This document shows positions 1-64,000 of a DNA stretch of 64,000 bases, in pieces. Source of the stretch: Nanobdellota archaeon (GTDB lineage Archaea > Nanobdellota > Nanobdellia > Woesearchaeales > GCA-2686295); NCBI GenBank assembly GCA_018819065.1, contig JAHJQL010000075.1, positions 625 to 64,624 of the forward strand, given 5' to 3'. A program made the position numbers and the translations under genes. The first letter of the stretch is position 1. The number at the start of each line of letters is the position of its first letter. The notes under the pieces were generated by a model. That model worked only from the letters and a program-made list of their open reading frames with translations, was not told the origin of the DNA and did no database searches.

Positions 1-1
1 T

Positions 2-2158
2 AACGAGCTGTATAAGACTAAGTGTAAGAAGTGTAAAAATGATGCGATAATTCTCGCTACTATCTGGGATAGAAAAAAGTCAGAATCTCTTGAAATAAGA
101 TATTATTGTGGGAATTGTAAAGCAAGAAATGCAAAAAAACCGGGAGATGAACACTTAAAATTGCTGAAGAAAATTGAAAAAATGAATATTCCTTATTGGT
201 ATCCAACACAAAGATTAGCTTACAATGGAGAAGATTTTAAAGAAGGAACACATTTAACTGATGCGGATTCTGTTGATAAATTGTTTACTAAAAGGAATTT
301 AATTTCACTTTCTATACTCATAAATCACATTGAAAAAGTTAAGGACCAAAAAACTAAAGAGATATTTCAATTTGCTTTTACATCAATGTCCCATTTAGCA
401 AGTAGAATGTGCCCTGTTGCTAAACCCGGAGGAAAAGGGCATTGGAGTAAATTCAGTGCAACATCATTTTGGTCGCAACATAGATATTATCTACCAATTA
501 TCTCGATGGAGTCCAATGTATGGATGCTTTTCAGAAGTGCTGTTGAAAACAAACAGGGGATTATTGAGGGGAAAACAGATTCAAATAACCAGATAAAATA
601 CTATAAAGAAGCTAAAAAATTTGATGATTTAAATGATGGAGCAAACATCTTCCTTAAAACACATAATGCTCTTGAATTAACTCAAATAATTCCAAAAGAC
701 TCTGTTGATTATGTATTTACTGATCCACCTTATGGTGGTGCAGTTCAATATTTTGAATTAAGCACCTTATGGGCTTCTTGGCTAAAGTTAGATTTAAACT
801 ATAAAGATGAAGTAACAATAAACAAACAACAAAATAAAGATTTTGAGTATTATCACAAAATGCTTACTGCCGCATTTAAACAAGTCTATGATGTTCTAAA
901 AAAAGGTAAATATATGACTGTAACTTTCCACAGCACAGATATTAAGGTTTGGACTTCCATTATTAAAGCAATAGTTCTTGCAGGTTTTGATTTAGAGAAA
1001 ATAGTCTATCAGCCTCCTGCAAGACCATCCGCAAAAGGATTATTGCAACCTTATGGCTCTGCTGTTGGAGATTATTATATGAGATTCAGAAAGCCAGAAG
1101 CTGATAGAAAATTAACCGAAGGGCAAGTTAGTGAAGAAAGATACGAAAGAGTAGTAGTTGAAGCCGCAAAAAGAATTCTGGCTGAAAGAGGAGAACCTAC
1201 TATTTACCAATTTATACTTAATGGAATTATTGTTGAACTAAAACAAGAAGGAGCTTTATTAAGTGGAAAAAAGAACCCTGATGAAGTAATGAAAGAACAT
1301 CTTAAAGATGAATTTACCCTCATAAATGTAAAAGATGAAAAGGGAAAATCAATCGGAAAAAAATGGTGGTTTAAAGATCCCAAATCAATTCCTTATTTGG
1401 ACTTAGTGCCATTAGGAGATAGAGTTGAAACTGCTATTGTTGATGTTCTGCGTAGCAAAGTCAAAGTATCTTTTGATGATATTTTACAAGAGATATTTAT
1501 TAAATTTCCAAATGCCCTAACACCAGATACCCAAGATGTAAGAGATATATTAAAAGAATACGCCGACACTACCCCAGATGGCAAATGGGTTTTAAAACCA
1601 ATTGTTAAGGTAAGAGAAAGCGAGCATAGTAAAATGGTTTATTTCTTAGGAATTTTAGGGCAAAAAGCAGGGTTTGATGTATGGATTGGTATTAGAGAAC
1701 AAGGGGATATTTATAATAAAGTGAAATTGTCTTCATTAATAAACAATAAGAAATTAACTTTTAGGTTTATACCTGTAACTAATCTAGACCGAGTTAAGCA
1801 GATTGATGTTATATGGCTTGATGAAGGTAGGATTAAGTATGAATTTGAAGTAGAAAATACAACTGCAATTACAGAAGCCATAGTTAGAGGTTCAAATATA
1901 CCTCATAATACTATTAAAAGACTGATAATAATTCCAAAAGAAAGGGAAAAATTGCTTTATAGGAAATTAGAAGAACCTATTCTAAAAGAAAGTCTTATTA
2001 GAGATAGTTGGCAATTTATTTTCTACAATGACCTAGAAAAATTCTATAATAACAATAATCGTAAAAAAGAAATTTCAACTGAAATTTTTGATAAAATATT
2101 TAGAATGCCTAAGAATGACCCAGAACATACACAAAATTCATTAAATGTATACTTATAA
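2..2158 (+). CDS. DNA (N6-adenine/N4-cytosine) methyltransferase with N-terminal Zn-ribbon and a C-terminal nuclease-like module; 5' end lies outside the window
   Basis: The frame is open from nt 2, so the ORF continues upstream of the TTG listed in the track. There are two CxxC pairs (KCKKCKN, YCGNCK) and amino-MTase motif IV FTDPPYGG. The C-terminal ~150 aa carries IDVIWLDEG...YEFEVEN, a D...ExE pattern typical of PD-(D/E)XK-like domains. Confidence 0.8.
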   Translation, partial: NELYKTKCKKCKNDAIILATIWDRKKSESLEIRYYCGNCKARNAKKPGDEHLKLLKKIEKMNIPYWYPTQRLAYNGEDFKEGTHLTDADSVDKLFTKRNLISLSILINHIEKVKDQKTKEIFQFAFTSMSHLASRMCPVAKPGGKGHWSKFSATSFWSQHRYYLPIISMESNVWMLFRSAVENKQGIIEGKTDSNNQIKYYKEAKKFDDLNDGANIFLKTHNALELTQIIPKDSVDYVFTDPPYGGAVQYFELSTLWASWLKLDLNYKDEVTINKQQNKDFEYYHKMLTAAFKQVYDVLKKGKYMTVTFHSTDIKVWTSIIKAIVLAGFDLEKIVYQPPARPSAKGLLQPYGSAVGDYYMRFRKPEADRKLTEGQVSEERYERVVVEAAKRILAERGEPTIYQFILNGIIVELKQEGALLSGKKNPDEVMKEHLKDEFTLINVKDEKGKSIGKKWWFKDPKSIPYLDLVPLGDRVETAIVDVLRSKVKVSFDDILQEIFIKFPNALTPDTQDVRDILKEYADTTPDGKWVLKPIVKVRESEHSKMVYFLGILGQKAGFDVWIGIREQGDIYNKVKLSSLINNKKLTFRFIPVTNLDRVKQIDVIWLDEGRIKYEFEVENTTAITEAIVRGSNIPHNTIKRLIIIPKEREKLLYRKLEEPILKESLIRDSWQFIFYNDLEKFYNNNNRKKEISTEIFDKIFRMPKNDPEHTQNSLNVYL

Positions 2159-2159
2159 T

Positions 2160-2467
2160 TTTAACGCCCACCCTAACGAACAAAACTACTAAAACGAAAT
2201 GTCCCCCTTGATACTTGTTCTGGATGTATCGCTTCGCTTATTTGATTGAACACGAGCCACTAAAAATTACTTTGCGGACGCAAGTTTCCAGAACTCCACT
2301 TCGCTACGCACCCCGCTGCGCTCTCACTCCATTTCGTTCTGTTCAGGTCACTTAACACGTATTATATTCAATCGTCGTGTAGATTAATTAAAAGGGGGTT
2401 GCCGCCTTAGTCTCTTCGAGACAGATAGGAAAAACTTCGTTTTTCAAATTTATTAAAGTATGGCTCC
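2160..2467 (+). repeat. GC-rich structured intergenic element, copy R1 (family R1/R2/R3)
   Basis: GC-rich island in an AT-rich genome between convergent gene ends. It shares the exact 20-mer attatattcaatcgtcgtgt (2361-2380) with 7414-7433, followed by an AT-rich spacer, gggggttgccgcc, hairpin gtctc-ttc-gagac (2410-2422) and hairpin gaaaaac-ttc-gtttttc. Confidence 0.55.
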
Positions 2468-2875
2468 TTACTTTTCCTCAATAAACATGTCTTGTGGCAT
2501 ATAAGCAGCTTGAATCATATACTCGTCAGGATCTCTGATAAATAGAGATTCACTTCCATCTCTGTGTTTTTTTCTCTCATAATGGATATTTTTTCCGTTT
2601 AATTGTTCAATCAAATACTCCAAATCAGCAGGATTATCAGTTGTAAAACCAAAGTGATCAACTCCTTCTCTTGAACCACTGTGGGCACTTCTTTTAAGCC
2701 CAATAGATGTTCCATTTAGACCTAACATCATGATATTTTCTCCCACACTCCTTCTCTCCACATACAATCCTAACACGCTGAATAATCCTTCATAAAATTC
2801 TGCTGACTTTTCTGGGTTTTTCACACATAATGCTATGTGATTTAATCTATAACTCATTTTAATCTCCTCCGACAA
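2468..2875 (-). CDS. VOC/glyoxalase-bleomycin resistance family protein
   Basis: 135-aa ORF. LNHIALCVKNPEKSAEFY and GVDHFGF resemble the paired beta-alpha-beta-beta-beta metal-binding modules of glyoxalase I-type proteins. It overlaps the upstream radical SAM gene by 17 nt, suggesting an operon. Confidence 0.7.
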   Translation of the reverse strand: MSEEIKMSYRLNHIALCVKNPEKSAEFYEGLFSVLGLYVERRSVGENIMMLGLNGTSIGLKRSAHSGSREGVDHFGFTTDNPADLEYLIEQLNGKNIHYERKKHRDGSESLFIRDPDEYMIQAAYMPQDMFIEEK

Positions 2876-4478
2876 CCAATGGTTTGTTTTCAGAAAACTT
2901 GATTCCTGAAACTCTATAAAATTCCCTTGTATCTATTTCATCTTTTCTTAATTTCTGATAAGCATTTCTAACTTCACCAATTCTTCTTTGAATTCTAGCA
3001 TCTGCAATCAGTCTTAAACTAGCTCCGTCATTAATTCCTTCTATTAGCGGCTCTTCGTAAGTATGCACTTCATTTACACTTCCATCTGGATTTAATTTTG
3101 GGATAAAATAAGTTACTCTGCTTCTTTCTCTGTCAATATCTTTTTCTGCTACAAAATTAGGTTTAGGATAAACATAAGAATTTCCTTGTTCGTGCAGGAT
3201 ATTATATGCTTGCCATCTTGCCATATCTGATGTATCAAAATGCCCATCTAAAAAAGTGATTGCCTCACTAACCCTTTCAATAGGAACTGTCAATTCTGGA
3301 TAAGAGGGAGAGTGCATATTTACAATTGCTTTATACGGAATTACTCCTATTTCATAAGCAGCTTCACTAATAGCTCTCATTTTCTCAGCTGATTTTTGAG
3401 GATCATCTCTGTAAAAATTAATCCCTTCTTGAAGAGGCATTTGTAAATGAATACTAACTCCTGCTTCTTGTAGTCTTTCAGTTGCAATTCTTGCTTCGGG
3501 AGTTAATAACTGGTGTTCATCTGTTACATGGCAATTAAAATACAATTGCTTTTTTGCTTTTCCATTTCTGCCATTATTTTTTCTTCTAAAATCAGATAAT
3601 CTGCTAACTAAATCATCATTTATCTTATAGAACAATCCCTGATACACGGCAGAAGTACAAATTCTAACAGCTTTCAAATGCTCTGCTTTTCCCAGATGAT
3701 CAAGTATTTTTCCCATTGTGTCCGGAGAATACATCAATGGCTCTCCACCACTAATAATAACAGTATTGACTTCTGGATGTTGATTTAACCAATCTGTCAA
3801 TAATCTTGTTTGTTCTACTGCTCTTTGTTCTTGTAGATTTAATTCTTTTTTTAATTCTGCATATTTTGGATCAATATCTGCCAATGCAGACATTCCTAAT
3901 CTTGTCAATACACCTTTATAACATTCAGCACAACCAACAGGACAAAATTCTGTTATATTCTCAAGAACAGCATAATCAAACTTTCTTGAACCAAGATATT
4001 TGCTACCTTCTCTAGTAATTGCTCTGATTTGGTCTTGGCCTCTAAAAATTCCATATGGATCGAGACTATGTTTTTCTTTACCAGAATATAATTTTGGTAA
4101 ACTTGGAACATATTTCTTCATTGTAGAGCCGCCAAATAATACATTAAGAGGAAGAATACTCATCTCTCTTCCAGTTTCCAAAGATGCGCTGACACTTTCA
4201 ACATCTACTTCTTCATTTAATGAAGTCAAAGATTTCAAATCAGTTACTCTAAAAGCCATATGAAAAGCAGGAGTTTGCCATAAATCATTCCTATCAACAC
4301 CTAAAAAAGAAGCTGTTCTAGATACTAACTCATCTAAAGTCTCTCCTTTATCTTCGGGAACTTCAGCAGTTTCAAATCCATTTTTCTGAAGATAATAATT
4401 TCTAGCATAGCTATAAAAATCTCTTATTCCAATTTCCAATGCTTCTTGTTTAATTTTATCCAATCTCATTTTAACCAC
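2859..4478 (-). CDS. Radical SAM protein, KamA (lysine 2,3-aminomutase)-like
   Basis: 539-aa ORF with CxxxCxxC cluster CPVGCAEC and ISGGEPLM downstream, as in KamA-family aminomutases. Confidence 0.7.
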   Translation of the reverse strand: MVKMRLDKIKQEALEIGIRDFYSYARNYYLQKNGFETAEVPEDKGETLDELVSRTASFLGVDRNDLWQTPAFHMAFRVTDLKSLTSLNEEVDVESVSASLETGREMSILPLNVLFGGSTMKKYVPSLPKLYSGKEKHSLDPYGIFRGQDQIRAITREGSKYLGSRKFDYAVLENITEFCPVGCAECYKGVLTRLGMSALADIDPKYAELKKELNLQEQRAVEQTRLLTDWLNQHPEVNTVIISGGEPLMYSPDTMGKILDHLGKAEHLKAVRICTSAVYQGLFYKINDDLVSRLSDFRRKNNGRNGKAKKQLYFNCHVTDEHQLLTPEARIATERLQEAGVSIHLQMPLQEGINFYRDDPQKSAEKMRAISEAAYEIGVIPYKAIVNMHSPSYPELTVPIERVSEAITFLDGHFDTSDMARWQAYNILHEQGNSYVYPKPNFVAEKDIDRERSRVTYFIPKLNPDGSVNEVHTYEEPLIEGINDGASLRLIADARIQRRIGEVRNAYQKLRKDEIDTREFYRVSGIKFSENKPLVVGGD

Positions 4479-4577
4479 TTAATAGTAATATCACATAGAA
4501 GTATATAAATAGTTGTAGTCTTAATTAAGATGACACAATAGAAAGATTTAAATAAGGCCTTTCATATAATTAATATA

Positions 4578-5315
4578 ATGGCAGAAATTGACATTTTAGA
4601 GGATTTAGGACTTTCAGAAGCAGAAGCTAAAGTATATTTAGCTCTATTAGAAACAGGCTCTACTTTGGCAGGCCCCATAATAAAGAAAACAGGCCTACAT
4701 AGAGGTACAACTTACCAAATATTACAGAGATTGATTGAGAAAGGATTAGTCAGTTATGTAATAAAAGCAGGAAAAAGATATTTTGAAGCAACTGATCCAA
4801 ATAGGTTTTTGGCAATTTTAAAAGAGAAAGAACAAAAAATACAAGAAATCTTACCTTCCTTAATTCAGAAAAGAGAACTTGGAAAAGAAAAACAAGAAGT
4901 TAATGTATATTCTGGATACAAAGGAATTAAAACTGTATGTGAAAATATGCTTGAAGAACTAAAGGAAAGGGGAGAATATCTTGATTTTGGAGTTTCAGGA
5001 TTATTCAGAGATGTGATGGGACCATATTGGGATTTATGGCAAACAAAAAAGAAAAAATACAAGATAAAAGCTAAATGTATCTTTGATGAAATCTTAAAAG
5101 AAAAAAATCCCAATCTTTTAAAAGATTATTTTGGAGAAGCAAAATTTCATTCTAGTGAATTTAAGAGTTTAACAGACACAATAATATACAACGATAAAGT
5201 TGTTTTATTTATTTGGACAGCAAAACCCCCTATTGCTGTTATAATTCAAAATAAAGAAAATGCAGAGTCTTATAGAAATCAATTTAATTTAATGTGGAAA
5301 CATTCTAAGAAATAA
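4578..5315 (+). CDS. TrmB-family transcriptional regulator
   Basis: N-terminal wHTH LGLSEAEAKVYLALLETGSTLAGPIIKKTGLHRGTTYQILQRLIEKGLVSY is typical of archaeal TrmB. Confidence 0.8.
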   Translation: MAEIDILEDLGLSEAEAKVYLALLETGSTLAGPIIKKTGLHRGTTYQILQRLIEKGLVSYVIKAGKRYFEATDPNRFLAILKEKEQKIQEILPSLIQKRELGKEKQEVNVYSGYKGIKTVCENMLEELKERGEYLDFGVSGLFRDVMGPYWDLWQTKKKKYKIKAKCIFDEILKEKNPNLLKDYFGEAKFHSSEFKSLTDTIIYNDKVVLFIWTAKPPIAVIIQNKENAESYRNQFNLMWKHSKK

Positions 5316-5480
5316 CGGAGCCCCACTAATCTTCTTTTTTAGGAAAAAAGAAGCAAAAAAGGCGGCGGCAACCCAAATAAAATATAGACACGACGACTTT
5401 GAGTTTTCCCTTCGGGACATTGCACTAAAATCTCATCCCTTCGGGGAATATAACAGCGGAAGCCGTCCCGTAATTATTTT
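5316..5480 (-). repeat. GC-rich structured intergenic element, copy R2 (core inverted relative to R1/R3)
   Basis: The reverse complement of 5361-5399 reads gtcgtcgtgt-ctatattttattt-gggttgccgccgcc, matching the R1/R3 core. A 10-bp-stem hairpin cttctttttt-agg-aaaaaagaag lies at 5331-5353. The adjacent module 5410-5470 (cccttcggg, ttgcactaaaatc, cccttcgggg, ataaca) matches 7360-7410 in R3. Confidence 0.55.
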
Positions 5481-5655
5481 TATTGATTGCATATTAAATT
5501 AACAATTCATAAAAAAAAGCATTATATTCTTTTTAGCAGCCATTAGCTGCTTTTAATCTCCAAATTATGTAGAAAGTTTATATTGATTAAAATTATCTTT
5601 AAAGACTTGAACCAGTTTTGAGATTTCCTCTTTTGCTTGCTCTTTGTCAAACATT

Positions 5656-6936
5656 TTATTTTCTCTCCTTATTGAGCACGTAATAAGCCCCCCTATAAGA
5701 GCCAACTTTTTTGACATATTTGAATTTCAACAACTCGTTAATATCTGCGATTGAAGTCCCAAAAGAAGTATTGTTGAGTTCCATATACTTTTTAGTTTTA
5801 ATGGATTTATGTTTTTTCAGAAATTCAATGACTTTCTTTTGTCGCTCGTTTAAATCAGCATAGTCTTCTATTGGTTTCTGTTTTCCTTTTTGATTGTATA
5901 GCACAATACGGAAAAAATGTTCATATATCCCAAATTCTGGATCTCTTAAACCTTGTTCGCGCATAGAATTAATCATTCTTGGAACTCCAGAGCCAAGACC
6001 TTCTACATAACCATAATCACGTAATAATCGGTAAATGATGGGATTTCTTCGTACCGATAATGTCCCAAACAATTCTCGTGGCAACCCTATCGGTAAAGAG
6101 CCAGGACTTGTTAATTCAATCCGATTGCTAAAAAGATAAATCTGGATAGAATCTTTACTAAAATAATCCCTATGAGCAACTGCATTGACAATGGCTTCAC
6201 GCACAACATCAATGGGATACTCGTGTTTTTCTTCTCTTTTGGCTTTATCAGTTATTTCTATGCTTTTGGAGAGGTTCTTTTTCACAAAAGAAAGCGATTT
6301 TTCTATTGAACTTACAGGGTCATCTTGAATCATCTGATGAGAGATGATTTTTACAGGCTCTGTACCATCAAATTGTGCAAGTTTAATCTCAACTTGTGGG
6401 AAAAATTCGGCTGGCTCTTTTCCAAAGAATAGGAGAGTTGCATTTTTAATCTTTAAACTTCCATTTTTAGAGGCAAGTTTTGAACTAATGAGAAAATTCT
6501 CTACTGAATTATGTTTCAAGAAATCTTCATGACCGCGAACTTTCAGATACTCTTTTATTTTTTCAATTTCAATATCTTTAATTGTGGCATCGCTAGCAAT
6601 TTCATCAAAACAGAGAATTTGTTTACTTCTCAAGAAATCTACTAACTGATTACCCTCTATCTTCTTGAGGGTGCTTCCAACCTTCACATAAACTACACCT
6701 TGAAATGTGTGGAATGTATTGTCAATGGCTTTCTGAACAATAACTGCAATAATCTTTTTTGCATCAATAGTATAAACCTGAATTTGTGGAATAAGTGGCG
6801 GTGAAATTGTTTGTGCGACAGCTGAAATTTTCTGCTGTACTTTATCAACGTCCTCTTTAATTCCAACAATATTCTTTTTTGCATCAACGCCAACAATAAC
6901 CATGCCCCCGTAAGTATTAGCAAACCCGCACATCAA
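5656..6936 (-). CDS. AlbA_2 (Schlafen-like) / HATPase_c_4 putative DNA-binding regulator (RecG-like annotation class)
   Basis: 426-aa ORF. It has FANTYGGMVIVGVD (AlbA_2 core), REAIVNAVAHRDY (ATPase-like domain) and a C-terminal wHTH. The frame stays open 33 more codons upstream (to 7035) and encodes LEVIESGETQEVELKQSF, the usual AlbA_2 N-terminus, but with no ATG/GTG/TTG. Confidence 0.75.
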   Translation of the reverse strand: MMCGFANTYGGMVIVGVDAKKNIVGIKEDVDKVQQKISAVAQTISPPLIPQIQVYTIDAKKIIAVIVQKAIDNTFHTFQGVVYVKVGSTLKKIEGNQLVDFLRSKQILCFDEIASDATIKDIEIEKIKEYLKVRGHEDFLKHNSVENFLISSKLASKNGSLKIKNATLLFFGKEPAEFFPQVEIKLAQFDGTEPVKIISHQMIQDDPVSSIEKSLSFVKKNLSKSIEITDKAKREEKHEYPIDVVREAIVNAVAHRDYFSKDSIQIYLFSNRIELTSPGSLPIGLPRELFGTLSVRRNPIIYRLLRDYGYVEGLGSGVPRMINSMREQGLRDPEFGIYEHFFRIVLYNQKGKQKPIEDYADLNERQKKVIEFLKKHKSIKTKKYMELNNTSFGTSIADINELLKFKYVKKVGSYRGAYYVLNKERK

Positions 6937-7060
6937 CTTTGAGAATTCTTGTGAACTGTGGAAAGATTGCTTTAGCTCAACTTCTTGTGTTTCTCCGCTT
7001 TCAATTACTTCTAAAGTCTGGTCTTTGTCTATTTTCTATCAGTTACTTTTGATAATTAAT

Positions 7061-7169
7061 TGATACTAAATTGATAGTAATATATAAAACTTTCTACTCC
7101 TAAAAAGAACCATTGATGAGGATACTATCAAAATAATCTGATACTAAATGATACTAAATGATAATAATT
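7061..7169. promoter_or_regulatory. Decamer repeat cluster GATACTAAAT (tandem x3 at 7140-7169, further copies at 7061-7081 and 7121-7130)
   Basis: tgatactaaat / tgatagtaat at 7061-7081, ggatactatc at 7120-7129, and gatactaaat-gatactaaat-gataataatt in tandem at 7140-7169. The cluster lies directly upstream of the AlbA_2 gene on the minus strand. Confidence 0.45.
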
Positions 7170-7179
7170 AATAGTGTTT

Positions 7180-7521
7180 TCTCCCCCCTTTCTTCTTGTT
7201 TTCAAAGTAACGCTAATGCTCAAAAGATAAAACGAAACTCCCCCTGACGTATTAACAAAAAGAGCCTTCAGCTTTGATGAAACGAACTCCCCCTCGTCCT
7301 TCGGACATATAGTCTGCTTCGCAGAATTTATAGAAACGGAAATTTTACTTTGATTTTTTGCCTTCGGAATCGTTGCACTAAAAATCAATCCCTATCGGGA
7401 GAGCATAACATCGATTATATTCAATCGTCGTGTGGAATTATATTAGGGAGTTGCCACCTTAGTCCCTCTGGGACAGCTAGTCTTCGGCTTTGCCTCAGAA
7501 ATTTTATAGATAGAGCTTTGG
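7180..7521 (+). repeat. GC-rich structured intergenic element, copy R3
   Basis: It contains two acgaa(a)ctccccct motifs (7232-7246, 7282-7295), UUCG/UAUC tetraloop hairpins, ttgcactaaaaatc, the 20-mer attatattcaatcgtcgtgt (7414-7433), gggagttgccacc, and hairpin gtccc-tct-gggac (7462-7474) that covaries with R1. Confidence 0.55.
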
Positions 7522-8001
7522 CTAGACATCTATCCCGTGTTGTTTAAACCACTCACGCGTTGAAGGTTGAATACCCTTTGTATTTCCTTCTGCAAACATT
7601 TGAGCTTTTATTTTATACCCGAATGACGAGAAATATTCTTCTAATACTCTATTTGGTAAACTTCTAAAATCCATGCTTCGACCAGAAACACCAATGGAAT
7701 CTCTTTCATCATTAACGCTAATATCCCCTCCACCGAGAATAAGACCTTCTACCTTACATTTTCCACATACCTGACCATGAGTATAGGCATTACCCAATGC
7801 CCATACCTGAATGGTATTTTCAAGTGCAGATAATACAAATTTTCCTGTGTGTTTAGTACTCCATTCATCTTGCTGAGTTAGAAAATAATCTACTCCTTTA
7901 TAGTCTTGTCCAAAATTCCTTATTACAGGTGTAGCGTAATTAAGTGCCATAGTTTTTGTTATTACTATAAAGTTTATAAACCTTCCGAGAAATATAACCA
8001 A
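7522..8001 (-). CDS. Hypothetical protein (likely start at ATG 7950)
   Basis: 159-aa ORF starting at TTG. An internal ATG gives MALNYATPVIRNF. No motif recognised. It lies co-directionally downstream of the ADP-ribosylglycohydrolase gene. Confidence 0.5.
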   Translation of the reverse strand: MVIFLGRFINFIVITKTMALNYATPVIRNFGQDYKGVDYFLTQQDEWSTKHTGKFVLSALENTIQVWALGNAYTHGQVCGKCKVEGLILGGGDISVNDERDSIGVSGRSMDFRSLPNRVLEEYFSSFGYKIKAQMFAEGNTKGIQPSTREWFKQHGIDV

Positions 8002-8052
8002 AGCCCCTTGATTCTTGTTCTTGATTTCTCACTTTGTTCGTTTGCCCCATCT

Positions 8053-9015
8053 TCAAATAATCTTTTTTTCAAAATCTTCTGCAATTCTTTCCAACCGGTT
8101 TTTATCTTCAATTTTATCTTGCATGTATTGAGGTATGCTTTCTAATCCATCTCTTCCCGCAGTTATTCCTACAGTGATTGCTGCAAGACTATCAACATCT
8201 CCACCATATTGAATTGATCTTTTTAATGCATCAAATGGATTTTCTGCATATTTTATTGTGTGAAGTGCAGCTCCTGCTGTTCTCATAGCATCGGTTGCAA
8301 GTCCGTAAAGATTTTTTATTGGAAAGTTAGATATTGGTTGTGGTCCGCATAACAGTTCGTAATCTTTCTCTGTTAACTCTCCTTTTAGAGAATCAATTGC
8401 TTTCAAATATTGATATGTCTCAGCATCTATTTCTTTTATAAACTCACCACAATATTTGATTAAATCTTTTTTATCGCCATTTTTTACAAGTATGTACTTT
8501 GCAGCTCTTGCAACAATTATACTCGCAGCTCTTGCTTTTGGATGTGGATGTGTTGCATCTGCGTTTATGATTGCATACTCTTCTAGTTTTTCGCCTGCAA
8601 AACCCAATGGTACTGCTCTCATAGGTGGAGCGTTTCCAGGATATTGTTTTGAGCCTTGAAGTTTTCTTATATCCTCTATGCTTGCTTCTTTATTATAATA
8701 CTCTTTAATTGAACCATGTCCGGGTCTTAGAATATTTTTATCTTCATAAAACCAGTCATACTCTGCTTTCCAGTGTTCAAGTAATAATTCTTCAGAAAAA
8801 ACTCTTTTATCCATCATTGCGTTCATAAGCCCAATGGTCATTTCTGTATCATCAGTGTAGCGACCTTCTTTATAATTTTCAGCCCACTTACTTTTGAGAT
8901 TGTTAACAAAGTGTGAAAAATCAACATTTTGAAGTATCCAGTCTCTTGAACTAAATTCAAGTCCGAAGCCATAAGAATCTCCAATAGCAATTCCAAGCAA
9001 AGTGTTTTTTATCAT
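8053..9015 (-). CDS. ADP-ribosylglycohydrolase (ARH/DraG family)
   Basis: GIAIGDSYGFGLEF, YTDDTEMT and GGDVDSLAAITVGI match the metal-binding signature segments of ARH-family enzymes. Confidence 0.8.
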   Translation of the reverse strand: MIKNTLLGIAIGDSYGFGLEFSSRDWILQNVDFSHFVNNLKSKWAENYKEGRYTDDTEMTIGLMNAMMDKRVFSEELLLEHWKAEYDWFYEDKNILRPGHGSIKEYYNKEASIEDIRKLQGSKQYPGNAPPMRAVPLGFAGEKLEEYAIINADATHPHPKARAASIIVARAAKYILVKNGDKKDLIKYCGEFIKEIDAETYQYLKAIDSLKGELTEKDYELLCGPQPISNFPIKNLYGLATDAMRTAGAALHTIKYAENPFDALKRSIQYGGDVDSLAAITVGITAGRDGLESIPQYMQDKIEDKNRLERIAEDFEKKII

Positions 9016-9027
9016 AGTTTATTTTTT

Positions 9028-9250
9028 TGTTTTATAGAAAATTGCAGACTGATAGAGATATACATTTTCTCCATTTCTTACAGGAAAGCCATTGTATAAT
9101 GCTATCGCATCAAATCCGCCTTGATGTGCTGTTTTTTTTAATTGCACAGTTGCCAAAACCATTCATCAATCCTATTGTTCCAACGGCAGGATTTGTTCTC
9201 TCCACTTTATCACTTCCTTTTTTTAAGAAATTATGGACTGATTATTGGGT
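9028..9250 (-). pseudogene. Frameshifted ORF remnant (unknown family)
   Basis: The minus strand reads ...KGSDKVERTNPAVGTIGLMNGFGNCAIKK in one frame. After the A8/T8 homopolymer at about 9135-9142 it continues in another frame as TAHQGGFDAIALYNGFPVRNGENVYLYQSAIFYKTKK*. There is no start codon for the joined reading. Confidence 0.3.
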
Positions 9251-9425
9251 TAAAAAATAACTGCGAATAACTTTATACAAATAAGTTTATAATCTTACAG
9301 CTATTATTTTTATCGCAGTTGATGATGAGGTTATTCTCGTCTGAATTCATGATGACTAAGAACTGTCTGAGACTGCGGCTGTAAAAATAGAATGATTTTT
9401 ATACTCTTTTTATTTTATTCTTCAC

Positions 9426-10037
9426 ATGCTAACCACAATTTTGATTGTGATTTTTGTCTTTGTTCTTCTTTTCTCATTTTTTTACAAGTTTTACTTCTTG
9501 CGGGATCCTGTCAGAAAGATTCCTGTTGGTGACAACATCTTAAGCCCTGCAGATGGAAAAATAATTTTGATAAGACCCTATAATTCTAACAATTTAAAAG
9601 TTGACAAGAGATTCTTTGGGGCAGTCAAAACATTTACTAGAGATGTTTCAAAAGAAGGATACATAGTCTCAATTTTCATGAACGTGTTTGACGTGCACAT
9701 AAACAGGGCGCCGATAACTGGGAAAGTCAAGTATGTCAAGCACACAAAAGGTAAGTTCTTAAACGCGGAGATTGAAGCATCAACTTTTGAGAATGAAAAT
9801 GTGCAGATACTCATACAAAAAGATGATTTTAAGGTTAAGATGATACAAATAGCTGGCTTAATTGCAAGGAGAATTGTTCCTTTTGTCAAGAAGAATGAGT
9901 CTGTCATAAGAGGACAAAGGATTGGTCTTATAAAGCTCGGAAGCCAAGTTACACTAATACTTCCAAAGACTGTGAATATAAAGGTCAAAGTCGGACAAAA
10001 AGTCTACGCAGGAGAAACTGTTATTGCGGAGAAATAA
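9426..10037 (+). CDS. psd: Archaetidylserine (phosphatidylserine) decarboxylase proenzyme
   Basis: N-terminal TM helix, FDVHINRAPITGKV and the self-cleavage-type LGSQV motif of small PSD-family enzymes. Confidence 0.8.
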   Translation: MLTTILIVIFVFVLLFSFFYKFYFLRDPVRKIPVGDNILSPADGKIILIRPYNSNNLKVDKRFFGAVKTFTRDVSKEGYIVSIFMNVFDVHINRAPITGKVKYVKHTKGKFLNAEIEASTFENENVQILIQKDDFKVKMIQIAGLIARRIVPFVKKNESVIRGQRIGLIKLGSQVTLILPKTVNIKVKVGQKVYAGETVIAEK

Positions 10038-10140
10038 TGGTGTGAGTTAAGCCCAATCTCATTTTCGACTTTTCTAAAGCCGACTTTCTCGTAGAAAGGA
10101 ATAAGTTTGTCTTTTTCTCTTGATGAAATGAGTGATTATT
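10006..10140 (-). pseudogene. C-terminal fragment of a GNAT acetyltransferase
   Basis: The minus strand reads SLISSREKDKLIPFYEKVGFRKVENEIGLNSHH... The FYEKxGF pattern is typical of GNAT C-termini. A stop precedes it, there is no N-terminal part, and it overlaps the psd 3' end. Confidence 0.3.
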
Positions 10141-10213
10141 CTATTTTTTTGGGTTTTTGGACTGCAAAACAGAAAACTTTATAAATAATTAACCACTAAA
10201 TAGTAGTATTAAA

Positions 10214-11905
10214 ATGACTGATTTATTCACATTAGGGGCTCCAATCAACCCAAACTCAAAAGCAAACGGATTGTTTCCAGCAAACTATGTCCAATCAAAT
10301 AACTTTCTTCTGAATAAATTCATGTTGAATCTTGCAGGAGGAGACCTTGAAATACACCTTCAAGAGTCAAGTGAGCTGCCAAGAAATGAGCAGGAATTTG
10401 AGCTCTTTGCAGATTTAGTCAGACTTGCACGAACAAACAATGTCGACCTTATGGGTCATATACCGTTTATAGAACCCCACAATCCGAAAAACAGACAGCC
10501 GTTCAAGTTTGATTTTTCATGGTTTGTAGTACCTTCAGAATATACATCAGGAGAACTATCCTTGCCAGCAGGCATTGGAATAAGAGAGCAACCAAAAGAA
10601 GTTGCCTATAGGTCAATTGAGCTGTTTCACAAACTTGAAGTAGATACGATGACAGTTCATGTCACAAAGCCAGGACTGTTCTTAAATGAAAATGATTGGA
10701 CAAAGTACCAATCATATATTGAAGACTTGTTGAGATATACAGAATTAAACAGTAAAGGTGTAAAGATTGCGGTTGAAACAGGTGGAGTTGAACCTGAAAG
10801 ATTGATTGGACTGCACAAAAACTATGGAGTTTTCATAAATGTTGATACAGCTCATGCATTCCTTGATTTCCAGAAGTTAAATCTTGAATTAAGTGATTAT
10901 GACATCAACAAGAAAGTTGTTGAGTTTGCAGAACGGACAAGAGACTTTACGGCGGTGTATCATTTCACCCAGACAACAAACAATATTGATGCTCACTGGG
11001 GTTTGTTTGACAAGGACGGTGTCTTGACATGCAATGAAGAAATCATAAGAATTGCAAAGGAAGAAAGAAATAGGGGTTTGCATCCTGTTCACTGCATGGT
11101 TGAGTCAAACCTCCACATAAAAAATTTTCTTCATGTGGATGATGTATTGAAAAATGTAAAGGCGGTAAAAAAAGAATATAACTATCTTACACTTTTCATC
11201 GGGCTTCCGGGAGTTGGGAAGTCTGAAGCGCTTGAAAATATACTTGTATATGAGGATGATAGCAAGCCAGACGGCAAGCCAATACAAATTTTAGAACCAG
11301 AGTTCTTCGGCCACATCATAAGAAGCAATAAATTCCGAGACGTTAAGAAAAAGAACAAAGACTCATTGATAGAATCCCCAGAAACTGAACTTATACCAAA
11401 AAATGTGAGAGAGAGCGAGATATACGAGAATAACATACACAAACTGCTGGAAAGAGACCTAAAACAAAAAGAGAATGTCACAGTTGATGCGACATACAAC
11501 ATTAAGGAGATCAGAAATAAACTTTTTGATATTATTAAGGATAACAGTCCTACAGAAGTGTACATATTTCACCTGACCTGTAATAATGACGATTTGCTGG
11601 CGCAAAGATTTGATGAAAGAAAAAAGATATCAGATAACAACAAGGTTACAGGCACATATCATATAGATGATATACGTAATATTGAGGTCTACAAAAAGAT
11701 GAAAGCAGAATCGCCGGGATTCTCTCATAAAGAATTAAAAAACCTGAAGAACGTTCACATAATTGAGTATGATACTGAAAAACAAAGAATAAAGCTGTAC
11801 AATCCTGACGCCAAATCAAAAGGTCTTGCATATGTTCTTAAGTCTGCTTCAGAAAAGAAGTATGATGTTGAGGTTAAGATAGTAAAAAGGTTTTTAACCC
11901 TTTAA
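10214..11905 (+). CDS. Fusion protein: xylose-isomerase-like TIM-barrel domain plus C-terminal P-loop kinase/ATPase domain
   Basis: 563-aa ORF. The N-terminal half has sugar-phosphate isomerase/AP-endonuclease-2-like segments (MTVHVTKPG, IAVETGG, DTAHAF). The C-terminal half has Walker A GLPGVGKSE. Confidence 0.6.
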   Translation: MTDLFTLGAPINPNSKANGLFPANYVQSNNFLLNKFMLNLAGGDLEIHLQESSELPRNEQEFELFADLVRLARTNNVDLMGHIPFIEPHNPKNRQPFKFDFSWFVVPSEYTSGELSLPAGIGIREQPKEVAYRSIELFHKLEVDTMTVHVTKPGLFLNENDWTKYQSYIEDLLRYTELNSKGVKIAVETGGVEPERLIGLHKNYGVFINVDTAHAFLDFQKLNLELSDYDINKKVVEFAERTRDFTAVYHFTQTTNNIDAHWGLFDKDGVLTCNEEIIRIAKEERNRGLHPVHCMVESNLHIKNFLHVDDVLKNVKAVKKEYNYLTLFIGLPGVGKSEALENILVYEDDSKPDGKPIQILEPEFFGHIIRSNKFRDVKKKNKDSLIESPETELIPKNVRESEIYENNIHKLLERDLKQKENVTVDATYNIKEIRNKLFDIIKDNSPTEVYIFHLTCNNDDLLAQRFDERKKISDNNKVTGTYHIDDIRNIEVYKKMKAESPGFSHKELKNLKNVHIIEYDTEKQRIKLYNPDAKSKGLAYVLKSASEKKYDVEVKIVKRFLTL

Positions 11906-12857
11906 CAAAAGACACCTGCTTGTAATCCTTGAACATCACTAGCAACTCATATGATTTTATCTCTGGAAAATCATTTCTTATCTTTTCAAGTAACTCTTGG
12001 AATCCTTCGTGGTCTTTGCTCATTATTTCCATTCTTATATTGTAGGAGCTAATATTTTTATCAACATAGAAAATGTTTGAATTCATATTACAGAAGCTTA
12101 TCATCTTGCTTTCAACTTCTTTGGTCAGGTTTCTGACTTCCAAAAGCAGCATGTGATGGAGGTAATCCAGTTTAGAGGTATCAATAAATGCCCTGAAGCT
12201 TCTGATGATATTTTTCTTTGTCAGGTTCTTGATCCTATGGCTTGTTGCTTCAGGAGTGAGTTTCACCTCTTTGGCGATGTCGATGATGTTTGTGCGGGCA
12301 TTCTTACTCATGACTTCAAGAATCACGATATCCTTCTCGTCGATTTTTGCGTCAACTTTTCTCTCTGGCTCTATATGTGATGAAATCTTTGCTTTGGGAT
12401 TCACGAACAGGAGGTCTGCATCCTTGTATATCTTCACTCTTTCAGATGTGTAATGATCGCGAAGATTGTTTCCCATGTATGTGAAAATCTCTGTGATTAT
12501 AGTGTCAAAGTGAAACTTGTCTTTTGACAGCACCGTGATAATCAGATCCCACTTCCCAGAGCAGGCAGCGATCCATTTAACAAACGGATGATTTTTGAGA
12601 TAGTCTATTATCTCTTGTTTTCTTTCACTTGTAAAATTCTGCAGAAGAAGATGGGTGTTGTAGGATGTGAACCCTAACTTATCAGTATCAACCAAAGTTA
12701 AATATCCTTTTACAAAACCATTGTCTTCCAGTTTTTTTATCCTGTAATCAACAACTTCTCTTGAAGCCCTAATCTTCCGTCCTATGCTGCTACTAGTCTG
12801 CCTGCAATCCTTCATAAGTTCGTACAAAATTTCCTTATTTCTTAGATCTAACTTCAT
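11874..12857 (-). CDS. Lrp/AsnC-family regulator with duplicated HTH-AsnC modules
   Basis: LRNKEILYELMKDCRQTSSSIGRKIRASREVVDYRIKKLEDNGFVKGY, with a second copy DEKDIVILEVMSKNARTNIIDIAKEVKLTPEATSHRIKNLTKKNII. Confidence 0.8.
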   Translation of the reverse strand: MKLDLRNKEILYELMKDCRQTSSSIGRKIRASREVVDYRIKKLEDNGFVKGYLTLVDTDKLGFTSYNTHLLLQNFTSERKQEIIDYLKNHPFVKWIAACSGKWDLIITVLSKDKFHFDTIITEIFTYMGNNLRDHYTSERVKIYKDADLLFVNPKAKISSHIEPERKVDAKIDEKDIVILEVMSKNARTNIIDIAKEVKLTPEATSHRIKNLTKKNIIRSFRAFIDTSKLDYLHHMLLLEVRNLTKEVESKMISFCNMNSNIFYVDKNISSYNIRMEIMSKDHEGFQELLEKIRNDFPEIKSYELLVMFKDYKQVSFVKGLKTFLLS

Positions 12858-12976
12858 TTTTAGCTTAATTTATTTATTTTAAACTAATTATATTATATAA
12901 ATTTTTTGTTTATGTAAATTTTTCTTCACAAATTTTTATATCCTTCTTTCGTTATGCTAGTAGTGGGTAATCAAAG

Positions 12977-13933
12977 ATGGAAATAAAACTTTATGGCGTT
13001 AGGGGATCAATACCAACACCTGCAACAAATGATTTTGATACGAGAATGTATGGTGGAAATACAACTTGTTTAGAGGTAATTGCGGATTCAGGCGATGAAT
13101 ACATACTTGATGCAGGCTCAGGAATAAGAGTGCTTGGAAACGAATTGATGAAGAAAGAGTTTGGAAAAGGCCAAGGCAAAGCAAAAGTCCTGTTAAGCCA
13201 CATTCACTGGGACCACATACACGGATGGCCTTTTTTTGTACCTGCCTACATACCAGGAAACGAGTTCGAGATATATGGAGGAAGAAAATCTGATGAAAAA
13301 CTGGAAGAGGCTCTTAAAGAGCAAGGAATATGCTCAATAACACAGGCTGCCTTTGAAAAACAACAGAGCAAGTACGTGTTTCCAATAAGACTGAACCAGA
13401 TGCCTTCAACAATAGAGTTCTACGACCTGGATGAAGGATACACAATAAACAATGGCTTGAGAGTTGGATACACAGAGCTCAACCATCCTGACGGAGTATA
13501 CTCATACAAGCTTGAAGAGAAAGAAAAAACATTCATTTATGCAACAGACACAGAGCACGATGGAGAAATAAAAGGAGAAAAATTCGGAAGCATGGACAAG
13601 AAACTGATTAAATGGATCAAGGGAGCAGACATACTCTATTACGACGGCCAATATGCACCTGAAGAGTACAACCCAGAACAATACGGATTAAAAGGAATGC
13701 CAAAGATTGGATGGGGACACAGCACATACGAAAAAGGCGTAGAGATAGCAATAGAAGCAAATGTTAAGACTCTTGTATTAGGGCACCACGACCCGGCGCA
13801 CGATGACAACTACCTTGACAACTTGGAAAAGCGAGCACAAACTTACATGAAGGAGAAGCTTAGGGAACTTGGAAGAGTTGAGAGTGAAATAGAGGTTATA
13901 CTTGCAAAGGAAGGGATGAGTTTGTCCCTTTAA
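12977..13933 (+). CDS. MBL-fold metallo-hydrolase
   Basis: HxHxDH motif SHIHWDHIHG, plus a later GHHDPAHDD metal ligand segment. Confidence 0.8.
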   Translation: MEIKLYGVRGSIPTPATNDFDTRMYGGNTTCLEVIADSGDEYILDAGSGIRVLGNELMKKEFGKGQGKAKVLLSHIHWDHIHGWPFFVPAYIPGNEFEIYGGRKSDEKLEEALKEQGICSITQAAFEKQQSKYVFPIRLNQMPSTIEFYDLDEGYTINNGLRVGYTELNHPDGVYSYKLEEKEKTFIYATDTEHDGEIKGEKFGSMDKKLIKWIKGADILYYDGQYAPEEYNPEQYGLKGMPKIGWGHSTYEKGVEIAIEANVKTLVLGHHDPAHDDNYLDNLEKRAQTYMKEKLRELGRVESEIEVILAKEGMSLSL

Positions 13934-13989
13934 TTTTTTTTATTTTTTAACAGGCAGAGAGAGCGAAAGCTAGTGAGAGCTATGTCAAA

Positions 13990-15657
13990 ATGAACAAATC
14001 AGATTTTATGAAGGAACAGGAAAAAGCCCACAAGAAAGAACTTGAACAGATAATAATAAGCTTGGAATGCTCAAAATTCTGGGATACAAAAGGGAGAGAT
14101 GACTTCAAAGTTGTTCTTGCACAGCCAGACAAACTAAAAACACTAAAGCTATCAGCAGGACTGCAGATAGTGGCAGATTATATTCATAAAACAACCAATG
14201 TTCAGGTTGATTTTGCATCTCTTTATGATGAGGAGTTGATGAATCTTTTTGGTCCGAATGACAACACAACCACTCTGTTCAATGAATGGAATGTAAGCGA
14301 TTCGGATATCATAGGAATAGGGATATCAAATCCTTGTGTTGTTGGAACTTTCTTCAACTTTCTTGACAAGTCAAAAGTACCAATACTAAAAGAGCAAAGG
14401 ATACTATATCATGACCCTTTTATAATTGCAGGAGGACTTGGAGTTACAAATTCTTCTCCATTGGAAAGTTTTATCGATGCATTTGTGATTGGAGAAGGAA
14501 GTATAGCTGCATCAGAGCTGGTGACAAAGTATCAACGCGCAAAAGAGAGAAATCTTTCAGAAAAAGAGTTGTACAAAAGCTTAACAGAAATTCCCGGGGT
14601 GTATGTGCCTGAATATTCTAAAAATAAAGTAAGGTTCCAAACAATAAATGATGTGAAAGGTGTAAGAAGAGCAAGTCTTCTGATGTCAAAAGACAAAGCC
14701 TTGATATTTGCCGATTATTCCTGCAAGTTCAAATGCTCTTTTTGCCAGATGAGCAATGTTAGAGGAAGCTATTCATTCCAAGGCTTAGACAACATAAAAG
14801 AATATCTGACAGAGTTTGATGGATTGGGAGTTGAAAATGCAACGATAGCAGGAGGGAGTGTTACAAACATCCAAACAGAGAAGCTGATAGAACTGTTTGC
14901 ATGGGCAAAAAAAAACTTGAGTAGAACAACGCCAGTCATAAGATCTGTCAGGATTGATGACTTTCCTAAAATATTTGATTATTTAGAGCAGGGCGAGATT
15001 CACATAGCTCCTGAAACTGGCTCTGATTACTTAAGGAAGAATGTGCTACTAAAGAATTTTTCTAATGAGCAGATATTAAAAAACCTTGAACTGGTTGCTT
15101 CAAAGGTTTCTCATGTCAGGATGTATCACATTGTTGGCATACCAACAGAAACAGAAGAACACAGAGAGATGTACTCTGAGTTGGTTGGAAACGTATCTGA
15201 AATTCTTTCAAAGTATCATTCTGAAAATGAAATTGAGATATATTCTTATCCTCTGCTTTCACAGCTAGGGACACCTTTAGAGAATTATGGGATCATAGGG
15301 CTTGAGAGATTTAAGCTATATGTACGTCAATTCAGAAATTCAGCAGCTACAAGGATTCATGACTCAACAACCCTTAACATTTATCCTTTAGATCCTTTGT
15401 GGCATCTGTTTCAGGGATTGGCCAATACAGGTGGAAAAGAGGTTGGAGCAGTTCTTCATGAAGGATATCTGAATGGTAATACTTTGGAGGCATACATGAA
15501 AGTTTGCGATGACCATGGGCTTAAATGGAGAGACTGGTTTGGTGCAAATCCAAATGCGTCATGCAATTTGATTCTTCTGCAAGACCAAGCAAGAATTGAC
15601 CGAAGAAAACAGTTCATCAACAAAAGCATTCTAAGAGGCGAAACATATGAAACTTGA
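13990..15657 (+). CDS. Radical SAM protein (B12-binding-domain-like N-terminus)
   Basis: CxxxCxxC cluster YSCKFKCSFCQ. The N-terminal Rossmann-like segment (IIGIGISNP...FVIGEG) is as in class B radical SAM enzymes. Confidence 0.75.
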   Translation: MNKSDFMKEQEKAHKKELEQIIISLECSKFWDTKGRDDFKVVLAQPDKLKTLKLSAGLQIVADYIHKTTNVQVDFASLYDEELMNLFGPNDNTTTLFNEWNVSDSDIIGIGISNPCVVGTFFNFLDKSKVPILKEQRILYHDPFIIAGGLGVTNSSPLESFIDAFVIGEGSIAASELVTKYQRAKERNLSEKELYKSLTEIPGVYVPEYSKNKVRFQTINDVKGVRRASLLMSKDKALIFADYSCKFKCSFCQMSNVRGSYSFQGLDNIKEYLTEFDGLGVENATIAGGSVTNIQTEKLIELFAWAKKNLSRTTPVIRSVRIDDFPKIFDYLEQGEIHIAPETGSDYLRKNVLLKNFSNEQILKNLELVASKVSHVRMYHIVGIPTETEEHREMYSELVGNVSEILSKYHSENEIEIYSYPLLSQLGTPLENYGIIGLERFKLYVRQFRNSAATRIHDSTTLNIYPLDPLWHLFQGLANTGGKEVGAVLHEGYLNGNTLEAYMKVCDDHGLKWRDWFGANPNASCNLILLQDQARIDRRKQFINKSILRGETYET

Positions 15658-16825
15658 ACAGGCAATAGATAATCTCATATATCTGGAGCGATATGTCAAC
15701 ACGAGAAAATACGCGGATTATGCGGCTTTTTCAGATGTTTCAAGAGAATACCATCCTGTGGAGGGTTCTGAAAGTTTCAACCTAGGATACATTGACCTTG
15801 ACCCTGATGAAATCACTGTCTTGAAAGCGAATCCTGATACTGAACTTAACATAAAGCCAAACCGATTCTATGTCCACCCAGATATGATTAATGAGTACAG
15901 CGAAATTCCTGAATTCAAAACTCTTGCAAGACAGAATGGAAACGTCAAAGTCACCCCTACTTCTTCAACAAGAACTGTTATGCCTATTGGTGAGAACTAC
16001 TACATAAAAGTCAACCTTAACAAAAGAATATCAAGATATATTCGAAGGCTGAGAAAAAACTCAGTTGAACACAGCATAAAGATATCAAATGAGATGGAAG
16101 AAGCATCAAGGAATGCTCCTGAAGAATTTGCTTATCTTCCTGAAAGCTACGGCATGATCTATAATGGAATTGGACAGATAATAAGAGAAGCAACTCCCAG
16201 GCCAATTGCTGAGGATGACAGATTTATGATACCTTATTTTTCTCTTCATTCAAGAGACCTTAAGAATCCAAAAGATGATCCTTTGCTTGTTCAGCTCATA
16301 AACCGAAGCGGAAGCAAACCAGCGGATTATTTCTTGGATAAGATAATCAATCCCCTGATAAGCTGCTGGAGCTGGATGGCGCAGGAAAGAGGAGTGTTGC
16401 TTGAAAGCCACAGCCAAAACACCCTTTTGGAGCTTGACTACAACTTTGAGCCAAGAAGAGTAGTTCATCGTGATTTTCAAAGCCTCATGGTGAATACTGA
16501 GCTGAGAAGGGAAAAAGGGCTTGAAAATTGCTTTAATAAGCATATTCTTGGGCAGGAAGATGGCATAGCAATAAAGCAAAACTACAGCTTTGTTTTTGAC
16601 TGGTTTATTGGGCATTATCTGCTTGACAAAATGGTGGGCTGTATGGATAGGCACTACAGTATTAATCCAGAGGATATCAAAGACGGTGTAAAGGATGTTT
16701 TCAACCACCACTTCAAGAACCAAAAGTTGTATTTTTCAAAAGAAGTGTATGGATTTGTAAAGAGCCCGCTGAAAGATAATATGACTGTTATTGAAGTGAA
16801 AAAAGAGTGTGCTGATTATCGCTGA
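15647..16825 (+). CDS. IucA/IucC-like (NIS-synthetase-like) ligase domain protein, tentative
   Basis: 392-aa ORF overlapping the radical SAM gene by 11 nt. ESHSQNTLLEL and VVHRDFQS resemble the HxQN and RD segments of IucA/IucC-family synthetases. The protein is shorter than canonical members. Confidence 0.5.
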   Translation: MKLEQAIDNLIYLERYVNTRKYADYAAFSDVSREYHPVEGSESFNLGYIDLDPDEITVLKANPDTELNIKPNRFYVHPDMINEYSEIPEFKTLARQNGNVKVTPTSSTRTVMPIGENYYIKVNLNKRISRYIRRLRKNSVEHSIKISNEMEEASRNAPEEFAYLPESYGMIYNGIGQIIREATPRPIAEDDRFMIPYFSLHSRDLKNPKDDPLLVQLINRSGSKPADYFLDKIINPLISCWSWMAQERGVLLESHSQNTLLELDYNFEPRRVVHRDFQSLMVNTELRREKGLENCFNKHILGQEDGIAIKQNYSFVFDWFIGHYLLDKMVGCMDRHYSINPEDIKDGVKDVFNHHFKNQKLYFSKEVYGFVKSPLKDNMTVIEVKKECADYR

Positions 16826-16955
16826 TTGAACCGTTTTTACTCTTTTTATTAAAAAGAATATATCAATATATTTTTACAATATACAATATTGTGGAAAAGT
16901 TTATATATATTCTTTATTTACTAGTAATATTGCTTAGAAAAAAATATTCTCCTAA

Positions 16956-17966
16956 GTGTGGGTGATTAGAATCAAAAGAAAGGTCATAAAACAAGGACAC
17001 AACACCTTAACAATAACCCTGCCTAAGCAATGGAATGAAAAACATCAGATAAAATCGGGAAATGAACTAGAAGTGATGGAAGAAGGTGATATTCTAACAA
17101 TATTTCCACACAAGAATGTTCAGTTGCCACAAATAACTCTTGATGTGAGAGGACTAAGTCCGATTGTCATCTGGCGATTTGTAGCCTCAGCATACAGGGT
17201 AGGATATGATGAGTTCAAAATATTATTTGACACAATTGAAACAAAGAACAGATACTCTGCATTCTCATATAATACAATGAACTTTCTTTATCCAGGTGTA
17301 AATGACCAAAACCCAGTATTAAGTCCAATTGAAGTAATACAATTAATAGTCAACAGGTGTATAGGAATAGAAATAATCGATCAGAAAAGAGACTGGTGTC
17401 TGATAAAAGAAATGGGCGAAACAACCAACAAAGAGTTTGACAATGCACTTCGAAGAATATTTTTGTTGTTGATGTCGTTTGCTGAGGAAATCTTTAAATC
17501 AATAGAGTGTGGAAACAACAAAGAAAGCTTAAAAAGCGTACATCTTATAGATACAAACATAGACAGATTCACAGATTTCTGCCTACGAGTACTCAACAAG
17601 AAAGGTTATGAGAAAGACTCAAGAAAAACACCTATAATGCACACGACAATCTTTCTCTTGGAAATGATAGGTGACGAGTTCAAAAAGATAAGTATTCACT
17701 TGCTTGAAGCTGAAAACACCACAAAAAAACTTGAGAACCTATTCAACATACAAAACCAACAGCTGAGAAGGTTCTACGAGTTATTCTATAATTTTTCTGA
17801 TAAAAAATGCTTGGAAATATACGAGGAAGACAACAAAGGACATCTTTACAACGTAGACCTTTTCGAATCATTGAGCACAGACGAAAAAGAAATGCTGCAC
17901 CATATGAAGAAAATAGGAGTCTACATCACAAGTTTAACAGAGCTAAGAATTGATTTAGAGCGGTAA
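16956..17966 (+). CDS. AbrB/SpoVT-type DNA-binding domain fused to PhoU-like domain
   Basis: N-terminal KRKVIKQGHNTLTITLPKQWNEKHQIKSGNELEV (AbrB swapped-hairpin type) followed by a helical PhoU-like region. Paralog of 46695..47621. Confidence 0.7.
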   Translation: MWVIRIKRKVIKQGHNTLTITLPKQWNEKHQIKSGNELEVMEEGDILTIFPHKNVQLPQITLDVRGLSPIVIWRFVASAYRVGYDEFKILFDTIETKNRYSAFSYNTMNFLYPGVNDQNPVLSPIEVIQLIVNRCIGIEIIDQKRDWCLIKEMGETTNKEFDNALRRIFLLLMSFAEEIFKSIECGNNKESLKSVHLIDTNIDRFTDFCLRVLNKKGYEKDSRKTPIMHTTIFLLEMIGDEFKKISIHLLEAENTTKKLENLFNIQNQQLRRFYELFYNFSDKKCLEIYEEDNKGHLYNVDLFESLSTDEKEMLHHMKKIGVYITSLTELRIDLER

Positions 17967-17970
17967 GAAT

Positions 17971-18360
17971 TCATTCTTCATAATTTTTTGAAGTTTCAAA
18001 AAACAACAAATCTTCTAGTTTTTTAGAATCACGAACTGTTCCATAAACTAATGCTCCACTTTGGGAGGAACCGCCAAAGCCAGAAAGAGCAATTAAAACC
18101 TGGTCGTTTTGCAGATTCATAGAAAAAGTTCTTGATGACTCAATATTATCTTTCACATTCTTTAATATCTCAACGTGACCAACTCTTTTTAAATCTTCAA
18201 GAGCTTTTTTAAACTCTTCAACAGCGAATGAGAAACAATAATTGTATATTCTATTGTCTTTTTGATCAAAATTATTATATTCATAAAATATGGTGTTGTC
18301 GTGCTGATAAAAACTTGATGTGTTCTGGCCGTATAACATTAAAACATTGAAAGAAAGCAC
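17971..18360 (-). CDS. Hypothetical protein
   Basis: 129-aa ORF with no recognised motif. Confidence 0.4.
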   Translation of the reverse strand: MLSFNVLMLYGQNTSSFYQHDNTIFYEYNNFDQKDNRIYNYCFSFAVEEFKKALEDLKRVGHVEILKNVKDNIESSRTFSMNLQNDQVLIALSGFGGSSQSGALVYGTVRDSKKLEDLLFFETSKNYEE

Positions 18361-18451
18361 AAAACTTAATCTTTTTCACTATTGAAACTATTGCTCACAT
18401 ATTTTTATATTGGAATCAATTAGAAGAATAGACAAATCAAAAACTTATTAA

Positions 18452-18973
18452 ATGCTTAAGAACAATAAATGTTTCATGACCCTTAAAAAAAACATTTCTG
18501 ATATCTTTACACTGTTAAATCTCACTTCTGGTTTTGTATCAATATTATTCGCTGTAAATGATAAATTCTTAATGGCATCAGTATTCATAATCTTATCGGT
18601 TGTACTAGACTTTTTCGACGGGCGAGTTGCTAGGTATCTAGGAACAGAGTCAGAACTAGGCGCACAGCTTGATTCATTATCAGACCTCGTGTCATTTGGT
18701 GTTGCTCCAGCAGTCTTGATGTACTTAGTATTTAACAATGATATTCTTGGCTTATTACTAGTGATTTTTGTTCTATGCGGAGCATTCAGACTTGCAAGGT
18801 TCAATATTTTAAGGAAAAAAGTCAAAGGATTCATCGGCATGCCAATAACAATTAACGGTGTAATATTTCCAGTGTTATACTTTGCTAATGCTGGCTTAGT
18901 AATAGTATCAATAGTTGTTGTTGCTTCTGCTGCTTTAATGGTGAGCACAATTCATTTTAACAAGGTGAAATAA
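18452..18973 (+). CDS. pssA: CDP-alcohol phosphatidyltransferase (archaetidylserine synthase-like)
   Basis: Signature D-x2-DG-x2-AR-x8-G-x3-D-x3-D is present as DFFDGRVARYLGTESELGAQLDSLSD. Multi-TM protein. Confidence 0.85.
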   Translation: MLKNNKCFMTLKKNISDIFTLLNLTSGFVSILFAVNDKFLMASVFIILSVVLDFFDGRVARYLGTESELGAQLDSLSDLVSFGVAPAVLMYLVFNNDILGLLLVIFVLCGAFRLARFNILRKKVKGFIGMPITINGVIFPVLYFANAGLVIVSIVVVASAALMVSTIHFNKVK

Positions 18974-19504
18974 ATGATACTAGAAGCACTGTATTACTTC
19001 TTGCCGGCATATTTCGCAAACGTAGTACCTCCACTTTTTAAATGGTTGCCAATACTTGACAAGCCAATAGATTTTGACAAGAAATTTAGAGGAAAACCCT
19101 TGTTTGGGCCTAATAAAACAATAAGGGGATTTTTAATAAGTTGCTTATTTGGAATGGTTATTTTTCACATCCAAAAACTACTTTATAATTATTCTTTTTT
19201 CCAAAAGATAAGCATAATAAACTATCAAGAGCAAACAATTTGGCTAGGTTTTCTATTGGGTTTTGGCGCTATATTTGGTGACTTGGTGAAATCATTCTTC
19301 AAAAGAAGAATAGCTATTCCTTCTGGAAAGCCATGGATTCCATTTGACCAACTAGACTTTGTAATTGGAGCATTTTTATTTTCATCAATCATATTCTTAC
19401 CAAGTATAGACATTATTCTGATAATAATTATTTTAAGCCCGTTTCTTCAACTAATTTTTCACTATCTTGGGTATGTTCTTGGGATAAATAAAGACAAAAT
19501 TTAA
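18974..19504 (+). CDS. carS: CDP-archaeol synthase (CarS, DUF46 family)
   Basis: Its start abuts the pssA stop. PILDKPIDFDKKFRGKPLFGPNKTIRGF and FGDLVKSFFKRR match the CarS family pattern. Membrane protein. Confidence 0.8.
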   Translation: MILEALYYFLPAYFANVVPPLFKWLPILDKPIDFDKKFRGKPLFGPNKTIRGFLISCLFGMVIFHIQKLLYNYSFFQKISIINYQEQTIWLGFLLGFGAIFGDLVKSFFKRRIAIPSGKPWIPFDQLDFVIGAFLFSSIIFLPSIDIILIIIILSPFLQLIFHYLGYVLGINKDKI

Positions 19505-19529
19505 AAAAAGCTGATTTTGAAACACTAAC

Positions 19530-20303
19530 ATGCGACTAATAACTTATAATGTTGAATACTGTGATGGAATAAACCGTGGCTGGAAATACCTTGACGTATT
19601 CAAATATTTTAAACTAGTTAAGAAGACATTGATGCAGATTACAGAGGAGCTTTCAAAGGTAAATCCTGACATCCTGGGATTAATAGAGATAGACTCAGGA
19701 TCTGTGCGTTTTGGTCGAAAATCAGGTTCAGAAATGTTTGCCCAAAAACTAGGAATGAATTACTGGGCTGAGAAAGTAAAATATTCTAGAAGATCAGTGT
19801 ATAGAGTGCTAAATTTTTTCCCAATTGTTAGAAAACAATCAAATGCAATTCTTTCAAAGTATAAAATTTATAGTACAAAATACTATTTTTTCTCCAAAGG
19901 AATGAAACGGCTGGTTATCCAGTCAGCAATCATGGTTCCACTAGGAGAAGAAAGTGTCGAATTAAACCTCTTTGCAGTGCACCTGTCTTTAAGAAGAAAA
20001 ACAAGGGAGAAACAACTACAAGAGCTAGGAGATATAGTGTCAGTTTGCAACGGTCCAAAAATAGTGTTTGGAGACTTTAACAACTTCAAAGGATTTGAGG
20101 AACTCCAAGAATTGATTCAAAAAACTGGTTTAAGAGATGCAAGTGATAATGACCCTTTTATAAGAACATATCCTTCCTGGAAGCCAAAGAAGCACATAGA
20201 CCACATACTTGTATCACCTGAAATTAAAATCAAGAACTACGAAGTTTTAGACATTAGACTTTCAGACCACTTACCTGTTATGATAGACTTTGAAATATCT
20301 TGA
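19530..20303 (+). CDS. Endonuclease/exonuclease/phosphatase (EEP) family protein
   Basis: Terminal LSDHLPVMIDFE and GDFNNF motifs of EEP hydrolases. Confidence 0.75.
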   Translation: MRLITYNVEYCDGINRGWKYLDVFKYFKLVKKTLMQITEELSKVNPDILGLIEIDSGSVRFGRKSGSEMFAQKLGMNYWAEKVKYSRRSVYRVLNFFPIVRKQSNAILSKYKIYSTKYYFFSKGMKRLVIQSAIMVPLGEESVELNLFAVHLSLRRKTREKQLQELGDIVSVCNGPKIVFGDFNNFKGFEELQELIQKTGLRDASDNDPFIRTYPSWKPKKHIDHILVSPEIKIKNYEVLDIRLSDHLPVMIDFEIS

Positions 20304-21407
20304 CTAATTCTTTAAGAGATTTCTTGAAAGCCTTAAGTGCATCGCTGACCAAAGCATTCCTTCATCAGTCATGTAAAATAGAGTTTTGAATGGTTTTCCA
20401 CTAGGCGTGTAAACCTCGAGGAACGTCTCGTTTTTCTCAATCACCTCAGAATATCTTTTGAGGTAAACTCTTGCAAGTTCCTTGTCAATGCTTGAGACTA
20501 ATTCAATATATGGATAACTCATCATTGGCCAGATATTTTGAAACTCATAACCCTTTGCAAAAAAACCATACCAAATAACCCTTGATTTTTTCATACTGTA
20601 TTTTAATGGGAATGGCTTATCAAGTCCTTCTTTTCTCACACTCTTAACAGCTGAATTAATCATGTTTCTAGAGTTAAAAACTCCTGTCCAAAAAGGAAAA
20701 ACGTTTGAGTCGCCAGTAATAAATTTTCTTCCAGACAAATCATCAAGGAAATAGCTTCCAGTCCAGAAATTGTCTTTTATAATTTTCTTAAAATTATAAT
20801 CACTCAAAGGATTTTCAAAACCCAAAGTTTTAAGATTCTTTGATAGCCAACCAACCATGACGTTGTCATAGCAAGATGACTTTCGGACAGCGTGGTCTTT
20901 CATGGAGCTAAAATGACTCTTTTTAACAAGTCCAGAATCTTTATCAACCACTATTTCAAAAAATTTTTTTGCTTCATTTTCAATAAAATCTTTGTACTCC
21001 ACGTTTATCTCTTTATTATTAGCAATTACTAGCGAATGAACTATGAATGCAAGCGAATCAGGAGCATAAGTTGGAAAGTTAAAGGGCTTGCCGACTGGCG
21101 AAATCGTTGTTGTTATACTTTTATTTTTACAAAACTTACCTAAAGCATATTTTAGAGTGTTCTCTATCTCTTTTTGATAACCAAGATATTTTAATGACCT
21201 CACACACAAGCCAAAATCTCTACTCCAAAACTCTGAGAAGTGACCAGTGCTAGCCATGAAATAGTTTTTTTCATGATTATAACAATCATTAACTATCGCT
21301 CTACAAACATGGTTAGCATCTCCAGAATATCTTCTAAAACCATTTTTGCTGACTTGTAGCTTCCTTCTAAACATGCGAAAGCCTTCATTTAAGAAGATAA
21401 ATTTCAT
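20304..21407 (-). CDS. Hypothetical protein (possibly glycosidase-like)
   Basis: 367-aa ORF overlapping the upstream membrane gene by 4 nt. W/F-rich segments, but no firm motif. Confidence 0.45.
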   Translation of the reverse strand: MKFIFLNEGFRMFRRKLQVSKNGFRRYSGDANHVCRAIVNDCYNHEKNYFMASTGHFSEFWSRDFGLCVRSLKYLGYQKEIENTLKYALGKFCKNKSITTTISPVGKPFNFPTYAPDSLAFIVHSLVIANNKEINVEYKDFIENEAKKFFEIVVDKDSGLVKKSHFSSMKDHAVRKSSCYDNVMVGWLSKNLKTLGFENPLSDYNFKKIIKDNFWTGSYFLDDLSGRKFITGDSNVFPFWTGVFNSRNMINSAVKSVRKEGLDKPFPLKYSMKKSRVIWYGFFAKGYEFQNIWPMMSYPYIELVSSIDKELARVYLKRYSEVIEKNETFLEVYTPSGKPFKTLFYMTDEGMLWSAMHLRLSRNLLKN

Positions 21408-22420
21408 TTTTCCATGTCATGATTAACATATGCTTTTTTTATAGTTTTCTTAGCGCTTAAACCATAATAGCTTAATAAGATCAGCCCAATTATACTCCAA
21501 ACAATATCTCTTGCTCTTGTAAGAAGGGCTAATGCTATTCCTGCAACGCTTTTCATCCCAATCATTGGGAAGACAAATACTTGGCTTGCTTCAACAGCGC
21601 CAAGACCAAGTGGTATTGGAAATAAGAATGCTGCTCCAAGAAAGCTTACAATCAAGAATATTGCTGTAAAAGAAACATCCTGCCCAAGCATTAACAATAC
21701 TAGTTTAAATTCAAGAAACATTAAAATCCAAGCAATTAGCGACATAAGCATCGCCATAAGGAAATACTTTTTGTCATGCTGAAAAAATTTTATTATGAGA
21801 CCCTCAAAGTTTTTTATTTTATACTCAGTTATTTTCAAACTTTTTATTCTGTCTATCTTTAGAAGATGAAATAACCCTAAGATAAATCCTTTTCCACTCG
21901 CAAGCCTGTGATAAATAAAAATCATTCCACCAAGAAGAATTGTTGATGACAATATCAACATGACACTTGTTTTACCTGGCAGGGCGAACTTGAAAACAAC
22001 TAAGATTGCCCCCATGAAGAAAAAAAGTGCAGATGAAGAAATCTCTATAGTCTTGTCTATTATCACAGATGATAACGCCTTTGGAAACTTTATGTCATGA
22101 TTTGATAACAGCAAAGCCCTGATGGGCTCACCGCCAATCTTTGCAGAAGGTGTTAAATAACTAATACCATAACCAACAATCATGTAGTTAAAGATGTTTA
22201 AAAAAGGAACTTTCAAATTCTGACTCTTTAATATAGTTTTCCAACGCCAAGCCAGTACAATCATGATGGAAACTGAAATAAGAAGGTAGCCGACAATGTT
22301 TTTGGTGTCTGCCGCCATGAACGAATCTAATACTTCCTTGAACGAAACAAACCTAAGAACAAAGAATAAAGCAACCAAACCTATGACTAATGATGCAATC
22401 AACCAAATCTTTTTTTTCAT
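21404..22420 (-). CDS. Flippase-like / lysyl-phosphatidylglycerol-synthase TM-region family membrane protein (UPF0104)
   Basis: 338 aa with about 8 predicted TM helices. PSAKIGGEPIRALLL is typical of UPF0104/TIGR00374 proteins. Confidence 0.65.
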   Translation of the reverse strand: MKKKIWLIASLVIGLVALFFVLRFVSFKEVLDSFMAADTKNIVGYLLISVSIMIVLAWRWKTILKSQNLKVPFLNIFNYMIVGYGISYLTPSAKIGGEPIRALLLSNHDIKFPKALSSVIIDKTIEISSSALFFFMGAILVVFKFALPGKTSVMLILSSTILLGGMIFIYHRLASGKGFILGLFHLLKIDRIKSLKITEYKIKNFEGLIIKFFQHDKKYFLMAMLMSLIAWILMFLEFKLVLLMLGQDVSFTAIFLIVSFLGAAFLFPIPLGLGAVEASQVFVFPMIGMKSVAGIALALLTRARDIVWSIIGLILLSYYGLSAKKTIKKAYVNHDMEK

Positions 22421-22518
22421 CGAGTTTAAAGAGAGATGATTCGTATTTAAATGTTTAGATGGTTGACGTTATTCGTTTTCTATTATGAAAAATTAACAGC
22501 TAATAAAATTATTTTTTT

Positions 22519-22770
22519 ATTAAAAATCTCGATAGAGATTTTGTTTGGGTTTAATACTCAGAAATAATTTGTGATTTCTGGTACTAGAAATGTTCCATTT
22601 CTCTGTACCCCAACCTTTAGGTCGAGATTTTTAATTCAGAGAAATGTTTTTGCATTTCTCGAACCAGCAACTTTGTTGCTGTGTTCCAAAAATTCAACTT
22701 TTAAGATAGTCGAGCGTAATACCCCAACCTTCAGGTTGGGGATAGCCGACTATCATCGAATTTTTGTTAT
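22519..22770. repeat. 252-bp direct repeat, copy A (3' flank of tRNA-Arg)
   Basis: It aligns without indels to 23161-23412 (offset 642 nt), and I count 9 substitutions. It consists of consecutive hairpins, for example aaaatctc-gata-gagatttt, ggtac..gtacc, cagcaac-ttt-gttgctg and ccccaacc-ttca-ggttgggg nested in gatagtcg..cgactatc. Confidence 0.85.
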
Positions 22771-22777
22771 AAACGTA

Positions 22778-23123
22778 CGGACCTGGGGGGACTTTCGTCA
22801 GAAACAACTCGTGTGGCTGAGCGAACTTGAAGTGAGCGAATGCCGCACTTCAGTGCCAGCGCCCTCAAAACAAATGTTTTGGGGTCCCAAAAATCTTTGA
22901 TTTTTGAGGAAATGAGTGTCGCTGTTTCGAACCCCCGACCTACAGCTTAGGAGGCTGTCGCGCTATTTGCCCACAACCCTTATCAGCGTTATCAAAAAGC
23001 TGCGCTTTTTGGAAACTCCCAAAAATCTACGATTTTTGATAGTTGATGGGGATTATGCTCCCTGTCAGTCGCGGTGCTTTGCACCAATGTGCTGAAGATT
23101 GTTCCAGGCTGCGCTACAGGTCC
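22778..23123 (-). tRNA. tRNA-Arg(CCT) with two long introns (D-loop, about 136 nt; T-loop 59/60, 134 nt)
   Basis: The minus strand reads GGACCTG-TA-GCGC-AGCCTGGAAC [intron about 23100..22965] A-GCGC-G-ACAGC-CTCCTAA-GCTGT-AGGTC-GGGGG-TTCGAA [intron 22925..22792] T-CCCCC-CAGGTCC-G. All four stems are perfectly paired, and the anticodon CCT lies at 22951..22949. Confidence 0.85.
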
Positions 23124-23160
23124 GTGTAATAATCAGAAAGTATCTCTTTTTTTAAATATT

Positions 23161-23412
23161 ATTAAAAATCTCAACAGAGATTTTGTTGGGGTTTAATACT
23201 CAGAAATAATTTGTGATTTCTGGTACTAGAAATGTTCCATTTCTCTGTACCCCGACCTTCAGGTTGAGATTTTTAATTCAGAGAAATGTTTTTGCATTTC
23301 TCGAACCAGCAACTTTGTTGCTGTGTTCCAAAAATTCGATTTTTAAGATAGTCGAGCGTAATACCCCAACCTTCAGGTTGGGGATAGCCGACTATCGTCG
23401 AATTTTTGTTAT
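23161..23412. repeat. 252-bp direct repeat, copy B (5' flank of tRNA-Arg)
   Basis: See copy A. The substitutions fall in hairpin loops (gata vs aaca) or improve or maintain pairing (caacc..ggtcg vs cgacc..ggttg). Confidence 0.85.
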
Positions 23413-23507
23413 CTTTATTTAAATTTTTCTGTAATTCCTAGGAATATTTGTATATCTTAATCTTTTTTTTCACAAAATATTAAAAACACCAAACAATTAA
23501 TGTTTTT

Positions 23508-24461
23508 ATGAAAATAAAGCAGCTTCCGGAAGATTTTATCGTCAGAGAAATTCCTGATTATGAGAAAGAAGACGGTCCTTATTCAGTGTTTATTTTGAAA
23601 AAAAGAAATTACACGACTGAGAGGGCCATACAAAGAATCTGTGAAGCATTGCACATAAAGAGAAACAGGGTTGGCTATGCAGGAATAAAAGATAAGGTTG
23701 CAGTGACTGAACAGTACATCTCTTTGTTTAAAATTTCAAAAAAAATCGTTGCATCATTAAAACTAAAAGACTTGGAGCTGGAATTTGTCTCGTTCTCAAA
23801 AAATCCTATTTCTCTTGGAATGCTTAAAGAGAATAGCTTTGAAATAATTGTTAGGGATCTTGAAAAAGATTTCAAAATAAGTGATTGTGGAAGAATAAAG
23901 AATTATTTTGACAGCCAAAGATTCTCGCACAATAACGCGGTTGTTGGGTTGGCATTGCTAAAGAGGGATTTTAAGAAGGCAGTGAACTTAATTTTGGAGA
24001 CTGAAGGAGATTATGAGTGTGAAATGAAAGAGTTTTTGAAGTCAAACCCAAACAACTATGTTGGTGCCCTTGGGAAAATTCCTCATAAGATACTGTTACT
24101 ATTTATCCACGCCTATCAAAGCGACTTATTCAATAAAACCATAGACTTGCTTGACAACAAAAAAAATGTTCTTGTACCAATAGTTGGTTTTGGGACGGAA
24201 TATGAAGATAAAAAGATGAAGAGTATAATTCAAGACTTTCTTTCACGCGATGGATTGACTGAAAGAGATTTTGTCATTCAACAGATAAAAGGGCTAAGCA
24301 GTTTTGGAGAGCAAAGACCTTTGTATGTCTCTTTAAAAAATCTTAGTGTTGGGAGTTTGAAAGCTGATGATTTGAATAAGGGCAAGTATAAATTAAAAGT
24401 TAGTTTTTCGCTTCCAAAAGGATCTTATGCAACTAATGTTTTGAAGAGTTTAGTGAGCTGA
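23508..24461 (+). CDS. truD: tRNA pseudouridine(13) synthase TruD/Pus7
   Basis: N-terminal MKIKQLPEDFIVREI and catalytic GYAGIKDKVAVTEQ (KD...T.Q) motif. Confidence 0.85.
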   Translation: MKIKQLPEDFIVREIPDYEKEDGPYSVFILKKRNYTTERAIQRICEALHIKRNRVGYAGIKDKVAVTEQYISLFKISKKIVASLKLKDLELEFVSFSKNPISLGMLKENSFEIIVRDLEKDFKISDCGRIKNYFDSQRFSHNNAVVGLALLKRDFKKAVNLILETEGDYECEMKEFLKSNPNNYVGALGKIPHKILLLFIHAYQSDLFNKTIDLLDNKKNVLVPIVGFGTEYEDKKMKSIIQDFLSRDGLTERDFVIQQIKGLSSFGEQRPLYVSLKNLSVGSLKADDLNKGKYKLKVSFSLPKGSYATNVLKSLVS

Positions 24462-25074
24462 TTATGTCTTTGAAGACCTTTTCTATGGGCTGGTCGCCGT
24501 TGATATTTATCAGCACACCTTTTTTTTGGTAGAAATCAAGCAACTGCTTTGTTTGATTATCATAAATGTTTAGTCTTTTTTCAATGGCTTTTGGCTTATC
24601 ATCATCTCTTTGAACTAGTGTTCCTTCGCATTCATCGCACAAACCTTGTTTTTTAGGTTTTATATATATTAAGTTGTAGTTGGCTTTGCAATCAGAACAA
24701 ACTCTCCGGTTAGAAATTCTCTTTATTAGCTCTTCTCTTGGAACATCTAAGTTTATGACACGGGTTATTTTTCGATGTAATTTGTCCAAAAATTCTACCT
24801 GGTGATAGTTTCTTGGGTAACCATCAAGTATGAATCCTTTGTCGCAATCTTTTTGAGCCAGTCTGTTTTCTACAATCTTATTTGTTATGTCGTCAGGCAC
24901 AAGGTTTCCCTTGTTGATTATTTCTTTTGCAATTCTTCCAAGCTCAGTTCCTTTACTAATGTTGTTTCTGAATATGTCACCAGTAGATATGTGGATTATC
25001 TGGTAGTTAGATGCTATTTTTTCTGCTTGTGTTCCTTTGCCTGATGCTTGTGGTCCAAAAATTATCAAGTTCAA
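24433..25074 (-). CDS. adk: Adenylate kinase (long form with Zn lid)
   Basis: P-loop GPQASGKGTQ, and a lid with CSDC...CDEC cysteine pairs. Confidence 0.9.
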   Translation of the reverse strand: MNLIIFGPQASGKGTQAEKIASNYQIIHISTGDIFRNNISKGTELGRIAKEIINKGNLVPDDITNKIVENRLAQKDCDKGFILDGYPRNYHQVEFLDKLHRKITRVINLDVPREELIKRISNRRVCSDCKANYNLIYIKPKKQGLCDECEGTLVQRDDDKPKAIEKRLNIYDNQTKQLLDFYQKKGVLININGDQPIEKVFKDIISSLNSSKH

Positions 25075-25089
25075 AATGTCACCTTTAAT

Positions 25090-25536
25090 CTATCCAAAGT
25101 AACCTAGTTCCAGCTTTATTTTTTTGTCTTTATTCCAAGAATTTCTTATCTTTATAATTATTTTTTTCAGTTCAAAAGTGATTGTTTCCCACTCGCTCAA
25201 AATCTCTTTTATGAATTGTGCCTGTTCATTTTCATCAGATGATATTTCAAGCAGCAAATACTGTTTGTTATAATATTGAAGCTTCCTGAACACTTTAAGA
25301 ATTTCTTTTTTCTCTTCTTCATTAAACATGCTTGATTCATGGGAACTGCTTAGAGTTTCAGGATTTAGGATGTCTTCTAATAATTCAGTGAACAAATAGA
25401 TTTTTTCATGAATCTTCTTAGTCATTTCTTTTAATAGAAATTTTTTCTCTTCTATGCTGCTGACCTGGAAATATTTGTCTAGCGATTCTATGGTTGGTAA
25501 ACTGTACTTTTTTTGAAGAGTGAGGTATTCTTTCAT
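25090..25536 (-). CDS. Hypothetical protein
   Basis: 148-aa helical ORF with no motif recognised. Confidence 0.45.
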   Translation of the reverse strand: MKEYLTLQKKYSLPTIESLDKYFQVSSIEEKKFLLKEMTKKIHEKIYLFTELLEDILNPETLSSSHESSMFNEEEKKEILKVFRKLQYYNKQYLLLEISSDENEQAQFIKEILSEWETITFELKKIIIKIRNSWNKDKKIKLELGYFG

Positions 25537-25663
25537 GCTACTTGTTAAGAATCAGAAAGTCTTATTTATACTTTGTGGAATGAAAAAAAGAAAAAAGGAG
25601 AGCTCCCGAAGAACTCGGGGAGGGTGGTTAGAGAAGAGGCTTTTGGGAGCTCATGAATGTGAT

Positions 25664-26083
25664 CTATTTGCTTTTTAGTGCGAATCTTATTGGGGGTTTT
25701 CTAAGTTCTTGTAGCCACATCAAGCCGACTCTCATCATGTTTTTGTTAAACTTCTCACTCAACTTGTATGTTTTTTTGTATAAGTCGTAATCAATAATGC
25801 CCATTGTTTTCATGGGTGTGAGTATTCTATCGTAAAATTGTCTTTTGTTATATGATAGCTTGGTGGTTTTCTTAGTTTTAAACATTCCTTCTTTTTCTGT
25901 TTCGAGGAGTGTTCCTTCGTGTAGCGCTGTTGCAAACATTGACATCTCTGTCTTTCCTATTTCTCCGTCTTTTAGCTTCATTTCTTCTATTAGTAATTTC
26001 GCGACGATGACTTGTTGGTTGGTTGAAAATATTATCTCGTAGACGTTATCTGGTAGGTTGTACTGATCGAATAGTATGACCAT
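25664..26083 (-). CDS. Hypothetical protein (possible wHTH)
   Basis: 139-aa ORF. The C-terminal FYDRILTPMKTMGIIDYD resembles a winged-helix segment. Confidence 0.45.
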   Translation of the reverse strand: MVILFDQYNLPDNVYEIIFSTNQQVIVAKLLIEEMKLKDGEIGKTEMSMFATALHEGTLLETEKEGMFKTKKTTKLSYNKRQFYDRILTPMKTMGIIDYDLYKKTYKLSEKFNKNMMRVGLMWLQELRKPPIRFALKSK

Positions 26084-26182
26084 GTTTATTCTCCTGAACT
26101 AATAACTTTTAATACCTAAAAGCAAAACTAATATATAAATATTTCGTTTTGTGTGGTATTTAGTATACCTGTGTATGTGTGT

Positions 26183-28051
26183 TTAGTTGTTTTTAGAAAA
26201 AAAGTTTTCAATCATCTTCTCATAAAGAAGAGTGGTTTTTATACTCCAAGAAACAGGGAAACACCGATGATAATTACTCCAAGAATAACGCTCATCAAGA
26301 AAAATAACAACACCCTTATCAGTCTCGCTACGAATACACCTGCCAGCACTCTGAAGCGTCTTGTTAAATGCTGGAAATAAATAGCCATAATCCCACCCTT
26401 TTGAGAACTTCTTATCATAATAATCAATCAACGCTTTTGATTCAAGATCAGGCTTTGTAAGAGGAAGACCAACAACAACGACACACTTTAAGTAGTCACC
26501 TGGAAGATCAATTCCTTCACCAAAGCTTCCAGAAATCACGCCAAGAAGAACAGCTCCAACACCCTTATAACTCTTAAACTTCTCAAGAAGCTCGTGCTTC
26601 TCGCTTTTTGAAAGGTTGGCATGCTCTACAAAGACTGTTTTTTTAGAAAGAGTGTAGAATTCTTTGTAGACAACATCCCTTAAGTGGTAGCTTGGAAAAA
26701 AGAGCGCTGAATTTCCAGGAACAGCGTTGACTATCTTTGCTAATATTTGCGCAATCTCTCTAAACTGCTTTTGATTCCTCAACTCGTACTTTGTCGATGT
26801 CTTAGGAATTATTATGTTGAGGCGGTTCTCTTCAGGAAAAGGACTAGAATAAGTCTTCTCTTCAGCCTCTTCAAAGCCAAGCAGCTCCTTGTACATGTAT
26901 GTGGGTGTAAGAGTGCCAGACATCATAATGGTTGAATGAGTAGAATTAATAATTTTTTTAGTCGACAAGCTTGGATCAAGGCACCTGTAGCTTAAAACAA
27001 TAATTTTATCCCTTAGACCATCTTGCTTTGAGATTATCCTTGTAAAACCTTCATCATCGCCAAGCCATGATTCTAAGAAAGATGAGACAGAACCTATATA
27101 TGATTGCTTTTGTTCTTCTCTAACAGCGTCAGCGACAAAAGACAAATCATTGATGAGCTGCTGGTAATCACCAATAACATTTATTTTTTCAACAAACTCC
27201 TCTTTTTTCACATAACGCTCATCATCAGAGAAATCAGACATATCATTTAGCACGCTTCCAATATCAAAAAGGATCTGAGCAGTTTCTTCATACTTAAACT
27301 TCTTAGCTTCAGAAACAGCCCTTTTTATCATGATATTAGAAACCCTGACAGTGAATAAATCCTTAACCCTACCAGGAAGATTATGAGCCTCATCAACGAT
27401 TATGATTGCGTCTTTTAACTCTTTATCAATCTTCTTGAAGAGAATGTGGCTTATATCAGGGTTAAAAACGTAATAGTAATCACCAACGATTATTTTTGCA
27501 TTCTTAGACATGAGCATTGAAAGCTCATAAGGGCACAAACCATACTTTCCAGCCACCTTAAAAGATTCATCAGTTGTGACTAGTTTAATGCTTGACAATT
27601 CTGATATTGCAGACTTGGTCTCTGTGGACAGCTTATCCTTCTTCTTAAGGCGCTCATAAAACTCACACTTCTTATCTTCCCTCATCGCTCTGCAGTACTC
27701 GTTAAACTCCGAGGTGTACAGTTTACTGACCCCTGGCTGCAAGCACAAACCCTTTTTTCCAACAATACTAACAGCGACGAAATTCTTATCAAAACGCTTC
27801 ATTATATCTGAGAGTGTGCTCATAGCAATCTTATGCTGAGTATGCCTTGAAGTCAAGAAAAAGACAACTTTGTCATTTTCAATAGCATACTTTAAGCAAG
27901 GAGCAATTGACGCTGCAGTTTTACCAAGACCAGTAGGTGCATGAACTATGAGATTTTTTCCTCCTCTAACCACTTCATCAATTTTTAGAACGAGCTTATC
28001 TTGTATTTCCCTAACATTTTCATGAGGAAACAATAAACTATCAAAATTCAT
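26183..28051 (-). CDS. XPD/Rad3-type (DinG family) Fe-S DNA helicase
   Basis: Walker A HAPTGLGKT, DEAH box VDEAHNL, and four cysteines between them (CLQP..., EYCRAM, KKCEFY, GLCPYE) as in the XPD 4Fe-4S domain. Confidence 0.85.
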   Translation of the reverse strand: MNFDSLLFPHENVREIQDKLVLKIDEVVRGGKNLIVHAPTGLGKTAASIAPCLKYAIENDKVVFFLTSRHTQHKIAMSTLSDIMKRFDKNFVAVSIVGKKGLCLQPGVSKLYTSEFNEYCRAMREDKKCEFYERLKKKDKLSTETKSAISELSSIKLVTTDESFKVAGKYGLCPYELSMLMSKNAKIIVGDYYYVFNPDISHILFKKIDKELKDAIIIVDEAHNLPGRVKDLFTVRVSNIMIKRAVSEAKKFKYEETAQILFDIGSVLNDMSDFSDDERYVKKEEFVEKINVIGDYQQLINDLSFVADAVREEQKQSYIGSVSSFLESWLGDDEGFTRIISKQDGLRDKIIVLSYRCLDPSLSTKKIINSTHSTIMMSGTLTPTYMYKELLGFEEAEEKTYSSPFPEENRLNIIIPKTSTKYELRNQKQFREIAQILAKIVNAVPGNSALFFPSYHLRDVVYKEFYTLSKKTVFVEHANLSKSEKHELLEKFKSYKGVGAVLLGVISGSFGEGIDLPGDYLKCVVVVGLPLTKPDLESKALIDYYDKKFSKGWDYGYLFPAFNKTLQSAGRCIRSETDKGVVIFLDERYSWSNYHRCFPVSWSIKTTLLYEKMIENFFSKNN

Positions 28052-28110
28052 AAAATAAGAAGATGCATAAAGCTTTTAAAAACTTTATCAGGAAAAAATC
28101 GGATAAAAAT

Positions 28111-28845
28111 TTATTTTTTGAAAAAACGCCTAACCTTTGGATGCTCCTTAGTCTTCTTCCACGCTTCCTTTAAGCGCTTATGAACTCTCTTTAAGCCCCT
28201 CTCACTAACTTCCTGAACCTTTTCAGCCTGTTTTTCCCAGTGAACACTATAATCTTTAAACAATAAGTGCAAGTCTTTTATCTTCATCTTGTAACGGTTA
28301 AAATAAGTTACTGATTCTAAGTTCTTACGGTCACTAACAGGTTTTTCATCAGGGTAACCAAGAGTAATTATTGCTTGAGGACGAGCATTATCAGGTATTC
28401 CAAAAACAGTGCTAATTTTGTCCTCGTCAAACGCTCCAATCCAACAAGCGCCAAGACCAAGTTCGTTTGCAGCAAGAAGCATATTTTGAATTGCACAAGC
28501 ACAGTTTTGAACAGTATAAAGCCTTTTTCCTCTCAAGCCATAAAGCATCTCTGCCTTGTCAGTAACACCACAGACGATAATAGCTATTTGAGCATTATAA
28601 ACAGCTTCTTGATGAAGACAATGCTGATATATCTCTTTAAGAAGGTTTTTTTCAGTAACAACAATAAAACGCCAATTCTGCATGTTACCTGCGCTTGGAG
28701 CATGAATGCCAGCCTCTATTATCTGAGCAATCTTGTCAAACTCGACTGGTTGTTGAGTATACTTCCTAATAGACCTACGAGTTTTTATGCACTCAAAAGT
28801 GTTCATATCCACTCTTAAGAATTTATATTTTAAAAATTTATCCAT
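28111..28845 (-). CDS. Nitroreductase family protein
   Basis: TRRSIRKYTQQPV and PSAGNMQNWRF motifs. The probable true start is the internal MNTFECIK. Confidence 0.8.
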   Translation of the reverse strand: MDKFLKYKFLRVDMNTFECIKTRRSIRKYTQQPVEFDKIAQIIEAGIHAPSAGNMQNWRFIVVTEKNLLKEIYQHCLHQEAVYNAQIAIIVCGVTDKAEMLYGLRGKRLYTVQNCACAIQNMLLAANELGLGACWIGAFDEDKISTVFGIPDNARPQAIITLGYPDEKPVSDRKNLESVTYFNRYKMKIKDLHLLFKDYSVHWEKQAEKVQEVSERGLKRVHKRLKEAWKKTKEHPKVRRFFKK

Positions 28846-28867
28846 TCAAAAAAGAGTGTTTTTGTCT

Positions 28868-29617
28868 TTACTCTAATAAAGTCAATGCCAACATCACCAG
28901 AATTCCAAGCGTGAAAAATAACAACTGGATAACTGATTTTTTTAATGTAGTCTCCTTGTGCATCTCAGGGATTAAGTCAGAACTAGCAATGTAAATAAAT
29001 CCTCCGGCAGTAAATGGGATTAAAAAGTGAGTTATATCCATTACTCTAGAACCAATAATCAGCGTTATTATTACACCAACAACAGATGTTAGCGCAAATA
29101 AGAAATTGAAAAACAAAGCTTTCTTCTTTGTAAAACCCCCATGGATAAGCACACCAAAATCAGCAATCTCCTGAGGAATCTCGTGTAGAAGAACAGCAAT
29201 TGTTGTTGCAATACCAACAGGGATGCTTGCCAAGTAACTAGCACCAATAATTATTCCATCCATCAAGTTATGAACTCCATCACCAATCAAGTTCATTATA
29301 GCAACGGGGTGCTTGTGATTCTTAGTAATTGGCATGTGACAATGCCTCCAATGAATCACTTTTTCAATGACGAAAAAACAACCAATTCCAACTAACACAT
29401 AAATAGAAACATTCAGGCCAAAGCCAGCCTCTTTGACTGCTTCTGGCAAGAGGTGTATAAACGTGTCTCCAAGAAGCGCACCAGCAGAGAAGCTAATCAT
29501 ATAAATCAAGGTGTTCTTAAGTTTTTTATCACTCAAAGAAATGCTTATAACACCAATAAGGGAAATTAAACTAACAATGACAACACTTATTAATGAATAA
29601 AGCCACACCTTTAACAT
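28868..29617 (-). CDS. ZIP-family divalent metal transporter (ZupT-like)
   Basis: HNLMDGIIIG and HEIPQEIADF signature helices. Multi-TM protein. Confidence 0.85.
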   Translation of the reverse strand: MLKVWLYSLISVVIVSLISLIGVISISLSDKKLKNTLIYMISFSAGALLGDTFIHLLPEAVKEAGFGLNVSIYVLVGIGCFFVIEKVIHWRHCHMPITKNHKHPVAIMNLIGDGVHNLMDGIIIGASYLASIPVGIATTIAVLLHEIPQEIADFGVLIHGGFTKKKALFFNFLFALTSVVGVIITLIIGSRVMDITHFLIPFTAGGFIYIASSDLIPEMHKETTLKKSVIQLLFFTLGILVMLALTLLE

Positions 29618-29648
29618 TTTTTAAGAGATTGAAGAATAATATATAAAT

Positions 29649-31502
29649 CTATTTAGAACTTTTCAACTCAAGATTCTCCTTGTACTTGACAGCGTCAATA
29701 ATAACTTTTCCAATCTGGTTGTTCTTGCTAATCTTTATAATGGCTTTTTTGCTGGAGCGAGCCGTCAATATGTATTCACCATCCAAAAACAAATCTACAT
29801 CTACATTTGAGTACTCTGCTGCAAGCATGAAAGTTAAGTTGCTCTTATGAATCTTCACTGTGAAATTAATAGGCTCAGAAGAACTAACCTTTGAAGCCTC
29901 ACCCCTGTGTTCGCCTTTTGATTCTTGCAAGTCACGAATGTCGATGCTTAAGCCAAGTTTTTTCTCAATCTTTTCAATGTTTGAACCATTCTTCCCAATA
30001 ATTGCAGACCTGTGTTTATCAGGCACGTAAACAACGCATTTGTTGTTTGAAACAACATCAACATTAACATTGTCAGAATATCTAAGGAACTCGCGCTTAA
30101 TAGAATCAGCTGCCAGCGAATGAGTGGGTGCCTTTGTCTCAGAAGAAACCGGAATAACCACTGTTTGCTCTCCATAAGTGTAAATTTCAAACTCGAGCCT
30201 TCCAGTATTAAAATCATGGATGACAACGACAGGCCTTGCAAGGTCCTGCTCAAACATTCCAGAAGGAACCTTAACTTCCATGCTCAAAGAGAAAACATTA
30301 CTAATCTGACCATCTCTAATAAAAATAACAGTGTCAACGATGTGAGGAATTACTCCAAGCTCGATTCGACCAATGAACCTCTGGATTGCATCAATGGACT
30401 TTGTAGCGTGCATAACACCAATCATTCCAACACCAGAAAGCCTAAGATCAGCAAACAACCTAAAATCCTCAGTGTTTCTCATCTCATCAAAAATAGTGTA
30501 ATCAGGTCTAGACAAAAGCAAGATGTCATGAATCTCCTGACTACTACCATGACTTATTGAGTATTGTGTGACCTCGGGCGGAAGAATTAAATCACGCGGA
30601 GCCTCAATAGTCTTAATGACTTTATCAGACAAAGCGTAAAACTCTGCAAGTGCTTGAGCAAAAGTAGATTTTCCATGACCAGGCGCACCAGAAATAAGAA
30701 TTCCTTCAGCCTGCACTGAAATCCTCTTCATCAATTTTTCAGGAATATTATAATCCTTAAGAGTCAATCGCTTAACAGGCCTAACAGCAGTAATCTCATA
30801 ACCATCAGCAAACGGAGGTCTCGTAATAACTATTCTGTAATTGGATAATTGGATGATAGTGGAACCGCGTCTGTCAATCTCAATAAAACTGTCCTTTCGA
30901 AGACCAGTTTCCTCAGTAATTTGCTTAGCAAGCTCTTTTACATCATCACCAGTCATAACAACATCAGAAATAGTGACATACTGCCAATCACCAGGCCGAC
31001 CCTTCTTAGCTTTTGGAACGCAATCCTCCTTTAAGTGAATACTCATGGTGTTTGCGTCAAAAAACTTAGCTAACACGGGTTCTTTGGCAAGTTCTTCTTT
31101 TGGAAACTCATACAAAATAACATCAACACCCTTAGACTCTGCAACAATAGCCTGAACCTTATCAGCAGTAATCAAAGTACCTTTTTCAACAAGTGCAAGC
31201 TCCCTAATAATAGAGTCAATCTCACCGCTTTTTGCACGCCTAATCTCAAAATCACCAGGTCTCACACCCTTAAACTCAATAGTGAACTTGTACTTCTTGC
31301 TAATATCACGAAGTTTTTTAATCTCCTCAAGACCAAGATGACCAGTCTCCCTACCCTTATTAGCCTGAGCCTCAAGCTCAGAAATAACCGCTTCATGAAT
31401 AATAATTATTTTAGGATTTAACTCCTTGTTTTCAATCCGTTTAGAAAGAATACCTTCAATAATAATACTTGTGTCTGGAATAATTTTTTCCACTTTTTTC
31501 AT
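29649..31502 (-). CDS. PIN-domain / PilT-type ATPase / KH-domain protein (archaeal COG1855 type)
   Basis: N-terminal PIN-like IIPDTSIIIEG, Walker A GAPGHGKST, and a C-terminal KH-like segment IIGKNGSNIEKIEKKLG. Confidence 0.8.
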   Translation of the reverse strand: MKKVEKIIPDTSIIIEGILSKRIENKELNPKIIIIHEAVISELEAQANKGRETGHLGLEEIKKLRDISKKYKFTIEFKGVRPGDFEIRRAKSGEIDSIIRELALVEKGTLITADKVQAIVAESKGVDVILYEFPKEELAKEPVLAKFFDANTMSIHLKEDCVPKAKKGRPGDWQYVTISDVVMTGDDVKELAKQITEETGLRKDSFIEIDRRGSTIIQLSNYRIVITRPPFADGYEITAVRPVKRLTLKDYNIPEKLMKRISVQAEGILISGAPGHGKSTFAQALAEFYALSDKVIKTIEAPRDLILPPEVTQYSISHGSSQEIHDILLLSRPDYTIFDEMRNTEDFRLFADLRLSGVGMIGVMHATKSIDAIQRFIGRIELGVIPHIVDTVIFIRDGQISNVFSLSMEVKVPSGMFEQDLARPVVVIHDFNTGRLEFEIYTYGEQTVVIPVSSETKAPTHSLAADSIKREFLRYSDNVNVDVVSNNKCVVYVPDKHRSAIIGKNGSNIEKIEKKLGLSIDIRDLQESKGEHRGEASKVSSSEPINFTVKIHKSNLTFMLAAEYSNVDVDLFLDGEYILTARSSKKAIIKISKNNQIGKVIIDAVKYKENLELKSSK

Positions 31503-31625
31503 ATAAAAAAGAATAATGTTTGTCTTTTTTAAATGTTGCTATGAGACAAAACAATTATTTCATACTATTTCTGCACAGGACATTTATCCGTATAGCTTTT
31601 AAACTCATATTCTGTTTGTTAATTT

Positions 31626-32291
31626 ATGATTTCCAAAAGCATGAGTATGAAATTAAAATTAACACCAGAACTTTCAGAGTTTATAGGTATGCATATAGGA
31701 GACGGAACCCTCTATAAGACAAACCGTGCTCTTGTTTGGGAAATGCGAGGTGATTTAAAAGAACAATCTTTCTACGACAACCATGTTATACCTTTATTAA
31801 AAATACTATTCAATGATGATTTCAAAGGCAAAATCAGAACTGGTGGAAAAAGAGGAGTTTATGGCGTTCAAACGACAAACAAATCATTAATTCAAACAAT
31901 TATATCTTTTGGTATTAATCCGGGCAGAAAGTCAAATATATCAATACCTGAAGATATATTAAATTCAAACTTTTTGATTCAAACAAGGTTCTTAAGAGGC
32001 TATTTTGACACTGATGGATGTGTCCGGTTTGACAAGCCCAATAAACATAAAATAGCTTATTATCCTAAGATAGAATTTGCATCTTCTTCAAAAAAATTAC
32101 GAGACGACTTGAAATTATTGTTAAGAAGAGTTGGACTTGAATCCTACACTTGGGATGTGAAAAATAAGTTGGAGTTCAAACTCTGTTTAGCGGGAAAAAT
32201 TAAGACTTTGTTCTGGATAAAAAATATTTGTTCTAAGAATCCAAAACATTTAGATAAATTTTTAAAGTGGCTAAAACTACAAATTAATTAA
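31626..32291 (+). CDS. LAGLIDADG homing endonuclease (two-motif, free-standing)
   Basis: Two LAGLIDADG motifs, LSEFIGMHIGDGTL and FLRGYFDTDGCV, about 100 aa apart. The ORF is not embedded in any recognisable intron or intein and ends 8 nt before a tRNA-Ser 5' module. Confidence 0.8.
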   Translation: MISKSMSMKLKLTPELSEFIGMHIGDGTLYKTNRALVWEMRGDLKEQSFYDNHVIPLLKILFNDDFKGKIRTGGKRGVYGVQTTNKSLIQTIISFGINPGRKSNISIPEDILNSNFLIQTRFLRGYFDTDGCVRFDKPNKHKIAYYPKIEFASSSKKLRDDLKLLLRRVGLESYTWDVKNKLEFKLCLAGKIKTLFWIKNICSKNPKHLDKFLKWLKLQIN

Positions 32292-32295
32292 TGTT

Positions 32296-32316
32296 TCACG
32301 CCGAGGTCGCACAACG
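32296..32316 (+). other. Duplicated tRNA-Ser 5' module (leader + acceptor 5' strand + D-stem), copy A
   Basis: tcacGCCGAGGTCGCAcAAC at 32296-32315 matches tcacGCCGAGGTCGCAtAAC at 32456-32475: 16 exact nt, one mismatch, then 3 more. No matching 3' acceptor strand or T-arm lies between the copies. Confidence 0.6.
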
Positions 32317-32459
32317 GGTTATGCTCCGTTGATGCGCAAAGTGCGGCACAAGACCGCACAAATAAAAAAATCACATTCACGCAGAGGTTGCATTAGTCAA
32401 AAAACAAAAAAGTTTTTTGGAAATGCTTCTCGTCGTTCGCTTCATTACATTACACTCAC

Positions 32460-32676
32460 GCCGAGGTCGCATAACCTGGTATTGCGCAGACAAGAAAAGA
32501 AATACTCTTTTTTGGCGTAAGATTGCTAAGGACTTGTTTGTCTTTATGAAACCAGCAGTACCGCACAGATCCTGTTCCTTCGGGAATTGTGGGTTCAAAC
32601 GACGATTTCGCTCGTCGGCAACGAGGGACAGCGTAAAGCTGTCCGAAGAAACGTTTTGAAAATCCCACCCTCGGCG
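32460..32676 (+). tRNA. tRNA-Ser-like gene with a T-loop (59/60) intron and an interrupted, unresolved anticodon arm (GCT candidate)
   Basis: GCCGAGG-TC-GCA-TAACCTGGTAT-TGC-G ... GTGGG-TTCAAA [intron 32600..32662] T-CCCAC-CCTCGGC-G. The acceptor and T stems are perfect. G73, a 3-bp D-stem with a long D-loop and a possible extra arm (GTTCC-TTCG-GGAAT) suggest class II Ser. The only Ser-compatible loop is TTGCTAA at 32523-32529. No contiguous 5-bp/7-nt anticodon arm exists. Confidence 0.6.
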
Positions 32677-32865
32677 TTTTCTCTTATTTTTGACGATTTT
32701 ATCGTCGATAAACTATTGTCAAAGTTCAACACAGTAGTTAGGTGTTGGCGTAATCTACATATAGCCGACATTAAAAAACAGGTCACTTTATGATCCTCTG
32801 AATTTTTTAATGAAATGGCGTTTTTTCGTAAAATACATAATAATAATACTCCAATAATATTACGC

Positions 32866-33000
32866 ATGATATACAATCACGTCATAAGGGTAAAACTAAC
32901 AAGAAGTCAACTTGAAAAAGTAAAGCAGGATGCAGAGCGAATGTGATTTCGATATCCGCCACAATATATACGATGGTTCGTACTTAACAAATCAACAGAA
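32866..33000 (+). pseudogene. Disrupted ribbon-helix-helix (CopG-like) gene remnant
   Basis: ATG at 32866 gives MIYNHVIRVKLTRSQLEKVKQDAERM* (RHH beta-strand plus helix 1 pattern). A shifted frame continues NVISISATIY..., resembling the usual G-S-S-YIR helix 2. Confidence 0.3.
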
Positions 33001-33105
33001 GAAAAAATAAATCTTATCTATTGGATGTTAAAACGGATAGAAAATCCTAATGCATGGAAAGAAGAAATAATAGAAGAATACAAAAGTAAAAACCTAAAGA
33101 TTTAA

Positions 33106-34848
33106 TTACCGAATTAAGTATTTACTATTCTCATAGTTTTGAAACTTATTTTTAATGTATTCTGTACTCATGACATCCATATGTGGTACCAAAAAAGTAA
33201 TATCTGGGAAAAAATAATGATCACCACTATAAATATAATTGTCACCGGTACGCCAAAAGTTGACTCCAAGGGCATTGAAGAAACAACCAGTGTTTGTTTT
33301 ACATGAGGTTCCAAGATTACAGTCCCTCAAATATATTCCTAATTCATTATATATTTTAGAATTTATAGACATAAAACAATTATCCCACGAATTTTGGTCA
33401 TCATCTTGAATATTAGTTGTACACGACTTCCATTGCATATAATAAGGGTAGCAAGGTTCAGCGGTATTGAGAGTGCCATTACACCACTTTGGGCATCCTT
33501 CTTTATCAATGTTGGGAGCTATAGAAACCGAATCATCATAAATAAGGGGTGTTGTACGGGTATATTCATCCGCTATACCTAATAAATGACCGTATTCGTG
33601 AGCAAATGCATACGGACTATCTAAATTCATAAGTTTACCGCCAGTATTTACTCCTGATTTTATGTAAACCGCTTGATCCATATCAGTCTTAGATAAATCA
33701 ATCCCACAAATTTCTTTTGTTAAATATATAAAAGTTTCAGTAGCATCTCCTGGTGCCTGAGTTTCTGAATCAGCTATTTGAAACGTTTTAGGTGTTGGCC
33801 AAATATAATATACATCAAAAATATTAGAATATGATTTATAAGGCTCAACAAAAAACAGACCGACTTTTTCATAAGTTGGTAAGTCAGGAGCAAGTCCTAT
33901 GGCGATTTGTATAGTTTTATTTAACTCTGATTCAATTGCTGATAGCCTAGCTGCCATAAATACAATATTAATTTTTTTATTGGCTGAACCTGAATAAACA
34001 TTTTTACAGGAATAATCAGTCTTATCCAATAACTCAATGTTTGTTGTTGTATAATAAGTATTTCCAGATATATCCTTAATTTCAATCTTAAACTTCGCGT
34101 TTCCTTTAGACAATGTAGATACGAGAATGTTCCCACTAAAATCTGTGGTCATAAAGTATTTACCGTTATAAGATGATACGCCGACAGCTCCGAGTTGAAT
34201 ACTAACACTTTCAACATTACCTTGTTCATCCTCAACAGATAGAGTGTATTCATTCAGAATATTAAACTTATCATAATCATAACTTAACCTTAAATAAACA
34301 GGCGTTTCAGTATTCAAAAAAGCAATATTTGTATAAGTTCCTCTAAATCTTAAACTACACTCATCATTGTTACACGCTATTGATTTAGTACTACAAGGAT
34401 TTTTCGGTTGCGTTAATTGAGTAGTGCACCAATCCGTATTCCAATGCAATCCAATTGGTAAAATATCTCTACTATCTATAATGCCATCTGCATTAGTGTC
34501 CAAAGAAGGATTATACAATAAAGAACCACAAGTAGCACCATAAGATGAAGATATCCCATATCGAAGCTTTTGACACGCTTCAATATTTGTTTGTTCGTTT
34601 GATTGTACTGCGCCACCAACAGTATCTCGAGACACCAAGGTTTGCGAAGACACATTTATTACAACCGTATGTGAATTTAAAAACGTTAAAGAAACCATAA
34701 TGATAATAGCTATGACCGCTACGATACCTACAACAATAAATCCTTTTTCTTCACGCATATAATCACCATCTAACAAATAAATAATGCCTAAAGATATAAT
34801 TGCTATATGAAGCATAAGTAGTTTATAAATATGTTGTTTTTGAATCAT
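33106..34848 (-). CDS. Secreted/membrane-anchored zinc metallopeptidase, M64 (IgA-peptidase)-like, with dockerin/EF-hand-like loop
   Basis: N-terminal TM helices, DTNADGIIDSRD calcium-loop-like motif, and HExxH embedded in FAHEYGHLLGIADEY (M64-type HExGHxxxxLxDEY). Confidence 0.7.
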   Translation of the reverse strand: MIQKQHIYKLLMLHIAIISLGIIYLLDGDYMREEKGFIVVGIVAVIAIIIMVSLTFLNSHTVVINVSSQTLVSRDTVGGAVQSNEQTNIEACQKLRYGISSSYGATCGSLLYNPSLDTNADGIIDSRDILPIGLHWNTDWCTTQLTQPKNPCSTKSIACNNDECSLRFRGTYTNIAFLNTETPVYLRLSYDYDKFNILNEYTLSVEDEQGNVESVSIQLGAVGVSSYNGKYFMTTDFSGNILVSTLSKGNAKFKIEIKDISGNTYYTTTNIELLDKTDYSCKNVYSGSANKKINIVFMAARLSAIESELNKTIQIAIGLAPDLPTYEKVGLFFVEPYKSYSNIFDVYYIWPTPKTFQIADSETQAPGDATETFIYLTKEICGIDLSKTDMDQAVYIKSGVNTGGKLMNLDSPYAFAHEYGHLLGIADEYTRTTPLIYDDSVSIAPNIDKEGCPKWCNGTLNTAEPCYPYYMQWKSCTTNIQDDDQNSWDNCFMSINSKIYNELGIYLRDCNLGTSCKTNTGCFFNALGVNFWRTGDNYIYSGDHYFFPDITFLVPHMDVMSTEYIKNKFQNYENSKYLIR

Positions 34849-35187
34849 AATAGGAAGCTATATCGACTGTAAGTAATTAACAAATAAATTACATTTTTTA
34901 TACTGAAACCTTTGTAGCTTTTTTTACTAGACATTATTTAAACTCTAATATCTCTTATTCATTAAAAGTTATTGTCCTCCCCCTCGAGAAAAAGCTACAT
35001 TTAAATAGGAAAATGCTTTATCTAGATGAAAGAATGTCAAGAATTGTAAATCGAAAATATACAAATAGTTCTTGATCATGTTCAGAAATTGCGTCAAAAC
35101 AATTTCTGACATATAAAAATTATAGAGAATGTCAGATAAACACAGGTACTAAACCCGGCATGCACCCTCGGCGTATTTTTTTTTAAA

Positions 35188-35634
35188 ATGATATCTATCA
35201 ATGCAACGATAAAAAAAGGTTTTGAAGATTTAGGACTGCCAGTCTACAAGACAGAAGGTTCTGGAGCAGCGGACTTAAAAGCGGCAATAGAAAAAGCAAT
35301 TACTATTGCTCCTGGTGAGACTGCATTAATTCCAACAGGGATATTTGTCGAGATACCTGAGGGTCACATAATGCACATCACTCCTAGAAGTGGATTTGCA
35401 CTAAAAAACAGCATAAGCATCGTTAATTCTCCTGGAATTATAGATTCAGACTACCGTGGAGAAGTAGGTGTCATATTGATTAATCACGGAAAAGAGCCAT
35501 TCACCGTTAATCGTGGAGATAGGATAGCGCAGATGACTATACTGCAGATAAAAACCGCTAATTTTATGCTGATAAAAGAGCTTTCAGAAACACCAAGAGG
35601 TGCAGGTGGTTATGGGCATACTGGACACAAATAA
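35188..35634 (+). CDS. dut: dUTP diphosphatase (trimeric dUTPase)
   Basis: Motifs PRSG, GIIDSDYRGE and the C-terminal RGAGGYGHTG. Confidence 0.9.
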   Translation: MISINATIKKGFEDLGLPVYKTEGSGAADLKAAIEKAITIAPGETALIPTGIFVEIPEGHIMHITPRSGFALKNSISIVNSPGIIDSDYRGEVGVILINHGKEPFTVNRGDRIAQMTILQIKTANFMLIKELSETPRGAGGYGHTGHK

Positions 35635-35640
35635 CTTTTT

Positions 35641-36402
35641 CTAAATAGGAAGTTTTGGCAGGTTCTTTAATAATTGTTGTGTGAAGTTTGCATTGTCTAC
35701 TTCATCAAATGAAATTATGTATTTGTAAACTCCTGATTTTATCTGTGAGACTTCAATTAAACTCTCTCTTTTAATAATTCCACTAAAAGAGTGGTTTTCA
35801 CCTCTTATTTTTCTCATAAGTTGGTTTTGCGCATCAAAAGAACTTTTGCTTCTGGCTGTGCTGAAATCGTTTGAGTTCACTTCTCCAACCACATATATTT
35901 TTCCTTTATACTCAAAAACACCATACTCTTTTATTTTGCTGTTTAAATCACTCCTTACATCGCGCCACAACTCTAAAAGTTCTTTTCTTAATTCGCTATC
36001 ACCAACATATTCAGCGACTCTCATATATAATTCTAGTAATCTTTCTGCATCTTCATAATTATGCTTATCCAAGTCATCTTTCACTTCTTTATCAATGTCT
36101 TTCATAATAATCCTAAATCTGTTTATGGCATCTTCTTGTGTCATTTGTTCAGTTTTTGTAGCTTCAATAAATTTTTTAACGTCAGGATATATGTCTTTAG
36201 TTCCAGCTTTAATATTTCCAGAAAGGGCTAATACTACTAGCAAACCCATTAGAAACTTTTTTCCTCCACGCACAAGTCTATCTTTAAATTTAGTTATTAA
36301 TCTTCCATGAGACAGCAGTCCACCTTCAGATTCGTGTTTTACTACTTTGAAATCTTTAGAAATCTTTTTTTCTTTAGTAATTTCCTCTTTGGCGAGATTC
36401 AT
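35641..36402 (-). CDS. Hypothetical membrane-anchored protein
   Basis: 253-aa ORF with one TM segment (FLMGLLVVLALSG). No motif recognised. Confidence 0.5.
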   Translation of the reverse strand: MNLAKEEITKEKKISKDFKVVKHESEGGLLSHGRLITKFKDRLVRGGKKFLMGLLVVLALSGNIKAGTKDIYPDVKKFIEATKTEQMTQEDAINRFRIIMKDIDKEVKDDLDKHNYEDAERLLELYMRVAEYVGDSELRKELLELWRDVRSDLNSKIKEYGVFEYKGKIYVVGEVNSNDFSTARSKSSFDAQNQLMRKIRGENHSFSGIIKRESLIEVSQIKSGVYKYIISFDEVDNANFTQQLLKNLPKLPI

Positions 36403-36502
36403 AGTTTATCACCTATTACTGTGTTCATATTTTTATTAGTTTATAAATTTTTTTTTATCTCTTAGTTAATTTTATAAATGGTGGTCTTTTACTTCTCTAA
36501 GC

Positions 36503-36643
36503 AGCGGGGTAGGGCAGTCAGGAACGACAAGACTAATTGTTGCTGTAAGTGCCCGTCGGGCTCATATCAAAACTTCGTTTTGGACCTCCAAAACAAGTTT
36601 GTAGGTAACCCGAAGGTCGATGGTTCAAATCCATCCCCCGCTA
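36503..36643 (+). tRNA. Initiator tRNA-Met(CAT) with two introns (D-loop about 25 nt; canonical 37/38, about 41 nt)
   Basis: AGCGGGG-TA-GGGC-AGTCAGGAAC[..]-GCCC-G-TCGGG-CTCATA [36567..36607] A-CCCGA-AGGTC-GATGG-TTCAAAT-CCATC-CCCCGCT-A. The A1:U72 pair and the three G:C pairs closing the anticodon stem are archaeal initiator hallmarks. 35 nt between the D-stem strands implies an insertion. Confidence 0.85.
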
Positions 36644-36852
36644 TCCTTTACAAAAGGATAGGACCCAAAGTGTGCGACATTTCGCTTCGCTTCAGTCCCA
36701 CGAAATTCTTGAAAATATTGATGTTCAGAGATTCCTGTTAAGACTTTGCTATTTCTTTTATGATTGTTGTTTTTTAAATTCGGAATGTTTGTAAATCTTC
36801 CGGAAAATCTTTGTAAACACTTATTAAGAACATTCACTCAACATCTTTTATC

Positions 36853-37335
36853 ATGATAAAAGACCTTAAAAAAGATGTCTCCAGAAGAGCAGTTGTTTTT
36901 GAAGAACTGGCAAGGATGCTTATTAGAAAAGAGGAGAATAATAATTTTATTTTTTCAACCAGGAGCTTTGATTCATTCAACGATTTATGTTCAAGATATA
37001 AGTTAGATATATCTTTGTTAGATATAGAATTAATTGATTTTTTGATGAACCACCTTCATTCTGTCGATCTCGTAGGTTTTTATCTTAAAGACAACGATTC
37101 TAGGCTGATAGAATCTGTGAAGATGTTTGAAGTCAAAACAAAAAACCACACAAATAAGTCAGGGTTTGACTTGTGCTTTTCATCATACGACGCTTACGCG
37201 TTTTTGAAGAGAAAAGGTGTTGATGTTAAACTCTTATCATTTGTTTTGTTTGATGACTGGCACTATTCGTTCAACATCTACGACATTAACTTAGAGAGCT
37301 TCAAAAAATACAGCCGATACAAGTCAACTGATTAA
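36853..37335 (+). CDS. PD-(D/E)XK-fold nuclease-like protein (hypothetical)
   Basis: E...D...ExK arrangement: VFEELARML, SVDLVGFY, MFEVKTKNH. Confidence 0.5.
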   Translation: MIKDLKKDVSRRAVVFEELARMLIRKEENNNFIFSTRSFDSFNDLCSRYKLDISLLDIELIDFLMNHLHSVDLVGFYLKDNDSRLIESVKMFEVKTKNHTNKSGFDLCFSSYDAYAFLKRKGVDVKLLSFVLFDDWHYSFNIYDINLESFKKYSRYKSTD

Positions 37336-37790
37336 ATATCCTCTTTTAGCGTCGTTGTAGCCACCATTGTTATTGTTTTCTTGACGCCTGTCTTTTTTCT
37401 AAAGTTTAAAATGTACTTGTTAAAGTCTTCTATGTCTTTGAATTTGAGCTTGAATAATAGGTCGTATTCTCCTGTTATGCCAAAAACTTCTTTTATATGA
37501 TTGTCTTTGAAAATTGCTGCTTCAAGGTCTTGCTCTGTTGACACAAACATGAACACTATGAAATTTTCTCCTGAGAGTTTGTTGTTTACTTTTATTGTAA
37601 ATTTTTCTATTAAGCCTGATTCTTTTAGTTTTGTTATTCTTTGATGAACTGTGCTTGGTCTAATGTTTGTCGCTTTAGCAATGTCTCTAATGCTATCTCT
37701 GCTGTTTCTCTTTAGTTGTTCAATTATCTTGATATCTTTTGCATCCATTTTTTTTTTGAAAATTGGCTCTCTGTAGAGAATCAAAGGCAT
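37332..37790 (-). CDS. Lrp/AsnC-family transcriptional regulator
   Basis: DAKDIKIIEQLKRNSRDSIRDIAKATNIRPSTVHQRITKLKESGLIEKF plus a C-terminal RAM-like domain. Confidence 0.85.
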   Translation of the reverse strand: MPLILYREPIFKKKMDAKDIKIIEQLKRNSRDSIRDIAKATNIRPSTVHQRITKLKESGLIEKFTIKVNNKLSGENFIVFMFVSTEQDLEAAIFKDNHIKEVFGITGEYDLLFKLKFKDIEDFNKYILNFRKKTGVKKTITMVATTTLKEDI

Positions 37791-37972
37791 TGAATTCTTT
37801 GGGGGATTTCAATCATGATCCAGAGAGCCAATTATCATTCACAATTTCATTAGTTTGTCTATTATTTATTTAAATATTTCTATTTCTGTCCAATAAAAAT
37901 ATTGAAAGTTGGACAAACAACTCTATTTATTCATAAAAATATATAAATAATCTATAACTGCTTATTAGAAAG

Positions 37973-39394
37973 GTGATAATTATGGATGAACCGCAAAACT
38001 ACAAAGTTGCAGATATTTCTCTTGCAGAATTTGGAAGAAAAGAATTAGATATGGCAGAAAAAGAGATGCCGGGATTAATGGCTCTAAGAGAAAAGTATGG
38101 TGCTAAAAAACCATTGAAAGGCGCTAAAATAACAGGAAGCTTACATATGACAGTGCAAACAGCAGTTCTAATCGAAACATTAGTTGAACTAGGAGCAAAT
38201 GTTCGGTGGGCTAGTTGTAATATATATTCAACACAAGACCACGCAGCAGCAGCGATTGCAAAGAAAGGAATACCTGTCTTTGCTTGGAAAGGAGAAACAC
38301 TAAAAGATTACTGGTGGTGTACAGAAAAAGCTCTTGACTTTGGAGATGGAGCAGGTCCAGATTTAATTGTTGATGATGGTGGAGATGCAACGATGATAGT
38401 ACATAAAGGTGTTGAAGTAGAGAAAAATCCTGCGTTGCTAGAAAAAGATTATTCATCAGAATCAGAAGAAGTTCAAGAACTCATGAGCCTTCTAAAAAAA
38501 GTTTACAAACAAAAACCCACTAGATGGACGCAAGTGGCTAAAAAAATAAAAGGTGTAAGCGAAGAAACAACAACAGGTGTTCACAGATTATATCAAATGC
38601 TAGAGAAAAAAGAACTACTATTTCCAGCCATAAACGTTAATGACTCTGTCACAAAAAGCAAGTTTGATAATTTGTATGGATGCAGGGAAAGCTTAGCGGA
38701 TGGAATAAAACGAGGAACAGACATAATGATTGCTGGAAAAAGAGTTTTAGTCTGCGGATATGGAGATGTGGGAAAGGGATGTGCACAAAGTATGAAAGGA
38801 TTTGGAGCAAATGTAACAGTAACAGAAATTGATCCTATATGCGCATTGCAAGCAGCAATGGAAGGATACGAAGTGAAGAGAACAGAAGACGTCGTTGAAA
38901 ACATAGATATATTTGTGACTGCGACAGGAAATAAGGATATAATAACAATAGAGCACATGGAAAAAATGAAAGATGGTGCAATAGTCTGTAACATTGGACA
39001 CTTTGACAACGAGATACAAGTTTCAAAACTGGAAAAGTATCCTGGAATAAAAGAACTAAACATAAAACCACAAGTAGACAAATTCATTTTTCCAGATGGA
39101 CACTCAATCATACTCTTATCAAGAGGTAGACTCGTGAATCTTGGAAATGCAACAGGACACCCAAGTTTTGTCATGAGTAATTCATTTACAAACCAAGTGT
39201 TAGCCCAGATGGAGCTTTGGAATAAAAACCATGAACTTGGCGTCTACATGTTACCAAAAGAACTTGACGAAGAAGTAGCAAGACTACACCTTAAAAAATT
39301 AGGAATTCGCCTGACAAAATTAACCAAGGAACAAGCAGAGTACATAAGCGTTAAAGCAGAAGGTCCATACAAGCCAGACTATTATAGATATTAA
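37973..39394 (+). CDS. ahcY: Adenosylhomocysteinase
   Basis: [27 protein letters not shown], the NAD-binding [10 protein letters not shown], and the C-terminal YRY. The probable true start is ATG 37982. Confidence 0.9.
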
Positions 39395-39451
39395 CATTTT
39401 TTTTCTTTTTTTCAAAAAAATTTTTAAACTTCCTTCATTATTCTTTATTAT

Positions 39452-40108
39452 ATGTACATTGCGGGGGTAGATGAGGCAGGTAGAGGGCCGGTTTTGGGAC
39501 CTATGGTTATGGCTATTGCTTCTATAAAAAAAGAGGATGAGTTTAAGCTTAGGGCGATTGGTGTGAAGGATTCAAAGCTTCTAACACCACATAGACGCTA
39601 TGAGCTCTTCAATGTGATAAAAGACCTCTGTGAGACTAATGTTGTAATAGTTTCTCCTCAAGAGATAGATGAAGCACTAACAACACCAACAGACAATCTT
39701 AACTGGCTTGAGGCAAGAACAGCTGCAAAGCTAATAGACAAAATCTCTGCTAAGAAAGTAATCCTTGACTGTCCAAGCACCAACTTAGAAGGATATAAGA
39801 ACTACATAAAAAAACACTTGAAGAATAAAAAGATAGAAATCGTTGTGGAACATAAGGCAGACCTAAACCACTTAATAGTCTCTGCAGCAAGCATAATAGC
39901 AAAAGTCGTTAGAGATGAAGAGATAGAAAAAATAAGGGTTAAGACTGGAAAAGAAATCGGTTCAGGCTACTCATCAGACCCAACAACCCAAAAATTCATA
40001 GATGAAAACTGGAGTAAGAAAGAATACTCAAAATTTATCCGAAAATCATGGGATACTTGGCAGAGGAGACACCACCAAAACGCACAGAAAAAACTAGGCG
40101 AATTCTAA
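39452..40108 (+). CDS. rnhB: Ribonuclease HII
   Basis: IAGVDEAGRGPVLGPMV catalytic N-terminus, DSKLLT, and SAASIIAKV. Confidence 0.9.
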   Translation: MYIAGVDEAGRGPVLGPMVMAIASIKKEDEFKLRAIGVKDSKLLTPHRRYELFNVIKDLCETNVVIVSPQEIDEALTTPTDNLNWLEARTAAKLIDKISAKKVILDCPSTNLEGYKNYIKKHLKNKKIEIVVEHKADLNHLIVSAASIIAKVVRDEEIEKIRVKTGKEIGSGYSSDPTTQKFIDENWSKKEYSKFIRKSWDTWQRRHHQNAQKKLGEF

Positions 40109-40912
40109 ATGAGAATTGAAGACTTAAAAAAACTTGAAAGCAAGAGATTTTATTTTGTAGAAAAAAAGTCTGAGTATGAACTTGCAAGGATGAAAGGACC
40201 ATGCACAGTAGTTCTTTACACAACCGGTAAAGTAATTTTTCAAGGAAAAGAAGATGTGATATCTGATATAAAATCAGAGCTTGGACTAGAAACAAAAAGA
40301 GAACCACAAAACCAAGCAGCGTTGTATGGAATAATTGTTGGCAGCGATGAAACACTCAAAGGAGACACTTTTGGAGGCTTGGTTGTGGCTGGCTTTAGAG
40401 CTGATGAGGAAGACAGGGATGAATTAAAAAAACTTGGTGTTAGAGATTCAAAAACAATTGATGACTCTGTAATATTATCCTTAGCTCGAAAGATTAGAGA
40501 CTCGTTTCAAAACAGTTATTATGTAATTGAGCTAGAGCCTTTAGAATACAATAAAGAACTTGTGATGAATAACATAACCGAATTGCTAAACAGACTACAT
40601 AAAAAAATTAATGAGAAACTAAAGATAGGAAACTCTTTGCACATAGTTGACAAATACCCTGGTTGCGGAGTTGGAGATGTTTGTGAAGAGAAAGCAGAAT
40701 CAAAACACTTAGAAGTCGCTGCTGCATCAATAATTGCCAGGGAACACGCGATAAAACAAATAAACAGGCTGAGTGAAAAAGCAGGCTTTGCAATCCCAAA
40801 AGGCAGCACACATGTGCGCGAAGCATTACAGGCACTTAAGAAGAAAAACCTAAAGCCAGAAGAATTTGTAAAGATGGACTTTAGCAATGTTAAAAAATAT
40901 TTGGTCAATTAA
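40109..40912 (+). CDS. Ribonuclease HIII-like (type 2 RNase H with N-terminal TBP-like domain)
   Basis: Its start abuts the rnhB stop (taaatg). The N-terminal domain ends in YTTGKVIFQG, followed by GSDETLKGDTFGGLVVAG, RDSKTI and EVAAASIIAR. Confidence 0.75.
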   Translation: MRIEDLKKLESKRFYFVEKKSEYELARMKGPCTVVLYTTGKVIFQGKEDVISDIKSELGLETKREPQNQAALYGIIVGSDETLKGDTFGGLVVAGFRADEEDRDELKKLGVRDSKTIDDSVILSLARKIRDSFQNSYYVIELEPLEYNKELVMNNITELLNRLHKKINEKLKIGNSLHIVDKYPGCGVGDVCEEKAESKHLEVAAASIIAREHAIKQINRLSEKAGFAIPKGSTHVREALQALKKKNLKPEEFVKMDFSNVKKYLVN

Positions 40913-40963
40913 CAACAATCTTTATTAAGAACTTTTTTTTACTAAGAAAGATAGTGATTATTC

Positions 40964-42403
40964 ATGAATGGAAAAATAAAGGTTGCACTAACTTTTGACG
41001 ATGTTCTTTTAGTGCCTAAAAAAACAGAAGTAGCCTCAAGAAGAGAAATAACTCTTTCTACAAACCTAACAAGAAACATAAAGTTAAACATCCCATTGGT
41101 AAGCGCCAACATGGACACGGTTACAGAGTCAGAAATGGCAATCGCACTCGCACGAGAAGGAGGTATTGGAATAATACACCGATTTATGAGTGTAGAAGAC
41201 CAAGTGTTAGAAGTTAGAAAAGTCAAAAGGTCAGAGAGTTTCATCGTTGAAGACCCATACACGCTAACCAAAGACAAAACTGTTGGGTTTGCCAGAGAAT
41301 TTATGAAGCAGAAAAGCGTTGGTGGTTTGCTAATAGTTGATGTAAATAATAAATTAGAAGGCATACTCTCAAGAAGAGATATATTGTTTGCAGATGATGA
41401 ACTATTAGTAAGCCAAGTCATGACCAAGAACAGTCACATCATATCTGTACAAAAAAAGATAAGTTTTGAAGAAGCAAGGAAAATACTCCACGAACACCGA
41501 ATAGAAAAACTACCAATAGTTAATAAAAACAATGAGGTGAAAGGCTTAATTACAAGTAAAGACTTGCGAAAATTTGAAAAGCACCCACTAGCATTAAAAG
41601 ATGATAAAGGACGGTTGATGGTTGGTGCAGCTGTTGGAGTGAAAACTGAAGACTTTGAAAGAGCAAATGAACTAGTAAAAGCAGGCACAGATGTCCTCGT
41701 ATTAGACATTGCTCACGGACACTCTAAACAAGCAATCAAAGTCATCAAGGAACTCAAGAAAAAATTTCCAAAAATAGATTTAATTGCTGGAAACGTCGCA
41801 ACAGCGCAAGGAACAAAAGACTTAATAGTCGCTGGTGCAGACGCTGTAAAGGTAGGAGTAGGACCTGGCTCTATATGTATAACAAGAATAGTTGCAGGGA
41901 CAGGCGTTCCACAACTATCAGCAATAATTAACTGTTCAAAAGAAGCAAAGAGATTAGGTGTGCCAATAATTGCAGATGGAGGAGTTAAGAATTCTGGTGA
42001 CTTGACAAAAGCTCTGGCTGCAGGCGCCTCATCAGTTATGTGCGGCAACTTATTTGCAGGAACAGACGAAGCACCAGGCATAACACAATTAAGAAACGGC
42101 ACGAAATACAAAGTCACAAGAGGAATGGCATCATTTGGCGCAACACTTGGAAGAACTGCTCGAGAAAATGGAACAATAAAAGACGATGACTTCTCAGATG
42201 TTGTTCCAGAAGGTGTTGAAGCAATGGTTCCATACAAAGGAAAAGCTCAAGACGTAATCAAACAATTAACTGGTGGCTTAAGATCAGGCATAAGCTACTG
42301 CGGAGCAAGAAACATAAAAGAGATGCAGAAGAACGCTGAATTTATACGAATAACAGCTGCAGGTGTTAGGGAAAGTAAGCCGCACGATGTTGAACTAGTG
42401 TAA
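40964..42403 (+). CDS. guaB: IMP dehydrogenase (with CBS pair)
   Basis: LTFDDVLLVP, the catalytic loop VGVGPGSICITR, and GGVKNSGD. Confidence 0.9.
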   Translation: MNGKIKVALTFDDVLLVPKKTEVASRREITLSTNLTRNIKLNIPLVSANMDTVTESEMAIALAREGGIGIIHRFMSVEDQVLEVRKVKRSESFIVEDPYTLTKDKTVGFAREFMKQKSVGGLLIVDVNNKLEGILSRRDILFADDELLVSQVMTKNSHIISVQKKISFEEARKILHEHRIEKLPIVNKNNEVKGLITSKDLRKFEKHPLALKDDKGRLMVGAAVGVKTEDFERANELVKAGTDVLVLDIAHGHSKQAIKVIKELKKKFPKIDLIAGNVATAQGTKDLIVAGADAVKVGVGPGSICITRIVAGTGVPQLSAIINCSKEAKRLGVPIIADGGVKNSGDLTKALAAGASSVMCGNLFAGTDEAPGITQLRNGTKYKVTRGMASFGATLGRTARENGTIKDDDFSDVVPEGVEAMVPYKGKAQDVIKQLTGGLRSGISYCGARNIKEMQKNAEFIRITAAGVRESKPHDVELV

Positions 42404-42480
42404 CTTCTTTATGAAATTGTGGATGGATTTTATTGTGTAAATAAAAATATTTATATAGATGTTTTATAAGTAATGGATGA

Positions 42481-43494
42481 GTGGTAGATATAAAAAAAGA
42501 TTTTGGTGATAGCTTTAATTTGTTGATGCATCATAAAAAAATCATAATTCCCATCTTATGCTCAATTGTTCTTCCATTAATATTAATTTTTTTGTTCTTA
42601 AATCTCTCCGGTCTGAATCCGCTATTAAAAGAGCTTGTTTCTGCTAGTGAAGAATTTGACCAGCAAAAAACTAATTACTTATTGAATAAGGAGAATATTG
42701 GTGGGGAAAACTATACTATAGAATTAGTTAATTATTTAGGTAAAGATTCGGAAAGCTCAACTTATAATGCAGAATTTGACAAATATCTTGAAGAAAAAGG
42801 TTATGATTGGAATAGATATGAACAATTATTAAATGTTAAAAATGTGCTGATGTTAATTATCTTCCTTTTAATCGGAATAATTGGCTCGTTTTATTTTTCT
42901 TGTATGTCTTATGCAATAATTGCTTTAACAATAAAAAACGAAGATATACATTTTGATAATTTGTTAAGAGTCACAAACAGATTTCTTTTGAAATTTTTAT
43001 CTTTGAGAATATTACTTGGTTTTATTATAATTGCACCCATAATAATTTTTGTTGGGATAATTGTATCCCTCTTTTTCCTTAATGCTATCTTAGGTGTTTT
43101 ATCTATATTCATATTTCTAATCTTATTCTTTGTCTACATAATAATAGTTGGTTTAAGATTGTTTTTTGCTGCACCTTCAATGTATATGGAAGAAGAAGGA
43201 GCTGTAAAATCTATTGAACACAGTTTTAATTTAACAAAAGGCCATTTAAAACAAGTTTTAATTATTTTCTTTATGATATATGGAATTACAATTTTTATGA
43301 ACAGTTTTATTGGCCAACCACTATATGACACTTATTCAAGTTTTTTATTTGGAGCTAATTTGATAAAAACTTCAATAAATCTAATTATAGTTTTATTATT
43401 AATTATTATAGAGTCATTCGTGTTAACTTTTGAACACATATTCTTTTTTTACTCATACATTGATTTTAAAGAAATAAGAGAAATAACAAAATAA
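42481..43494 (+). CDS. Polytopic membrane protein, unknown function
   Basis: 337 aa with several long hydrophobic helices. Confidence 0.55.
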   Translation: MVDIKKDFGDSFNLLMHHKKIIIPILCSIVLPLILIFLFLNLSGLNPLLKELVSASEEFDQQKTNYLLNKENIGGENYTIELVNYLGKDSESSTYNAEFDKYLEEKGYDWNRYEQLLNVKNVLMLIIFLLIGIIGSFYFSCMSYAIIALTIKNEDIHFDNLLRVTNRFLLKFLSLRILLGFIIIAPIIIFVGIIVSLFFLNAILGVLSIFIFLILFFVYIIIVGLRLFFAAPSMYMEEEGAVKSIEHSFNLTKGHLKQVLIIFFMIYGITIFMNSFIGQPLYDTYSSFLFGANLIKTSINLIIVLLLIIIESFVLTFEHIFFFYSYIDFKEIREITK

Positions 43495-43552
43495 TAGACC
43501 AAAATCTGGTAAATGACATAAAATTACAAAAAATAAATTTGGAGGTAGTAAA

Positions 43553-43954
43553 ATGGTGGATATGTCAAACCCTGAGTATAAAGGATTTTGGATAAGATTT
43601 GTGGCATCAATGTTGGATGGAATAATAATTGGTCTGCCTGCATTCTTATTGCAGATGGGACTAATTTTTGTAGTAGGAATGCCTTCATTGATATATTTAG
43701 TTTCATTAGCCTCTGTAATTCTAGTAATTTATCTAGATGGAATCAAAGGTGGAACGCCAGGTAAATTAATATTAGGTATAAGGATTGTTAATGAAAAAGG
43801 TGAATACATAGGAATTCCTATGGCGATATTAAGATATATTGGAAAAATCTTATCAGCAATAATATTAGGAATAGGATATTTGATGATAGCGTGGGATGGT
43901 AAAAAGCGAGGATTACATGATAAGATTGCTAAAACTTATGTTGTCAAAGCTTAA
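43553..43954 (+). CDS. RDD-family membrane protein
   Basis: FWIRFVASMLDGIIIG ... KRGLHDKIAKTYVV, giving the R-D-D residue pattern. Confidence 0.75.
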   Translation: MVDMSNPEYKGFWIRFVASMLDGIIIGLPAFLLQMGLIFVVGMPSLIYLVSLASVILVIYLDGIKGGTPGKLILGIRIVNEKGEYIGIPMAILRYIGKILSAIILGIGYLMIAWDGKKRGLHDKIAKTYVVKA

Positions 43955-44087
43955 TTTTTTTCTTTTTCTTCTTTATTCACCACCAACCCTGATGAAATAA
44001 ACAACTAGATGGAAACAAACAAGTGGTGAAATGGACAAAAAAACAAAATAGAAAACTTTATTATACTTTCAATTTATTAATTAGGGT

Positions 44088-45509
44088 GTGATGAACTTAT
44101 TAAAAAGCCCTTATGTGTTAGCAATTATCTCTGGAATTCTTTGTGTGCTTTCATTTCCACCTTATAATTTCTCATTTCTGATTTGGTTTGCATTAGTGCC
44201 TTTTTTATATGCTATTTTGAGTACACCACATGATAAGAAAAAGAGATTTGACATTTCTTACTATCAAGCTCCATTAATCGGTCTTGTTTTTGGCATGGTT
44301 TTTTACTTTGGAACACTTCATTAGATATACAATGTTTTTGGATTGTTTGGTTTGTTCTTAATTCTTATTTTGTGTATCTACCCCTACATATTTGCATATT
44401 GTCTAAGCTACGTTTATAATAAACTGAAATCATCGTGGATAATACTTTTATTTCCACCAATTTTATGGACTGCAATTGAATTCATAAAATCAGAAGGCTG
44501 GTGGCTAAAATTCTCATGGATGAATATTGGTTATAGTCAGCATAACTTTTTACCAGTGCTTCAATTTTCGAGTATTCTTGGACAGTATGGTCTTACAACA
44601 CTTATTCTATTAGTAAATTCATACATTGTTTATATTTATTTGAATAGAAAAAATATCAAACAACTCCTCATAGTTAGCGGTGTGTTATTAGTATTTTTTG
44701 TGTCAATACTGTCTTTTGGAACATACAAGTTAAATAAAGATTATTCTTCAAAAATAAAAGTTGCCCTCATCCAAGACGAATCTTCTGAATTTCAAAATTA
44801 TAAGAATTTGATAAATAAACTGCAAACAGATGTTGATTTTATTTTACTGCCAGAATATGCATTGCCCACATTTTTGGATGAAGATACTATTTTATTAGCT
44901 GAAATTCAAAATATAACTAATCACTATTCAGCACATTTAATTACGGGTAGCAAAGATAAGAATGACGATGGTGGTAAATTTGGATATTACAACACTGCAT
45001 ACTTGTTTGATCCATCAGGAGAAATATCTGGAAAATACTACAAAATGAATCCAATTCAATTTTTTAATGATGGTGATCCTGGCAAAGAATACTCTGTTTT
45101 TTCAACACAACACGGTAAAATCGGGATTTTTATATGTTACGACATGGACTATAGTTATGTGGCAAGAAACATAGTTAAGAACGGAGCAGAAATGTTGTTT
45201 ATTCCAACTTATGACGCTATGAGCTGGAGTGAATTACAGCATTTGCAACACTCAGCGATGACTTCTATGCGGGCTGTTGAAAATGGCAGATTTATAGCAA
45301 GAACGGCGACATCAGGCATCTCCCAAATAATTGATCCAAACGGCAGAATAACTAAAACAATACCAATAGGTGTAAGTGATATTACAGTTGGTACCATTAC
45401 ATCTATTAAAGAAAACACATTTTACACTAATTATGGATTCATACTTCCATATTTGACAATAATTTTTACATTAGCAACGTTGCTAGTTGCTTTTTTTAGA
45501 AAACCTTGA
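44088..45509 (+). pseudogene. Apolipoprotein N-acyltransferase (Lnt)-like gene interrupted by one in-frame TAG (44322-44324)
   Basis: ORFs 44088..44324 and 44343..45509 are in the same frame. The N-terminal part is multi-TM. The C-terminal part is a CN-hydrolase domain (LPEYA, ICYD, catalytic E/K/C pattern). The stop falls in ...FGTLH*IYNVF, where Lnt proteins usually carry W (TGG to TAG is a one-step change). Confidence 0.65.
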
Positions 45510-45678
45510 CGTCCCACTCTCTAATTGAGAATTAAACGACCAGTGTCTCTTTATGTTTGTTATTTACAGTTCACGATGTTTGTTTGATGGAAAACAGCCA
45601 GAAATTAGAATGACGACTTTTTGATGTATTTATATATATCTGTATTAGTTTTTTTGGAAGTTTGTTATATTTAGCATT

Positions 45679-46311
45679 TCACAAATATTCTCTTATCTCA
45701 TAAAGCGAATTTATGGTGTGTGGATTTTTTGTGCTGTTGTTTCTGTTTAGGTGAAGTCCGTTTATCCCTATTTCTTTTGGCATCTCAAAGTCTTTTTGCT
45801 TGTTATCACCTATCATTATAGTTTCTTCTGGCTTTAATCCGAGATTCTCAAGCGTTATCTTGTATATTTCTTTTTGTGGCTTCCAATAGCCAACATCGCA
45901 AGAAAAACACACATAATCAAAATACTTGTCAAGTCCAAACTTGTAAAGTGGATCTTTGTGAAATGTTGCAGCGTTTGAGATTAATGCTATTTTTACATTG
46001 TTATCTTTCAAGTATTCAAGTGTCTTTATAGTGTCATCGTATAACTCAATCATGTTTTTGTCTTTTTCAATTCTTTCTTCTAACTCTTGAAATTGTTTTT
46101 TGTTAACATTATTTTTTCCAAATGCTTGAGTTATATAGTTTACAATTTCTTCTGTGCTGTTTAGTGGAGTGGTCATAACTCCTCTTTTGACGTGTTTTCT
46201 GTGAAATTCATCTGAAAAACCATACATTTCCTTTATCAGTTTTATTGTGTGGTCGTCATAGGTTGGCTTGATTAGTGTGTTCCAAAGGTCAAAGATAACT
46301 GCTTTTATCAT
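45679..46311 (-). CDS. HAD-superfamily hydrolase
   Basis: Motif I IFDLWNTL (DxD-type variant), LISNA, and IGDNKQKD. Confidence 0.8.
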   Translation of the reverse strand: MIKAVIFDLWNTLIKPTYDDHTIKLIKEMYGFSDEFHRKHVKRGVMTTPLNSTEEIVNYITQAFGKNNVNKKQFQELEERIEKDKNMIELYDDTIKTLEYLKDNNVKIALISNAATFHKDPLYKFGLDKYFDYVCFSCDVGYWKPQKEIYKITLENLGLKPEETIMIGDNKQKDFEMPKEIGINGLHLNRNNSTKNPHTINSLYEIREYL

Positions 46312-46631
46312 CTTTCAACCTCCTCAAACTCTTCTTTGTAAAGCCTAATTCCATACTCGCTTTTGCATATCCTATCATAGGTTTTCTTGTTAACGTCTAT
46401 TGGGACTGGCAATCCGATTGGTCTTGAATATTCATCAGGCACCTCATCAGGCATGCTGTCCCAGTACTTTTTCACGTAGAGGTCGCGGTCTTTGACGTTC
46501 TTGTGCAGAGAATACCCGTCAGGTCTAATCCCCCATCCTTTCTCAGATTCTATCCATTCTTGTTTTACGACTGTTTCAAGATTCTCTTTGTTTCTTGTCA
46601 TTTTATCACCTATTAGGATGGCAGATATCAA
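46308..46631 (-). CDS. Hypothetical protein
   Basis: 107-aa ORF overlapping the HAD gene by 4 nt. Confidence 0.5.
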   Translation of the reverse strand: MISAILIGDKMTRNKENLETVVKQEWIESEKGWGIRPDGYSLHKNVKDRDLYVKKYWDSMPDEVPDEYSRPIGLPVPIDVNKKTYDRICKSEYGIRLYKEEFEEVER

Positions 46632-46694
46632 GAAATATATTCTTTTTTCTTATTCTATATATTTAGAATATACTTATTTTTATTTTATATTCTA

Positions 46695-47621
46695 TTGAAA
46701 AAATTTATATACTTAAACGACTATCTTTATTCTGTGAAAAGAAGAGTAATAAAACAAGGAACAGCAACACTAACAATATCCTTGCCATCTGTCTGGACAA
46801 AAAAGTTTGACATAAAACCAGGCGATGAGATTGAAGTGGATGAACGCGGAAAAGAACTTTGCATATCTTCAGATAGCTATTTCTCACCTAAGAAAACACA
46901 ACTAGACATCTCAGGTTTTAGTATACCTATGATAAGACACTGTATCAACGGCATGTACATTAGAGGCGATGATGAGCTAAGAATAATCTTTGACAAACCA
47001 GAACTAATAGACATAATACAAAACTGCATAGACTTCAACATAGGATTTGCAATGATAAAACAAGAGAAGAACTCCTGCACGGTAAAAGACATATCAGGAA
47101 GCACCGATTCAGAGTTTGATAACATGCTAAAGAGAATATTCTATATGATAATATCATTTGGAGAAGACGGGCTAGAAATCATAAAAAAAGGCGAGCCGAT
47201 AAAAGACTTCTGGAAACGAGACTTAGCCATAGACAAGTACATCTATTACACACTGAGAATGTTAAACAAGAAAGGCCATCCACAATTTGAAAAAACAAAG
47301 TTTTACTATGATATACTGTTATTACTAGAACACTTGGCTGATGAGTACAATCGTTTATACAAGAACACAGAAAACACAAAACTTAGCAAAGAAGCAATAA
47401 AGACTTTTGAAGATGTCAATCACATGTTTAGAGATTTTTTTGATAATTTTTACAAATTTGAACAAAAAAAATCAAACGAGTTGATATTGAAAAGAAACGA
47501 GATAAGAAACAAGCTCTTGAAAGCCAAAAGCAATGATGATATAATAGTAATTTATTATTTGAGAAAAATAGCTGAGATGATAATAAATATATTGCAGGTC
47601 CAATTGCAACTAGTACTATAG
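46695..47621 (+). CDS. AbrB/SpoVT domain - PhoU-like domain protein (paralog of 16956..17966)
   Basis: KRRVIKQGTATLTISLPSVWTKKFDIKPGDEIEV, with a helical C-terminal region. Confidence 0.7.
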   Translation: MKKFIYLNDYLYSVKRRVIKQGTATLTISLPSVWTKKFDIKPGDEIEVDERGKELCISSDSYFSPKKTQLDISGFSIPMIRHCINGMYIRGDDELRIIFDKPELIDIIQNCIDFNIGFAMIKQEKNSCTVKDISGSTDSEFDNMLKRIFYMIISFGEDGLEIIKKGEPIKDFWKRDLAIDKYIYYTLRMLNKKGHPQFEKTKFYYDILLLLEHLADEYNRLYKNTENTKLSKEAIKTFEDVNHMFRDFFDNFYKFEQKKSNELILKRNEIRNKLLKAKSNDDIIVIYYLRKIAEMIINILQVQLQLVL

Positions 47622-47674
47622 AAAAGCTTTTATATACTTAATGAAACAAAAAATAATCGAAGAAGAGGAAGACG

Positions 47675-50600
47675 ATGACTAGGATACTAAAGTTGGAAAT
47701 GAAAGGATTTAAGTCATTTGCTTTCAAAACTGAAATACCGTTTGGTAATAAGTTTAACGTCATACTAGGTCCTAATGGGTGTGGAAAAAGCAACGTCTTA
47801 GACGCGCTGTGCTTTGTTCTTGGAAAATCATCAGCCAAAAGCTTGAGAGCTGAGAAATCTGCAAACCTCATATATAACGGAGGAAAATCAAAGAATCCAG
47901 CGAAAAAAGCAGAGGTGTCCATATACTTTGACAACTCAAAAAAAATATTTCCACTCAACACCCCGTCTGTGAAGTTAACAAGGACTATAAAGCCGTCAGG
48001 ACAGTCAAAATATGAGATAAATGATGAAACAAGGACGAGACAGCAGATACTAGATTTTCTAAGCATAGCAAACATAGACCCTGGTGGTTACAACATAATA
48101 TTGCAAGGAGATATAACACACCTAGTGGAGATGTCCACGATTGAAAGAAGGGGAATAATAGAAGAAATAGCAGGAATATCAGTGTATGAAAGCAAGAAAG
48201 AAAAAGCACTCAGAGAACTCTCAAGGATAGAGCAGAAACTAAACGAGGCAGAGATAATACTTGCTGAGAGAAAAGGATTCTTAAGAGAACTAAAAAAAGA
48301 GAAAGACCAGGCATTAAAATTCAAAGAACTAGACATTAACATTAAAAGAAACAGGGCAACAACACTTAACAAACAGATAACTGATAAAAAGACGAGACAA
48401 ACAGAGTTTGAAAAAGCCATAGACAAGAATACAAAAGAAATTAACACCATACAAAAAGCAGTTGACGAATTCAAAAAAAAGATTTCTCAAAAGAAAGAAG
48501 AGATAGGCAAGATAAACAAGGAAGTTGAAGAGAAAGGAGAAAAAGAACAAATAGAACTCAACAGAAACATTGAACACATGAAAGTTGCCCTCGCCCTAAA
48601 CAAGCAAAGAGTTGAGACTGTAACACAGGAATTGCAGAAAATAAACAACAGGAAAAAAGAGCTTGAAGAAAACAAAAAAGAACTTCAAAGAAAAATAACA
48701 GCAGCAGAACAAAACAAGAAAGACGCTGAAAAAACAATTAATCAAAAAGATTCTGAACTAAAAAAAATAGACGCAAAGATAGATGAATTTAAGAAAAAGA
48801 ATAATCTTGGAAACGCTCAGGAACTAGACAAACAAGTTGAAGAGATAGACTCAAAAGCAGAAGGAATACAAGGAGAGATAAACAAGCTTCGAGAAGAACA
48901 ACAAAACCTGTTCAGAGAGAAAGACAAGTATGAGATACTCCTGCAAAACATTGATGCAAAAATAGACAAAGTCCTCTCAGTAGAAAAAGAGAACAAAGAA
49001 GGAATCGCCAAGTTAAAGAATGACAAGAACAAATTCAAAGCAGCGACGACAGAATTAAACACTGGATTAGAAGACGAAGCGTCTATATCAGCACAACTAG
49101 ACAACGCGAGATCAAAATTATTATTAAGAAGAGAAGAGTTATCAAGACTAAACATCCGATCATCAGGCTTAAAAGAACAAATTGCCGGTGATAGAGCCAT
49201 AAAAGAAATTCTTCATTCTCCAATAACAGGCATACACGGGCTTGTAAGCCAGCTAGGAACAGTCAGCACAAATTATTCTCTGGCGCTTGGAATTGCTGCT
49301 GGAGGAAGAATAAAAAACATAGTTGTAGACAGCGACGCAATAGCCTCGGAATGCATTAAGTATCTGCGTGAGAAAAGATTTGGAACAGCAACATTCTTGC
49401 CACTAAACAAACTAAAACCACAACTAATCAATACAGAGATAAGAACGCTAAAAGGACCAGGAATAATAGGCCTTGCAATAGACCTAGTTAAATTCGAACC
49501 AGAATATGAAAGAGTATTCCAATACGTCTTTGGAAACACACTAGTTGTAGACAATCTTGATGTTGCAAGAAAGATAGGTGTTGGAAAAGTTCGAATGGTT
49601 ACAAAAACAGGAGACTTAGTAGAGACTAGTGGAGCAATGCAAGGAGGGTATAGAGAAAAATCAGCAGTAATGAGTTTTGCAGAAGAAGAAGTGTCAAGGC
49701 AGATAAAAATACTTGAATCAGAGATAAGAGATTTAGAAAGCGTCATAGGAAAACTTGAGAAGAAAAAGAAAGACAACGACCAAAGAATATCAATTCTTAG
49801 AAGCGAGAAAGCAGAACTAGAATCAGAGATACTAAAAGCGGAAAAGACTCTTCACATCGAATCAGGAGATTTTGACGCGACAAAAGAAGAGAAGAAAAAA
49901 ATATCTACAGAGATAAAAGTTTTAGAAGAAAAGACTCAGAAGATAACATCAAACATATCAAAGAAAAACGTTGAACTAGCAAACTTTAAGTCTGGAAAGC
50001 AAGAGTTAAGAGACCAAATAACTGCTCTTAGAAACCCTGCACTGCTTGCAGAGATGAACACGTTTGAACAGAAAAAACAAGAATTAAAAGAAGAACTATC
50101 TGACTTGAGAGGAGATGTCAAGAATGCAGATTCTGAACTGACAAACATATTAAAACCAGAAAAAGATAATATAGACAAGATATTAACACAACAACTAATA
50201 AAAGAAAAAGACAACTTCGAAGCCGAGAAGAAAAGACTGGATGAGGAAATAAAGACTCAGACAAAAAACTTATCAGACAAAGAGAAAAAACAAAAAGAGT
50301 TCTACTCACAATACACTGGACTATTCAACCAGAGATCAAAACTAGAAAAAGAGATATCAGCGTCTGAAAACACCACAAACAACAAGTCTGAAGAGATAAG
50401 AAGGATTGAGAACAAAAACAACGCACTATCTTTGGAAAGAGCAAAGCTGATAGGTGAGCTTGAAGGGCTTGAAGAAGAATTCAAGAAATACAAAGATGTT
50501 GAGCTATTCAAGAATAAGTCAGAAGAAGACATAGCAAAAGAGATACAGCAATTCGAAAGAATGGTCCAAGAGCTTGGAGCAGTCAACATGAAAGCACTTG

Positions 50601-51166
50601 AACTATACGAGAAAGCTGAGAAAGACTATGATTCATTGATGGTGAAGAAGGATAAGCTTTCAAGCGAAAGACAAGACATACTAGTAATGATAAACGAGAT
50701 TGACAGCAAGAAAAAAGACTTGTTCATGAAGACATTCGATGTTATTAACAAGAACTTTCAAAAAATATTTTTAACACTTTCAACTAAAGGACGCGCATAC
50801 ATACATCTGGAGAATCCAAAAGACCCGTTTGAAGCAGGGGTTGAGATAAAAGTAAAACTAACAACTAAGAAGTTCATGGACATAAGAAGCTTAAGTGGTG
50901 GAGAAAAAACGATGACTGCACTAGCATTCCTATTCGCAGTGCAAGAACACGAGCCAGCATCATTTTACATACTTGACGAAGTAGACGCATCCCTTGACAA
51001 GAAAAACTCTGAGAAACTAGCAGAGCTAATAACTGAATACTCCAAGAGAGCACAGTATGTAATAATCAGCCACAACGATGGAATAATAACACATGCAGAG
51101 AACTTATTTGGCGTAAGCATGAACCACCAGCAGGGAATAAGCAAGGTGACTAGCTTAAAGATATGA
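47675..51166 (+). CDS. smc: Chromosome segregation protein SMC
   Basis: Walker A GPNGCGKSN, long coiled coils, a hinge (GTATFLPLNK), signature LSGGEKT, and Walker B ILDEVDASLD. Confidence 0.95.
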   Translation: MTRILKLEMKGFKSFAFKTEIPFGNKFNVILGPNGCGKSNVLDALCFVLGKSSAKSLRAEKSANLIYNGGKSKNPAKKAEVSIYFDNSKKIFPLNTPSVKLTRTIKPSGQSKYEINDETRTRQQILDFLSIANIDPGGYNIILQGDITHLVEMSTIERRGIIEEIAGISVYESKKEKALRELSRIEQKLNEAEIILAERKGFLRELKKEKDQALKFKELDINIKRNRATTLNKQITDKKTRQTEFEKAIDKNTKEINTIQKAVDEFKKKISQKKEEIGKINKEVEEKGEKEQIELNRNIEHMKVALALNKQRVETVTQELQKINNRKKELEENKKELQRKITAAEQNKKDAEKTINQKDSELKKIDAKIDEFKKKNNLGNAQELDKQVEEIDSKAEGIQGEINKLREEQQNLFREKDKYEILLQNIDAKIDKVLSVEKENKEGIAKLKNDKNKFKAATTELNTGLEDEASISAQLDNARSKLLLRREELSRLNIRSSGLKEQIAGDRAIKEILHSPITGIHGLVSQLGTVSTNYSLALGIAAGGRIKNIVVDSDAIASECIKYLREKRFGTATFLPLNKLKPQLINTEIRTLKGPGIIGLAIDLVKFEPEYERVFQYVFGNTLVVDNLDVARKIGVGKVRMVTKTGDLVETSGAMQGGYREKSAVMSFAEEEVSRQIKILESEIRDLESVIGKLEKKKKDNDQRISILRSEKAELESEILKAEKTLHIESGDFDATKEEKKKISTEIKVLEEKTQKITSNISKKNVELANFKSGKQELRDQITALRNPALLAEMNTFEQKKQELKEELSDLRGDVKNADSELTNILKPEKDNIDKILTQQLIKEKDNFEAEKKRLDEEIKTQTKNLSDKEKKQKEFYSQYTGLFNQRSKLEKEISASENTTNNKSEEIRRIENKNNALSLERAKLIGELEGLEEEFKKYKDVELFKNKSEEDIAKEIQQFERMVQELGAVNMKALELYEKAEKDYDSLMVKKDKLSSERQDILVMINEIDSKKKDLFMKTFDVINKNFQKIFLTLSTKGRAYIHLENPKDPFEAGVEIKVKLTTKKFMDIRSLSGGEKTMTALAFLFAVQEHEPASFYILDEVDASLDKKNSEKLAELITEYSKRAQYVIISHNDGIITHAENLFGVSMNHQQGISKVTSLKI

Positions 51167-51169
51167 TTA

Positions 51170-52306
51170 TTAGCCTTTCTTTTTCTTATCTATTACTTCG
51201 TTTATTAACTTCATTATATTTTCAGAGGTTGTGTTCCAGTTAAAATTTTTAATAACTGTTTTTCTAGCATTATGACCAATTCTTGTTCTGAGACTAGAAT
51301 CATTTATGAGGATCTCTATTTTCTTTGCTAGGTCGTAGGGGTGGTGTTTTTCAAAAAAGAATCCGTTCTCACCTTCTTCTAAGTAGTCGTTTACAAACCC
51401 GACCTTTGTAGATATCACAGGGACTTCGCATGACATTGCTTCAAGTGTTGAAAGGGAGGTGGTCTCTGTGAGTGATGGTAAGACGTATATATCCATTGCT
51501 TGAACCCATGGAATCACGTCGTCTTGCTGGCCTGCGAATAATATGTCTACTTTGTCCTTGAAAATGTTTTCGATGTCTCTTTGTCCAGAGCCAACAATCA
51601 ACAACTTAGCGTTATCATTTATTGATCTTATCCTAATAAATGCTCTAAGAAGTGTTTTTAAGTCTTTCTCACGGCCAATCCTTCCATGGTACCCTATGAC
51701 TATGTCTTCGTGTTTAAAACCAGCTTTTTTCTTTGCTTCATTCTTGTCTCCTTTAACGAATTTGTCAGTGTTTACGCCTAGGTGAACGATGTCTTTTTTT
51801 GTCTTTATATTCTGCCATGAAAGCATGTCTGCAACGTTGTCTGCGGGTACAATTAAGAGGTCTGCTTTGTTGTAGAGGAACCTGACAAGCTTTTTTGTTA
51901 ATGGATAAACTGGTTTTTTTATGAAAGACATAGTTATTGCTTTTGGAAACAATTCCCACTCGATGTTGTGGATGAATGATATTAGTGGCTTGAAATTGTT
52001 TTTAGCGGCTAGTATAGATGCAATTCCTATAGGTCCAATTGTTTGTGTGAAGACTGCGTCAGCGTCTTTTATTATCTTTTTTATCTTGAAGTATTGAAAC
52101 TTTGCTATTCTAAAATCTCCAAATGTTATCTTAGTTAGCGGTATCTTTATCACTTTAACATTTTTCATCTCTGGAGAATTCCCAAAGTCTGGTGCGATGA
52201 CTATTATTTCATACTCTTTTGAAATCCTTGGAATTATCTCTGATAAAAATCTTGCAATGCCATCCCATCTTGGCAGGTAGTTGTCTGTTGCGATTACAAT
52301 TTTCAT
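51170..52306 (-). CDS. Glycosyltransferase family 4 (GT-B)
   Basis: The C-terminal EGLGSxxLEAM-type segment is present as ETTSLSTLEAMSCEVPVI. Confidence 0.8.
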   Translation of the reverse strand: MKIVIATDNYLPRWDGIARFLSEIIPRISKEYEIIVIAPDFGNSPEMKNVKVIKIPLTKITFGDFRIAKFQYFKIKKIIKDADAVFTQTIGPIGIASILAAKNNFKPLISFIHNIEWELFPKAITMSFIKKPVYPLTKKLVRFLYNKADLLIVPADNVADMLSWQNIKTKKDIVHLGVNTDKFVKGDKNEAKKKAGFKHEDIVIGYHGRIGREKDLKTLLRAFIRIRSINDNAKLLIVGSGQRDIENIFKDKVDILFAGQQDDVIPWVQAMDIYVLPSLTETTSLSTLEAMSCEVPVISTKVGFVNDYLEEGENGFFFEKHHPYDLAKKIEILINDSSLRTRIGHNARKTVIKNFNWNTTSENIMKLINEVIDKKKKG

Positions 52307-52956
52307 CTTAGTTTATAGAAAACCTCTGCGTATTTCATCTTATATTTTCTTCCGTTCAAAAAATCCTTCACATACATTAATATGAGTGCGAATAGGTTGA
52401 TGAATCCATAAAATCCAAACTGGCTTTTAAAAGTTTTCAATGCTTTTGTCTTGATGGAGAATGTTTCGGATGTGTCGACTAGTAATCTTGGGTGCTTCTT
52501 CTTATCCCACCTAAACGGGTTCCAGATGTCAAAAGCGTAAACTTCAATCTTTTCATCCATTTTGTCAACTGTTTCTAAGACTAGATTGCTAATCTTTCTA
52601 TGACCTGGATGTGCATCTTTTGGAGAATGGGTGAATATCTTTTCAGGCTTAAACTCAATTATTACTTTTTCAAGGTTTTTCTTTGCTTCTTTGTAATAAC
52701 TCTTCTTAAAGCTCTTCTCAATGTAATTGAAGAAGTTAACGCCTTTTCCTCCAATGATTTTGTCAGCTTTTAAGGATTCATCCATTCTCGTGCTTACAAT
52801 TATTTCTTCTTTAAAATGAGGGTGGGTCTCTTCTCCGCTGAAAAAAATTATAGTCTTTACAGTGCTTCCTTCCTTTGCATACTTTGCAGTCGTGCCCCCT
52901 GCGCCTAATATTTGGTCATCGGAGTGTGCTGCAATGATTAATATGTTATCAGCCAT
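52303..52956 (-). CDS. PIG-L/LmbE-family N-acetylglucosaminyl deacetylase
   Basis: AHSDDQILGAGGT and HPGH motifs. It overlaps the GT4 gene by 4 nt. Confidence 0.8.
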   Translation of the reverse strand: MADNILIIAAHSDDQILGAGGTTAKYAKEGSTVKTIIFFSGEETHPHFKEEIIVSTRMDESLKADKIIGGKGVNFFNYIEKSFKKSYYKEAKKNLEKVIIEFKPEKIFTHSPKDAHPGHRKISNLVLETVDKMDEKIEVYAFDIWNPFRWDKKKHPRLLVDTSETFSIKTKALKTFKSQFGFYGFINLFALILMYVKDFLNGRKYKMKYAEVFYKLR

Positions 52957-53044
52957 TATTATATTGATTAAATTCGTAATTTATTAAAGTTTGTGTTAAC
53001 AAACGTTTTTTTTAAGAAATTTTATAAATTTAACAATTTACGTT

Positions 53045-53398
53045 ATGTTTATGGCTGATAAGATTAAGACTATGAAGGATGCTCAAAAGTTGGTTAAGAA
53101 TTTTTCTGAGAGGAATAAGTGGAAGGATGTTCCAAATATAGACAAGTTTGACCATTTGCATGAGGAATTGATTGAGATGTCTCAGCACTTAAGATATAAA
53201 TCTGAAGAGGAGCGGGTCGCGTTTGTGAATGAGCATAAAGAGATTTTTGTTGATGGTGTTGGTGATTTGTTCTTCGCGCTTTGCAGGCTTGCAAACCAGC
53301 TAGGAGTTGATGTTGAAGAGGCTTTTAATATTGTTCAAAAAGAAATATTGACTAAGTATAATCATGAGAATTCAGAGAATAATATTGTAAAAAAATAG
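53045..53398 (+). CDS. MazG-like nucleotide pyrophosphohydrolase
   Basis: EELIEM...E...GDLFF helical EExxE/D pattern in a small all-alpha protein. Confidence 0.65.
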   Translation: MFMADKIKTMKDAQKLVKNFSERNKWKDVPNIDKFDHLHEELIEMSQHLRYKSEEERVAFVNEHKEIFVDGVGDLFFALCRLANQLGVDVEEAFNIVQKEILTKYNHENSENNIVKK

Positions 53399-53452
53399 GG
53401 TGTTGATATTTGTTTAAACAAATCCGCATTCGTTAATTTTAAGCTGTTTTTT

Positions 53453-54592
53453 ATGAAAACCTTTTTAAGTATGTTTGTTTTTCTACTGGCGGGTGATACC
53501 ATGGGAATTAATATTTTTAAGATGGACAAAAATCTGATAATATCGTTTAACAGAGTTAAACGCGATGTCTTTTCATTATTAAAAGCCAAGGAAGAACATT
53601 CAAATCTATTAGAACAAATTAACTCCAAACAGCACAACTTCTCAGTAAGAATTGATGAGTTATATGACATGATTAAAAGATTAAGTGATGTGAGCATAGA
53701 TATTATTGAATTAAACAACAGAGTATCGTCCTATGAATTAACACTCAAAAATGTAGATGAAAAAAAATATGTTTATTTTGAAAAAGAAATGTCTAAGATA
53801 AAAGAAAATCTGGCTGTGCATAACGAATTGTTAAATGCTCTAAGAACAAATCAAAAACAGATCTTGGATAAATTAACAGACAACAACAAGAGAATGAATG
53901 ATTTATCAGCTTACACTGAATCGATAAAAGCCAGCACGTCAACAATAACTAACAATTTTAAAAAAATAACTGTTTCTCAGAATAGCTTTATGAAATCTTC
54001 TGCTTCAAAAGAGAAAAAGTTAGAAAAGAGTTATTCAAGTCTGCTTCGCAAGATTGTAGCGAATAAAGAGGCTTTAGACAAGTTAAAAGAGAATCAGAAA
54101 AACTTAAAAAGCAAAGTCAAAAAATCATCGCAAACAACTTTGGTCGCTAAAAAAATTGTGAGTAGAAAGAATTTGTTTGGCTCTTTAAGGTCTAATCTGG
54201 AACTAGTTGAGGGGATAGGCCCAGAATACGCAAAAAGACTAATTGGAATTGGAGTCAAGACGACAAAACAGCTTCTTAAACAAGGCGCAACCAATGATGG
54301 CCGAGAACTAATATCAAACAGGTCTGGTTTTAGCAAATCAACAATACTTGAATGGGTGAATCGTGTTGATCTTATGAGAGTTAGCGGTGTTGGAGAGGAA
54401 TACTCTGATCTTTTAGAAGAAGCAGGTGTTGATACAGTGCCTGAGCTTGCACAAAGAAATACTGAGAATCTCTATGAGAAAATGATTGAGATTAATAAAG
54501 AGAAAAACCTTGTTAGAAACACTCCTTCTTTGAAAAGTGTTAAGAACTGGGTGTCTCAAGCGAAGAAACTACCAAAAATTATTGAGTATTAG
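53453..54592 (+). CDS. Coiled-coil protein with C-terminal DUF4332-type helix-hairpin-helix repeats
   Basis: EGIGPEYAKRLIGIGVKT and VSGVGEEYSDLLEEAGVDT HhH-like repeats follow a long coiled region. Confidence 0.6.
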   Translation: MKTFLSMFVFLLAGDTMGINIFKMDKNLIISFNRVKRDVFSLLKAKEEHSNLLEQINSKQHNFSVRIDELYDMIKRLSDVSIDIIELNNRVSSYELTLKNVDEKKYVYFEKEMSKIKENLAVHNELLNALRTNQKQILDKLTDNNKRMNDLSAYTESIKASTSTITNNFKKITVSQNSFMKSSASKEKKLEKSYSSLLRKIVANKEALDKLKENQKNLKSKVKKSSQTTLVAKKIVSRKNLFGSLRSNLELVEGIGPEYAKRLIGIGVKTTKQLLKQGATNDGRELISNRSGFSKSTILEWVNRVDLMRVSGVGEEYSDLLEEAGVDTVPELAQRNTENLYEKMIEINKEKNLVRNTPSLKSVKNWVSQAKKLPKIIEY

Positions 54593-54611
54593 ATTTAAAA
54601 AAAATAAAAAA

Positions 54612-54815
54612 TTATTTTAATTTACTTAAAACTTTATTTTTGTCTAGATACTTGTAGAACTCTGTTCGGCAGTCATCTTTACTTGCCTTTTTAAATTGTT
54701 CACAAGTTTTCTTCATAGCACTAATATTTTCTTTTGTTTGTTTTTTTCCAAACTTTCTCAAAATATATTTCATCTCATGTTCTTGATCGCATGAGACTTG
54801 TTCTCTGTCGTTCAT
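54612..54815 (-). CDS. Small hypothetical protein
   Basis: 67-aa ORF with no motif. Confidence 0.35.
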   Translation of the reverse strand: MNDREQVSCDQEHEMKYILRKFGKKQTKENISAMKKTCEQFKKASKDDCRTEFYKYLDKNKVLSKLK

Positions 54816-54861
54816 TCTTACACCCCCTGTTTTTTTTTAAACTTGAAAAATAAAAATAATT

Positions 54862-55167
54862 TTATTTCTTCGTAATCTTGTCTTCTTTTAAGACTTTCTT
54901 TGCAATCACAAATACAACCCATGCGATTATCACAAAGTTTATTACTGCGCCTAAGAATGCCCCCCAACTAATTACTATTGGACCTAAGCTAAAGGTTGCA
55001 GTCTGCCACGCTCCGCCTGGTATAAATGGTGTTATTATTGGCATTATTACGTTGTTTACTAGCGATTGTACTAGCGCTGTTGCAGCGACTCCTATAATAA
55101 ATGCAACTGCTAAACCAATAATTTTGTACTCTTTCAAGAAGTCCTTAAATTCTTTCATCATACCCAT
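54862..55167 (-). CDS. mscL: Large-conductance mechanosensitive channel
   Basis: FKDFLKEYKIIGLAVAFIIGVA...LVNNVIMPII matches the conserved MscL TM1 region. Two TM helices. Confidence 0.85.
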   Translation of the reverse strand: MGMMKEFKDFLKEYKIIGLAVAFIIGVAATALVQSLVNNVIMPIITPFIPGGAWQTATFSLGPIVISWGAFLGAVINFVIIAWVVFVIAKKVLKEDKITKK

Positions 55168-55277
55168 GTTGGTTACCCCCTAAATAATATTAGATTTTTT
55201 CTTACATTTATAAAGTTTTTTTTAAACAAAAGCTTTTTTAACTTTGAATGGTTGTTTTACCTTTTGAGATGACTAAG

Positions 55278-55452
55278 ATGAACTGGCTTGTTTATTCGTT
55301 ACTAGCACTTTTGATGTGGAGTTTTTGGGCTTTTTCTTGAAAGTTTTCGATTAAGCATGGCTCCTAAGAGTGTGCTTTTATGAGAGATTGTTGGTGCTGC
55401 AGTCGTTGGAATTCTTTTAGCTTTGGTTTCCATAATTCTTCTCTCTATGTAG
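55278..55452 (+). pseudogene. Decayed small DMT/EamA-like membrane protein gene
   Basis: MNWLVYSLLALLMWSFWAFS* is followed, in a shifted frame, by MAPKSVLL*EIVGAAVVGILLALVSIILLSM*. There is one frameshift and two internal TGA stops. Confidence 0.5.
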
Positions 55453-55512
55453 TTACTAATTAGTAGTTAAAAATAGAAAAGTTTATAAATGATGAGGATA
55501 TAATATTCTCTA

Positions 55513-56145
55513 ATGAACTCAAACTTTTTTGCTGAACTAAAAGAACTACAAGCAAAATCAATAGAATCAATACTGAAAGCAAGAACTAAAAACGAATTTG
55601 AACCAAACTATCAATTCCCATACCACATCGGTGTAATAAACGATTTCTACCTCTTAGAAGCAATATACCATGCTACTAAAGGTTTTGATGGGACACAAAA
55701 CTTCATAGACCCATGCTGCGCAGATGGATTTTCACTAATACTAGCAAACAAAGCAGGTTGTAATGCTTACGGCTTAGAAATTGAGAGTGCACTAGTAGAT
55801 GTAGCAAAGAAAAATATTAAAACAGCGCAAGAAAAAGACTTGATAGATGAGAGCTATGAGATGAAAGTAGCACAAGGAGACATGTTTAACCTTGGCGCAT
55901 ACAAAAAACTAGGCAAAAAATTTGACGAATACGACTTGTTTTATCTTTATGCTTTGAAAAGCAACGAGACACCATTCCTAAAACAATTCTCAGAAAGTGC
56001 AAAAGACGGTGCAAAGATAATAATCGTTCCAGAGATAAAAGAAAGAAAAGAAGGTTATATATTAAACGAACTAAGAAACTTGCAGCCACTGTCAGAAGAA
56101 AAGCAAGGAGTAAGAAGATTTTACAAGATATATGAGAAGAGATAG
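55513..56145 (+). CDS. Class I SAM-dependent methyltransferase-like protein
   Basis: FIDPCCADGFSLILANKAGCNAYGLEIE resembles motif I plus the acidic loop. Confidence 0.55.
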   Translation: MNSNFFAELKELQAKSIESILKARTKNEFEPNYQFPYHIGVINDFYLLEAIYHATKGFDGTQNFIDPCCADGFSLILANKAGCNAYGLEIESALVDVAKKNIKTAQEKDLIDESYEMKVAQGDMFNLGAYKKLGKKFDEYDLFYLYALKSNETPFLKQFSESAKDGAKIIIVPEIKERKEGYILNELRNLQPLSEEKQGVRRFYKIYEKR

Positions 56146-56223
56146 ATTCTTAAGTTAACTTTGAGAATAACAGAATAAATCTTTCAAGAAGATATTAATA
56201 TTTATTTCCTAAACAATCCTTAC

Positions 56224-56262
56224 GGGCACATTTTAGCGAAAGATTTAAATAGTTATGTGCCC
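56224..56262. promoter_or_regulatory. Inverted repeat GGGCACAT-N23-ATGTGCCC spanning a TATA-like tttaaata upstream of the first Fic gene
   Basis: 8-bp perfect arms at 56224-56231 and 56255-56262, with the start codon at 56274. GGGCACA recurs at 57196 and 57229. Confidence 0.45.
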
Positions 56263-56273
56263 ATATAAATTAT

Positions 56274-57218
56274 ATGACTTATGTTGAGACTATTAAAAAA
56301 GGGAAAAAAGAATATTATTATCTTACTAAAAATCTTAGAATTGGCATCAATAAGTGGAAGAAGATAAGGGTTTATATCGGCGACAAGAAACCAACAAAAT
56401 CAGATATAAAGAAATTTGTAGAGGAGATTGATAGAAAAATAGAAAGTGAAGGATTAAAAAAATCTAACTATTCTTTTTTATCTGTTAAAGATGCCAAAAC
56501 TCTTCAAGACTTAAAAGAGAGTTATGAGGATTGGCTAAAACAAACTTCTGAAAGTTTAAGACGAAAATTATATGATGATTTTGTGATTAGATTTACTTAT
56601 AATACCAATGCTATTGAAGGCAACAGACTCACATTGCGGCAAACAGCTTTGATACTAAAAGACAAAGTAATCCCATCAGGCATAAGAGCATCTGATTATC
56701 ACGAAGCAATTAATGGAAAGGAATGTTTAGAATTCTTAAAATCTTACAAAGGAGGACTCAATGATAAATTGTTGGAGAAAGTAAATGGTGTCTTGACTAA
56801 GAACACAGATGTTGTTCATAGTGGAAGAATAAGATTTTTTGACGTAAAAATTGAAGGTTCTACTCATATTCCTCCAAAACATGATGAAGTTAGAAAACAT
56901 TTGTTGAATATGTATAAATGGTACAGTGCCAATAAAAATAGTCTTCATCCATTTGAGTTAGCTACAATGATTCATGCAAAACTAACTTGGATACACCCAT
57001 TTGAAGATGGAAATGGAAGAACTGCTCGTGCAATCATGAATTGGATTCTTATAAACAATGATTATCCTATGTTTTTCATCCCATTTGAGAAAAGGGAAGA
57101 ATATTACTTAGTACTAGAAGAAGCTGATAAAAGTGATTACAAGAATTATGTTGCTAAAATGCTCCAGTTAATCATAGAGCAAATCAGAAGTTACGGGCAC
57201 AAAGAAAAGAAAGAATGA
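56274..57218 (+). CDS. Fic/DOC-family protein (AMPylase-type) with N-terminal wHTH-like region
   Basis: Fic motif HPFEDGNGRTARAIMN. Confidence 0.85.
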   Translation: MTYVETIKKGKKEYYYLTKNLRIGINKWKKIRVYIGDKKPTKSDIKKFVEEIDRKIESEGLKKSNYSFLSVKDAKTLQDLKESYEDWLKQTSESLRRKLYDDFVIRFTYNTNAIEGNRLTLRQTALILKDKVIPSGIRASDYHEAINGKECLEFLKSYKGGLNDKLLEKVNGVLTKNTDVVHSGRIRFFDVKIEGSTHIPPKHDEVRKHLLNMYKWYSANKNSLHPFELATMIHAKLTWIHPFEDGNGRTARAIMNWILINNDYPMFFIPFEKREEYYLVLEEADKSDYKNYVAKMLQLIIEQIRSYGHKEKKE

Positions 57219-57257
57219 ACTTTGTATGGGCACAAGTTTCATACTTGCTCCGAGTAC

Positions 57258-57298
57258 TTACCCTTTAAACAACAGTTTTTTTAAATAAAGGGTAAGAT
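57258..57298. terminator. 11-bp-stem hairpin between the two Fic genes
   Basis: cttacccttta ... taaagggtaag with a T-rich loop, lying between the stop of Fic-1 and the start of Fic-2. Confidence 0.4.
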
Positions 57299-57329
57299 TT
57301 ATATATTAGTTCTTCTTTTTTAGTTTGTA

Positions 57330-58334
57330 ATGGTTTATATTTATAAGAAAAGGATTGGAGAAAAGGATTATTATTATCTTAGAATATCGGTTAAAAATAA
57401 TAATAAGATTGTTACAAAAGATCTTGCTTATTTGGGGAGTGACTTAAGTAAAATAAGTGAAAAATTAGATTCTTTATCTTCTTACCAAAAAGAAATTCGA
57501 AAAGCTTACAAAACAATCAATAGTTTTATACAAACTAATCGCTATATCGAGAATGTTCAGTCTCAAAAGATTAAAACTAACTCTTTTTTGTCTAAAAAAG
57601 ACTTATATGAAGTTGAAGCGTGTAAACTTCATTGGAATCAAAAAATTCAGAAAATGGATGAACTGACAAAATCAGAGATATTAAAGAACTTCATCATAGA
57701 ATTTGCTTTTAACACTGCATCTATTGAAGGTAATACGATAACCTTAAAGCAAGCACAAAACTTGTTAATGGAGAATCTGACACCAAAAAATAAGACTTTA
57801 AAAGAAATATATGATCTTCAAAACACACAAAAAGTATTTTTAAGTCTGTATGATAATTTAAAACAAGAATTAAATCACAAACTAATATCAAAAGTTCATG
57901 ATTCATTGCTTGAGAATATTGATAATAGAACAGGATACAGAACAGATGATGTTAGAGTTTTTAAGATGAACTTTAAATCAACACCTGCAAAATATGTAAA
58001 AATTGACATGGATATTTTATTAGATTGGTATGAAAAAAACAAACGAAAACTACACCCATTAGTGTTAGCAACGCTTTTTCATCATAAATTTGAGAAGATT
58101 CATCCGTTTATGGATGGAAACGGTCGAACCGGAAGAATGCTTATGAATTTTATATTATTAAAAAATAATTATCCGCCAATAATAATCAGAAAGAAAAATC
58201 GAACGGAATACTTGAACAAATTAAACAAAGCAGATGGATGTGACCTGGATAAGACTGAAAATAAATATTATGATGATTTAATTGAGTTTACAAGTTTTGA
58301 ATTAAAAGATAATTATTGGAACTTATTTTTGTAA
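57330..58334 (+). CDS. Fic/DOC-family protein, paralog
   Basis: Fic motif HPFMDGNGRTGRMLMN. The N-terminus (YIYKKRIGEKDYYYLR) parallels the first copy (YVETIKKGKKEYYYLT). Confidence 0.85.
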   Translation: MVYIYKKRIGEKDYYYLRISVKNNNKIVTKDLAYLGSDLSKISEKLDSLSSYQKEIRKAYKTINSFIQTNRYIENVQSQKIKTNSFLSKKDLYEVEACKLHWNQKIQKMDELTKSEILKNFIIEFAFNTASIEGNTITLKQAQNLLMENLTPKNKTLKEIYDLQNTQKVFLSLYDNLKQELNHKLISKVHDSLLENIDNRTGYRTDDVRVFKMNFKSTPAKYVKIDMDILLDWYEKNKRKLHPLVLATLFHHKFEKIHPFMDGNGRTGRMLMNFILLKNNYPPIIIRKKNRTEYLNKLNKADGCDLDKTENKYYDDLIEFTSFELKDNYWNLFL

Positions 58335-58400
58335 AATAAGTTCAAAACTTTTTGTTTTGATTATATCTTTCTTTGAAAGATATTCAGAAATATTATGTAA

Positions 58401-58865
58401 TTAATCATTAATAGTTATTTTTTTAATAACTACTTTATCTAATGGTCTATCTTGTGTGTCTGTCTTTACTTTACCAATATCTGCTAATACGCTTTTTCCT
58501 TCTATTACTTTTCCGAAGATTGCATGTTTATTATCAAGCCACTGACAAGGAGCAAGTGTTATGAAGAATTGGCTTCCTCCACTGTTAGGACCAGAATTAG
58601 ACATAGACAAGAAACCTTTGTTACTATGCTTTAAATCTTTATGAAACTCATCTTTAATCTTATAACCAGGACCACCTGTTCCATTACCCTTTGGACAACC
58701 GGCTTGAACCATAAAATCCTTGATAATTCTATGGAAAGATAGATTATTGTAAAAACCTTTCTTAGACAAATCGATGAAGTTCTTAGTCGTAATTGGAGCT
58801 TTATCTTCGAAAAGCTCAATTGTCATGTTACCTAAAGACGTTTCAATCGTTGCAGTACGGTTCAT
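58401..58865 (-). CDS. ppiB: Peptidyl-prolyl cis-trans isomerase, cyclophilin type
   Basis: FHRIIKDFMVQAG, GGPGYKIKDEF, SMSNSGPNSGGSQFFIT. I prefer the start at MNRTATIETS (58865) because a TATA-like tttaaata lies about 25 nt upstream. The track ORF extends to 58916. Confidence 0.85.
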   Translation of the reverse strand: MNRTATIETSLGNMTIELFEDKAPITTKNFIDLSKKGFYNNLSFHRIIKDFMVQAGCPKGNGTGGPGYKIKDEFHKDLKHSNKGFLSMSNSGPNSGGSQFFITLAPCQWLDNKHAIFGKVIEGKSVLADIGKVKTDTQDRPLDKVVIKKITIND

Positions 58866-58973
58866 AAAGAAAAGAGAAAAGGGGAAGGTATTTAAAGGTG
58901 ATGGGGGGATGAACATAGTTTAATTGCAAATATTTAAATAAATTCAAATTAATGTATATCATAGGGAGATGCA

Positions 58974-59579
58974 ATGAATTACTGTACTATTTGTAAAAAA
59001 GAAATAACTGAAGCTGAACAGATTTATTCTACAAAGAAATATGGTAAAGCTTTATGCAGATCACATCAGAATACTACTAATAATGGATTATCAAAAAAAG
59101 AAGGTAGATACAAAGAAGGTATGATTAAAGGTCGAATTGCGGAAACCTTAATAGAAGAGTTATTTTTATCCTTAGGTTATAATGTATTTAGATATGGAAT
59201 GGAAAATACAGTCCCTGCAATTACAAAACTTCTTCAAGATGTTAACAGTGAGGTTGCAGATACTATTAGAAGAATGCCTGATTTTGTAGTTCAACATCCA
59301 ATAAGAAAAGATGTGTATTTTATAGAAGTTAAATTTAGAAAAAGTGGTCAATTTGATATTAGTGATAAATCTTTATATAAATATCCTTATGGGAATGCAT
59401 ATTTTGTTATCGTTTCAAAAAGTCATATTAAATGTATTACTTATTCAGAATTGAAGGAAGGTAAAAAAGTAACTTCAAAATCAATGAATTATCTTGGAAA
59501 CAGGAAAGAGTTTGATTTAGACAAAGAAACAATCAAGCAGTTTTGTGATTTCGCGGTTAAGTTTTTTAGTGAAGTATAA
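58974..59579 (+). CDS. Zn-ribbon plus PD-(D/E)XK nuclease-fold protein (Hjc/Mrr-like core)
   Basis: CTICKK...CRSHQ, then GRIAETLIEELFLSLGYNVFRYG ... MPDFVV ... YFIEVKFR (E...PD...ExK). Confidence 0.6.
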   Translation: MNYCTICKKEITEAEQIYSTKKYGKALCRSHQNTTNNGLSKKEGRYKEGMIKGRIAETLIEELFLSLGYNVFRYGMENTVPAITKLLQDVNSEVADTIRRMPDFVVQHPIRKDVYFIEVKFRKSGQFDISDKSLYKYPYGNAYFVIVSKSHIKCITYSELKEGKKVTSKSMNYLGNRKEFDLDKETIKQFCDFAVKFFSEV

Positions 59580-59644
59580 TATCTTTTCACCCAATTAATT
59601 TGAATATATAACAAAGAGACGAAGTCCCCCTCTCAAACCACTCC

Positions 59645-59887
59645 TTAACTCATAATCCTTTCTTCTTCACACATCTCTTCCGCTTCCCCCACTTCCACAA
59701 CCACCCCCTCTTCCCTCCCTGTTACGAGTTCATAGCACGTCTGTTTGTCAAACATTGTTTCTCTTTGCTGTGCTACTTCTTTTTCTAAGATTATTATTCT
59801 AATCGTTGCAATCATTAATATTATTGCTATTATTACTGCAATTATTACTATTATTTTTTTACTTACCTTTTCAGAAGCTTTCGTCAT
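59645..59887 (-). CDS. Small membrane protein with acidic C-terminus
   Basis: 80-aa ORF with one TM helix (IIVIIAVIIAIILMIATIRIIIL). Confidence 0.4.
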   Translation of the reverse strand: MTKASEKVSKKIIVIIAVIIAIILMIATIRIIILEKEVAQQRETMFDKQTCYELVTGREEGVVVEVGEAEEMCEEERIMS

Positions 59888-60000
59888 GAAAAAGTAGTGT
59901 CCAGAATGGTTTATATTTGTTTTTTAGAAAAAAGCGGAATATTTGCGGATGTTAAATATAAAGCAAACATTAAAAAAGAAATACTAATCTTTAAATTTTC

Positions 60001-60177
60001 ATGGGCGGAACAGGAAGAAAGTTACCTAAGAGACACACATACAAAAAAGAGTCTAAAGTTGTTGAAAAAACAAGTAAGTTTCCAGATTGTATAGGACAAT
60101 TTCCTGACTGTGCATCTTATACTGCTGATATGGTTATAGAAAATAGACCTGAATGTCGTTCTTGTCCGTTCAAATAA
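60001..60177 (+). CDS. Small basic/cysteine-rich ORF (58 aa), not in the supplied track
   Basis: MGGTGRKLPKRHTYKKESKVVEKTSKFPDCIGQFPDCASYTADMVIENRPECRSCPFK*. It has four Cys in a C-x6-C ... C-x2-C arrangement and ends 60 nt upstream of the Dam-like gene. Confidence 0.3.
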   Translation: MGGTGRKLPKRHTYKKESKVVEKTSKFPDCIGQFPDCASYTADMVIENRPECRSCPFK

Positions 60178-60237
60178 TCTTTTTCTAGATATTAAAAAAG
60201 GTCAAAATTTATATAACTAATCATTATTTATTATTAT

Positions 60238-61068
60238 ATGAACTTGAACATTCCTAAGTTTGTCAAATGGGCTGGTGGAAAAACTCAGTTAATAGAACAG
60301 TTTAAACCTCTTTTTCCTTCAAAAATTGATAGATATTTTGAACCTTTTGTAGGTGGTGGAGCTGTATTATTTTACGTAATTGAGATTTATTCTCCTAAAA
60401 AAGTGTTTATTTCAGATATAAATGAAGAATTAATTAATTCATATAAGATTGTCAAAGAAGATGTTGAGAATCTCATATCATTATTGAAAAAACATGCTAA
60501 AGAATACAGTAAAGAAGAAAAAGAATATTATTATAAAATAAGAGCTTTAGATGTTGAAAACTTCACTGACTTGGAGCGTGCTGCAAGATTTATCTTTCTT
60601 AACAGAACTTGCTTTAATGGTTTATACAGGGTTAATTCAAAAGGAAAGTTCAATGTACCAATAGGCAGATATGTTAATCCTGATATTGTCAGAGAAGATG
60701 TTCTTAGAAGAATAAATAAGTTGTTGCAAAAAGTAGAATTAAGAGTTATGTCATTTGAAAAAATAGTTGGTTTAGTTCAACAAGATGATTTTGTATATTT
60801 TGACCCTCCATATTGGCCAATAAACGGAACAAGTTTTACTAGTTATACTCATTTAGACTTCAAAAAAGAAGACCAAGAAAAATTAGCAGAAGTTTTCAAA
60901 GAATTAGATAAAAAAGGTTGTAAAATAATGTTAAGCAACAGCGACACCAAACTAATAAATGATTTATATAAAAACTACAAGATTAAAATAGTAAAAGCCA
61001 CAAGGATGATTAACTCTAAAGTTGAAGGAAGAGGAGAAATTAACGAAGTTGTTATAACTAATTATTAA
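60238..61068 (+). CDS. Dam-type (alpha-class, D12) N6-adenine DNA methyltransferase
   Basis: N-terminal KWAGGKTQL, FEPFVGGGAV (AdoMet motif), and catalytic FDPPYWP. Confidence 0.85.
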   Translation: MNLNIPKFVKWAGGKTQLIEQFKPLFPSKIDRYFEPFVGGGAVLFYVIEIYSPKKVFISDINEELINSYKIVKEDVENLISLLKKHAKEYSKEEKEYYYKIRALDVENFTDLERAARFIFLNRTCFNGLYRVNSKGKFNVPIGRYVNPDIVREDVLRRINKLLQKVELRVMSFEKIVGLVQQDDFVYFDPPYWPINGTSFTSYTHLDFKKEDQEKLAEVFKELDKKGCKIMLSNSDTKLINDLYKNYKIKIVKATRMINSKVEGRGEINEVVITNY

Positions 61069-61081
61069 ACTCTAACTTAGC

Positions 61082-61591
61082 TTACAAACCTAGAAATTCT
61101 AAAGGTAACACATTAAAGAAATAATAACAATTGACAGAACTTATATAATTTAACACATCTGAATATTCTTTCTTTTTGAACCAATCATTAAGAACATATA
61201 CATATTTTGCTTTAATTCCAAGATTTGATAATAATTTGTTGTACTGTTTGTTCTTAAAATCACATGTCTGAAGCTTTTCATCTACAGAACCTGCAACTTC
61301 TTGAAATTTCATCTCAACAATAAACATAGTTTTAGTCTTGAAAACATATATTGCTTCGTCAGGAAGTAATTTTTTTGAAATAAAATCAGAATAGTTTATT
61401 TTAGACTCGAGAAAATTTTTGTATAGCTTATGTTTTTGGAATAGTTGAGCAACCTTCTTATCTTTAAAATAGATGATGTCTTCTTTAACATCAAAATCAG
61501 GTAGAGATAAAAAAATATCTTTTAAAGATACTCTTGATTCAAATTTTAATCCAGTTAAAGTTTTCGCTCCTCCTTTTCCGTCTTTTATCAT
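61082..61591 (-). CDS. Putative type II restriction endonuclease (PD-(D/E)XK)
   Basis: 169 aa, with LLPDEAIYV ... FIVEMKFQ (PD...ExK). It is convergent with and 13 nt from the Dam-like gene. Confidence 0.55.
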   Translation of the reverse strand: MIKDGKGGAKTLTGLKFESRVSLKDIFLSLPDFDVKEDIIYFKDKKVAQLFQKHKLYKNFLESKINYSDFISKKLLPDEAIYVFKTKTMFIVEMKFQEVAGSVDEKLQTCDFKNKQYNKLLSNLGIKAKYVYVLNDWFKKKEYSDVLNYISSVNCYYFFNVLPLEFLGL

Positions 61592-61618
61592 TTTATAATA
61601 TAATCTATTTAATCTATG

Positions 61619-62233
61619 TCATTCTAAATACCACAAAGGTTTCAAATTTGTTTCATATTCTTTATGTTTTTTATTCTCTTTACTAGTATATTGTGTTTTT
61701 GGCGGTTGAAATCGACAAACACTCATACACATGTTATCAATTTCTTTTGGACTGTCAATAAATTCCCTTATCCAACCTTGAAAAAATAAGTTTTTTGGGT
61801 CAAAGTTGCTTTCTTTCGTATAATTTAATTCTTGCTCAATAAGAAATAATTGTGATAAGTTAGCTATAATTCTTAGTGTATTTAGATAATGTTTAAATTC
61901 TTCTTTCTCTAAAAGTTTTATTTCTTCATCAGGGTCTTTACCATAAAATATATTGTCAAAAATAGTTAGTAGTTTTTCTTTTGAATTTGGGTTTGAGCGT
62001 GTTCGAAGATTTAAGTCTATTATTAATCTTAAATGATTTGGTTTAAACACTCTCTCACCTTCTTTTAACCATATTTGAAAATTCTTTTTTAAGTCATAAG
62101 TATTTCTTAAAGAAGCAGGCATAACGGAAGGTCTGATAATAAATAATTCAACATTTTCTTTATCTGTAAGAATTATTTTTTTCTTATCAAATTCTAATTG
62201 TTCAATGAGTTTAAACATTTCCGAGTATCTCAT
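61619..62233 (-). CDS. Hypothetical protein in R-M context (possible second nuclease or specificity factor)
   Basis: 204-aa ORF lying between the nuclease candidate and the divergent beta-class methyltransferase. No clear catalytic motif. Confidence 0.45.
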   Translation of the reverse strand: MRYSEMFKLIEQLEFDKKKIILTDKENVELFIIRPSVMPASLRNTYDLKKNFQIWLKEGERVFKPNHLRLIIDLNLRTRSNPNSKEKLLTIFDNIFYGKDPDEEIKLLEKEEFKHYLNTLRIIANLSQLFLIEQELNYTKESNFDPKNLFFQGWIREFIDSPKEIDNMCMSVCRFQPPKTQYTSKENKKHKEYETNLKPLWYLE

Positions 62234-62359
62234 TAGTTAACATGATAGAAATCATAATATAAATAATTTACGACTTAATTGAATAATTTTCGGGTTTGCA
62301 GTGTTTTCACTGGACAAAGCCTAGTAAACTATATAAAGGATAAATAGCTTTTGTAACAC

Positions 62360-63118
62360 ATGATTTTTTATGAGGATAAAAGTGTTAAACTCTTAGAAGG
62401 TGATTGTCTTAAAATTCTTCCACAACTAGAGGAAGAATCTGTTACAACTATATTTGCTGACCCACCTTATAATTTATCAAATGGTGGAATTTCTTGCAAA
62501 GCAGGAAAAATGGTTTCAGTAAATAAAGCAGATTGGGATAAATCAAATGGTTTTGAGAAAGACTTCGAGTTTACTTATAATTGGTTGAAAGAATGCAAAC
62601 GAGTTCTAAAACCTAATGGAACAATATGGATTTCTGGGACACCACATAATATTTATCAAGTTGGTTATGCACTTCAAAAGTTAGGTTTTCAAATTCTTAA
62701 TGAGATTTCTTGGTTTAAACCAAACGCTCCCCCAAACTTGTCTTGCAGATACTTTGCTCATTCTCACGAAACAATTCTTTGGGCTAAAAAAGACAAGAAC
62801 GCCAAACATAAATTTAATTATAAAGAAATGAAAGAATGGAATGATAAAATAAGTCCATCAGGAAAACAAATGCGAAGTGTTTGGCACATACCATTAACGT
62901 CCATAAGTGAAAAAACTAACGGTAAACACCCAACTCAAAAACCAATTGAAGTTCTAAAAAGAGTAATACTTTCTAGTTCTGATAAAGGAGATTTAGTATT
63001 AGACCCTTTCAATGGTTCAGGAACAACTGGAGTTGTGGCGAAACAGTATAATAGAAAATATATTGGCATTGATAAAGAGCAAGAATACTTAATTTTGACT
63101 AAGAAAAGACTTTTTTAA
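62360..63118 (+). CDS. Beta-class N4/N6 DNA methyltransferase
   Basis: Catalytic FADPPYN near the N-terminus and AdoMet motif LDPFNGSGTTG near the C-terminus, which is the beta-class order. Confidence 0.85.
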   Translation: MIFYEDKSVKLLEGDCLKILPQLEEESVTTIFADPPYNLSNGGISCKAGKMVSVNKADWDKSNGFEKDFEFTYNWLKECKRVLKPNGTIWISGTPHNIYQVGYALQKLGFQILNEISWFKPNAPPNLSCRYFAHSHETILWAKKDKNAKHKFNYKEMKEWNDKISPSGKQMRSVWHIPLTSISEKTNGKHPTQKPIEVLKRVILSSSDKGDLVLDPFNGSGTTGVVAKQYNRKYIGIDKEQEYLILTKKRLF

Positions 63119-63243
63119 AAGAAATATTTTTATAAACAGACATTATCATAGTTTATTTATAAACATTAGTAAATTGTAATTAACATATTCTTTCAAATGA
63201 TAAATCAAAACATTTATATATTTTTATCTATATACAACAGTTT

Positions 63244-64000
63244 ATGAAAGAAAGAAACTCTCCAAATGATATTATTCCTGCAATACTTAATCATTTAAGA
63301 AATGGTTCAACAACTTTATCTGAGTTAAGTAAAGACACAAAAATTAACAGAGTCACTTTATCTTTATATTTAGACGCTTTTAAAAAAGCAAACTTAATTA
63401 AAAAAAGAAAAAATGGACGAGAACAAATAATTTTTCTAAATCATTATGATGATTCATACTTTGATCTGCCAATAAGACAATCAGATAAGAAAGAGATGAA
63501 AACCATATATGCAATAATAAGAAGATATTGTCAATTGGAATATAAAAAAGAACCAACAAAAACTCATGTCTACAAAATATTATATGAATTGGCTCAAGAG
63601 GAAAATTTGAAAGTGCCTGTAGGCTGGTATCAACACGGTCATTGTTCAGTCTTAATATATTCTGGGAATGAATCAGAACTAATGAAACTCCCTTATGAGA
63701 ATAAAATAAAAGAAAAAGTTCAGGAATTTTGTAAGTTAGAACCTGTTGAGCTGCAAAAACAAATTTATAAAAAATATAAAAACAAATTATACCAGTTTAA
63801 AGAGGATATTAGATCTGTGGAACAAGAACAGATAAATGATTTTCTAATGCAATTATTAAAATTAACCCCTCAAGAAACCATAGATGTTACGACTGATTTT
63901 ATACGTGCAACAATGCTTCTTGGCTGGGACCAGACAAAAGATATTTTCTTCAAACACTTATGGAAGTATATTGCAACAATAGAGTATAAAGAATCCCTAA
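63244..64000 (+). CDS. wHTH-containing hypothetical protein, 3' end outside the window
   Basis: The frame starting at ATG 63244 stays open to the window end (252 codons). N-terminal IIPAILNHLRNGSTTLSELSKDTKINRVTLSLYLDAFKKANLI is winged-helix-like. It is absent from the track because no stop is reached. Confidence 0.6.
   Translation, partial: MKERNSPNDIIPAILNHLRNGSTTLSELSKDTKINRVTLSLYLDAFKKANLIKKRKNGREQIIFLNHYDDSYFDLPIRQSDKKEMKTIYAIIRRYCQLEYKKEPTKTHVYKILYELAQEENLKVPVGWYQHGHCSVLIYSGNESELMKLPYENKIKEKVQEFCKLEPVELQKQIYKKYKNKLYQFKEDIRSVEQEQINDFLMQLLKLTPQETIDVTTDFIRATMLLGWDQTKDIFFKHLWKYIATIEYKESL

Follow-up and report, generated by a model that had tools for sequence, protein, structure and literature searches.

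The window analysed here, a 64 kb stretch of DNA from a DPANN archaeon (Nanoarchaeota/Woesearchaeota MAG), holds at 32460-32676 of the plus strand a tRNA-Ser(GCT) gene that is predicted to be split into four exons by three BHB introns, at positions 29/30, 37/38 and 59/60. The gene looks functional and is otherwise an ordinary member of the known class of multi-intron archaeal tRNA genes, but the DNA before it carries two decayed tandem units of about 80 nt each, A and A', that copy its 5' end. We consider it probable that the account as a whole is right, namely that this is a three-intron tRNA-Ser(GCT) gene processed by the pathway proposed below and that A and A' are relics of a tandem partial duplication, or of a partial gene replacement, at the 5' end rather than alternative exons. 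The features are collected in Table 1.

Table 1. Features at and around the tRNA-Ser(GCT) gene, in window positions; introns, promoter and terminator are predicted
Feature	Position	Strand	Content or basis
LAGLIDADG endonuclease-like ORF, free-standing, 221 aa	31626..32291	+	two LAGLIDADG-type motifs; Pfam PF14528
TATA-like box AAATTTTTAAAG (likely promoter)	32256..32267	+	sequence reading; 32 nt upstream of copy A G1
Unit A: leader tcac and exon 1 copy	32296..32371	+	direct repeat, local and three-way alignments
Unit A': degenerate second copy cacattcacGCAGAGGTTGCAT	32372..32451	+	alignment and fold
Exon 1 GCCGAGGTCGCATAACCTGGTATTGCGCAG	32460..32489	+	acceptor 5' strand, D arm, G26, C27-G29
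Intron 1, 31 nt, position 29/30	32490..32520	+	BHB test, local fold, homologous introns
Exon 2, 8-nt micro-exon GATTGCTA	32521..32528	+	G30, A31, U32-A37; bears anticodon GCT
Intron 2, 40 nt, canonical position 37/38	32529..32568	+	
Exon 3	32569..32599	+	A38, TCCTG, 14-nt variable arm TTCCTTCGGGAATT, T stem GTGGG, T-loop TTCAAA
Intron 3, 63 nt, position 59/60	32600..32662	+	strict hBHBh' motif
Exon 4	32663..32676	+	U60, T stem CCCAC, acceptor CCTCGGC, discriminator G73
T-rich trailer (likely terminator)	32677..32691	+	sequence reading; TTTT 32677-32680, TTTTT 32687-32691

In the unspliced window no tRNA was detected by ARAGORN or by Rfam, the latter at gathering thresholds and, around the locus, also at E <= 10. 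Removal of the three introns yields an 83-nt class II tRNA, called as tRNA-Ser(gct) by ARAGORN; at minimum energy it folds into a cloverleaf whose variable arm is long, at 14 nt. Together with the orthologues this bears out the first-pass annotation of the region as a tRNA-Ser locus. The acceptor strands (GCCGAGG at 32460-32466, CCTCGGC at 32669-32675), the T stem (GTGGG at 32589-32593, CCCAC at 32664-32668) and G73 at 32676, all of which that annotation had named, are read directly in the sequence, with a T loop made up of TTCAAA, the 63-nt intron and T. G73 is a candidate serine identity element, and CCA is absent from the encoded 3' end. Our initial acceptor/T-arm scan was far too permissive and was filtered by G+C content; no other Ser tRNA gene was found within the 64 kb.

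The predicted exon joins are settled by orthologues. L009 and L037 have intronless tRNA-Ser(GCT) genes whose first 30 nt equal exon 1 base for base, and the identity of the spliced product with these genes extends over its first 46 nt; the L009 gene attains the Rfam tRNA threshold. Syntenic orthologues beside the same PIN-domain ATPase gene have the same exons with no intron (L004, a tRNA-Ser(gct)), one (L001) or two (L006, in the D loop and at 59/60), and the locus is syntenic with the sole tRNA-Ser(GCT) gene of these relatives. The Woesearchaeota gene of L019 has introns at all three positions, as in the window. Two of the three positions are occupied in each of L102 and L127, the 37/38 intron being present in both and that at 29/30 in L127, while single introns occur in L001 and L128 (29/30) and in L132. 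An intron homologous to that at 29/30 is found in L001/L131, L127, L128, L130 and L132, and L019 also has an intron at that position; introns at 59/60 recur in L006, L019, L022, L081, L104 and L111. Thus insertions are present or absent among orthologues with the exons unchanged. L126 proved to be the window itself and therefore supplies no strain variation.

This comparison bears most directly on the anticodon arm. The first-pass annotation had counted 102 nt between G26 and the T stem (32487-32588), proposed TTGCTAA (32523-32529) as the loop and noted that its use would need at least two further excisions, and all of this stands, introns 1 and 2 being the excisions. It had also declared the arm not reconstructible; L004, L006 and L019 nevertheless give it as CAGGA/TTGCTAA/TCCTG, L006 uninterrupted, and in the window the 5' strand is divided into CAG, which closes exon 1 at position 29, and GA, with TCCTG of exon 3 as the 3' strand. 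Exon 2 is placed by comparison with L004 and L006 and by the splicing test. The candidate stems suggested earlier, CAGAC/GTCTT and TAAGA/TCTTT, give way to the CAGGA/TCCTG of the orthologues, and the AGAC-AAG/CTT-GTCT helix, once read as half of a BHB, is not a splice motif in the three-intron model.

As the BHB criterion we used two 3-nt bulges on opposite strands with a 4-bp helix between them and a cut after the second bulge base, and this geometry was found at all three sites in the BHB test and in local folds. Intron 3 has the strict form of the motif (H 4/4, h 2, h' 5), with bulges AA|c and aa|T and with the central helix TTCA/TGAA that the first-pass annotation had already paired, and its AAU bulge is visible in a local fold with z = -3.9 (-3.94). 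The same design recurs in the 134-nt intron at 59/60 of the window's tRNA-Arg(CCT) (23123..22778, minus strand; TTCG AA|a ... CGAA ag|T), a likeness already pointed out. Intron 1 (H 4/4, h 7, h' 1; central helix GCGC/GCGT, bulges AG|a and aa|G) has an inner helix of 7 bp and an AGA bulge in the local fold and no real outer helix; its conserved end, GCGTAA|, is explained by the pairing of GCGT with exon GCGC. Intron 2 (H 3/4, h 2, h' 2; bulges TA|a and ag|A) has three of four pairs in its central helix TTGC/GCAC, where L019 has a perfect TTGC/GCAA, and excision of intron 1 extends its h' to 5, which is the 5-bp anticodon stem. ARAGORN by itself calls intron 2 in a sequence from which introns 1 and 3 have been taken out. 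Judged by sequence alone, intron 2 could equally be placed at 32530-32569 (38/39) with the product unchanged. A relaxed BHB scan returned 784 hits in 450 nt and was used solely to score junctions already fixed by orthologues; the motif alone is thus weak evidence that cannot find introns unaided, and it is the orthologue comparison that carries the argument. Counting against our account, the incomplete helices of introns 1 and 2 would need a broad-specificity endonuclease. Disrupted tRNA genes together with a broad-specificity EndA have been described for DPANN archaea including Woesearchaeota, and an L3-loop EndA has been reported in DPANN (PMC5829648). The full precursor folds with z = -4.9 and forms the acceptor, variable and T arms, although its minimum-energy fold mispairs the D and anticodon region.

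That the gene is a dying one, its insertions and upstream debris marking decay while a working tRNA-Ser(GCT) resides elsewhere, is scarcely credible: standard tRNA finders are blank here, decayed copies adjoin the gene and the precursor misfolds as just described, but none of the four exons is damaged and all agree base for base with orthologues that look functional, each insertion has the expected bulges and occupies a position where introns recur, L019 has the identical architecture, the locus is syntenic with the relatives' single gene, and the 64 kb offer no other Ser gene to take its place.

Upstream, TCACGCCGAGGTCGCACAACGGGTTAT (32296-32322) is repeated directly as TCACGCCGAGGTCGCATAACCTGGTAT (32456-32482) at a spacing of 160 nt, the first 20 positions identical and 23 of 27 overall, as the first-pass annotation had seen. 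Unit A equals the gene (copy B) over positions 1-20, after which the D loop has diverged, C13 with a D loop of CAACGGGTT / CAACGGGUU standing against U13 with AACCUGGUA in the gene, and the D arm has become a long hairpin through a 10-nt insert; with this insertion allowed for, the copy can be followed beyond the D loop as far as TGCGCA. Next comes a second hairpin, GTGCGG...CCGCAC, and the unit folds at -25 kcal/mol (z = -2.45). Between A and the gene lies a third, degenerate 5' module, ACATTCACGCAGAGGTTGCAT (32373-32393), which matches 32452-32472 at 18 of 21 positions with an alignment score exceeding every shuffle. This module, the start of unit A', pairs with a downstream complement, AAATGCTTCTCG, to form one long hairpin of -17.9 kcal/mol (z = -4.14; 0/200 shuffles as stable). 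The earlier statement that the upstream copy lacks a 3' partner therefore does not extend to A', which forms a hairpin with its own complement (z = -4.1), and its conservative reading of a decayed duplication comes closer to ours, incomplete as it is in that there are two units, that they fold on themselves, and that similar duplicates surround other archaeal tRNA-Ser genes. Tandem Repeats Finder reported no repeats over 32200-32750 because the units are too diverged, and Rfam has no family for the upstream hairpins. A second metagenome contig, L129, has the identical arrangement.

Two observations sit uneasily with harmless relics. For the acceptor 3' strand, copy A is as good a pairing partner as copy B (-129.8 vs -128.0 kcal/mol), so the harmlessness of copy A is not obvious, and the perfect conservation of its first 20 nt beside a strongly diverged remainder is a more uneven pattern than one would expect of a neutral relic.

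The only TATA-like box lies within the 3' end of the LAGLIDADG ORF and is the likely promoter of the entire locus; on reading the sequence we saw none within 60 nt upstream of copy B or at about -32 of A'. Its position agrees with that of the counterpart box TTTTTAAAG in L127, 31 nt before G1, and with the TTTAWAAA that starts at about -32 in other Woesearchaeota tRNA-Ser genes. Since L127 has the same box directly before a single 5' exon, with no duplicate, the 160 nt between copies A and B amount to an insertion relative to L127; and since A and A' lie between the sole box and the gene, they are probably contained in the leader of the pre-tRNA. Archaeal transcription ends at oligo-T, on which basis the T-rich trailer is likely to be the terminator.

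One could then envision the following pathway, which predicts where transcription starts, which splice junctions form and how the leader is removed. Transcription would begin from the TATA-like box and give a precursor with a leader of about 170 nt holding units A and A', each folded on itself, and this self-pairing would prevent competition between the spare acceptor 5' strand and the genuine one. EndA, the tRNA splicing endonuclease, would cleave within each of the six 3-nt bulges and the exons, the 8-nt anticodon exon included, would be joined by an RtcB-type ligase, while RNase P would remove the leader at G32460. Trimming of the 3' trailer past G32676 and subsequent addition of CCA would complete an 83-nt class II tRNA plus CCA.

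The LAGLIDADG ORF (its PF14528 match taken from the identical NCBI gene call) stops 5 nt before unit A and is treated here as a neighbour of the tRNA gene. L127 and L128 have homologous ORFs immediately upstream of tRNA-Ser; L001, L004 and L006 have none. We rejected the idea that the ORF resides inside a giant intron, there being no 5' module beyond it in the window, L127 or L128. Exact-protein look-ups with this ORF and with P0018 gave no match. The sole ORF that overlaps the spacers between the repeats, a mechanical one of 80 aa at 32417-32659, has no NCBI gene call.

Copies of gene ends are not peculiar to this locus. Among 85 archaeal tRNA-Ser genes, 14 have their own 5' end copied upstream and 11 their own 3' end copied downstream (controls, 0-1), always on the matching side of the gene, and the duplicated terminal exons track each lineage's own acceptor sequence. 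When folded, most of the upstream copies (14 units, 8 genomes) are hairpins that hold the tRNA 5' strand paired in an acceptor-like minihelix, and compensatory changes in such units hint at selection. Before the downstream 3' copies stands a valid 59/60 BHB 3' half (TGAG NN|T), which allows two readings of the spacer, as a trailer or as an intron carrying a copy of the last exon. A single widespread mobile or RNA family was considered and rejected: a covariance model of the L061/L095/L106 unit hit only its own seven training copies across 70 sources. As a tentative suggestion, one we would put well short of even chances, selection may be maintaining terminal copies as a recurrent feature of the tRNA-Ser loci of DPANN and of some other archaea, with A and A' as one instance.

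Alternatively, A and A' could be eroded att remnants of elements that integrated into the 5' end of tRNA-Ser, as in Caldiarchaeum, in which case a related DPANN element with an integrase would be expected to carry GCCGAGGTCGCA. The geometry of the copies in the 85 genes, 5' only upstream and 3' only downstream, is that of integration; precedents are published (PMC3293823, PMC9897764), copy A ends at about the start of intron 1, and a gene of mobile type, the LAGLIDADG ORF, adjoins the locus. That ORF, however, is outside the repeats rather than between them, and integrase or recombinase is absent between or beside them. The spacers measure 40-230 nt where kilobases would be expected, those of the window (60-140 nt) containing no ORF with protein homology and no integrase or recombinase; the acceptor sequence of the copies is that of the lineage they occur in (L128, L132), and the failure of the covariance model of one unit type to match other genomes argues against a shared element. 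We therefore regard integration as unlikely. In Caldiarchaeum subterraneum the tRNA-Thr(GGU) gene gained an extra intron and has a 5' fragment upstream (Sugahara et al. 2012, PMC3293823), which resembles the window in that the fragment ends near an intron position; however, those repeats have 1.8 kb between them and stand on either side of an insertion that bears a recombinase, whereas ours are 80-160 nt apart, have no recombinase between them and form two decayed tandem units folding as hairpins. Partial tRNA genes of the att type share with the window a partial, directly oriented copy of a tRNA end that lies on the matching side of an intact gene, but the classical cases involve 9-23 kb of element DNA with an integrase, affect any isotype and have no tandem hairpin units (PMC9897764).

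Less probable still is an alternative 5' exon, the bolder proposal of the first-pass annotation, in which 5' modules are spliced in cis in the manner of tri-split tRNAs. The gene would start at copy A (32300) with a fourth intron of about 160 nt in the D loop (32321-32480), making the 5' module of copy B intronic, or both modules would be used, giving two isodecoders that differ in the D loop. It is true that the sole TATA-like box precedes copy A, whose acceptor strand is intact and matches the 3' strand as well as copy B does. All in-register A-to-B junctions in the window were scored, and none had H 4/4 together with both flanking helices; one, 32321-32480, has a relaxed BHB (H CGGG/CCTG 4/4, h' 3 bp), falls at the D-loop position of the L006 D-loop intron and is compatible with all four differences between the A and B repeats. 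Yet the inner helix of this junction is a single base pair, with about 50 junctions tested one such match is near chance expectation, and it needs the CGGG of copy A, which is locked in its own 11-bp hairpin in every fold. Unit A' would be left as an unexplained passenger, L127 and L128 share the promoter but lack such an intron, and by eye the upstream copies of other genomes form closed hairpins in which no junction motif is seen. The likeness to the split tRNAs of Caldivirga maquilingensis and Nanoarchaeum equitans is limited to the idea that BHB-type junctions could link several 5' pieces to one common 3' piece: the pieces of split tRNAs are separate transcription units whose long complementary flanks form the junction BHB, whereas the window copies lie in cis and in tandem behind one TATA-like box, upstream of copy A, and have neither complementary flanks nor a convincing BHB.

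In itself the gene differs in nothing essential from the multi-intron archaeal tRNA genes of Thermoproteales, ARMAN/Micrarchaeota and other DPANN, which likewise have up to three introns per gene in the anticodon stem, at 37/38 and in the T loop, with 3-nt bulges flanking a 4-bp helix and relaxed motifs at non-canonical sites, and which are likewise invisible to standard finders (PMC4090602, PMC5829648). What sets the window apart is an AT-rich genome of Woesearchaeota type rather than that of a hyperthermophile, an exon of 8 nt, and fairly long introns (31-63 nt, and 134 nt in tRNA-Arg). Two other tRNA genes of the window carry several introns; for the initiator-like tRNA-Met, brute-force ARAGORN intron calls are ambiguous.

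Standard tools miss tRNA-Ser(GCT) and at least two other tRNA genes of the window, so that the genome would seem to be without tRNA-Ser(GCT), tRNA-Arg(CCT) and initiator tRNA, in agreement with the reported difficulty of finding full tRNA sets in DPANN genomes. Should terminal copies prove to be a selected feature, they could be live intermediates of intron gain and loss, a terminal exon having been duplicated into the end of an intron, or else processing or insulator elements of the precursor. The 8-nt anticodon exon is a demanding substrate for splicing endonuclease and ligase, and one orthologous gene with zero, one, two or three introns, together with copies of its terminal exons, provides a natural series for the gain and loss of BHB introns.

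Though extreme, the tRNA-Ser(GCT) locus is an ordinary DPANN tRNA gene with several introns and an anticodon exon of 8 nt; the duplicate upstream of it is best read as a relic unit of the probable leader rather than as an alternative exon. What the first-pass annotation observed is confirmed, and its interpretation is supported only in part: the acceptor strands, G73, T stem and D arm lie where it placed them, as do the 63-nt T-loop insertion, the loop TTGCTAA (32523-32529) and the 102 nt separating G26 from the T stem, but the anticodon arm that it called not reconstructible can be rebuilt from orthologues L004, L001 and L006 (L numbers denote contigs or loci fetched from other genomes). The window is AT-rich (G+C ~34%) with a high coding density, and ARAGORN and Rfam reported no tRNA anywhere in it; our own scan for G+C-rich acceptor pairs adjoining a T arm returned three tRNA-like loci. 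The 617-aa PIN-domain ATPase adjoining tRNA-Ser is 100% identical to a protein from a 'Nanoarchaeota archaeon' MAG, relatives 75-80% identical to it carry the label Woesearchaeota or Nanoarchaeota, and the window has an exact match in GCA_018822225.1 (contig JAHJKX010000116.1). Contigs with the 78-80% relatives keep the gene order, with a tRNA-Ser gene at the equivalent place. In L004 this gene is an intronless tRNA-Ser(GCT) recognised by ARAGORN (GCCGAGG TC GCA TAGTCTGGTAT TGC G CGGGA TTGCTAA TCCCG TTCCTTTGGAATC GTGAG TTCAAAT CTCAC CCTCGGC G); L001 has the same exons plus a single 31-nt insertion, CGG/acag...gcgtaa/GA, and in L006, with the anticodon arm CAGGA TTGCTAA TCCTG, both the D loop and position 59/60 are interrupted by insertions. 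With these orthologues as guide, the window gene yields a spliced product of 83 nt that ARAGORN calls tRNA-Ser(gct), that folds as a cloverleaf with a long variable arm (-35.2 kcal/mol) and whose nt 1-46 are identical to the intronless L009 and L037 genes; with introns 1 and 3 taken out, ARAGORN itself detects intron 2 as an anticodon-loop intron.

Coordinates of the tRNA-like loci, the parts of the tRNA-Ser gene, its upstream neighbours and tandem units of other genomes (H, central helix; h, inner helix; h', outer helix)
Feature	Coordinates	Strand	Length, position or source	Details
tRNA-Ser	32460-32676	+	own scan	locus of the first-pass annotation
exon 1	32460-32489	+	30 nt	3' end ...GCG CAG
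intron 1	32490-32520	+	31 nt, 29/30	H GCGC/GCGT, 4/4; bulges AG/a, aa/G; h 7 bp; h' 1 bp
exon 2	32521-32528	+	8 nt	GATTGCTA
intron 2	32529-32568	+	40 nt, 37/38	H TTGC/GCAC, 3/4; bulges TA/a, ag/A; h 2 bp; h' 2 bp
exon 3	32569-32599	+	31 nt	A TCCTG, variable arm, GTGGG TTCAAA
intron 3	32600-32662	+	63 nt, 59/60	H TTCA/TGAA, 4/4; bulges AA/c, aa/T; h 2 bp; h' 5 bp (T stem)
exon 4	32663-32676	+	14 nt	T CCCAC CCTCGGC G
unit A	32296-32371	+	local alignment	
unit A'	32372-32451	+	local alignment	
LAGLIDADG endonuclease-like ORF	31626-32291	+		free-standing; ends 5 nt before unit A
tRNA-Arg(CCT)	23123..22778	minus	own scan	missed by ARAGORN and Rfam
initiator-like tRNA-Met(CAT)	36503-36642	+	own scan	missed by standard tools
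tandem units, L061	3794-4053			
tandem units, L095	6907-7061			
tandem units, L106	578-751			

Junctions were scored against the bulge-helix-bulge (BHB) geometry of outer helix, 4-bp helix H, bulge NN/N and inner helix, and the strict motif is that of intron 3. Intron 1 ends in GCGTAA, as in L001, L127, L128, L130, L132, L019, L085 and L088, because GCGT pairs with exon GCGC. The h' of intron 2 becomes the 5-bp anticodon stem after removal of intron 1, and L019 has a perfect TTGC/GCAA at this site. The predicted AGA and AAU bulges appear in local folds; the intron-3 region folds with z = -3.9 and the whole precursor, with acceptor, variable and T arms formed, with z = -4.9. Because a relaxed scan gave 784 BHB matches in 450 nt, the motif by itself is weak evidence, and the case for these putative BHB introns rests on the orthologues. 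A 5'-exon scan of one genome per species returned 119 loci, and in the tRNA-Ser(GCT)-type genes of this set the recurrent intron sites are the D loop and positions 29/30, 37/38 and 59/60; the window gene shares all three of its own positions with L019 (Woesearchaeota ERP119705_co24_373). Incomplete DPANN tRNA sets have been ascribed to undetected disrupted genes, and marked tRNA gene disruption together with a loop-bearing EndA has been reported in DPANN, one Woesearchaeota genome included (PMC5829648); the tRNA-Ser(GCT) gene itself therefore belongs to an already known kind.

The repeat noted upstream of the gene was recovered by repeat search (27 nt, 23 identical, first 20 perfect, spacing 160 nt), and local alignment resolves two units upstream, repeating every ~80 nt. 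Unit A (copy A) keeps the leader tcac and tRNA positions 1-20 unchanged; its D-loop sequence is divergent, its D arm has grown into an 11-bp hairpin through insertion of 10 nt, and TGCGCA and then a second hairpin follow. Unit A' starts with ACATTCACGCAGAGGTTGCAT (18/21 identical to 32452-32472, a score exceeding every shuffle) and forms one long hairpin in which its 5' module pairs with AAATGCTTCTCG (z = -4.1; 0/200 shuffles fold as well). An identical arrangement of A, A' and the gene's own 5' module, B, is found in a second metagenome contig, L129. The sole TATA-like box, AAATTTTTAAAG (32256-32267), precedes copy A by 32 nt, and nothing TATA-like can be read in the sequence upstream of A' or B. 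L127 has this box too, where a homologous LAGLIDADG ORF ends, and a single 5' exon 31 nt downstream of it. Copy A thus occupies the ancestral start, and compared with L127 the A-to-B stretch of 160 nt has been inserted or duplicated; we infer that transcription covers both upstream units, within a leader of ~170 nt. The window's box falls inside the 3' end of its LAGLIDADG ORF. Homologues of this ORF stand directly upstream of tRNA-Ser in L127 and L128 and are absent from L001, L004 and L006, and the link between the homing-endonuclease-type gene and the tRNA gene is stable. At nine Woesearchaeota tRNA-Ser loci (L019, L042, L043, L044, L081, L099, L100, L104 and L111) a TATA-like TTTAWAAA starts 31-33 nt before the mature 5' end, a nearly fixed distance which suggests that leaders are very short or absent in many of these genes; the distance is longer (41-58 nt) in the window, L001 and L128.

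The first-pass annotation had envisaged alternative 5' modules spliced in cis, and we consider it highly improbable that copy A is joined to the gene body in this way. Every in-register junction joining the two was scored (about 50), and none has the full BHB motif. The best, 32321-32480 (H CGGG/CCTG, h' 3 bp, h 1 bp), coincides with the D-loop position of the L006 intron, and the acceptor 3' strand pairs equally with copy A or copy B (-129.8 vs -128.0 kcal/mol); however, one such match among ~50 junctions is near chance expectation, and the H bases are paired within copy A's own hairpin in all folds.

Duplicated ends, such as the relic units in this leader, recur around other tRNA-Ser genes. 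The fetched loci include 85 distinct tRNA-Ser genes of archaea. Within 300 nt, the gene's own first 10 nt recur upstream (at most one mismatch) in 14 of them and its last 10 nt recur downstream in 11, as against 0 copies of either end on the wrong side and 0-1 reverse complements. Non-Ser tRNA genes in the same loci (~45) gave 0 upstream and 1-2 downstream cases, a comparison sample biased by the choice of loci via a Ser pattern. The copies track each lineage's acceptor sequence: in L128 (GCCCAGG/CCTGGGC) both 3' copies bear the change, and in L132 (GCCACGG/CCGTGGC) 5' and 3' copies do so alike. The upstream units are strong hairpins (14 units, 8 genomes; z-scores down to -5.6, most between -3.5 and -5.6), with the 5' strand paired in an acceptor-like helix. 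Tandem units upstream of tRNA-Ser(GGA) or tRNA-Ser(TGA) in L061, L095 and L106 consist of GCCGAGGTCGCATAC, a stem-loop and TKGTCGCGACCTC; their outer 8-bp helix is invariant, 4/5 inner pairs have compensatory changes, and the inner stems covary (AAGAC/GTCTT, AAGTG/CACTT, CAAAC/GTTTG), with 96.9% of cells paired vs 31-55% when partner columns are slid, in 7 sequences of 3 genomes from which the structure was itself derived. The L061 spacers, as read, have a TATA-like box ~36 nt upstream of each unit. Rfam has no family matching the upstream hairpin units, these included, and a covariance model of this one unit type found no match outside its three genomes; there being no known or shared family, the units are of local origin rather than copies of a single mobile element.

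Two further loci were observed. L074 (minus strand) has two 69-nt units, 69 and 138 nt upstream of tRNA-Ser, in each of which a complete tRNA-Ser acceptor stem of 7 bp (GCCGAGG/CCTCGGC or CCTTGGC) encloses a covarying inner hairpin (CATAG/CTATG vs TGCAG/CTGCA), as well as a duplicated 3' end with trailer downstream of the gene. In L029, a GC-rich MAG labelled 'bacterium', the 60-nt leader and first ~47 nt of tRNA-Ser(CGA) recur as an exact copy 208 nt upstream (matches 4971-4992 and 5179-5200), and the same kind of 5' duplication therefore occurs in a very different genome.

On the 3' side, the last 13-14 nt of tRNA-Ser are repeated ~100 nt downstream in L001 (about 3060-3160), L127, L128 and L132, preceded by TGAG NN/T; the acceptor change borne by the L128 and L132 copies is the lineage's compensatory one. 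TGAG NN/T can pair with TTCA of the T loop and so supply the 3' half of a 59/60 BHB; on this reading the spacer would be a 59/60 intron to which a last-exon copy has been added, together with a T-run in L127 and L128.

The window's other tRNA genes are likewise interrupted. That for tRNA-Arg(CCT) has a 134-nt intron at 59/60 (22792-22925), of the same design as in tRNA-Ser, and a D-loop insertion of ~130 nt with approximate boundaries; the initiator-like tRNA-Met(CAT) gene (AGCGGGG..., anticodon arm TCGGG CTCATAA CCCGA) seems to be interrupted by introns at 37/38 and within the D loop, and its L004 and L006 orthologues adjoin tRNA-Ser. The tRNA-Arg flanks (minus strand, 22600-22765 and 23240-23405) bear repeats, among them a perfect 50-nt direct repeat on either side of the gene (23347-23396 and 22705-22754) and four copies of CAACCTGAAGGTYGGGGTA, 114 nt apart in pairs. 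The flanking repeat folds as nested stems (AAAAATTCGA/TCGAATTTTT, GATAGTCG/CGACTATC, CCCCAACC/GGTTGGGG) and could belong to a small mobile element or encode a structured RNA. A short TTCGCT-containing motif (for example tcgttcgcttca, atttcgctcgtcgg, atttcgcttcgcttcag, cattcgctcac...gttcgctcag) occurs in unit A' (32436-32446), Ser intron 3 (32607-32613), downstream of tRNA-Met (36680-36692) and in the tRNA-Arg intron (22825-22850), and may be shared intron-derived sequence.

As a working reading of how the duplicates arise, we infer that a gene would be partly duplicated or partly replaced during intron turnover, and that selection would afterwards favour pairing of the spare acceptor strand, leaving folding undisturbed. 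In the literature, the nearest models are integration scars (PMC9897764) and the Caldiarchaeum case of a 5' fragment 1.8 kb upstream of an intron-gaining gene (PMC3293823), whereas the spacers here are 40-230 nt with no recombinase within. The recurrence of side-specific duplicates of tRNA-Ser ends, together with their hairpin form, is the one aspect that may be new.
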